From Myxococcota bacterium (GTDB lineage Bacteria; Myxococcota_A; UBA796), in assembly GCA_036127535.1 (NCBI GenBank), contig JAYYRF010000434.1:1-36277 (forward strand): a stretch of 36,277 nucleotides of DNA. Reading direction: 5' to 3'. How positions within the stretch are numbered: position 1 is the first letter of the stretch; every line of letters starts with the position of its first letter. The translations under genes and the position numbers were made by a program. This document shows positions 1-36,277 of the stretch, piece after piece. The notes under the pieces are model-generated. The model had not been told where the DNA came from. It made no database searches and was given only the letters and a program-made list of their open reading frames with translations.

Positions 1-1144
1 TTCTATATCTCCAGAAACACCCACCGCAGGCCAAGACCCTCTGGTATGTACCGTAGATGTAGAGAGTACGGACGAAGATGGCGACATCATAACCTATTCA
101 TACGAGTGGCTACGAGAGGGTGTCGTATATCCAAATTACACCACCTCCATTTTACCTCCATCCGTGACTCAGAGCGGAGAAACTTGGACGTGCGTTGCGA
201 CACCCTTTGATGGTTTGAACAACGGAGACTCCGCTCGCGACTCCGTCGTCATCTCTACCTGTGTTTTGTCTGAGTGCGATATGAGCTTGGACTTGGGTGA
301 CGGCATCGGAGTAGACTTTGTCGAGATACCCGCAGGCAATTTCACCATGGGTTCACCTACATCTGAGATTGGCCGAAGCAATGATGAAGTCGAACATCTC
401 GTTACCTTGAGCAATCCCTTCTACATGATGACTACAGAAGTGACCCAAGGTATGTTCGAGCAATTGTCCGGATACAACCCCGCAACTTACGACACGACGT
501 ACGGAATCGATACAAACTATCCCGTCTACTACGTCAACTGGCATATGGCGGCGGACTTCTCAAATAAAATGACCGCACAGCATAACCAAACGCACGGCAC
601 CACTCTCTCCGAATGCTACACCTGCAGTGGTGCAGGAGAAACGGTCTCTTGTGACATAGCCATCAACCCGTACAGCTGTGACGGGTATCGACTGCCGACC
701 GAATCCGAATGGGAATATTCCGCTCGAGCCGGAACGACCAAAGCCATTTGGACACCATATGGTGGTGGAGATCTCAACAATACGACGGCAAGTCTGTATC
801 TATTGACCGATGGAACCGACTTGCGCGATCAATCTTGGTACTATGTAAATCGCTATGACACCATGTACTACAATACCGCAAAACCAGTCGCACAACTCCA
901 AGAGAATAGTTTCGGTCTACACGATATGTCTGGGAACCTGTGGGAATGGACAAACGATTGGTATGACTACTATCCCACCGATGCACAAACAGACCCCGTT
1001 GGCCCCTCTTCCGGGGTAATGCGCGTCATCCGCGGCGGGTTTTGGTGCAACTCTCCCTACAATCTGCGCTCGGCAAAAAGAATCCGGTTTTCTCCTGCAG
1101 TCCGAATCATGAGTATTGGGTTTAGACTCGTACGAACACAGTAA
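1..1144 (+). CDS. Repeat-containing secreted/surface protein with a C-terminal FGE-sulfatase (SUMF1-like, C-type-lectin fold) domain. The 5' end lies outside the window.
   Basis: The reading frame starting at nt 2 has no stop before the GTG at 164, so the listed ORF 164..1144 is only the tail of a longer gene. nt 2-250 encode a DEDGD...YSYEW...GETWTCVATPFDG repeat unit. The rest carries FGE-sulfatase hallmarks: FVEIPAGNFTMGSP, VNWHMAADF, YRLPTESEWEYSARAG, HDMSGNLWEWTND, RVIRGGFW, GFRLVR. Confidence 0.85.
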   Translation, partial: SISPETPTAGQDPLVCTVDVESTDEDGDIITYSYEWLREGVVYPNYTTSILPPSVTQSGETWTCVATPFDGLNNGDSARDSVVISTCVLSECDMSLDLGDGIGVDFVEIPAGNFTMGSPTSEIGRSNDEVEHLVTLSNPFYMMTTEVTQGMFEQLSGYNPATYDTTYGIDTNYPVYYVNWHMAADFSNKMTAQHNQTHGTTLSECYTCSGAGETVSCDIAINPYSCDGYRLPTESEWEYSARAGTTKAIWTPYGGGDLNNTTASLYLLTDGTDLRDQSWYYVNRYDTMYYNTAKPVAQLQENSFGLHDMSGNLWEWTNDWYDYYPTDAQTDPVGPSSGVMRVIRGGFWCNSPYNLRSAKRIRFSPAVRIMSIGFRLVRTQ

Positions 1145-1172
1145 GAAAACGTATCGTTTCTTGTATTGTTTT
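1143..1172 (+). terminator. Possible rho-independent terminator after the FGE-domain gene
   Basis: AAGAAAACG-TAT-CGTTTCTT forms an imperfect stem (5 bp, one bulged A, then 3 bp) overlapping the TAA stop. It is followed by the U-rich GTATTGTTTTCC. Confidence 0.35.
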
Positions 1173-1658
1173 CCATCGGGCTGACAAGACTCCTTTCTGG
1201 CAACCTACAGACCCGTCGATCGTACAGGCACGCTGGAAATCTTTATTTTTAGAGGAGATATACGATTGAACCTATGCTGAATCTTCTACCGTTCACATCC
1301 TCTGTCGTCTCGCCGTCGACGAGGTAAATGGAGCACAATGTTTATCGTTGCATCCTATCGCTTGTGCGATCGTTGTGATATTAAACGCGTTCACCTCGAA
1401 GATGCTCATTCCATCGCCTGTGTGGGTGCATCATTCTACCAAATTGGCTTTCTCAGAGCCAGATATACGCAAAAAACCACGTCCTCAGCATCTCCCCCAA
1501 CCATCGCTCGTATCGGTGTGGCCCATACAGTCTTTTTTGATCTTACCTACTCCTTTTCCTCCTAAAAAGACGCCAAAAGAAAAAGGAAACCTCGATTTAA
1601 GGCGCAATAAAAATGCATCGTGTTAACTTGAGTCAAACCCCCTGCATTCGGAGAAGAG

Positions 1659-2969
1659 ATGAGCGTCTGGTTTTTTACTTGTCTGTTGACTGCACAAGCC
1701 GATCCCCTTCCCTCTATACCCTTTGAGACATACAAACTCGAAAATGGTCTCAATGTTATTCTGTCCGAGGATCACTCCATTCCATCGGTACAAGTAAACA
1801 TCTGGTACGGCGTCGGATCGAAAGACGAAACAACCGGACTGACCGGTTTCGCACACCTGTTTGAACATCTTATGTTTCAAGGCTCTGAAAACTACAACAT
1901 GGACTACTTCAATGCTCTCGAAGAAATCGGGGCAAGCGTCAATGGTACGACGTCTTTCGACCGTACCAACTATTATGAAGGTGTTCCGAGCAATCATCTT
2001 CCGCTTGCCCTGTGGATCGAAAGCGATCGTATGGGATGGCTTTTGCCAGCACTTACAGAAGAGAAACTACAAAATCAAAAAGAGGTTGTTCGCAACGAAC
2101 GACGCCAAAGCTATGAAATACGACCCTTCGGACGAGTTTGGATGTGGCTGTTTGAAAACCTGTATCCACAAGGACATCCATACCATGTTCCCACCATCGG
2201 CAAACACGAAGACATTGCGAATGCTCAAATGGACGACGTGACCGCGTTCTTCAAAAAGTGGTATCAACCCTCTAACGCTTCTTTGGTCATCTGTGGCGAC
2301 TTTAATCCTTCGCAAGCGAAAGAGCTGGTTCAAAAGTATTTCGCAGAAATCCCCAATAACAATACGCCCACTCCACTAATGAGCATGGAGCCGGTCGTAT
2401 TGAAAGAAAATAAGATCGTACGCAAAACCGATAAGGTACCATATTCCAAAGTTTGGATCGCTTGGCTTTCCCCTCCACTCTTCGCACCTGGAGATGCGGA
2501 AATGGACATCTTATCTACATTGTTGAGCGAAGGAAAAGACAGTCGCCTGCATAAGGCGCTTATAGAGGAAAAAGGCCTAGCAAAAGACGTAGCTGCGTAT
2601 CAATATTCTACACAACTACAAAGCCAATATATGATCGAAGCAACCGTTGCAACGGGAAAGACATCGGACGAGGTCGTCAGCGCAATTGAAGAGGTACTAA
2701 AAGAGTTTAGCGCATCCGAAGAAGAAGTTCGGGTAGCAAAATACAATTGGGAGGCGCGTTTTTATCAAAATCTGACCACCATTGCTCGCAAATCGGACAT
2801 GCTCAACAACTACTATATGCGAACCGGAGACGCTGGGTACATCCAAAAAGATCTACAGCGTTACCTCGACGTGAGCGCGGACTCTATCGACCAAACCTTC
2901 CAAAAAGTGATCCTCAATTCAAAGCGCGTATACCTACATGTGACGCCAGAGCCAAAGGAGGCTCAATAA
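1659..2969 (+). CDS. M16 (pitrilysin/insulinase) family zinc peptidase, catalytically competent subunit, secreted
   Basis: The inverted zinc motif HxxEH is present as H66-L-F-E-H70 (nt 1854-1868) in GFAHLFEHLMFQGS. The signal peptide is MSVWFFTCLLTAQA. A GGAGAAGAG SD lies directly upstream of the ATG. Confidence 0.9.
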   Translation: MSVWFFTCLLTAQADPLPSIPFETYKLENGLNVILSEDHSIPSVQVNIWYGVGSKDETTGLTGFAHLFEHLMFQGSENYNMDYFNALEEIGASVNGTTSFDRTNYYEGVPSNHLPLALWIESDRMGWLLPALTEEKLQNQKEVVRNERRQSYEIRPFGRVWMWLFENLYPQGHPYHVPTIGKHEDIANAQMDDVTAFFKKWYQPSNASLVICGDFNPSQAKELVQKYFAEIPNNNTPTPLMSMEPVVLKENKIVRKTDKVPYSKVWIAWLSPPLFAPGDAEMDILSTLLSEGKDSRLHKALIEEKGLAKDVAAYQYSTQLQSQYMIEATVATGKTSDEVVSAIEEVLKEFSASEEEVRVAKYNWEARFYQNLTTIARKSDMLNNYYMRTGDAGYIQKDLQRYLDVSADSIDQTFQKVILNSKRVYLHVTPEPKEAQ

Positions 2970-4420
2970 TGCTGTTCTCTTTACTCACCCTACTTGCTTG
3001 CGGTCCCAAACCACCTCCCGTAGTGGCTGCTCATTCTCCCTCACGCGAGGCCACAACAAGACCAGCCCCCCTAGAAAAATCGTCATTTTCTCTTCCTTCA
3101 CTGGAAAAAGGAACGCTTCAAAACAATATTCCCGTCGCAATATCGAAAAATAACGAAGTTCCTTTGGTATACATTTGGATTACATTTGATGCTGGAGGCT
3201 GGACGGATCCCGACGATCAAATCGGTTTGGCTAAGGCCACCATGGATATGCTGGATGAAGGAGCAGGCGAGTACAGTGCTGGAGCACTCAGTAAAGAACT
3301 CCGTAAACTGGCCAGTTCGATATCGACCCAAGCGACCATGGACGGTGCAAGTATACGCCTGCAATGCCTCAAAAAAAACTTAAAACCCTCTTTGGAACTG
3401 CTTGCGGAAATCTTACAGCAGCCAACCTTTCCCCAATCAGTATGGGATCGAAAAGCCCAAGAGTACCAGCAAGAACTCGCTCGACAAACCTCCGATCCCA
3501 AACAGATTGCAAGACGAGTTTGGCGTAAATTGCTATATGGACAAGAATACGCCGGCAGACTTCAACAATCTACCCACATCGAATCCCTAAGCACAACAGC
3601 AATGAAGCAGTGGCATCAAACGTTTCTCACGCCCGATAATGCTCAAATATGGGTTGGAGGAGACACCTCTTTGGACGATATCTTACCCCATCTCGAAGAG
3701 ACTTTCGGTCAATGGTCGGTAGAGAGCACCCAACCGTTTCCCCGTAAGCCCAGCGCAATTACGTTACAAGAACCCACACGAACCTTTGTCTATCTTGTCG
3801 ATCAACCGGGTGTGAGCCAATCGGTCATGTATCTCGGACATGGAGTCGGAACCAAAACCGATGAACATGCTACCCCCTTACTCTTGGCAAACCAATCGTT
3901 CGGCGGCATGTTTACGGCTCGCGTCAATATGAATCTTCGCGAGGATAAGGGATGGACATACGGCGCTTGGACATGGCTGAGCTACAACTATTATCCTGGA
4001 ACGTGGACGATGAGCAGCAGTGTCATCACGAAGCAGACCGCTGCTGCCATACGAGAAGTGATCAAAGATATCCGCGAATCGAAAAGCACACGCCCGCTTA
4101 CCACCACCGAATTCGAGAGAGGTCGCGGAGATCTTTTGGGACAATTTCCATTAAAATTCGAGCAGCCTGCCTATCTTCTCAGTCGCCAAATCGAGATATC
4201 TCGTTATAATTTACCAAAGGACTGGCTCAATCAATACGAAGATAGAATTTCGAAGGTAACGCTGGAAGACTCACAAGCCGTTTGGAACGATATAATTGAC
4301 CCTGAGTCAATGTTCATCGTTGTCGTGGGAGATCGGAGCGCAATTGAATCTGACTTATTGGATCTGGGATATACGGTCATTCATACCGATTACAACGGGC
4401 AAAAAATAGAGAAAGAATAA
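2969..4420 (+). CDS. M16 peptidase family protein, non-catalytic (no HxxEH) subunit, predicted lipoprotein
   Basis: The ATG at 2969 overlaps the upstream TAA by 1 nt (TAATG). The N-terminus MLFSLLTLLAC has a lipobox. The M16 fold is recognisable, but the HxxEH position reads GLAKATMDMLDEG with no His. The ORF-track start at 2747 lies inside the upstream gene and is rejected. Confidence 0.85.
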   Translation: MLFSLLTLLACGPKPPPVVAAHSPSREATTRPAPLEKSSFSLPSLEKGTLQNNIPVAISKNNEVPLVYIWITFDAGGWTDPDDQIGLAKATMDMLDEGAGEYSAGALSKELRKLASSISTQATMDGASIRLQCLKKNLKPSLELLAEILQQPTFPQSVWDRKAQEYQQELARQTSDPKQIARRVWRKLLYGQEYAGRLQQSTHIESLSTTAMKQWHQTFLTPDNAQIWVGGDTSLDDILPHLEETFGQWSVESTQPFPRKPSAITLQEPTRTFVYLVDQPGVSQSVMYLGHGVGTKTDEHATPLLLANQSFGGMFTARVNMNLREDKGWTYGAWTWLSYNYYPGTWTMSSSVITKQTAAAIREVIKDIRESKSTRPLTTTEFERGRGDLLGQFPLKFEQPAYLLSRQIEISRYNLPKDWLNQYEDRISKVTLEDSQAVWNDIIDPESMFIVVVGDRSAIESDLLDLGYTVIHTDYNGQKIEKE

Positions 4421-4442
4421 TATTGCAAAAGGTGTTTCAATC

Positions 4443-5360
4443 ATGGGAATAGAGAGTAAGTACATTTGGATGGATGGGGAATTCCTCCCCTTCGAAAAAG
4501 CGCAGGTTCATCTTCTAAGTCATACGCTTCATTACGGATTGGGCGCCTTTGAAGGGATTCGAAGCTACCGACAAGTCGGCGGTGGCGGTGGTATTTTTAA
4601 ACTGGAAGAACATCTCGTTCGACTTTTCGACTCCGCTAAAATGTGTCGAATGCCCATGCCCTTTGACTTACAAACCCTCAAAGATGCCTGTATTGAAACC
4701 TTGCAACGAAACGAATTTGAAGAAGCGTACATTCGTCCGATTATCTATCTCGGTCATGGAGCGATGGGGTTGGGTGCCAGAAATAATCCGGTTCGTGTCG
4801 CCATTGCTACATGGCAATGGGGCTCCTACCTCGGTGATGAAGGAATCCAAAATGGTATCCGGGTTGGCACCAGTTCTTACACCCGACACCACGTCAATGC
4901 AAACCTACAGCGCGCGAAGATCATTGGGCACTATGTAAACTCTATTTTGGCGCGCTATGAAGCCAATGACAACGGATACGACGAAGCCATTATGCTCGAT
5001 CACAGTGGGTATGTAGCCGAAGGAACCGGAGAGAATCTCTTCGTCATTCGAGAAGGAAAAATTAAAACCCCACCGGTTGTGAACATCCTCGCGGGAATCA
5101 CGCGAAAAACAGCCATCGAAATCCTTGAAAACGAAGGCTACTCTGTAAGCGAAATGCATTTTGGCCGTGATGCCATTTACGTTGCAGAAGAAGCTTTTAT
5201 GACTGGAACCGCCGCTGAAATCACACCTGTACGAGAAATTGATCGTCTAGAAATCGGCAAAGGCGCGCCCGGACCCGTCACACGCCAGGTACAACAGATC
5301 TACATGGACGGCGTTCGGGGAAAAATCGATTGGATGCGTCCATTCATCACAACCTACTAA
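4443..5360 (+). CDS. ilvE: Branched-chain amino acid aminotransferase (class IV PLP enzyme)
   Basis: IlvE-like over the full length: HTLHYGLGAFEGIRSY, EAYIRP, AKIIGHYVNSILA, GTGENLF, GITR, TGTAAEITPVREID. Confidence 0.92.
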   Translation: MGIESKYIWMDGEFLPFEKAQVHLLSHTLHYGLGAFEGIRSYRQVGGGGGIFKLEEHLVRLFDSAKMCRMPMPFDLQTLKDACIETLQRNEFEEAYIRPIIYLGHGAMGLGARNNPVRVAIATWQWGSYLGDEGIQNGIRVGTSSYTRHHVNANLQRAKIIGHYVNSILARYEANDNGYDEAIMLDHSGYVAEGTGENLFVIREGKIKTPPVVNILAGITRKTAIEILENEGYSVSEMHFGRDAIYVAEEAFMTGTAAEITPVREIDRLEIGKGAPGPVTRQVQQIYMDGVRGKIDWMRPFITTY

Positions 5361-6718
5361 TCCGAGAAAGTCGCACGCAGCATTTGGGCTTGACGCTCTA
5401 TTTGCGACCAAGCGGTGCCCCCTCTCGAATTCCGTCTTTCTACGGCAGCTTCGGGCCGTAACCAGGAAATCACATCCGCTTCAAATAGATCGTGGTATTC
5501 TTTGTATTCTGCGAGAGAAAGTTGGTGCAAGCCGATACCCTCTTGCTCACAACGCTTCACAATCCGCCCCGTAATATGGTGAGCTTCCCGGAAAGGTAGA
5601 CCCTTGGAAGATAAATAGTCGGCAATCTCTGTCGCCAAAAGGAGATCTCCTTCCAGAGGGGGAGGCTCTAGGATTTGCATAGAAGAAATACAACCCGTCA
5701 TCACGCTTACCGATGCTGCAGCGGTGCGAACAGAGTCAAACAGAGCATTGCGATCTTCTTGCAAATCACGATTGTAAGCCATGGGAAGACCTTTCGTCAA
5801 TGTCAATAGATTGGTTAAAGAGCCGTAAATCCGACCGGTTTTTCCGCGAATTAGCTCGGCTGCATCAGGATTACGTTTTTGGGGCATGATGGAAGAGCCC
5901 GTAGACCAATCGTCACTCAGTCGAACACGGGAAAACTCCTTGGTCGACCACAAAATGATCTCGGTAGAGAGACGAGAGAGATGACTGGCTAAGATCGAGA
6001 GAGCCGCGAGGCTCTCTTGCATATGATCTCGCGCACTCACCGCATCCATCGCATTTTCCATTACGCCATCAAAACCGAGAATATCTGCCGTTTTGTTGCG
6101 ATCTATTGGATGTGGGGTACCAGCCATGGCAGCGGCTCCCAAAGGACTTTTGTTCACGCGACGTAGACAATCGCGCAGTCGTTCCGCATCTCTGGAGAAA
6201 GACCATGCATGCGCCAACAGTTGATGAGCAAACCAAATGGGCTGTCCTCTTTGAAGGTGGGTATAGCCAGGAACCAATACACGAGCATCTTGCACTGCGC
6301 GTTGTACCAAGACCAAAACGAGGCGCTTTACCGAACGCTCGAGAAGCGCCAACCGACGGCGAAGCCATAGACGTACATCCGTAGCAACCTGATCGTTACG
6401 GGAACGAGCCGTGTGGAGTTTTCCCGCGACGTCACCTATTTTTAGATGTAATCGCCCCTCCACAGCCATATGGATATCCTCATCTTCTACCCCCGGTACC
6501 CAGCCGTTACGAAGATCATCGGCCACCAAATCCAAACCGGACAGAATCAGCTGTAATTCTTCGGAAGAGAGAAGGCCAACCGACTGCAACATCTGCGCGT
6601 GAGCCTTAGAACCCGTGATATCCTCCTCCCACATTTGGAGATCAACTCCCAAAGACTCGCCGAAAGACTGCATCTCGACAGCGGGTCCTCCCTCAAAACG
6701 ACCATCCCAAAGAGCCAT
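5357..6718 (-). CDS. argH: Argininosuccinate lyase
   Basis: N-terminal LWDGRFEGG and the fumarate-lyase signature GSSIMPQKRNPD. The start lies 1 nt after the argG stop. Confidence 0.95.
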   Translation of the reverse strand: MALWDGRFEGGPAVEMQSFGESLGVDLQMWEEDITGSKAHAQMLQSVGLLSSEELQLILSGLDLVADDLRNGWVPGVEDEDIHMAVEGRLHLKIGDVAGKLHTARSRNDQVATDVRLWLRRRLALLERSVKRLVLVLVQRAVQDARVLVPGYTHLQRGQPIWFAHQLLAHAWSFSRDAERLRDCLRRVNKSPLGAAAMAGTPHPIDRNKTADILGFDGVMENAMDAVSARDHMQESLAALSILASHLSRLSTEIILWSTKEFSRVRLSDDWSTGSSIMPQKRNPDAAELIRGKTGRIYGSLTNLLTLTKGLPMAYNRDLQEDRNALFDSVRTAAASVSVMTGCISSMQILEPPPLEGDLLLATEIADYLSSKGLPFREAHHITGRIVKRCEQEGIGLHQLSLAEYKEYHDLFEADVISWLRPEAAVERRNSRGGTAWSQIERQAQMLRATFSD

Positions 6719-6719
6719 A

Positions 6720-7922
6720 TCAACCCCTATGAATTTTGGCGAAGGTTCGATAAGAAAGACCGTAGAGTCTCATAAAGCCTGTTGCGGCGGTTCTATCAAA
6801 GGTATCACCCTCGGAATATGTCGCTAGTCCTTCATCGTAGAGAGAATGAGGAGAGCGTCGTCCTGTAACGCGTGCCAAACCAGCAGATATACGAATTCGA
6901 ACGTCTCCTGCTACGAATTTTTGCGACTCTTTCAAAAAGGCATCAAAGCAATTACGCAGTGGACCAAACCACAAGCCATTGTAGATCAAGTTGGAATAAT
7001 CTTGTGAAATGCGTCGAGAATAGTTGAACGTTTCGCGATCCATTACAATCCTTTCAAGCTCGGTATGCGCCATATGGATCAACGTCGCCCCCGGTGCCTC
7101 ATACACTTCTCGCGACTTAAGTCCGACGATTCTATTTTCCACCATGTCGATTCGGCCGATTCCATACGCACCGGCGATCTCGTTCAAAACTTTGATCAGC
7201 TGTACTCCGCCCATTTCCGTACCGTTAAAGGACACTGGAAGACCTTCCCTGAACCCCAAGATGATCTCGATCGAACCTGCGGGAGCGGTGGTTGGATCCT
7301 TGGTCATTCTCCAAGCATCGGGTGGTGGCTCGCACCACAAGTCTTCCATCTCTCCACACTCGATCGCACAGCCCCAAATATTTTCGTCAATCGAAAAGGG
7401 TTTTTCCTTGGTGATGGGTATGTCGATGTCGTGCTCGATCGCATAATCTATTTCGTCTTCTCGCGTAAGGAGATCCCATGTACGCAGCGGAGCAATTACA
7501 TCTATTTGCGGTGCCAAGCACTGCGCGGCAACTTCAAACCGAACCTGATCGTTTCCTTTTGCGGTACAGCCATGGGCTATGGCATCAGCACCATGCTCCA
7601 AAGCAACCTCGACGAGTCTTTGCGCGAGCAGCGGTCTTCCCAGGGCCGTATGCAAAGGATACAGCCCTTCATACAAGGCCGAAGCACGAACGGATGGCCA
7701 CACGAATTCTTCGACAAACCTCTCTTGTAAATCGTCGACAACCGCCTCGGCCGCTCCGGTTTGCAGTGCTTTCGCGCGAATGGCTGGTAGATCGTCACCT
7801 TGCCCTAAATCACCGGTATATGTGATGATGTCAGCTTTGTAGTGCTCCTTTAACCATGGAATCATAACGGAGGTGTCGAGCCCACCTGAGTATGCACATA
7901 CAATCTTATTGTATTTTTTCAT
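6720..7922 (-). CDS. argG: Argininosuccinate synthase
   Basis: AYSGGLDTS ATP-pyrophosphatase motif, GCTAKGNDQVRFE, and a typical length of 400 aa. Confidence 0.95.
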   Translation of the reverse strand: MKKYNKIVCAYSGGLDTSVMIPWLKEHYKADIITYTGDLGQGDDLPAIRAKALQTGAAEAVVDDLQERFVEEFVWPSVRASALYEGLYPLHTALGRPLLAQRLVEVALEHGADAIAHGCTAKGNDQVRFEVAAQCLAPQIDVIAPLRTWDLLTREDEIDYAIEHDIDIPITKEKPFSIDENIWGCAIECGEMEDLWCEPPPDAWRMTKDPTTAPAGSIEIILGFREGLPVSFNGTEMGGVQLIKVLNEIAGAYGIGRIDMVENRIVGLKSREVYEAPGATLIHMAHTELERIVMDRETFNYSRRISQDYSNLIYNGLWFGPLRNCFDAFLKESQKFVAGDVRIRISAGLARVTGRRSPHSLYDEGLATYSEGDTFDRTAATGFMRLYGLSYRTFAKIHRG

Positions 7923-8104
7923 CTTTTTTCTCCATACAGGAATAATCGTTTTTCAAGGGAGCGTTCGAAACGTTACCTCTCCGTACCGAAACGGTGAGAG
8001 TTTGGAAGCACGAGCATAGTCCCGTATCGATTACGCAATGCGATCAGACGCAAACCCAAACCATCATTTACCGACTTCCAATCAAAATGACAAGTGAAAA
8101 AGCA

Positions 8105-8134
8105 GGAGAAAAAAGAAATCCCCCAGACCGGGGG
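8105..8134 (-). terminator. Rho-independent terminator of the small HTH gene
   Basis: The minus strand reads CCCCC-GGTCT-GGGGG followed by ATTTCTTTTTTCTCC, 25 nt after the TAG at 8160-8162. Confidence 0.7.
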
Positions 8135-8159
8135 ACAAGGGAGATAATAAGGAGGGATG

Positions 8160-8405
8160 CTATGCCGTGCGGCGCTCACGTAAGATACGATCTATCTCAG
8201 GAAAAAGCTTGTAGTGAGTTACAACCTCACCAAATGTATTTTTCCATTGACGGACACGCTCACGACTGACGTTGAATTCGTCAGCAATGGCTTGCCCACT
8301 TTCGCCGGCGGCTAGTGCGGAGAGGAGTCGTTGGAAACGGGTTCTTCCATAGGATTTAATGAAATTTCGTGCAACCCGTTCTCTGCTTCTGGATACAGCA
8401 GCCAT
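8160..8405 (-). CDS. Small (81 aa) stand-alone helix-turn-helix DNA-binding protein
   Basis: The ATG at 8405 is preceded by GGAGATTACC (SD with spacing of about 8 nt). The HTH-like segment GESGQAIADEFNVSRERVRQW resembles sigma-70 region 4 or transposase-type HTH. The gene has its own consensus promoter and terminator. The ORF-track start at 8573 would run through the promoter and is rejected. Confidence 0.7.
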   Translation of the reverse strand: MAAVSRSRERVARNFIKSYGRTRFQRLLSALAAGESGQAIADEFNVSRERVRQWKNTFGEVVTHYKLFPEIDRILRERRTA

Positions 8406-8440
8406 GGTAATCTCCAAAGTTAAAAGATGATGAATAAATC

Positions 8441-8462
8441 TGTAGATCGCATAAAATCTACA
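8441..8462. promoter_or_regulatory. Inverted repeat TGTAGAT-N8-ATCTACA at the start of the HTH gene leader (operator or 5' hairpin)
   Basis: The 7-bp arms are perfect, at 8441-8447 and 8456-8462, immediately downstream of the predicted TSS. Confidence 0.45.
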
Positions 8463-8469
8463 TAATTGA

Positions 8470-8497
8470 ATATTACACACTTCCATTGACATGTCAA
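8470..8497 (-). promoter_or_regulatory. Near-consensus sigma-70 promoter for the HTH gene
   Basis: The minus strand reads TTGACA (8497-8492), a 16-nt spacer, then TAATAT (8475-8470). The predicted TSS is near 8463, giving a leader of about 58 nt. Confidence 0.65.
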
Positions 8498-8498
8498 T
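8485..8498. promoter_or_regulatory. Perfect 14-bp palindrome ATTGACATGTCAAT overlapping the -35 box
   Basis: Read directly from the sequence. It contains TTGACA on both strands. Confidence 0.5.
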
Positions 8499-8504
8499 CA
8501 GTTG

Positions 8505-8536
8505 TGAAACTTTTTTTGTTTCATATCGAATGAAAC
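8505..8536. promoter_or_regulatory. Three alternating hexamers, TGAAAC-T7-GTTTCA-TATCGAA-TGAAAC (candidate regulator sites or mutually exclusive hairpins)
   Basis: The hexamers lie at 8505-8510, 8518-8523 and 8531-8536. The central arm can pair with either neighbour. With flanking bases the second pairing is GTTTCAT/ATGAAAC (7 bp). Confidence 0.45.
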
Positions 8537-8703
8537 CACTGCGAACCGCGGTATACAACCCTCTTAGATCCAATTTATTTTTTTTTCACCACCAAAAAAC
8601 ATTTAAAATTTATGTAATTTGAAGATTCTTTACCAAAAGATTCATCTTAATTCTAAAGATATAAATCGCGAGTGTGTTATACATCCTCCCAAAAAGGTGT
8701 ATT

Positions 8704-10146
8704 ATGTCATTGCGGAAAACCAAAATTGTAGCAACGATCGGCCCTAAGACCGAAAGTCTTGAAAGTCTCGTCTCTATCCTCGAAGCGGGTGTAGATATCT
8801 GTCGCGTCAATTGTTCGCACTGCACTCCCACAAAGATCCGAAGACTCATCTCCAATATTCGAAGAGCTGGCTCGATGCTGGGTCGATCCGTTGGGATCCT
8901 ACTCGATCTTCAAGGCCCCAAGATTCGAACCGGTACCATCGAGCCCCCTATCGACCTCAACAAAGACGATATACTGACCGTGGTGATGTCGAAGGAATAC
9001 GAAGCCGAAGGTTTTCGCGTCGGAACAACATGGCCGACAATGGCCGAGGATGTAGAAATTGGAGATCCGGTTCTCTTTGCCGATGGTGCGCTAAGCGGAA
9101 CCGTTGTAGGCATTCGCTACCCTGACCATCAACCAGCAGAAGTCGATATTAAAATGACCGTGGGGGGTGAACTCAAGTCACGAAAAGGAATCAATCTCCC
9201 CGACTCCGATATCAAAGCGCCCGCACTCACCCCAAAGGATGAGCAAGATCTCATCGTTGGTGTACAAGCTGGCGTCGATTACGTCGCTCTCTCCTTTGTC
9301 CGACATGCACAAGATATGCTTCTTCTTCGCAAACGCCTCAAAGATTTGGGTAAGGAAGACCTACCCACAATTGCTAAAATTGAAAAACCACAAGGTGTTG
9401 CCAATATCGTTGAAATTTTAGAGAATTCCTCTGGAATCATGGTCGCCAGGGGTGATTTGGGCGTAGAAATACCGATCGCACAAGTTCCTGTCGTACAGAA
9501 AAGCCTCATTCGTGAAGCCAACCGATATGGAAAACTGGTCATCACCGCAACTCAAATGTTGGAAAGCATGACGTATAACCCTTTCCCAACTCGCGCAGAG
9601 GTAACCGATGTCGCCAACGCAATCTTAGACGGTACCGATGCCGTTATGCTTTCTGGAGAGACTTCTGTCGGGGAATACCCTATCAAGACCATCGAAACCA
9701 TGTCGGCAATCGCGATTCAAACGGAAAACAGTAGCCATGATCACTACCTCGCGATAGAACAAATACTCCCGCTGCAAGGCAAATACAAAAGCGTAATTCG
9801 AGCGGCCTGTTATGCAGCACAAGAAGCCACCCGTCCCCTTGTCGTTTTTACTTGGTCGGGAAAAACGGCCATCTTAGCCGCCAAAACGAGACCGCCAAAA
9901 CCGATCTTTGCTATATCACCGAATCAAACCGTTGTGGACCAAATGCGTCTCGTTTGGGGTGTTCATGCCATCAAGGTTCCACAGATCGAATCCACCGAAG
10001 AATTGATCATCGAAACAGAGATCGCACTGATGGAACAGGGCTTACTCAAAAAGGGAGATGAAGTTGTGATATTAGGCGGTAACGCACCACTCCGAGGCGC
10101 CTCAAACCTCATGAAGATTGAGATCATTAATGGTAAATACAACTAA
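8704..10146 (+). CDS. pyk: Pyruvate kinase
   Basis: MSLRKTKIVATIGP, NCSH, LLDLQGPKIRTG, IAKIE, MVARGDLGVEIP, TQMLESM, MLSGETSVGEYP. The ATG at 8704 is preceded by AAGGTG. The GTG at 8674 lacks an SD. Confidence 0.93.
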   Translation: MSLRKTKIVATIGPKTESLESLVSILEAGVDICRVNCSHCTPTKIRRLISNIRRAGSMLGRSVGILLDLQGPKIRTGTIEPPIDLNKDDILTVVMSKEYEAEGFRVGTTWPTMAEDVEIGDPVLFADGALSGTVVGIRYPDHQPAEVDIKMTVGGELKSRKGINLPDSDIKAPALTPKDEQDLIVGVQAGVDYVALSFVRHAQDMLLLRKRLKDLGKEDLPTIAKIEKPQGVANIVEILENSSGIMVARGDLGVEIPIAQVPVVQKSLIREANRYGKLVITATQMLESMTYNPFPTRAEVTDVANAILDGTDAVMLSGETSVGEYPIKTIETMSAIAIQTENSSHDHYLAIEQILPLQGKYKSVIRAACYAAQEATRPLVVFTWSGKTAILAAKTRPPKPIFAISPNQTVVDQMRLVWGVHAIKVPQIESTEELIIETEIALMEQGLLKKGDEVVILGGNAPLRGASNLMKIEIINGKYN

Positions 10147-10858
10147 GGCCTTCTCGATTCAAAATCCGCTTGCAAATGGTAAGTTCATTCTTACTGCCGA
10201 ACATGCCAGCAATTACATTCCCATAGGACATCAGCCCTCAGAAACATCCATTTTGCGAAGCCACTGGGCATGGGATATCGGAATCGCTCCCCTGACGGAA
10301 CAGTTGTCGAAGCGCTGCCAAAGTACTGCCATCACCGCCTGCTTTAGTCGTCTCTTCTGCGACGCCAATCGTCATCCAAGACACGAAACTCTGATCAAGA
10401 AAGCAATCGAGGGAACTCCTCTTTCGTTCAATCAACACATCTCTTCAGAGGAGAGAAAGCGGCGAATCCAGGAATACCACGTACCTTATCACGAAGCAAT
10501 TTCGAAAAGTGTAGAGCGCAGAAAAGCCTGTTCTGCACCCTTCTTGCTTCTTTCCTTACACTCATTTACACCCGTTTGGAATCACCGCGTACGCAGTATG
10601 GATATCGGTGTTCTTTTTGATCAGCACGAAGATTTGGCTCAACAAATGTCTTCTCGATTGCAAGAGCATTTTTTTGTTCGCCTCAACGAACCATACTCTG
10701 GAAAAAATGGCCTCATCTATTCTGCGGATCGGCACGGGCGTACGCACGACATTCCATATTTAGAACTCGAAATCAATCAAACCCTCCTCTCTTCGGATGA
10801 AAGGATTGAACTTCTGGCACAAACTCTTGTACCGATCCTCCAAGATTTTTCTCTTTGA
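10130..10858 (+). CDS. N-formylglutamate amidohydrolase family (PF05013-like) protein
   Basis: Family-like blocks: ILTAEHASNYIP, FCDANR, SLHSFTP. The ATG at 10130 (alternatively the TTG at 10118) lies inside the last codons of pyk. Confidence 0.7.
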   Translation: MVNTTKAFSIQNPLANGKFILTAEHASNYIPIGHQPSETSILRSHWAWDIGIAPLTEQLSKRCQSTAITACFSRLFCDANRHPRHETLIKKAIEGTPLSFNQHISSEERKRRIQEYHVPYHEAISKSVERRKACSAPFLLLSLHSFTPVWNHRVRSMDIGVLFDQHEDLAQQMSSRLQEHFFVRLNEPYSGKNGLIYSADRHGRTHDIPYLELEINQTLLSSDERIELLAQTLVPILQDFSL

Positions 10859-10940
10859 AATGCAAATTTGAAGTCATACCTTTGTGCTTCTTTTCGATTC
10901 CTCACAAATCTTTGCTACATAATTGATTGTTGAGACTAGG

Positions 10941-11906
10941 ATGAGTTGGAAAATTTTAAAAGAGAAATCCGATCCCTTCTTTATATCCAGTAAAGAAGAA
11001 TTGATAAGAGAGGCCTATATCGGAACCATCTCTCCTGTGGATCTCGTCCTAGAGCCTCAAACCCAAGACTGGTGTTATGCCTATGAAATCGAGGGACTTC
11101 AATTCCAAGACCTGGATCATCGCCGCCATCCCAAGTCAGCAAGAAAGAAATACCACTTCGTTTTGCCGCTGCTGCTATTCTTGCTCAGTCTACCCATGCT
11201 CGGTGCTGCTTGGAACTATTACCAACGTACCCCCGCAAAAGAGGAACTCCATTTCTTTACAAATTTAGAGGAGAACCAAGGGATTATCAGTCGTCGTTCT
11301 GCACCGATTCGTGAAGATCCATCCGCTTCCCCGATGCCATCTACCCTCGCCCAAAATGAAACGGTACTGTTGGAGAAGAAATATAAAGATCAATATTTAA
11401 TTCGACACCCATCCTTACCCACAGCAATGTGGATCGATGAAGAGCACATCATTCCTCTCTATCTTTTCACCAACCCAAAACACAAGGAAGAATGGTCTTT
11501 GTTCTTCGATACGCATACGCGTATACAGGTGCACAATCTATCTTGGTCAAATCCACCGAAATACAAACCACTGACGGCATTTTATCTCCAGCTACAAAAT
11601 ACGTCTCCTCGGTTCGTGCATCACATCGAATTGGCTATCACACTTCAAAATCCCAGTACGCAAATGAAAAAAACAACAACCATTTCGATCATGGGTAACA
11701 TTGAACCGGCGAATTCCGTGTCGATTGGTACGCTTTGGGATCCCAAAACCCAAGAATTAGAGTACGTCACCGAGTCCCACTACAAAGAAATGAACGAGAG
11801 GAATCAGATCGGAGATCGGCAGTGGAGTCCTTCCATTAATCTCGATGTCCAGGCGGATTTTTCAGAAATTATCGTTCAAGCGGTCTTTGCCGAAATACAG
11901 AATTAG
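10941..11906 (+). CDS. Hypothetical single-pass membrane protein with a possible N-terminal GYF_2-like domain
   Basis: MSWKILKEKSDPFFISSKEELIREAYIGTISPVDLVLEPQTQDWCYAYEIEGL loosely fits the GYF_2 pattern. A TM helix is FVLPLLLFLLSLPMLGAAW. The C-terminal part has no motif I recognise. The start is ATG 10941 or TTG 10923. Confidence 0.6.
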   Translation: MSWKILKEKSDPFFISSKEELIREAYIGTISPVDLVLEPQTQDWCYAYEIEGLQFQDLDHRRHPKSARKKYHFVLPLLLFLLSLPMLGAAWNYYQRTPAKEELHFFTNLEENQGIISRRSAPIREDPSASPMPSTLAQNETVLLEKKYKDQYLIRHPSLPTAMWIDEEHIIPLYLFTNPKHKEEWSLFFDTHTRIQVHNLSWSNPPKYKPLTAFYLQLQNTSPRFVHHIELAITLQNPSTQMKKTTTISIMGNIEPANSVSIGTLWDPKTQELEYVTESHYKEMNERNQIGDRQWSPSINLDVQADFSEIIVQAVFAEIQN

Positions 11907-11908
11907 CT

Positions 11909-14641
11909 CTAAAACGATGCTTCAAACCAAAGCCCGGTGTTCATACTCTCGTATGGATACCCCCAACCATCCGGATACTGATCGCAGTAATACTCCGGAG
12001 GCCCACACCATCCCGCAGCCAGTCCCAAGTCAATGCTGTCAATACTGAGATTCATGTCGGAGATATTCCAACTCAAAACCACGAGATTTGTCCCCTCAAA
12101 TTCAACATCCAAAGTCCCGAGTTGCGTAAACCCTTCGCCTCCTCTGTAACCTTGCATCGTACCGACACCGGACTGGAGTACCCAACGGTAGAAACTGTAC
12201 TCCGCTCCGACCGAGGAACCCCAAATCTCTAAAAATGCGATTCCGGCATTGATCGGCTCCACAGACTCGACCCGTAACTCGAAGCGATCGCCAACGACTC
12301 GATAGTCCACCGCGTAAATATCGAGAGAACTCGGATCTAGAATATCTCCAACCCCGTCTGGAATCGGGGAAAGGGAAAACCAGGGTGGTTCTCCCAAAAC
12401 AAGCTCAACCTGATCTGTGTACGTCGCTTCAGAATCGGTCATTGACAAGACCAATTCCACACTGTCTCCCAGCGAGCCACCGTCAACCGTAATTGAAAAG
12501 TCGTCATCGCTCTTGACGCTCCCCGCGTTCACAAACCCAAAGGAAGGAGAATCATTCACAACCGATGCGGATACAGTAGAGTTCGATCCCACTGAAAGCT
12601 CGGCCGATACAGGGCCAAAAGCGTTTAAACCTCCAACATTGCTGATCGTTATCTCCAATTCAGAGGTTTCATCCGGTGAAAGCAGACCATCATCGTCTTC
12701 GACCGTCACGCCAATAATTTGCATGACCGGATAGGGAATCTCGATGGAAAAAGGAAGAGTCCAACTCTCTACGTCGTCTCGCAACACCGCTTCGAACTGA
12801 AGAGGTAAAGAAGAGGTATGCGACGCATCTATTCGAATGGATGGCCCGTATAAGGTTTTGTACTCATAGTAATTCCATGTGTCGCTATCCAAAACAATGC
12901 CTTCTGCATTGGATACGATCGCGCCCGCTGAAAGCGAATAGATATCCGCGACAACCGGTCCTTCTGAAGCGTTTCCCTGATTCAGAAAGGACAACTGAAT
13001 CGCCACATCTTCTCCGGGAGACGCAGCACTGGGGGAAACAGAATACAAGGATGGGGCTGGTGGAGGAGGAATGAAGTACGACGATTCGAATCCGGGAAAG
13101 AGAATCTCAAAGCCAGAAGAAATGGGTGTGGAATACACCTCATTTCCATAGCGAATGGAGAAATCGTATAGCTCTACTTGCTGATCGCTGGAAATATCGA
13201 CAAACCATCTGTTGTCGCCTGCCGCAGGAGGTAAATATGCGTACAAATCCGTAATATCGAATTCTATTTGCTGCATTTCTCCTTCGACTACGCCCAAGAA
13301 CATCGCCCCCGTCCAAGATGGATTTTCGGGATCTCCGACCCCCAATTGGGCCTCGACAAAGGATGGTATAGCAGAGCTCAAGGTCAGAACGGCGGTCGAG
13401 GGATATCCGATTAATAAAGAATCTTCTCTCTGCCACGTCTCTACGCCATCGGTCACAGAGAGCTCTATCGGCAAGTAGCGATTGGGGGCCAAATCGTCAT
13501 CCAAGAGAATCTCGATGTCCATCTCCATCGCGCCCATCGCGTCCAAAGGACCCAACGCTTGGGCTCCCGACCCCATACTGGCTCCTCCATCCGGAAATGC
13601 AATCTCTAAAAACAGATTGTTCGCGGGCGCGTTGGTTTTGTTTTCAATCGTTACCGAGAGCGGATACGGTGTTCCGGGTACCGCTGGATCGACCAATGCT
13701 TCTACCCCTATTTCTATGTCGGGTGCAATGGTGCGGACGCTAACGTCATCGATGAACCATTCATCCGCCAAACTTCCTTGCCAACGCCAACCCAAATAGA
13801 CCAACGGCTCCCCCGCCCACTGCGAGACATCGACATATCGATATCGTCTCCATTCGGAATCCGTCGGTAGCTCCAACGTCGTCACCTCTACATAGTCCCC
13901 GGACTCGGGTAGCCTTTCTCCGGTAGAGATATACAAACCGTGGGAGGATTCCTCGGTTGGACCTCGCACACTCTCCCACCATCCAACCATCACACCATCT
14001 TGCCCAGAAAAGTCCAATGGTGGTGAAATCAACCAATCGCTCAGCGGATCTATGCCGGGACTTCCAGGGGAGTGATAGGCAGAATTATCTCCGGACTGAG
14101 AGGAACCGGAGGAGAGGAAAAAAGCAAAGCTGGATCGACCATCGGTAGGGGTCCACCAGTCCTGGGTGAGCAGATCCGTCCCATTCTCAAAGTCTTCGTG
14201 GAAGGGCAGAGGGTTCGAGCGAGGAAGGATCGATACATGAAGTGGCTCCTCGGGCCCGCGCTCTGGATACAAGCTATAAGCGGGAGTGCTCGCATCATCT
14301 GTCGCCTTGACGTAGAACTCAATACCAGGAGAAAGAATCTCGGGAAGATCCGTCGTAAGCGTTCGTGCAGTATCGGTCGTGCTCTGCTCAAGAGCAGAGA
14401 CCTCTTCCCAGTATAGGGTGCCCTCTTTACGATAGTACACCGAGACAGAAGACAGGCCGTCCTCATCCGCGAGCGATATAGAAAGAGAGAAGGGATCACC
14501 CTCTACAATACGCCCTTGTGCAAATGTCACCGATATTTCAGGTCCCTCATTGAAGGGTACACCCTCTTCAACCTCTTCTGTTTTTGAAGTACATGCAAAA
14601 AAAATAGATAAAAAAAGCATCAATAGTATCTCTCTAAACAC
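11909..14641 (-). CDS. Large lipoprotein with a choice-of-anchor-J-like domain followed by CARDB-like Ig repeats (operon gene 5)
   Basis: The signal peptide plus lipobox is MFREILLMLFLSIFFAC. PFHEDFENG...DWLISPPLDF...LYISTG...DEWFIDDVSV (nt 13733-14209) matches the choice-of-anchor-J/MAM-like pattern. Three CARDB-like stretches follow (PLSVTIENKTNAPANN, DVAIQLSFLNQGNASEG, ELEITISNVGGLNAFG). The start is GTG 14641 (better signal peptide) or ATG 14620 (1-nt overlap with the upstream stop). Confidence 0.8.
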   Translation of the reverse strand: MFREILLMLFLSIFFACTSKTEEVEEGVPFNEGPEISVTFAQGRIVEGDPFSLSISLADEDGLSSVSVYYRKEGTLYWEEVSALEQSTTDTARTLTTDLPEILSPGIEFYVKATDDASTPAYSLYPERGPEEPLHVSILPRSNPLPFHEDFENGTDLLTQDWWTPTDGRSSFAFFLSSGSSQSGDNSAYHSPGSPGIDPLSDWLISPPLDFSGQDGVMVGWWESVRGPTEESSHGLYISTGERLPESGDYVEVTTLELPTDSEWRRYRYVDVSQWAGEPLVYLGWRWQGSLADEWFIDDVSVRTIAPDIEIGVEALVDPAVPGTPYPLSVTIENKTNAPANNLFLEIAFPDGGASMGSGAQALGPLDAMGAMEMDIEILLDDDLAPNRYLPIELSVTDGVETWQREDSLLIGYPSTAVLTLSSAIPSFVEAQLGVGDPENPSWTGAMFLGVVEGEMQQIEFDITDLYAYLPPAAGDNRWFVDISSDQQVELYDFSIRYGNEVYSTPISSGFEILFPGFESSYFIPPPPAPSLYSVSPSAASPGEDVAIQLSFLNQGNASEGPVVADIYSLSAGAIVSNAEGIVLDSDTWNYYEYKTLYGPSIRIDASHTSSLPLQFEAVLRDDVESWTLPFSIEIPYPVMQIIGVTVEDDDGLLSPDETSELEITISNVGGLNAFGPVSAELSVGSNSTVSASVVNDSPSFGFVNAGSVKSDDDFSITVDGGSLGDSVELVLSMTDSEATYTDQVELVLGEPPWFSLSPIPDGVGDILDPSSLDIYAVDYRVVGDRFELRVESVEPINAGIAFLEIWGSSVGAEYSFYRWVLQSGVGTMQGYRGGEGFTQLGTLDVEFEGTNLVVLSWNISDMNLSIDSIDLGLAAGWCGPPEYYCDQYPDGWGYPYESMNTGLWFEASF

Positions 14642-15231
14642 TCTGGAGCAAGGTCTTCGAACGGCTCCGGATTTCCTGGCAGCGATGGGCGCTGATCATC
14701 TAAGTATAGCCAGCAATAGGTAATACACTGCTTAGTGCTGAGGCCATTTTCATCGCTCAAGTCGTAACATTCAAAACCACTGGGACAATCGGATTTGGTT
14801 TCACAGGTCACACCGCAAAACTCTCTTTGCAAACCAAAATTGATGCAAACATTCCCGTTTCCGCCACAGTCGGAATCCGATTCACACTCTCGGCAAAAGT
14901 ATCCCCCCGCCGGCGTACACTCTCCGGTGATGGAGTTGCAGTACTCTTGAAAGGCACAATCCACATGGGAATCTGTACACCCTTCTGGTTCACATGTAGC
15001 CGTCTCGATATTACAGACATCTCCGGGATAGCAATCCTTGTCGGATGCACACCCGTCTTCACAAGACCCTCTGTTACAAAACTGCTCCATATCGCATTGC
15101 GAGCTGTTGGCACAGTTATTGGTTACGCATACACCTTGGACGCAATACGCACCAAAACCACACTCTACTTCTTCAGAGCATTCGGTCTCTGCTGTTCCAC
15201 AAGCCAAAAACAAACTAAAAACAAAGGACAT
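14620..15231 (-). CDS. Cysteine-rich lipoprotein (28 Cys in 203 aa; operon gene 4)
   Basis: MSFVFSLFLAC lipobox. C-x(3-8)-C spacing recurs, with D-x-D-C and G-x-C elements. A GGAG SD sits in the end of the upstream gene, and the gap to that gene is 3 nt. Confidence 0.8.
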   Translation of the reverse strand: MSFVFSLFLACGTAETECSEEVECGFGAYCVQGVCVTNNCANSSQCDMEQFCNRGSCEDGCASDKDCYPGDVCNIETATCEPEGCTDSHVDCAFQEYCNSITGECTPAGGYFCRECESDSDCGGNGNVCINFGLQREFCGVTCETKSDCPSGFECYDLSDENGLSTKQCITYCWLYLDDQRPSLPGNPEPFEDLAPECLERYY

Positions 15232-15234
15232 GGC

Positions 15235-16827
15235 CTACTCCGCACTCTCGCTCGAGCTTTCGCTCGCGCCCTGGTTCACAATCGTACCTTCTGCCAGAAC
15301 CCGATACTCTGCGACAATATAGGTCTCAGAAGCGGGTAGGGTATCTATATAAAATTCGATGGTATTTTTCTCCGCGTTGTATGTGTAATCGCCAGTGTGG
15401 TCACCGTTATCTTGAACCAGCTCTTCAATGTCCTCTGCTAATTCACTTGGCTCAGAGTAAGACTTTACGATGAGGGAAGTGGGATCTGCCGGTGAAGAAA
15501 GCTCAAAATCCAATTGTAGACCACTGGCTGTCAAGCCCAACTCTTGCGCGATGCTCGAAAAATCATCACAGATGCTTTCCAAAGCCCCTTCGGTTTGATA
15601 GGCCAATTCAATGTATCGAGGCCCATAGTAACCCAACCCGTTCGAAGAGGAACAGGATTCGGCGCCATCGTACGGTGGCCTATCCTTCCCCACGACCGCG
15701 CTGATGTGCATGCGACTGTGATTTCGATACGCGTCGTCTCCTTTGAGATCGGTAAAGAACCGAAGGTAATCATGGGTACTCATGGGAGAGAGATCGTCTT
15801 CGTCGGAAACGAATATCAGTGAAAGATTGGCCTCTTCTCGAAGGAATCCATTGTTTTCTTGTGAAATTAACGGCTCAGAGAGCGCGTGCTGTGCAGCCGA
15901 CAATCCCATCTCAATGCCGGATCCCGAGATTCCAACCATGACCATCTCTTCAAAGATCTCCTCCGCATCTTCCATAGAAGAATTCAAAATCCGCACATTA
16001 TTGTTTAGGGTGAGTCCATCTTCGAATACAACATCGGCCGAAATCCCACCATTGTCGGTTTCCGATCGGCCAACCACGATGGTCGCAAAGGGATCTACCA
16101 ATGTTCCTTCTGGAAAGACCGCATAGTTCTTGCCGTTGTCCCGTAAGGCAAATCCGGAAAGATCGAGCGTGTACCCACTCAGATTCTTCATTTCGAGCCA
16201 CTCGCCAGTGCGATCAGATACTTGAGACGGATCGAGCATGATCTCGGTGAAAATAATGTCTCCGACCCGTGGCTCAATTGGATCCGCATCCTCGACCACT
16301 TCCTCTTCCGGCTCGACTGAAGAACCGTCACAAGAATGGTTTAACTGCCCGGGCGAGCCGAGATCTCCGTCTCCAAACGTCTCGGTTGCCAAGCACCAAT
16401 TCCCTTTTATGGTATTCGACGTGGCGGAGTATGCGTCAGCAGAGAGTTGCATTGCCACTCCTTCTTCGTATGACCAAGAATGATCCCATTGTACTTCGTT
16501 GATGCGTCGTCCATCTGCCGACTCCAACGTAACCTCGTCGTCTCCTCCGAGCAGAAGTCCGGGCTGCTCTGCATAATAGGTATCCGTTGTCGTTACACCG
16601 ATTTGCCAGTCCACGTCGGCCCCAGCAAAGGCCGAGATGAACGATTCAAAATTGGTTGCTAAAGACTCTTGTTCCTCGTACATCGAACAGGAATCATCCA
16701 AAACAAGCAAGATGTCCACGGTATTTCTACGCACCTGCTGAAACACATCCTTTTGAATTTTGCTCGTGTAGGTGTATTCCGAACAAGCGGTTCCGAAGAA
16801 GGTGACAATTATAGGTATACGCTTCAT
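15235..16827 (-). CDS. Lipoprotein with a von Willebrand factor A domain interrupted by a lamin-tail-domain (LTD)-like insert (operon gene 3)
   Basis: The ATG at 16827 is preceded by GGAGACTAGT. The lipobox is IIVTFFGTAC. The MIDAS motif is VLDDSCS (nt 16684-16698), and the later vWA elements are GISGSGIEMGLSAAQHAL and LSLIFVSDEDD. Between them lie LTD signatures: IIFTEIMLDP...GEWLEMKNLSGYTLDLSGFALRD and VTLESADGRRINEVQW...GSPGQLN. Confidence 0.85.
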   Translation of the reverse strand: MKRIPIIVTFFGTACSEYTYTSKIQKDVFQQVRRNTVDILLVLDDSCSMYEEQESLATNFESFISAFAGADVDWQIGVTTTDTYYAEQPGLLLGGDDEVTLESADGRRINEVQWDHSWSYEEGVAMQLSADAYSATSNTIKGNWCLATETFGDGDLGSPGQLNHSCDGSSVEPEEEVVEDADPIEPRVGDIIFTEIMLDPSQVSDRTGEWLEMKNLSGYTLDLSGFALRDNGKNYAVFPEGTLVDPFATIVVGRSETDNGGISADVVFEDGLTLNNNVRILNSSMEDAEEIFEEMVMVGISGSGIEMGLSAAQHALSEPLISQENNGFLREEANLSLIFVSDEDDLSPMSTHDYLRFFTDLKGDDAYRNHSRMHISAVVGKDRPPYDGAESCSSSNGLGYYGPRYIELAYQTEGALESICDDFSSIAQELGLTASGLQLDFELSSPADPTSLIVKSYSEPSELAEDIEELVQDNGDHTGDYTYNAEKNTIEFYIDTLPASETYIVAEYRVLAEGTIVNQGASESSSESAE

Positions 16828-16828
16828 A

Positions 16829-17704
16829 CTAGTCTCCATAAATATTGGCATTTGGGCCTGGGTTGAGGCCTTCTACTGCATGCAGCATGAGTTGATTTGC
16901 CTGGGTCGTATTTTGACTGCGCCAATGAAAAGAAGAAAATACAACGCGGCCACGCTCCGCTGTGAAACCTACCAAAAGAGGAACGTCTTCCAATACACCG
17001 TACCCCTCTCCGTCGGAGATTCTATACTCTATATCTCCGCGCAAGTAGACGTCTACGTCATCCGAGACGGATTGCATCGCCGTCCAATAGGAGAAATCAA
17101 AGCCCAGGGTAATATTGTCCGCCTGTAATTCTTGCTCTAATTCCTCGTCTACAATACTCGCATCGACGCTCTCCGACGTACCAACCTGTGCGCTGTCCCA
17201 GCACGGTGGAGAACTACACTCATTTTCATTGACAAAGTTAATCTTGTCCGGCCAAGCAGCCTCCACAAGATCTCCCGCCCAATCGGACAACACCAAGGTT
17301 CGACCGTTATTCACGAACTCTTGGACGTTCTGTACGACGATTTCGTTCGACACCAATGTGTTGTCGTCCGCTACACCGTTATACACATATTCGCCCAATC
17401 CCCTCACCCCTGAATTGATGAAAATAGCATCAAAATCCAACATAATGCTTCGATCGCTCTCCGAACGATCCGTGAGAAGTCCTTCAACCTTCAATACGTT
17501 GACCGTCGGATCGATTTCCGGATCGTAGACGGCATTCGAGATGAATCCTTCGTATTCGATGGCACCGATATCCAAGCGCACCAACACATCGTTTATGTTG
17601 TCAAAATCACCGTTGACGACCGCGATGTCATCGAAGGAGAAGGCTTTGAACTCTTGATCGTTTGAACATGCCCACAAACTAGCCGCTGTAAGATATAATC
17701 GCAC
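16829..17704 (-). CDS. Hypothetical lipoprotein (operon gene 2), possibly with a GATase1/ThuA-like fold
   Basis: The GTG start lies 2 nt after the upstream stop. The lipobox is AASLWAC. FDAIFINSG...FVNNGRTLVLSDWAGDLV...VVFSSFHW resembles class-I amidotransferase-like scaffolds. The fold call is weak. Confidence 0.7.
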   Translation of the reverse strand: MRLYLTAASLWACSNDQEFKAFSFDDIAVVNGDFDNINDVLVRLDIGAIEYEGFISNAVYDPEIDPTVNVLKVEGLLTDRSESDRSIMLDFDAIFINSGVRGLGEYVYNGVADDNTLVSNEIVVQNVQEFVNNGRTLVLSDWAGDLVEAAWPDKINFVNENECSSPPCWDSAQVGTSESVDASIVDEELEQELQADNITLGFDFSYWTAMQSVSDDVDVYLRGDIEYRISDGEGYGVLEDVPLLVGFTAERGRVVFSSFHWRSQNTTQANQLMLHAVEGLNPGPNANIYGD

Positions 17705-17706
17705 GA

Positions 17707-19428
17707 CTACTCCAAATTAAAGGATGTTGCGAGTATAAATTGAGACGAAGATTGGTTGTCCTGAATCAACGATTCCGGTAAACCAAAATACGGTCCTTCA
17801 ATGTAGCTAAAAGCACGAAAAGAAACGGGGCCGGCCTGTAGTTGGGACATTTCAGAGGATAGAAATCCGTGCATGCCATCGTCCCAAGGGAAGGTTCCGG
17901 CAAAACCGGCATTTCCATTCACTTCGAGCAAACCATCCATAAACACACCGAATATAGCGTCTGGATAGGTCATCGCGGGGGTCCATGTGAAATCAAAGTC
18001 TTCACTGCGATCGTGTGTTAAGCCACACAGATCCGGTGTTAGCCAATCCCAATGCGCGGGTACCGTCGGTTGGACTCCTTCTAACAGATATTCCCCCAGT
18101 CCCCCTTCTTCTCCTTGTGTATGTAAATCGTACATTTGCCCGCCGACATAATCGGCCAACGTGAGATTATTATTCGTGTAATAAACCGTTCCGGAAGCGC
18201 TGTCGTAGGTTTTTTCCAAAGTCACGATGTTGGCATCTGACTCAAACCATACATAGTCTCCAGCTCCCAACGTTGTGGGAAACGGACAATCTTCGGCATC
18301 ACCACCTTCGCCGGGAGGATACTCGAAAACACCATTGTTGTCATATGGAGAGGGAGAAGGAGGAGGCTGACCGGCTCCTCCACCACCACACGGAGGATCC
18401 AATGGAATGTAGAAGAGAGCCGAAGCATTCACTCTTTCGACCACTTCACAGGTGCTTTGATCTAGAACGCGTTGAACCGAGAAATCCAACGAAATCGCAA
18501 CACGGGATAAATCCCAGTCCCCGCCGATAACTTCAAAGGCGTCGGGAACGCGCACACTGTCTTCGATGGTTTCAATCACAACGTCGCGATTTCCAAGCGC
18601 AGCCGCATTGGAAAGCGTCATACGACCGTAGAGATTTTCGGCGTCCAAAACCGTCATGTCGTTCACGACGATATCCGGGTTTTCTCCGAAGCGATCAAAA
18701 AACACGATTCGGGGATTTGATGACAAAAAGTCCGTTCCCCGAGCCCGTATGGTAAACTCTACCATTCTGCCTTGTTCTGCAACAACGGGCTCAAATTCCG
18801 CCGCCAAGCCGACGCGATCTATTTTGAATCCATCGTAGAGAACCGCGTAATTTCCAGAACCGGAATCGACCGTTACATTTCTCCATCCCGGAGATGCATC
18901 CGGATCGATGGAAATGGTCGCTTCTGCGAGCGTCGGTGATAAAACGGAAAACTCCAATACTTCTACACCGTCTCCGAAATTCGGCCACGTGAGACCGGAC
19001 TGCCAATCCGTATTTGAGCCGAGAAGTCCAATATCGACCAATTCACCCATTTTTGCGTTGGAAGGCTCCAAAATAAAGCTTTCGGACACAACTTCAAAAC
19101 TGTCCGAGAGTGTGTAATCTCGCCCGTCAGAGGTAACGATCACATCGCGAGCCCCCAATGTTGCACCTGGCTCGATCATGATCTGAGCGCGCGCGTGCCA
19201 ACCGTCGTCTACGGTGACAGAACCGATGAGGATACCTTCTCCAAAATCAACGGTTGTATCCGAAAAAGAAAAGGTAGACCGATTGGCTTCCAAATCGATC
19301 TCCACCTCTTTTCCCAGCCCGCCCGCCGGAGGATACAAGGAGAGTCTTCCTTCTACAAAGGCCTCCTCTTCACCTTGGGTTTTGTCCCCCGTGCACGCCA
19401 ACATCGCAAATGTTGTAAACCAAAACAT
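17707..19428 (-). CDS. Lipoprotein with three Ig-like repeats of about 90 aa and a C-terminal domain of unknown function (operon gene 1)
   Basis: A strong SD (GGGAGGGAGGAAG) precedes the ATG. The lipobox is FAMLAC. Each repeat ends in a similar block: GARDVIVTSDGRDYTLSDSFEV, GWRNVTVDSGSGNYAVLYDGFKI, GNRDVVIETIEDSVRVPDAFEV. Confidence 0.8.
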   Translation of the reverse strand: MFWFTTFAMLACTGDKTQGEEEAFVEGRLSLYPPAGGLGKEVEIDLEANRSTFSFSDTTVDFGEGILIGSVTVDDGWHARAQIMIEPGATLGARDVIVTSDGRDYTLSDSFEVVSESFILEPSNAKMGELVDIGLLGSNTDWQSGLTWPNFGDGVEVLEFSVLSPTLAEATISIDPDASPGWRNVTVDSGSGNYAVLYDGFKIDRVGLAAEFEPVVAEQGRMVEFTIRARGTDFLSSNPRIVFFDRFGENPDIVVNDMTVLDAENLYGRMTLSNAAALGNRDVVIETIEDSVRVPDAFEVIGGDWDLSRVAISLDFSVQRVLDQSTCEVVERVNASALFYIPLDPPCGGGGAGQPPPSPSPYDNNGVFEYPPGEGGDAEDCPFPTTLGAGDYVWFESDANIVTLEKTYDSASGTVYYTNNNLTLADYVGGQMYDLHTQGEEGGLGEYLLEGVQPTVPAHWDWLTPDLCGLTHDRSEDFDFTWTPAMTYPDAIFGVFMDGLLEVNGNAGFAGTFPWDDGMHGFLSSEMSQLQAGPVSFRAFSYIEGPYFGLPESLIQDNQSSSQFILATSFNLE

Positions 19429-19445
19429 AACTTCCTCCCTCCCTT

Positions 19446-19456
19446 CTATTGTAACA
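19446..19456 (-). promoter_or_regulatory. Extended -10 promoter element TGTTACAATAG for the lipoprotein operon
   Basis: On the minus strand, TG-T-TACAAT ends 19 nt upstream of the ATG at 19428. There is no good -35. The same 11-mer occurs at 25274-25284 (+). Confidence 0.45.
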
Positions 19457-19634
19457 TATCGACAAACAGGATAGATTCCCCCTTGTAGATCTCACGTGGG
19501 TATCTTGTCTTTTTTATATCCATGTTTACACTATGTTGTTAGAAAACAAAGCACTCATTGTAAGTCTTGAGAATATCTTTACATTTTTCTAACCCCTATA
19601 TCTCATTTCATTCACCTATACGGAGTCATTAAAA

Positions 19635-20369
19635 ATGAAAGCACCTATTATCGCACTCAGCGTTCTTCTCGGTGGTTGTGCAGCCGCAGATCGCGTTCAA
19701 GAGCTAGAAGAAAAAGTTGTCAACCTCGAAAAAGAAGTTGAAGAACTGAAAAAGAACCCACCCGCAGCCGCCAGTGGCAAAGCCAGCGCCAAAGATACCG
19801 CAAAGGAAAAAGAAGCCGCTGCTATTTACCGCGAAGTCCAAAAAGCACTCAAGGCAGGCGAAATTGACCAGGCCAAAGCAAAGATTGCGGAAATGGAGAA
19901 AAAATACAGCGACACCCGTCTTTGGAGAAGAGCGCAAAGAACCCAAGCGGAACTGAATATCATTGGAAAAGAATCTCCGAAAGCACTGGAAAATATTGAG
20001 TGGTACCAAGGAGATGGCGAAAGCACAGACCTATCTTCCGGAACAACCCTTGTCGTATTTTGGGAAGTTTGGTGTCCACACTGCAAACGAGAAGTTCCCG
20101 CTTTGGAGAAGCGCTATCAAGAACTCAAAGGCAAAGGCCTCAAGGTAGCGGCTCTCACAAAGCTGTCTCGCAATACCGAGCCCCAAAAAGTCAAAGACTT
20201 TATGGCTGAGAACAAGGTGACCTATCCCGTCGGAAAAGAAGATGGGAAATTGAGCGCAACCTTCGCCGTAAGCGGTATTCCCGCAGCTGCCGTCGTAAAA
20301 GATGGAAAGATTGTTTGGAGAGGACACCCTTCCGGTCTGAGCGACGAAAAACTACAAGGCTGGCTCTAA
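19635..20369 (+). CDS. TlpA/ResA-like thiol:disulfide oxidoreductase lipoprotein (thioredoxin fold)
   Basis: The lipobox is LLGGC. A coiled-coil-like Lys/Glu-rich linker follows. The thioredoxin motif is VVFWEVWCPHCKREVP (CxxC), and GIPAAAVV (cis-Pro loop) is present. Confidence 0.88.
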   Translation: MKAPIIALSVLLGGCAAADRVQELEEKVVNLEKEVEELKKNPPAAASGKASAKDTAKEKEAAAIYREVQKALKAGEIDQAKAKIAEMEKKYSDTRLWRRAQRTQAELNIIGKESPKALENIEWYQGDGESTDLSSGTTLVVFWEVWCPHCKREVPALEKRYQELKGKGLKVAALTKLSRNTEPQKVKDFMAENKVTYPVGKEDGKLSATFAVSGIPAAAVVKDGKIVWRGHPSGLSDEKLQGWL

Positions 20370-20391
20370 ACATCTGCCTTCATGTATCAAA

Positions 20392-20417
20392 ATGCCCACA
20401 TCGGGCATTTTTTTTTT
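20392..20417. terminator. Bidirectional rho-independent terminator shared by the convergent TlpA-like and zinc-ribbon genes
   Basis: ATGCCC-ACATC-GGGCAT is followed by T9 on the + strand. On the - strand the same stem is followed by TTTGATAC and preceded by A9. Confidence 0.75.
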
Positions 20418-21564
20418 AGTCTATGCCGTATAACAGACGACAAGACCGAGAATATGTTTCCCACTCTGGCCAGGCCGTAGAATGGTTCTCTTCGGATAGA
20501 TCTTTCTGAATTTTCGATATACGCAAAGGAATAATTTTCATTTCGGAGAACCAAACGGGGAGTACATCACACAATTTTTGAAAACTTCTTCGTTCTGAAG
20601 AAGCATCGTACCCCGGCAGGGAAGAAAAATCGCTTACGCCTTCAACAATGCGAATACAAACCCCTTCTCCATGTAAGTCGATGACACCAATTCTTTCTTC
20701 TCTGCTTTTCACCCGAACACTTTGTCTCTTCTTCTGCCCCAGTCTCCCAGAAACTCTCTGGGTCGTATGCCGAAAAAAAACCTCTTCCACCATCCCCAAG
20801 ACAGCGATCTTAGGTATAAAAATGAGTTGCTCTACAACCGGATATTCTCGCTTGTCCAACCAAAGCGGCTGATCGCAGATCAAAAACGCTTTGCCCTTAA
20901 ATCCCAAGCAACTCTGTGCGCTGGGCTGCTGCAGTACAAGAGCCTTAGAAATCATTGCGGAACGCAAACCAAAAAAAGCGCGGTATCTTCGCAATTTATC
21001 TTCCAAATCTGCTTTTTTATCTGCCCAAAGGGCAAACGAGGGATGGGCTCGACTCGCCAAAGAACGTGCTCGCATTCGTGGTACGGAGAGAATGTCCGAT
21101 AAAGACGAGCCTTTGTCTACATCTCCCAACCCCTCCATAAAAAGGGCGACATATTTATTCCCCCACGAAATATCGACGTCTCGACCCAAATTTCGCTTAA
21201 ATTGAAGCGCTCGCTGCGCCAAACGGTTCAGCAGTATTTTTTTTTGCTCTCGGTTCTCCGCTTGGATTAAATGTTGGTAAATCACCTGCAATTCCTCAAA
21301 ATCTTCCTCTTGCTCTACAAGGGAAATTGCACCTTCATCGAGCATGGGTAGAGGACTTTCTGTCTCCAAAGGGACGGTTTCAATCTCGAGGTGCGGTAGT
21401 TCCTCTTCTTCTTTCGACATTGCGGAGAGCAAGGACTGTGGTGCTTTCTTTCCGGTCAAAACCTCCTGCATCAAGCGATCGAGTTCGGGATCCAACACAG
21501 TGGAGCAGTAAAGACACGAACGTGCCCCCGGCGTGTTCTTTTTTCCACACGATGGGCACTTCAT
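20416..21564 (-). CDS. Hypothetical protein with an N-terminal zinc ribbon
   Basis: MKCPSCGKKNTPGARSCLYCSTVL provides CxxC...CxxC, followed by an acidic linker and about 280 aa with no motif I recognise. The ATG at 21564 forms an ATGA overlap with the upstream stop. The TTG at 21606 is less likely. Confidence 0.7.
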   Translation of the reverse strand: MKCPSCGKKNTPGARSCLYCSTVLDPELDRLMQEVLTGKKAPQSLLSAMSKEEEELPHLEIETVPLETESPLPMLDEGAISLVEQEEDFEELQVIYQHLIQAENREQKKILLNRLAQRALQFKRNLGRDVDISWGNKYVALFMEGLGDVDKGSSLSDILSVPRMRARSLASRAHPSFALWADKKADLEDKLRRYRAFFGLRSAMISKALVLQQPSAQSCLGFKGKAFLICDQPLWLDKREYPVVEQLIFIPKIAVLGMVEEVFFRHTTQRVSGRLGQKKRQSVRVKSREERIGVIDLHGEGVCIRIVEGVSDFSSLPGYDASSERRSFQKLCDVLPVWFSEMKIIPLRISKIQKDLSEENHSTAWPEWETYSRSCRLLYGID

Positions 21565-23471
21565 GTTTTGTTTCGAAAGAGGATCGGAATCGGGTACCGA
21601 TTCCAACGACCCGAGGCTTGTTTTTCATGTACATCGATGCGACCAAAGGGTGTTGGCATATTGCGTACAGAGACAATTGCACAACCGATTTGAATGGTGT
21701 GATTTTGAATGAGTATGTGATCCAAAACCATCAACAAGAATAACGCAGCCGATAGCGCATCGTCCCCCGCACCCAAAGCACCGCGTTCTCGATGCAATAC
21801 CGATGGAAGCGCCCCCGTGGAAGAAGCCATCTTAGCCAATACTTTTGCGCCGTTAAATTTGGGGTTTTCTCGTTGTCGAATCGCAAGCAAAATTGCAGTC
21901 GCACCAACATGCGCACCACCGTGTAGAAGAACGCCACCCAAATGCTCTCTTTTCGATACAAAATCGACGGTTTTCCGAAGATCCGGGTGTTCGAGTGGAA
22001 CCAAGCCCAGCCAGCCTGCTGCCAGCAAGGCCGCAGAAGAGCCGTCCGGAGCACGATCGGGAGTACAAGACCAAGGAGATTCACCTAAAAACTGTAGAAG
22101 TCCTTCTTTGGCTCTCGCACCCGCCAAACCCCAGCGATGTCGATCCTCATCACTTTGTCCCAAAGCGCGCACACCGTTGAGTAAAGCAGCAATACGCCAA
22201 ATTTCAGACCAGCGCAACGATCCTTCTCGACCAAATATATCGTGACCGCTCGCTTGTATATCCCCCCGAGAAAGAGAATCCAAGACCTCTCTTAACTCTG
22301 TTTCATGTGCTTTGCGCCAAGAGTGCTCTTGAGACCAAAGCAAGAATTCTGTCGCTGCCCAAGCCAAAAAGGATGCAAATTCTGGATCTTTTCGTCTGGT
22401 CTTGAGCCAAAAGCCCAGTCGTTCTCCTGCCACTTGAATAAATCCCAAACGGGTGAGTGCAACGACGCCCAAGCAGCGAGAAATACTGAGTTCCCCCTTG
22501 TCGATTAAGACGCGATACCTCGTTTGCTCGAGCAACCACTGCTCATCTCCGATGTCGATGTAGGAACCCGCATTTAAAAGACCCTTACGATCTGCAACTG
22601 CACCTCTCCACAAAGAGGTCTCGTTCAGCCTCCGCAATGGTGCAATCCGCTTGTAGGGCAACAGCATAAATTGAGAGAACTGGTGTCCTGGGGACAGCTC
22701 TACCCGAAAGATCTCGGCCGCAGAAGCTTGTCCCGCAGAACAGTGAATATCCACAGCATCCACTCTCTCTCTCGCCTCCCCACTTTCGAACAGGGACCAC
22801 AAACTCTCTCTTTTCCAAGTGGAGGAAACCATACTGTTCCCCGAGGAAGATAGGCTCAATACAGGACGCCCATCCGCAAACCAGTTACCTTTTTTGTCCC
22901 GAGAGAGATTAAATATCGGATGTGCACCGTTGCGATCCATGGCGGCGATAATCAAAGCCAAATCTACTTGTATTGATTTTTTGGCGTGAATTCTGGAAAC
23001 CATCGCCCAGGCGATTTCCCCTTCAAAGATGGTTGGCCAATGAAAAATCTCGATGGTAAAATCAGAATGTTGTGCCGTGGTAATAATCGAGTGCCCGTCA
23101 TCGCTCCGTTTTTGCTGGGTTTGTAAGGATGGTGTAGAAGCAGAAGGAAGCTTACCCAAAAAGTATGGGGTTCCATCTACCCGAAACCAAGTGGTAATCA
23201 TGGGACGCTCCAAAACGCCAATCCACCCCCATGCATCGACTCTCGCCTCTCCCACCAGGTCGACCAAACCCAAGACCACTGCGTCTCGCGCAGAAACGGG
23301 CAGGTGCGCTCCGATTTGTGGGAGGTATGCTGGATGCTCAACATCCAATTCTTTAGCGATAGATGCCGGCCACGGCATATCACCTCTTCGGGCAATCACT
23401 TTATGGGTCAACAAACCGCGCGTAACGTGAACGGCATCGGCAAAGTCTTGGCGCTGACCAGAGCCAAGCAT
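21561..23471 (-). CDS. Hypothetical protein, possibly with a divergent (alpha/alpha)6-barrel, GH15/glucoamylase-like C-terminal half
   Basis: This is a long ORF free of internal stops. DGSSAALLAAGWLGLVPLEHPDLRKTVDFV and GALPSVLH...ALSAALFLL resemble GH15-type blocks, but the usual acidic and aromatic residues are not evident. The start is uncertain (ATG 23471 or GTG 23510). The ORF-track start at 23672 lies inside glpD. Confidence 0.6.
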   Translation of the reverse strand: MLGSGQRQDFADAVHVTRGLLTHKVIARRGDMPWPASIAKELDVEHPAYLPQIGAHLPVSARDAVVLGLVDLVGEARVDAWGWIGVLERPMITTWFRVDGTPYFLGKLPSASTPSLQTQQKRSDDGHSIITTAQHSDFTIEIFHWPTIFEGEIAWAMVSRIHAKKSIQVDLALIIAAMDRNGAHPIFNLSRDKKGNWFADGRPVLSLSSSGNSMVSSTWKRESLWSLFESGEARERVDAVDIHCSAGQASAAEIFRVELSPGHQFSQFMLLPYKRIAPLRRLNETSLWRGAVADRKGLLNAGSYIDIGDEQWLLEQTRYRVLIDKGELSISRCLGVVALTRLGFIQVAGERLGFWLKTRRKDPEFASFLAWAATEFLLWSQEHSWRKAHETELREVLDSLSRGDIQASGHDIFGREGSLRWSEIWRIAALLNGVRALGQSDEDRHRWGLAGARAKEGLLQFLGESPWSCTPDRAPDGSSAALLAAGWLGLVPLEHPDLRKTVDFVSKREHLGGVLLHGGAHVGATAILLAIRQRENPKFNGAKVLAKMASSTGALPSVLHRERGALGAGDDALSAALFLLMVLDHILIQNHTIQIGCAIVSVRNMPTPFGRIDVHEKQASGRWNRYPIPILFRNKT

Positions 23472-23548
23472 GGCCGCCAGAGCACGTGCAGAAGCAGCCG
23501 CTTCTTGCACCTCCGACTTGGAGCGGAGAAGGGAGAGAATCTTTTTTC

Positions 23549-25204
23549 TTATTCGTCTCGCCAACGTCGACTCCTCTCTACCTCTTCTTTGTATGCTTCG
23601 ATCTCTTCTTGTTTTTTTGCTTCGTCCCAATTGAGAAGAGCCGCCATTTCTTCTGCGACACGATCCAAACAATTCAGCCCCTGCTCAGTCTCTCGGAAGA
23701 ATACTTGTGTCCTTCGTATTAAAACATCGCGAATCGTCTTTGCGAGCTCTTTCTCTACCGCATATTTGACCTGCGCCATAATTTCGGGTCGCTCGGGGTT
23801 CAACCGCTCTTGCAGTGATGCATCTCGCTTGGCCATTTCACCGACATCTTTACCGCGCACACCATAGGTTTCGGCGAGTAACTGAATGGTGTCTGATTTC
23901 AAAACCTCTCCCGCATCTGTTTGAATTTGATGCATAATATCCGCTAAACCGTTCTCTGGCCAACCGATCGCACCGGGTAGTGCCTCTTGCGCAGTATTGG
24001 CGTTTCGAATGTTACCAGGCAAACGGTCAATCGCACGGAGATACTCTATCGCCTTATCGACGACTTCCGCTCCCATCTTTCGATACGTCGTCAGCTTTCC
24101 GCCCGCGCTTGTGATTAACCCGTCAGACTCAATTTTTAAAACATGCTCACGCGAAACCGCAGATTCGTCATCGCTATTTTCGTCTGCGACCCAGGGTCGA
24201 ACACCTGCCCAAGTCGATATCACATCCCCCTCTTCCAAATGTGCAGTGGGGAAATAGTGGTTGCTGACGTTGATTAAGTAGCGAACATCTTCGCCAGAAG
24301 CGGCGACGTCACCCGGATCAGATTGATAATCGGTATCCGTTGTTCCAATGTAGGTTCGATCTCCCCACGGAATCGCAAACAATACGCGACCGTCCTCGGG
24401 ATGAAAACAAACAATTGCATTGTTGAGAGAAAGTTTTTCCGTCGGAACCACGATGTGAATGCCCTTTGTTGGTCGCAAACGCTTTTTGATCTCTTCCCCC
24501 TTCAATCCGCGAAGACGATCAGACCACGGCCCTGTCGCATTCACCACAGCACGCGCGCGAATTTCTTTCTCTTCCCCGGTGAAGCGATCCAAAACACGAA
24601 CGCCGGCAATCCGATTTTGTTCGTTTTTCACAAAGCCCAAAACCTTGACATACGTCGCGACGGTTGCACCGTGTGCAACGGCATCCAAAGCAGATTCAAG
24701 GGTCAAACGCGCATCGTCCGTGGCACAGTCGTAATATTGAGGTGCCCCTTTCAAATCTTCTTGGCGCAACGAGGGCTCTTGTTTTTTTAATTTTTTCTTG
24801 GAAAGGCTTTTGTGCATTTTGGGAGATCGAAAAAGAGACAATCCATCGTACAACCACATTCCTATATTGATTTCGAGAAGGCTTCGACGAGAATCGCTAA
24901 AGACCGGGAAGAGAAAGCCCTGTGCACGAACGAGATGGGGTGCAATTTTCATTAGAATCCGACGCTCGGACACCGACTCAAAAACCAAGGCAAACTCTGC
25001 GTGTTCCAGGTAACGGAGTCCTCCATGCACGAGTTTTGACGAACGAGAGCTCGTACCAAAAGCGAGATCGTTCATATCGACCATCAACGTTTTCAAACCT
25101 CTCATCGCGGCATCTCTGGCAGCACCAGCCCCGGTAATTCCACCGCCAATAATCAAAACGTCGTACTCTTGCTCTGACAAACCTTTTCTATCTTCCTGCA
25201 TCAT
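23549..25204 (-). CDS. glpD: FAD-dependent glycerol-3-phosphate dehydrogenase
   Basis: YDVLIIGGGITGAGAARDAAMRGL dinucleotide fold, GTSSRSSKLVHGGLRY and GGKLTTYR. The ATG at 25204 is preceded by AGGAGAACACGGA. Confidence 0.9.
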   Translation of the reverse strand: MMQEDRKGLSEQEYDVLIIGGGITGAGAARDAAMRGLKTLMVDMNDLAFGTSSRSSKLVHGGLRYLEHAEFALVFESVSERRILMKIAPHLVRAQGFLFPVFSDSRRSLLEINIGMWLYDGLSLFRSPKMHKSLSKKKLKKQEPSLRQEDLKGAPQYYDCATDDARLTLESALDAVAHGATVATYVKVLGFVKNEQNRIAGVRVLDRFTGEEKEIRARAVVNATGPWSDRLRGLKGEEIKKRLRPTKGIHIVVPTEKLSLNNAIVCFHPEDGRVLFAIPWGDRTYIGTTDTDYQSDPGDVAASGEDVRYLINVSNHYFPTAHLEEGDVISTWAGVRPWVADENSDDESAVSREHVLKIESDGLITSAGGKLTTYRKMGAEVVDKAIEYLRAIDRLPGNIRNANTAQEALPGAIGWPENGLADIMHQIQTDAGEVLKSDTIQLLAETYGVRGKDVGEMAKRDASLQERLNPERPEIMAQVKYAVEKELAKTIRDVLIRRTQVFFRETEQGLNCLDRVAEEMAALLNWDEAKKQEEIEAYKEEVERSRRWRDE

Positions 25205-25273
25205 TCCGTGTTCTCCTGATTTATGATTCTTTTTACACGAATCAATAGCAGACTCAAAGTCACGGATCATATT

Positions 25274-25282
25274 TGTTACAAT
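25274..25282 (+). promoter_or_regulatory. Extended -10 promoter (TG-T-TACAAT) for the crotonase gene
   Basis: TGTTACAAT ends 26 nt upstream of the ATG at 25309. An AGGAGA SD lies at 25298-25303. Confidence 0.4.
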
Positions 25283-25308
25283 AGTAAAGAAAAAAATAGG
25301 AGAAAAGC

Positions 25309-26142
25309 ATGCTTCCCACCGAAATTCAAATTTTAAATCCAAGCCTGTCGACAGATCAGAGAACCCTAACCTTGCTGCTCGATCACGGTCACGTCAACGA
25401 GATGGGCTCGGAGCAGTTGAAAGCATGGGAATATTTAAGCCAATTCCTGCAAAAAGGAGAAATCCGTACTCTGATCACAACATCGCAAAAAAAGAGCAAA
25501 CGGGGTAAATCCATCTTCATCGCCGGCGCCAATGTAAAAGAGCGCGCTGGTTGGCATGAGGATCAAGTTTGCGCGCACGTTCGTTGGCAAAGACGTATAC
25601 TGAAATCACTTCGTTCTTGTCCGGTTTTTCACATTTGTATCGTCGATGGAATGGCATTGGGATGGGGTTTGGAGTTTCTGCTAACCGCAGATTATCGCCT
25701 TACGACCCCTTTATCTAACTTTGGACTTCCCGAGACCAGTCTCGGAATTATCCCAGGCGCCGGTGGTACTTCCGATCTGTGGCAAGAGGTCGGTATTGCC
25801 CACGCACTCCGTTTGGGAATGACAGGAGAAAGAATCGATGCGACGGAAGCGATTCGTATCGGACTGTGTCAGGAAATTTTTTCCGAATGGTCTCTGGCAA
25901 TGGAGCGCGCACAAAGACTTGCGCGGGCGGTCTCGAAGAATTCTCCCACCGCCGTCTCCTCTTTTAAATCTGCGCTGCTCGGATCCATTGGTTCTGAAAT
26001 ATCGCATCGAGAATCATTGGAAACCCTCGCGTATGAGCATTGTGTCCATACAGGAGAAGCCGCAATCGGTCGCGCGCACTTCGGCTCAAAGGAGCCCACC
26101 CCGTGGGGAACACTTCATATTTTCGAATCTGATTCGACATAA
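25309..26142 (+). CDS. Enoyl-CoA hydratase/isomerase (crotonase) family protein
   Basis: ALGWGLEFLLTADYRL and FGLPETSLGIIPGAGGTS contain both canonical catalytic Glu positions. Confidence 0.85.
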   Translation: MLPTEIQILNPSLSTDQRTLTLLLDHGHVNEMGSEQLKAWEYLSQFLQKGEIRTLITTSQKKSKRGKSIFIAGANVKERAGWHEDQVCAHVRWQRRILKSLRSCPVFHICIVDGMALGWGLEFLLTADYRLTTPLSNFGLPETSLGIIPGAGGTSDLWQEVGIAHALRLGMTGERIDATEAIRIGLCQEIFSEWSLAMERAQRLARAVSKNSPTAVSSFKSALLGSIGSEISHRESLETLAYEHCVHTGEAAIGRAHFGSKEPTPWGTLHIFESDST

Positions 26143-26245
26143 AACCCCACTTTGATTCAAAAAATTTGGTAATCCTTTTGCAAGTAGTATGTAAACGCAC
26201 TTGCCGACTGTCCAAATGTAATTACAAACTCAAGGGCGACGAAAA

Positions 26246-27313
26246 ATGAAAATTCTATCCATATCCAAAGCACATCCTGAGAATTACTACACACAAGAAG
26301 TTCTTCTCAGCGAGTTTAAAAAAGTTTGGGCGCAAAAACACCATAACCCCAGTCGCGTTGAGCGACTGCACAAAGCCGTTAGTGTGGGAGGTCGGTATCT
26401 CGCACTCAAAAGAGAAGAGTACTACGAGATAGAAAATTTTACGCAATCCAACGATCACTTCATTCGTGTTGCCACCGAGGTCGGAGAAAAAGCAATCCGA
26501 GCGGCATTGAACAAAGCCAATTTGAACGCTTCCGACGTAGACGCCCTGTTTTTTGTAAGTGTGACCGGTGTATCTACACCTTCGATCGACGCCCGTATGA
26601 TGAACCGCCTCCCTTTTCGTAAAGACACAAAGCGAATACCCATCTTTGGTCTTGGATGTGTTGCCGGCGCGGCCGGACTCGCGCGCGTGCACGACTACTT
26701 GCGAGCCTACCCCGATCAAGTAGCCATTCTTCTCTCCGTCGAACTTTGCTCTCTAACGCTCCAAAGAGAAGATTTATCCATTGCGAATCTTATATCCAGC
26801 GGCCTTTTCGGCGATGGTGGTGCCTGTATTGTGGCGGTTGGAGACGAACGAGCGAAGACAATTTCCTCTTCAGAAGAAAGACCGTCTGTTTATGCTACAC
26901 AAAGCAGATTCTATCCGGATACAGAAGATGTTATGGGGTGGTCTATCGGAGAAAAAGGCTTTCGTGTTATCCTCCAGGCTCGCGTTCCGCAGTTGGCGAG
27001 GGACTTCATTCGAGGTGATGTAGACGAATTTTTAGCTGCGCACCAATTGACGAGGGCCGATATCAAATGGTGGGTTTGTCATACCGGTGGTCCCAAGGTC
27101 ATCGATGCATTCCGCGATGCGCTCGAAATCCCAGAAGAAGCCGTATCTTTGACGAGAAAATCGCTTCGGTCTGTCGGCAATCTGTCCAGCGCATCGGTCT
27201 TATTTGTTCTCGCGGATACGATACGAGAACGACCTACCCAAAAAGGTGATCTCGGTCTTCTCATGGCCATGGGTCCCGGTTTTTGTTGTGAAATGGTACT
27301 CTTGCGATGGTAG
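26246..27313 (+). CDS. Type III polyketide synthase (chalcone/stilbene synthase superfamily, bacterial alkylresorcinol/alkylpyrone-synthase-like)
   Basis: The catalytic triad is recognisable: Cys138 in FGLGCVAG (TGT at 26657-26659), His279 in WVCHTGGPKV and Asn312 in SVGNLSSASV. The length is 355 aa. Confidence 0.92.
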   Translation: MKILSISKAHPENYYTQEVLLSEFKKVWAQKHHNPSRVERLHKAVSVGGRYLALKREEYYEIENFTQSNDHFIRVATEVGEKAIRAALNKANLNASDVDALFFVSVTGVSTPSIDARMMNRLPFRKDTKRIPIFGLGCVAGAAGLARVHDYLRAYPDQVAILLSVELCSLTLQREDLSIANLISSGLFGDGGACIVAVGDERAKTISSSEERPSVYATQSRFYPDTEDVMGWSIGEKGFRVILQARVPQLARDFIRGDVDEFLAAHQLTRADIKWWVCHTGGPKVIDAFRDALEIPEEAVSLTRKSLRSVGNLSSASVLFVLADTIRERPTQKGDLGLLMAMGPGFCCEMVLLRW

Positions 27314-27843
27314 GACTCTACCTATATAGCGGCTTTATCGCGGCTACAGCTATCGAACGATTGATCGAAGTACGTGTTTCTCTGCGAAATGCAAAGTGGA
27401 GCTTTGAGCGCGGTGGCATAGAGTACGGAAAGGGACATTACCCTTTTATGGTTATACTGCACACCGGATTTTTATTTGCCTGCGTACTGGAAGCGTGGTT
27501 GCTGCATCGAACGTTTATGCCCATGCTGGGGTACCCGATGTTGATCATAGCCATCCTATGTCAAGCCCTACGATGGTGGATCATACAAACCCTCGGGGAG
27601 CAATGGAATACCCGGGTAATTATCGTTCCCAATCTACCGCGGGTGACCAAAGGTCCTTATCGGTGGTTTTCTCATCCCAATTACATCGTCGTCGCATTGG
27701 AAGGCGTTGCGCTTCCTTTAATCTACAACGCGTATTTCACCGCCATTGGATTCACCTTGTTGAACCTTCTCTTGATGCTCGTACGCATCCGCTGTGAAAA
27801 CCAAGCCTTAGAATCCCTTTCTCAAGCCCCACAGGAATCTTAA
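27307..27843 (+). CDS. Isoprenylcysteine carboxyl methyltransferase (ICMT)-like integral membrane methyltransferase
   Basis: Multiple TM segments and the ICMT-type block VTKGPYRWFSHPNYIVVALEGVALP. The ATG overlaps the PKS end by 7 nt. Confidence 0.85.
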   Translation: MVGLYLYSGFIAATAIERLIEVRVSLRNAKWSFERGGIEYGKGHYPFMVILHTGFLFACVLEAWLLHRTFMPMLGYPMLIIAILCQALRWWIIQTLGEQWNTRVIIVPNLPRVTKGPYRWFSHPNYIVVALEGVALPLIYNAYFTAIGFTLLNLLLMLVRIRCENQALESLSQAPQES

Positions 27844-28085
27844 TGTCCCCATCGAATGAAATCTTCGCGGTCATAACAGGTATTATCAAGGAAGAGCTTG
27901 GATGGAAAGAGTCTCTCTCTCCCCAACATCCCGTCACAGAACTCGATTCGATGCAGCAGTTATCGTTGATTGTCGCACTGGAAGATCATTTTGAAATTTG
28001 TTTGGATCCAGAGGATGAGAAACAAGTCGAGACCCTAAACGATCTCGTCTCTCTCATTCAAGCAAAATTAAACAGTAAGAGTTGA
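27843..28085 (+). CDS. Stand-alone acyl carrier protein
   Basis: 80 aa and acidic, with the phosphopantetheine attachment motif LDSM (Ser36). The ATG overlaps the upstream TAA by 1 nt. Confidence 0.85.
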   Translation: MSPSNEIFAVITGIIKEELGWKESLSPQHPVTELDSMQQLSLIVALEDHFEICLDPEDEKQVETLNDLVSLIQAKLNSKS

Positions 28086-28086
28086 T

Positions 28087-29796
28087 ATGACCACGCTAAT
28101 TCAGAAACTCAAAGAAGCCTGTACGACAGAGTCCGCGATAGAAGGTTTTACCTTCGTCGATCGCAAAGAGAACGCTACGCACTACCCCTTCGCTGCCGTA
28201 TGGAAACGTACCCGGAAAGCCGCGGCATTCTTGCAAAGCATGGGAATCCAAAAAGGGGACTCCGTTGCCATTTTATTACCGACCTGCATCGAGTTTATGG
28301 ATATATTTTTGGGCGCGCAATTCATTGGTGCTATACCGGTTCCTCTCTATCCGCCGATGCGTCTCGGAAAGCTCGATGAGTACTTCGACAAAACCGCCAG
28401 TATGCTCGAAGCGGCGAATGTGAAGCTGATCGTTACGAATCCACGCATCAAACGCATCTTGGGTCAGCTGGTTCAACGCTATGCGCCGCGCCATGGAATT
28501 ATCATCGCATCGGATCTTCAAAAGGGGGAGAATCCAACTCCCGTGTCGCTTTCTCCCGACGATATTGCCATGGCACAGTTCTCTTCTGGAACAACGCAAA
28601 ATCCAAAGCCGGTTGCCTTAACCCATCGACAAACCCTCTCGAACGTCGTCGCGATTTACCAAACCTTTCCCGATAGTCTCCATCACAAAACAGGCTGTTC
28701 TTGGCTACCCCTTTATCATGACATGGGGCTGATTGGCTGTATCTTTCCCGCAATTTCCATTCCCGGTCGGATCGTCCTGATCTCTCCAGAGATCTTCTTA
28801 GCCAAGCCTTCTATTTGGCTTCGTACCATCTCAAAGTACAAAGCCTTTATATCTCCCGCTCCTAATTTCGCATATTCTCTTTGTACGGAAAGAATCAAAG
28901 AATCAGAATTAGACGGTGTAGATTTATCGTGTTGGAAAATGGCGCTCAACGGAGCGGAGCCCGTCGCGCCAGAACACCTTCGTAAATTTATCGAACGATT
29001 TCAAAAATATGGCTTTGCGAAAGAGGCGATTACACCCGTTTACGGACTGGCAGAGGCATCGTTGGCACTCACATTCTCTCGTTCAGATGCCCTTTTTACA
29101 TCGCACCATTTCGACCGAGACCAACTCGCCCAAGGAACAGCCGTTCAAGGAAGAACCAAACATTCTGTCGAACTGGCCAGTGTAGGAAAGCCATTGAGCG
29201 GGTTCTTCATCGAAATCCGAGACCAAAGGAATCGCGCCTTACCCAATGGTAAAGTGGGTACCATTTGGGCCAAAGGCCCATCTCTCACCAGTGGATATCT
29301 CAACAATCTCCCTTCCCCTATACTCAACGGATGGCTCAATACCGGGGATATTGGATTCTTCTTCGATGAAGAGCTGTTTATTTCTGGCCGTGAAAAAGAT
29401 GTTCTTGTCATTCGAGGACAAAACCACAGTCCCTACGATATCGAACACGCCGTCGACTCGGTTTCTGGTGTGCGAACCGGATGCTCGGTTGCCGTATCCC
29501 ACATATCGGAAGAGGGAGAGCGCCTGTTTGTTTTTGTAGAGTACCGAACGAGCTATCCCGCGATGGCGGAGGACTGTAAAAAGGCCATCGTGGCCAAAAC
29601 GGGCATTTGTCCGGATCTGGTTCTCCTATTGGAAGGAGGAACTCTACCTCGTACTTCCAGCGGAAAATTGCGTAGAAATCAAACACTTCAGAAATATTTG
29701 GCCAATCAATTGATCCCCCCCAAGAAAGTAAATTCGCTTTTGATCGCAGGTGCGTTAGCCAAAAGTGCACTCGGGTATTTGCGCGCAAGGAGATAA
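28087..29796 (+). CDS. Fatty acyl-AMP ligase (FAAL)-type adenylate-forming enzyme
   Basis: QFSSGTTQNPKPVALTH, YGLAEASLA, TGDIGFF...FISGREKDVLVIRGQNHSPYDIE and LPRTSSGKLRR. It starts 1 nt after the ACP stop. Assigning FAAL rather than acyl-CoA ligase rests on these FAAL-style motifs and the adjacent ACP. Confidence 0.85.
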   Translation: MTTLIQKLKEACTTESAIEGFTFVDRKENATHYPFAAVWKRTRKAAAFLQSMGIQKGDSVAILLPTCIEFMDIFLGAQFIGAIPVPLYPPMRLGKLDEYFDKTASMLEAANVKLIVTNPRIKRILGQLVQRYAPRHGIIIASDLQKGENPTPVSLSPDDIAMAQFSSGTTQNPKPVALTHRQTLSNVVAIYQTFPDSLHHKTGCSWLPLYHDMGLIGCIFPAISIPGRIVLISPEIFLAKPSIWLRTISKYKAFISPAPNFAYSLCTERIKESELDGVDLSCWKMALNGAEPVAPEHLRKFIERFQKYGFAKEAITPVYGLAEASLALTFSRSDALFTSHHFDRDQLAQGTAVQGRTKHSVELASVGKPLSGFFIEIRDQRNRALPNGKVGTIWAKGPSLTSGYLNNLPSPILNGWLNTGDIGFFFDEELFISGREKDVLVIRGQNHSPYDIEHAVDSVSGVRTGCSVAVSHISEEGERLFVFVEYRTSYPAMAEDCKKAIVAKTGICPDLVLLLEGGTLPRTSSGKLRRNQTLQKYLANQLIPPKKVNSLLIAGALAKSALGYLRARR

Positions 29797-29798
29797 AC

Positions 29799-30836
29799 AT
29801 GCGAGACCTCGTAATTGTCGGCGGTGGTCCAAGTGGTCTGTCGGCAGCCATACTGGCTGCTCAAAACGGTCTTAGCGTATCTATCATCGAACAGAAACGG
29901 GGAGTCATCGATAAAGCATGTGGCGAGGGTCTCATGCCCGCCGCGGTGACCGAACTCAACAGCATGGGTGTCTTCCCCGAACAAAGCCACATATTCAAAG
30001 GCATTCGTTATATAGAGGGCACCCAAGCCGCTGAAGGAACCTTTCGACAAGGCGTAGGGCTCGGTGTTCGTCGCCTCGCATTACACGAAGCTCTTCAAAA
30101 GCGCGCAGAAGAACTGGGCGTTGAACGGATTCACGAGCGTGTAAGCCAGTTCTCACAAACGGAAACGCATGTCAATGTCAATGACTACCAAGCGCGGTAT
30201 CTCTTCGCCGCAGATGGTTTGTATTCCTCTATCCGTAAAAAGCTCAACCTAAACCTTCCACACAAAAGACCTTTGCGCTTGGGACTCCGAAGACACTATC
30301 GGCAAAAACCGTGGTCTCCCTTTGTCGAAGTCTACTGGTCCCCCTTTGCCGAAGCCTACGTTACCCCTGTAGCGGACGATCTCATTGGTGTTGCAATTCT
30401 GTACTATAAAGACAAGGCACCACCATCCCAAAACAAATACGAAGAACTCTTGGCTCGCTTTCCCACGCTACAAGAGAAACTCCATACACCGTGTACCAGT
30501 CTTCGAGGGTCGGGTCCCTTTGAACAACGGGTAAAAAGTCGTGTATCTGGTCGTATCTTGCTTGTAGGAGACGCAGCCGGCTATCTGGATCCGCTCACCG
30601 GAGAAGGCATTCGTCTCGGACTCGACTCTGCAAAAGCAGCTGTACAGTGTATTGTAGCCGATCAGCCGGAAAGATATGATAAAGCCTGGAAGAAAGTCTC
30701 ACGCCGATACTGGTGGATGACAGACGGCCTCTTGAAACTCCGCGCCGTCCCTCCCCTGCGAAAACTCATGATTCCCGTTCTACAAAGAGCTCCGTGGCTC
30801 TTTCGCTCCATCGTATCCACCCTTGCAGAAGCTTAA
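29799..30836 (+). CDS. FAD-dependent oxidoreductase/monooxygenase (geranylgeranyl-reductase-like family)
   Basis: VIVGGGPSGLSAAILAA, DKACGEGL and LVGDAAGYLDPLTGEGI. It starts 2 nt after the FAAL stop. Confidence 0.85.
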   Translation: MRDLVIVGGGPSGLSAAILAAQNGLSVSIIEQKRGVIDKACGEGLMPAAVTELNSMGVFPEQSHIFKGIRYIEGTQAAEGTFRQGVGLGVRRLALHEALQKRAEELGVERIHERVSQFSQTETHVNVNDYQARYLFAADGLYSSIRKKLNLNLPHKRPLRLGLRRHYRQKPWSPFVEVYWSPFAEAYVTPVADDLIGVAILYYKDKAPPSQNKYEELLARFPTLQEKLHTPCTSLRGSGPFEQRVKSRVSGRILLVGDAAGYLDPLTGEGIRLGLDSAKAAVQCIVADQPERYDKAWKKVSRRYWWMTDGLLKLRAVPPLRKLMIPVLQRAPWLFRSIVSTLAEA

Positions 30837-30905
30837 GACCCAGATCGTCTTTCGAGATGCACATACTACCCAAAAGAGATAAGACATCTCTTTGGAGTGT
30901 CGAGT

Positions 30906-31751
30906 ATGTCTATCTTTCATCCAGGTCTACTAGAAGACCGTGTGGCCATCGTAACCGGGGGCGGAAGCGGTATTGGTGCATCCATATCTTACCTTTTCTC
31001 TCAACTCGGCGCCCGCGTCATCATTGCCTCCCGCAAAGAAGAGCGCATTCAAAAAGCAGCAGCCGGCCTGAGTGCCCTCACCCAAAATGAGGTACAAGGA
31101 TTGGTCTGTGATATACGCAATCGAGAAAGCGTACAATCACTCGTCAAAACCGTCATGCAAAAACATGGAAAAATCGATATCCTTGTCAATAATGGCGGAG
31201 GCCAATTTATGTCTCCGGCAGAACACATTCGTCCAAAGGGCTGGGACTCTGTAATATCGACCAATTTGACGGGTACATGGAACATGTGCCAAGCGGTTGC
31301 CAAAGCCCATATGCTCAAACATAGAGGAAAAATCATTAACATCACCATGCTGACGGATCGTGGTTTTCCCGGAATGAGTCATTCGTGTGCTTCTCGTGCT
31401 GGTGTAGAGGGCATGACAAAAAGCCTCGCCGTCGAATGGGCAACCAAAGGGATCTCCATCAACTGTATTCAGCCAGGGATTATTGCGTCCAACGGGATGC
31501 GAAACTATCCTGGTGGCGAAGCAATCGCCCGACAGGTGCGATCTGAGATACCGATGAAACGCTTGGGACATTGCGATGAAGTAGCGAACTTGGTTGCATT
31601 CCTCGCTTCTCCAGCGGGAAATTATATTACGGGTCAAATTTGGGCGATCGATGGTGGACGAAATCTTTGGGGTAAGACATGGCCATTACCCGACCCGAAA
31701 AATATGGAACCGGTACAAATCCAAGATTGGCCGTGGGAACAAGAAGATTAA
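30906..31751 (+). CDS. Short-chain dehydrogenase/reductase, trans-2-enoyl-CoA reductase (PECR)/dienoyl-CoA-reductase-like
   Basis: TGGGSGIG cofactor motif and NNGGGQF, which is typical of PECR-like SDRs. The ATG at 30906 lies 8 nt after GGAG. The GTG at 30897 overlaps that SD. Confidence 0.85.
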   Translation: MSIFHPGLLEDRVAIVTGGGSGIGASISYLFSQLGARVIIASRKEERIQKAAAGLSALTQNEVQGLVCDIRNRESVQSLVKTVMQKHGKIDILVNNGGGQFMSPAEHIRPKGWDSVISTNLTGTWNMCQAVAKAHMLKHRGKIINITMLTDRGFPGMSHSCASRAGVEGMTKSLAVEWATKGISINCIQPGIIASNGMRNYPGGEAIARQVRSEIPMKRLGHCDEVANLVAFLASPAGNYITGQIWAIDGGRNLWGKTWPLPDPKNMEPVQIQDWPWEQED

Positions 31752-32584
31752 AAAGATCCGTGGTACTCCAAACGAAAACCATCGTCGAGGAAGTATAAAC
31801 CTCCACCCGTACCGGTCAGTGCGACTCCGCCAATCAGAAGACCGAGACTAACCCAACGCGCCGTTTGGAAATCGTTTGTGAGCTGATCGGCTTCCGCTCG
31901 GTTAATGGAAGCAGGATTCAAACGAGCATCTTCGATCTCTTGCCACTGTGGATTCATCCAAAGGGTTGAGCTCAGAATCCCCGCTCCAAGCAAGGCAACG
32001 CCACCCGTCCCCACGGCAACCGAAAGGGCTTTGTTCGGTTCCTTTTCTTCTCCCACACAGGTCTTTTGCCAATCGAAGGACGTCGGAACTTGCATCCAAT
32101 GCGTTTCGACATATGATCCGCAGTCCCGCTGGAAAAAATGTTCTCCAGCATATACAAATGCGTTTTCACCCGCAGTTTGTCCATTGATGTACCATGTTTG
32201 GTCAGCAGGGATCCGCACCAACACTTCTTTTTGTGACTGTACCTCTTCTCGCAACATCGACCAAATGGACTCGATCTCCGATTCGACCGGTATACCGAGT
32301 TCCCATTCAAAACCGGGACTCATGGCCGCTACCGCTCTCCATACCGTGAAGGCCGCATCATTTTTATCGGTTTTATATAGGATGTATCCTTTAAAGAGAT
32401 ACAAGCGAATAATGTCGGATGCCAACAAAACGCCGCGAGCCCGCTTTTGCTCCCCTTCTAAATGACGAACCAAGCGCATCGCCTTTCCCCATTTGCGAGA
32501 GGCGACCTGTCGCTGCACTTCTATAATCGGAGCGGCAAAAGAGTCGATGTCAACAGCGTGCGCAAAGGAGAAAAGAAAGAGCAT
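31748..32584 (-). CDS. Hypothetical secreted/membrane-anchored protein
   Basis: A short signal (MLFLFSFAHA) and two hydrophobic segments near the C-terminus (ALSVAVGTGGVALLGAGIL, WVSLGLLIGGVALTG). It starts 14 nt downstream of the kinase gene. Confidence 0.65.
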   Translation of the reverse strand: MLFLFSFAHAVDIDSFAAPIIEVQRQVASRKWGKAMRLVRHLEGEQKRARGVLLASDIIRLYLFKGYILYKTDKNDAAFTVWRAVAAMSPGFEWELGIPVESEIESIWSMLREEVQSQKEVLVRIPADQTWYINGQTAGENAFVYAGEHFFQRDCGSYVETHWMQVPTSFDWQKTCVGEEKEPNKALSVAVGTGGVALLGAGILSSTLWMNPQWQEIEDARLNPASINRAEADQLTNDFQTARWVSLGLLIGGVALTGTGGGLYFLDDGFRLEYHGSF

Positions 32585-32598
32585 TGAGAATGTCTACC

Positions 32599-34251
32599 CT
32601 ATTTGCAGTCGCCTTTCCAAGTCGCCTCTGACCATTTCTGTTTGTCAGAATCGAGTTTTAAAACATACTCGCAGTTTCCGCCTTCCGTTACCTTGATCGA
32701 AGTAGAGTCCGTCTTGAGACTCTTATCGCTGGACTTAATCGTATATGTACCATTAAAGGCATTGCTTAGCGTGATTTCTTCTTCGGTAGACCATTTCTTT
32801 TTAAACTTTGGTTTTTTTCCGCGAGGGCTTTGTATCGTTAATTCAACCTTGGAGGACGGTCTAACTTTGAGAGTCAATTTGCCCCCATCTTTAGACTTTA
32901 GATCAAAGGTTCCTCCCTTAACTCCGGATTTCTTTACCGTAACCACCGTTTTGGTATCGGTTTTCGTTTGTTCCCCTTTGTCGAGCATGGATGGTACAAT
33001 GACTACGGCTGCAACCGCAAGACCAACCAGTAGCAGAGCACCGATGCCGATGAACAAACCAATTTTAGACTTTTTGGGCTCGGGTTGTGACGGGATCGGA
33101 TCGGGTTCAGAGTGGGTTGTTCGAACCGTCGGCTCCGGTTCAGGAGTAGGATTCGTCTCTACAATCGGCATCGTAGATTCCGGAACCCCCGGGTCGATTT
33201 CGATGGGCGAAGAAATATCCCCTTCTACAGCCTCTTCTCGATTGAAGGCCTTTGAAGAGTCTTCAAACACAATCGTTCCGGCTAAGGGATCTTCTTTTAT
33301 TTCCTTTGCTTTACCGCTGTCTTTACAAGATTGTACAGTTTCGCGACAAAACTTGCGCAAAGAACCGTCGTTGACGAGAACGGAGAGGCTCTCCATTTGG
33401 TTCAACATTTCTTGTAGATCGGGGCGCTCCTCGTGCGAATATGAAAGCATCTGACGAACAACGCCCAAAATGGCTTCCTTGACCGACGTGTCGACCTCGT
33501 AGCGCTCCAATGCCTCTTCAAAGAGCTTGATGCGATTTTGTATCTCTACATCAAACTTTTCGCGCATCGGGTTGATCTTGCCAAAACGCTTTAAGCTCAA
33601 AAGTTCGTAGAACGAGACACCCAACGAGTAAATATCACCGGATGGACGATCGGTGTCATCTAAAAGAAGTCGCTCCGGTGCCATATATCCAGCAGAACCA
33701 AAGGTAAGAGCAACCGTCGCTGCTTCTCTACCGTCAAAATTTGCTTGGGCGGTACCGAAATCTAATACTTTTACCTCGCCTTCAATGGTCAACATGATGT
33801 TACTTGGCTTTATGTCACGGTGAATCAACTTGAGTGGCTCCCCTCCTCGGGGGGGTCGAACGTTATAGGCCGCCAACATGGCAGAGGAGACAGCTTCTAT
33901 AATATCCAAAATAACCTTGAGAGGAATGGTAAGCCCTCGGTCACTGCAATAGGTAATGAGTGACTTCAAGTCCACGCCGTCCAGATACTCCATGATGACG
34001 GCACACTTTCCTTTTATGGACGTCAAATCTTCTACTCGAATGATATTGCGATGATTCAGCAGACCCAAGACACGTGCTTCGTCTCGAGAGCGCTGAACGA
34101 TTTCTTCGTGTTCGATCCACTTTCCGTGCAGAACTTTTATCGCTACAATCTTTGAAAAGTTACTATCTGTAATCATCTCAGACATGTACACTTTTCCAAA
34201 AGTTCCTTCTGATATTTTCTTCAAAAAGCGAAAACGCCGGCGTGGTTCCAT
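32599..34251 (-). CDS. Hanks-type Ser/Thr protein kinase with a TM helix and an extracytoplasmic Lys-rich beta domain
   Basis: GTFGKVY, VAIKVL, HRDIKPSNIM, DFGTA and GYMAPE. The TM helix is IGLFIGIGALLLVGLAVAAVVIV. The start is ATG 34251 (TTG 34263 is possible). Confidence 0.9.
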   Translation of the reverse strand: MEPRRRFRFLKKISEGTFGKVYMSEMITDSNFSKIVAIKVLHGKWIEHEEIVQRSRDEARVLGLLNHRNIIRVEDLTSIKGKCAVIMEYLDGVDLKSLITYCSDRGLTIPLKVILDIIEAVSSAMLAAYNVRPPRGGEPLKLIHRDIKPSNIMLTIEGEVKVLDFGTAQANFDGREAATVALTFGSAGYMAPERLLLDDTDRPSGDIYSLGVSFYELLSLKRFGKINPMREKFDVEIQNRIKLFEEALERYEVDTSVKEAILGVVRQMLSYSHEERPDLQEMLNQMESLSVLVNDGSLRKFCRETVQSCKDSGKAKEIKEDPLAGTIVFEDSSKAFNREEAVEGDISSPIEIDPGVPESTMPIVETNPTPEPEPTVRTTHSEPDPIPSQPEPKKSKIGLFIGIGALLLVGLAVAAVVIVPSMLDKGEQTKTDTKTVVTVKKSGVKGGTFDLKSKDGGKLTLKVRPSSKVELTIQSPRGKKPKFKKKWSTEEEITLSNAFNGTYTIKSSDKSLKTDSTSIKVTEGGNCEYVLKLDSDKQKWSEATWKGDCK

Positions 34252-34344
34252 ATAATCTACCAAGTGAACAAGTCTATAACTCTGTTTCTATCTGTTTTTA
34301 TCCGAATAATCCAACCTTAATGTAGCCGAATTGACAAAATTTTT

Positions 34345-35067
34345 CTACTCGGAAAAACAAATCGCCTCTGAAGGGTCGTTAGCTACTTCTGCAAAAACGT
34401 GCATTAAAGCAATGTAGTCTGCTATTTTAATGTCCATACCTTTGTTGGTCTTCAAAAACTCGTCCCAACTCCAATTTGCTCCGTCTCCAAAGGGTACATT
34501 TCTCGCTCGTATATCGTCGACTTGCTCTGTTAATACCGCTCCGATCCACATGAGCGTAGCGTCTATTTGAGGATCAGAACGCAACTCAAGCGTTCGGTAT
34601 ACAAAGTCAATCGGTAATACCTCCGACCACTCTTGGACTTGCAGGGAGGAAACCTGTTTGAGAGAAATTAAGTTGGGAGGATTGCTGCCGTCTTTTTCCA
34701 GCAAAAATTGCAACGCCCAATATCGTGGTCTTTCTGCCCCTTTGTCACAAAAACAGCGCTCTACCGATTTGGGATCTTCATCCATGGCATCTTTGAGCAG
34801 TCGCGCAATTTTATTCCTTTGTTTATCGTGTCGCTTAAAACTCTTTTTGGCGGCGCGCATCATTTTGGGAGACATGCCGAACGCGGATTCCAAATTGTCT
34901 TCTCGGTTTCGCGGAGCATAACTCACGTCGAATTTAACAAAACGATCAACGTAGGTAATTTTTTCGTCGCTCTTTTTGGCGACCAACATTTCCTTAGCGG
35001 ACATATAGGACACCAAAAGTCCCATACCGAGAACGGCACTCACATTTAGCCAAAGCCGCATTGACAT
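34345..35067 (-). CDS. Hypothetical protein with an N-terminal signal/anchor
   Basis: MSMRLWLNVSAVLGMGLLVSY hydrophobic N-terminus. It starts 8 nt downstream of the SLT-domain gene. I recognise no motif. Confidence 0.65.
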   Translation of the reverse strand: MSMRLWLNVSAVLGMGLLVSYMSAKEMLVAKKSDEKITYVDRFVKFDVSYAPRNREDNLESAFGMSPKMMRAAKKSFKRHDKQRNKIARLLKDAMDEDPKSVERCFCDKGAERPRYWALQFLLEKDGSNPPNLISLKQVSSLQVQEWSEVLPIDFVYRTLELRSDPQIDATLMWIGAVLTEQVDDIRARNVPFGDGANWSWDEFLKTNKGMDIKIADYIALMHVFAEVANDPSEAICFSE

Positions 35068-35075
35068 GTTTTCTC

Positions 35076-36277
35076 CTACTTTTCGAGCTGTTCGGGTGTG
35101 GGGATCTCAATATTGGAGCAGTACCCGTTTAGATACGTCTTCCAAGGTCGAAATACCGTTTCTGTTCCATAATTTTGAGCATAGTAACAAACGGCGAGCA
35201 TGTGCTGTGCTACGACATTGTATCCGTAGTGCTGTCCTTGGTTGGGAATTACCCCGCCGCACCGCGAAGCGTAATATTGAGGCTCGTGGGGATCCTTGTC
35301 CGAACCACATCGGATGTTGTCTCCATAAAAATGCGTTCCATGCTCTCTCTTGCTTTTTTTGCTGTATTTTCGATAACCTGGAAGAATATTGGTCGACCTT
35401 TTTTGACCAAATTTCGCATCGTGATATCCCACGTTGTGCGCGACAATTGTCATTTGAACAATCGAACCCGATTCTTTGAGTTCATCATCGTCCCACGCCT
35501 CGTGAAGCAATTTAATCGCTCCGGTTGTCGATGCCTCCACATCGATGCGTTCATCTTCCTTACACGATTTAATCTTACAGATATACTTGAATCCGCTCGC
35601 TTTCATCTCTTTGCGGACATAGTCCGTCTTGGCAACATTGGGCGCTGCGTCGCGGGTCGGCTTCCAATCTTTAACGGATCCGACACCGGAGAGTGTACAA
35701 CCTCGTATCTTGAGCCCGACTCGATTGCCAACCTCCGGCATAAATTGCCAAATTCCGGCAGCACAGACCGGCGAAAGAGCTTTGGCGTTGTAACGGGTTT
35801 CTTGGACCGGAATTGCAGCGAAGACTTCCGGTAGTCCGTCTTCTCTCAACATAGAGACAACGGTACTGTAGTCTTGAAGAGATTCCTCAAACGTCTTCCA
35901 AAAGGACTTGTACTTAGCAAAATGCGTGACAGCACCAATCGTCTTTTTATAGAAGACATCATCCCACATATCCTTGTCGTTACTGATGTCTAAACCAGAC
36001 TCTTTGGCATTGTATCGCATAACAAAGTCTTCAAAAGGCTGATCGAAGCCCTCGAGAACCGATGCTTCCAAATTGAGTTCTTCCTCCATAATGAACGTTA
36101 ATTCAGGGTCTTTATCGTCGAATAGAAGACCAATCGGACGCTCTTCGGGTGGTGGAATCAATACAATGACCAATGCAGCAATAAAAACGATGGTCGTTCC
36201 CAAAAATGCGGGGATTACCCACTTCGGCACACCGCTTTCAATTTTTCGAACCTCTATTTGGTTTTCAATGAATTCGT
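35076..36277 (-). CDS. Membrane-anchored lytic transglycosylase (SLT domain) protein. The 5' end is possibly outside the window.
   Basis: SLT blocks: IPVQETRYN (catalytic Glu), AAGIWQFMP, DERIDVEASTTGAIKLL and AHNVGY. The TM helix is IPAFLGTTIVFIAALVIVLI. The frame stays open from the GTG at 36230 to the window end (..EFIENQIEVRKIESG), so the true start may lie beyond 36277. Confidence 0.8.
   Translation of the reverse strand, partial: EFIENQIEVRKIESGVPKWVIPAFLGTTIVFIAALVIVLIPPPEERPIGLLFDDKDPELTFIMEEELNLEASVLEGFDQPFEDFVMRYNAKESGLDISNDKDMWDDVFYKKTIGAVTHFAKYKSFWKTFEESLQDYSTVVSMLREDGLPEVFAAIPVQETRYNAKALSPVCAAGIWQFMPEVGNRVGLKIRGCTLSGVGSVKDWKPTRDAAPNVAKTDYVRKEMKASGFKYICKIKSCKEDERIDVEASTTGAIKLLHEAWDDDELKESGSIVQMTIVAHNVGYHDAKFGQKRSTNILPGYRKYSKKSKREHGTHFYGDNIRCGSDKDPHEPQYYASRCGGVIPNQGQHYGYNVVAQHMLAVCYYAQNYGTETVFRPWKTYLNGYCSNIEIPTPEQLEK

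Follow-up and report, generated by a model that had tools for sequence, protein, structure and literature searches.

Among known systems, ftpABCDE of Myxococcus xanthus (Hayashi et al. 2011, ChemBioChem 12:2166; PMID 21815236; details here follow citing papers) has the same five gene families in the same order as the locus analysed below. According to the relevant passage of PMC5707447, the fatty acyl-AMP ligase (FAAL) FtpD loads the acyl carrier protein (ACP) FtpC, and the type III polyketide synthase (PKS) FtpA takes the resulting acyl-ACP; the MxFAAL-MxACP pair has been found to work in vitro (PMC8460268). FtpA figures as an alkylresorcylic acid producer in the account given by PMC6836626, and alkylquinones arise by oxidation of SrsA and FtpA products (PMC10896814). 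An acidobacterial type III PKS cluster ("Mor1") from an uncultured bacterium has the M. xanthus ftp organisation with 47-58% identity, and no product of it has been detected (PMC5006271); an ftp architecture beyond myxobacteria has thus already been published. Several other systems share part of this machinery. Streptomyces griseus srsABC and Mycobacterium smegmatis pkqABC, the latter leading to polyketide quinones (PMC9927152), have the trio of PKS, ICMT-like methyltransferase and flavoprotein, but they are without a dedicated FAAL and ACP and draw their starter from acyl-CoA or fatty-acid synthesis. In Bacillus subtilis bpsAB, a type III PKS is likewise followed by an ICMT-family membrane methyltransferase and BpsA accepts acyl-ACP (PMC5707447), whereas FAAL, dedicated ACP and flavoprotein are all lacking from this two-gene system and its products are mainly alkylpyrones. 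The cyanobacterial hidABC and a planctomycetal three-gene operon combine a methyltransferase, an oxidoreductase and an alkylresorcinol-forming type III PKS, but in the reversed order MT-oxidoreductase-PKS and without FAAL and ACP (PMC10896814). Azotobacter vinelandii arsABCD is similar in that a carrier protein, and not CoA, hands the long acyl starter to its type III PKS; it differs in that the starter comes from a dedicated type I FAS (ArsAD) and in the lack of methyltransferase and flavoprotein. The phenolic lipid of A. vinelandii is located in the envelope.

The window, i.e., the whole 36,277-nt stretch of DNA that has been analysed, carries five coupled same-strand genes at 26246-30836 (Table 1), whose junctions are, in order along the operon, a 7-nt overlap, a 1-nt overlap, a 1-nt gap and a 2-nt gap. 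These sizes, taken from the open reading frame listing, are identical to those given in an earlier sequence-only reading, and the FAAL/ACP precedent from M. xanthus which that reading had mentioned has turned out to be ftpABCDE; loci of Myxococcus, Corallococcus and Archangium have the same gene order. What has been observed directly is the gene content with its order and coupling, the catalytic and FAAL-defining residues, the clade to which the PKS belongs and the conservation of synteny. The five genes probably constitute an operon of the ftpABCDE type, with a membrane phenolic lipid of the alkylresorcinol or alkylquinone type as its product. The three-gene srsABC/pkqABC type does not apply, as ACP and FAAL sit between methyltransferase and flavoprotein; the PKS, methyltransferase and flavoprotein are 41-54% identical to their counterparts in actinobacterial loci. 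A promoter and terminator scan of the locus has given counts equal to the shuffled-sequence level.

Table 1. Genes of the operon and its flanks, with positions in the window and the matches on which the assignments rest.
Feature	Position	Strand	Evidence and remarks
GlpD-type glycerol-3-phosphate dehydrogenase	23549-25342	-	NF008899 392 bits (cut-off 360); divergent from crotonase
Crotonase-fold enoyl-CoA hydratase/isomerase	25309-26142	+	PF00378 90 bits; 103 nt upstream of PKS
Type III PKS	26246-27313	+	355 aa; ORF listing, Pfam Chal_sti_synt_N/C and ACP_syn_III_C
ICMT-family integral-membrane methyltransferase, FtpB/SrsB/BpsB-like	27307-27843	+	178 aa; PF04140 ICMT 91 bits, PF04191 PEMT 31 bits
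Stand-alone ACP, FtpC-like	27843-28085	+	80 aa; PF00550 PP-binding 27.9 bits (cut-off 20.8)
Fatty acyl-AMP ligase (FAAL), FtpD-like	28087-29796	+	569 aa; AMP-binding 200 bits
FAD-dependent oxidoreductase, FtpE/SrsC/PkqC-like, presumed ring hydroxylase	29799-30836	+	345 aa; PF01494 FAD_binding_3 62 bits
PECR-like SDR (trans-2-enoyl-CoA reductase-like)	30897-31751	+	Human peroxisomal 1YXM, 262 bits, E 5e-77; 60 nt downstream of flavoprotein

The operon arrangement is far beyond chance, because the same order has been found again in dozens of genomes. It is identical, PKS-ICMT-ACP-FAAL-FAD, in loci of Myxococcus, Corallococcus, Pyxidicoccus and Archangium. Since the M. xanthus ftp genes were not among the compared loci, a congeneric species has been used in their place, and identities between the window and the Myxococcus eversor locus L054 are moderate (PKS 56%, methyltransferase 48%, ACP 37%, FAAL 47%, flavoprotein 40%); apart from this 37-56% range, the difference from ftpABCDE lies in the host lineage. 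None of the GlpD, crotonase and PECR-like neighbours has been seen at the myxococcal loci compared. Among 57 related loci for which 4.8 kb or more of downstream sequence is available, the full order has been scored in 22, and 10 more are identical except that the ACP went undetected by tblastn, so that the layout has been seen in ~32 of the 57, spanning Myxococcota, Acidobacteriota and others. Within the family of the host, the core order is kept in 12 of 12 genomes, three of these contigs ending inside the flavoprotein gene or shortly behind it. The gene set, already characterised in M. xanthus, is present across many bacterial phyla, and the window holds an ordinary further copy of it. With this locus, the wide range of FAAL/ACP-fed phenolic-lipid operons extends to a further uncultured lineage, presumably in a phylum other than that of the "Mor1" cluster.

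The catalytic residues Cys138, His279 and Asn312 of the PKS, as named in the sequence-only reading, have been verified by script and do not vary in any of the 86 aligned homologues. The best match among solved structures is Mycobacterium tuberculosis Pks11 (341 bits, E 5e-101), and CylI, THNS and PKS18 score 203, 169 and 97 bits. In the tree, the enzyme falls inside a long-chain clade of Pks11, srs-like and ftp-like sequences, and a branch with an SH-aLRT of 98 sets this clade apart from CylI, THNS and the DpgA-type PKS encoded elsewhere in the genome. The reading as a long-chain acyl-primed enzyme is supported by both the Pks11 score and the tree. The cut-off of the DpgA equivalog model NF042429 of NCBIfam is 425 bits; the window PKS reaches 201 bits, and the second type III PKS of the genome (contig C743), which has served as an internal control, reaches 495 bits; a DpgA-, THNS- or CylI-type PKS is ruled out by the low DpgA score together with the tree separation. 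Clade membership leaves the ring type unproven, because Pks11 and BpsA make alkylpyrones too. Trp232 of the PKS aligns with Pks11 Trp230, at the position of ArsB Trp281, and Trp is found there in 83 of 86 sequences; it is also shared with the srs/pkq systems. Trp at this position is said to dictate resorcinol formation, and the pyrone-forming ArsC has Gly (PMC5916927, PMC9927152). We consider it unlikely that the same machinery yields another product, with the PKS lactonising to tri- or tetraketide alkylpyrones, the methyltransferase making alkylpyrone methyl ethers and the flavoprotein acting on a different substrate. Such a course would agree with the closest solved structure, which is named "alpha-pyrone synthesis polyketide synthase-like Pks11", with the aliphatic pyrone-type polyketides of B. 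subtilis BpsA/BpsB (Nakano 2009, as cited in PMC5916927) and with pyrones obtained from related enzymes in vitro (PMC7064976), but Trp232 itself points to resorcinols, the operon includes a flavoprotein as do the quinone-forming srs, pkq and ftp operons and unlike the two-gene bps, and FtpA is reported, in the account cited above, to form alkylresorcylic acid (PMC6836626). The window PKS is most likely an FtpA/SrsA/Pks11-like alkylresorcylic acid or alkylresorcinol synthase, as judged from its closest relatives and the Trp232 position.

Among NCBIfam models, the ligase matches PRK09192 best (fatty acyl-AMP ligase, 411 bits, under the 600-bit cut-off). Its leading matches among solved structures are without exception FAALs (7R7E, EcFAAL 3PBK, 3KXW, FadD32, FadD23 and FadD28, E 1e-81 to 1e-43), whereas CoA-ligase structures match only from E 1e-32 onward. 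Using the definitions of FAAL features from PMC8460268, we have located in an alignment with E. coli FadD a FAAL-specific insertion of 25 aa (His340-Ala364, nt 29104-29178) and, around Ser233-Pro241, the FAAL-specific helix region, which is 3 aa longer than in FadD; both the insertion and the longer helix segment are common to the ligase and 8 FtpD orthologues. Trp206, Met213 and Phe261, which are bulky residues in the CoA pocket, correspond to W224, M231 and F279 of EcFAAL, and Pro208 corresponds to EcFAAL Pro226, a proline conserved in the alternative phosphopantetheine pocket. The FAAL assignment made from the sequence alone has thereby been substantiated by insertion, helix and pocket residues, and this full set of features rules out a CoA ligase. 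The phosphopantetheine site of the ACP is Ser36 in LDSM (codon 27948-27950), and the motif [LIVMF]DS[LMIV] recurs in 51 of 52 orthologous ACP matches; the ACP also matches NCBIfam ACP models, all of them under the model cut-offs. The gene for the ICMT-like methyltransferase directly follows the PKS gene in most related loci, with 42-66% identity.

The flavoprotein contains the motifs GGGPSG, DG (in ADGLYS) and GDAAG and is 36-61% identical to the flavoproteins at the same position in ftp-like and srs-like loci; no close match has been found among solved structures. Its role as a ring hydroxylase is presumed from its position and its homology to the flavoproteins of srs-like operons. The best curated model is that of the geranylgeranyl reductase family (TIGR02032, 140 bits), one of the few PDB matches is a digeranylgeranylglycerophospholipid reductase, and a homologous oxidoreductase of Planctomycetota has been co-expressed without detectable activity (PMC10896814). 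The enzyme could accordingly be imagined as a reductase that saturates an alkyl or alkenyl side chain, in which case the end product would be a methylated alkylresorcinol in place of a quinone. We regard this as quite unlikely, as the TIGR02032 score remains below the cut-off of 158.8, the DG motif is typical of class A flavoprotein monooxygenases, and the protein shares 41-49% identity with the third-position flavoproteins of actinobacterial PKS-ICMT-FAD operons, a type reported to yield benzoquinones (PMC9927152, PMC10896814). A flavin-dependent halogenase has been rejected, the WxWxIP motif being absent from the translation and halogenase PDB matches being weak and partial.

We infer the chemical steps, chain length, extender choice and end product from homologues, and we agree with the sequence-only reading that the letters by themselves give neither the product nor its role. 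The FAAL would adenylate a free long-chain fatty acid and transfer it to the phosphopantetheine on Ser36 of the dedicated ACP, and not to CoA. The type III PKS would then extend the acyl-ACP starter with three malonyl (possibly methylmalonyl) units and close the ring by aldol condensation, so that an alkylresorcylic acid or alkylresorcinol may be formed, with pyrones as potential side products. The ICMT-like membrane methyltransferase is predicted to O-methylate the ring, probably with decarboxylation in an SrsB-like manner; methylation by SrsB (PMC3294851) is accompanied by decarboxylation according to papers that cite this work. Finally, the flavoprotein would hydroxylate the ring to give a hydroquinone, which could oxidise to an alkyl-methoxy-benzoquinone.

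The operon is flanked by genes that recur among its close relatives. Every same-family locus with enough sequence has a GlpD(-)/crotonase(+) pair upstream of the PKS operon, and the crotonase gene has been located upstream of the PKS in 11 of 12 same-family loci, the twelfth contig stopping short of that position. A PECR-like SDR gene is present downstream in the closest relative (L083, 7 nt past the flavoprotein gene), in L107 and, behind a TerC gene, in L109/L110. A seven-gene unit, in which crotonase and PECR-like reductase would tailor the acyl chain, for example by hydrating, isomerising or saturating an enoyl thioester, and lead to a product unlike the ftp lipids, could build on this recurrence, on the shared strand, on short intergenic distances (103 nt and 60 nt) in which no convincing terminator has been found, and on the score to human PECR (262 bits), but it is very improbable in view of the divergent YceI gene (3 same-family loci) or 1.4-1.6 kb insert (others) between crotonase and PKS, of a downstream reductase that is missing in 6 of 11 family loci with enough sequence and stands behind TerC in 2 more, of the compared loci outside the family, where neither gene accompanies the operon, and of the CoA thioesters used by both enzyme families, which the FAAL/ACP route bypasses. 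The YceI gene or insert before the PKS in relatives also weakens the case for the crotonase as an obligatory operon member; it is probably a conserved neighbour within the family and not a part of the pathway. The PECR-like SDR is a variable accessory neighbour, and both genes are lineage-restricted and non-core.

GlpD is a quinone-reducing glycerol-3-phosphate dehydrogenase, and PkQ has an electron-acceptor role in mycobacteria and Streptomyces spores. It is conceivable, if quite improbable, that the product of the operon is a polyketide quinone which accepts electrons in the membrane, either as a dedicated acceptor or as an alternate one, and is functionally linked with GlpD and lipid catabolism. 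The flanking CoA-dependent enzymes would in this case shape the fatty-acid pool of the FAAL. A polyketide quinone as the sole respiratory quinone of the lineage is ruled out by MenB, which scores above cut-off in 11 of 13 family genomes; it appears as a contig-edge fragment in a twelfth, and the genome of the window itself, which is 76% complete, is the only one to lack it. MqnC of the futalosine pathway has not been found in the family genomes. Across the taxonomic order of the host, the PKS of the operon has been found in 34 of 41 genomes, a pattern that speaks for a housekeeping-like function in the envelope or in respiration and against an occasional secondary metabolite. Being compact and tightly coupled, the 4.6-kb operon is a convenient expression target, although it opens no new question. 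The host belongs to an uncultured order and has a GC content of ~48%.

The region 26246-30836 is a real operon of a kind that has already been characterised and is widespread. The five coupled genes described by the sequence-only reading have been reproduced exactly by the ORF listing, the first two junctions being overlaps of 7 and 1 nt and the last two gaps of 1 and 2 nt, and Pfam and NCBIfam profile searches have assigned each ORF to a family (table below). The same reading had named Cys138, His279 and Asn312 of the type III PKS and an LDSM motif in the 80-aa ACP. All three PKS residues have been found and are invariant in 86/86 aligned homologues, and the motif, which holds Ser36, is kept in 51 of 52 orthologous matches. 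The FAAL/ACP-fed type III PKS operon of Myxococcus xanthus that it named as a precedent has been confirmed as well and is published (Hayashi et al. 2011, ChemBioChem 12:2166). In vitro reconstitution of the MxFAAL-MxACP pair has been reported (PMC8460268), the PKS FtpA of the M. xanthus ftpABCDE operon has been termed 'alkylresorcylic acid-generating' (PMC6836626), and the same organisation, at 47-58% identity, has been described for Mor1 from an uncultured acidobacterium (PMC5006271).

Features of the operon, its flanks and related loci (L112, L115 and L116, same-family loci; C743 = L082, another contig of the same genome)
Feature	Location	Strand	Remarks
Crotonase	25309-26142		upstream of PKS operon, paired with divergent glpD
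Type III PKS	26246-27313	+	355 aa; Pfam Chal_sti_synt_N/C
ICMT-family membrane methyltransferase	27307-27843	+	178 aa; ICMT 91 bits
ACP	27843-28085	+	80 aa; PP-binding above cut-off
Adenylate-forming ligase	28087-29796	+	569 aa; best curated models fatty acyl-AMP ligases, PRK09192 411 bits
Flavoprotein	29799-30836	+	345 aa; FAD_binding_3; geranylgeranyl-reductase superfamily 140 bits, below cut-off
PECR-like reductase	30897-31751		downstream of flavoprotein; human peroxisomal trans-2-enoyl-CoA reductase 262 bits
YceI-like genes	L112:4191-4784, L115:3772-4350, L116:2737-3342	-	PF04264, 56-71 bits; secreted; just upstream of PKS
Second type III PKS	C743 = L082:862-1920		DpgA equivalog 495 bits, cut-off 425
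DpgB-like crotonase	C743 = L082:1922-2653		130 bits vs 140
225-aa protein, no family	C743 = L082:2653-3330		

FAALs account for all of the top solved structures for the ligase (7R7E, E. coli FAAL 3PBK, Legionella 3KXW, FadD32, FadD23 and FadD28; E 1e-81 to 1e-43), whereas CoA ligases start only at E 1e-32. Relative to E. coli FadD, 25 residues (His340-Ala364 in the window protein) are inserted between the YGLAEA and SVGKP motifs of this ligase and of eight FtpD orthologues, at the FAAL-specific insertion site, and in all of them the segment at the FAAL-specific helix is 3 residues longer. The alignment with EcFAAL runs without gaps across the insertion and helix regions, and Trp206, Met213, Phe261 and Pro208 align with EcFAAL W224, M231, F279 and P226. 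The CoA pocket has been described as blocked by the first three of these, and P226 belongs to the alternative pocket for phosphopantetheine, where this proline is conserved (PMC8460268). The proposed FAAL type, as opposed to a CoA ligase lacking the insertion, has thus held. Beyond its Pfam domains the ligase carries a tail of ~27 residues (residues 543-569, 29713-29796; PPKKVNSLLIAGALAKSALGYLRARR), which is kept in 7/8 aligned FtpD orthologues, is absent from E. coli FadD and may form an amphipathic membrane-binding or docking helix.

The assignment of the PKS to the long-chain acyl-primed enzymes has likewise been sustained. It scores 341 bits against M. tuberculosis Pks11, compared with 203 for CylI, 169 for THNS and 97 for PKS18, and a maximum-likelihood tree built from 86 sequences places it inside a clade of Pks11, actinobacterial srs-like and ftp-like loci, which a branch with an SH-aLRT of 98 parts from CylI, THNS and the genome's own DpgA-type enzyme. 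Its Trp232 aligns with Pks11 Trp230 at the ArsB-281 position, which has been reported to dictate that a resorcinol and not a pyrone is formed (PMC5916927, PMC9927152).

We infer every chemical step for 26246-30836 from homologues, the sequence-level preconditions being present. The FAAL would convert a long-chain fatty acid to the acyl-AMP and load holo-ACP, and the acyl-ACP would prime the PKS, which would carry out three extensions and then an aldol ring closure that yields an alkylresorcylic acid or alkylresorcinol. The ICMT-like enzyme would then O-methylate the ring, a reaction that for SrsB goes with decarboxylation (Nakano 2012, cited in PMC5916927), and the flavoprotein would hydroxylate it to a hydroquinone, to be oxidised to the benzoquinone, as described for the srs/pkq route (PMC9927152). 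The flavoprotein is the weakest link of this pathway. Because it has no close match among solved structures and the curated model that fits it best, though with a score under the cut-off, is that of the geranylgeranyl-reductase superfamily, it could conceivably act as a side-chain reductase rather than as the ring hydroxylase proposed here.

Relatives of the window PKS have been collected as 80 loci from a scan with one genome per species, against which the window proteins were run by tblastn. The PKS-ICMT-ACP-FAAL-FAD order of the window has been found in all Myxococcus, Corallococcus, Pyxidicoccus, Citreicoccus and Archangium loci, with identities to Myxococcus eversor of 56% (PKS), 48% (ICMT), 37% (ACP), 47% (FAAL) and 40% (flavoprotein). 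In 57 loci the sequence extends 4.8 kb or more downstream; of these, the full five-gene set has been scored in 22, a further 10 differ only by a small ACP missed by tblastn at a right-sized gap, and 8 are of the three-gene srs/pkq type. The five-gene form occurs in Myxococcota, Acidobacteriota and MAGs labelled Pseudomonadota. Of 41 genomes in the window's taxonomic order, 34 carry the PKS, and the core gene order is kept in 12/12 same-family genomes examined, in three of them on contigs that break off inside the flavoprotein gene or shortly behind it. Because no fewer than 8-15 gains or losses are required to explain the layout with a FAAL on the 86-sequence PKS tree (see also loci L001 and L015), the FAAL/ACP pair is a mobile add-on to a PKS-MT(-FAD) core. 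The closest named PKS relative, in an Opitutia MAG (L001, Verrucomicrobiota; 68% identity), has PKS and ICMT only, followed by 7.5 kb of unrelated sequence. Three further MAG loci (L005 = G025, L012 = G019, L020 = G012) are placed by GTDB in the window's order or family and titled 'uncultured Enterobacterales bacterium' in GenBank, a label that is implausible given their gene content.

Wherever a same-family locus is long enough to show it (L083, L107-L116), the divergent glpD/crotonase pair (23549-26142 in the window) lies upstream of the operon, keeping this position despite genes inserted between pair and PKS; in same-order genomes outside the family it has not been seen, except for one crotonase. 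The PECR-like reductase begins 7 nt past the flavoprotein gene in the closest relative (PKS identity 75%) and lies downstream in 5 of 11 family loci with enough sequence, in two of these behind a TerC gene. A divergent YceI-like lipid-binding gene stands between crotonase and PKS in three same-family genomes, and a 1.4-1.6 kb insert parts the two in other family genomes; tblastn over related loci has found neither crotonase nor reductase with the operon outside the family. Because of these intervening sequences, the patchiness of the reductase and the absence of both genes outside the family, we have treated them as probable neighbours rather than operon parts; that they modify the acyl chain is a minor possibility. 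The window has no YceI gene upstream of the PKS; its genome carries three elsewhere. In L112 (9372-10412, +) and L115 (8966-10003, +), the flavoprotein gene is followed directly, on the same strand, by the gene for a hydrophobic protein of ~345 aa that matches no Pfam family, in the place of the window's PECR-like reductase.

GlpD reduces quinones. A polyketide quinone as the sole quinone of the lineage is ruled out, since menaquinone is not missing (MenB above cut-off in 11/13 family genomes). An auxiliary electron-carrier role, as reported for polyketide quinones in mycobacteria and Streptomyces spores (PMC9927152), is possible but unsupported.

A DpgA identity of the window PKS, from which the tree also separates it, is rejected at 201 bits for the equivalog model against a cut-off of 425. 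On C743, a contig too short to show DpgC, DpgD or any NRPS context, the same genome carries a DpgA-type PKS, an internal control for the window PKS, which is followed there by a DpgB-like crotonase; the C743 genes look like a Dpg-type (3,5-dihydroxyphenylacetyl-CoA) module from outside the actinomycetes.
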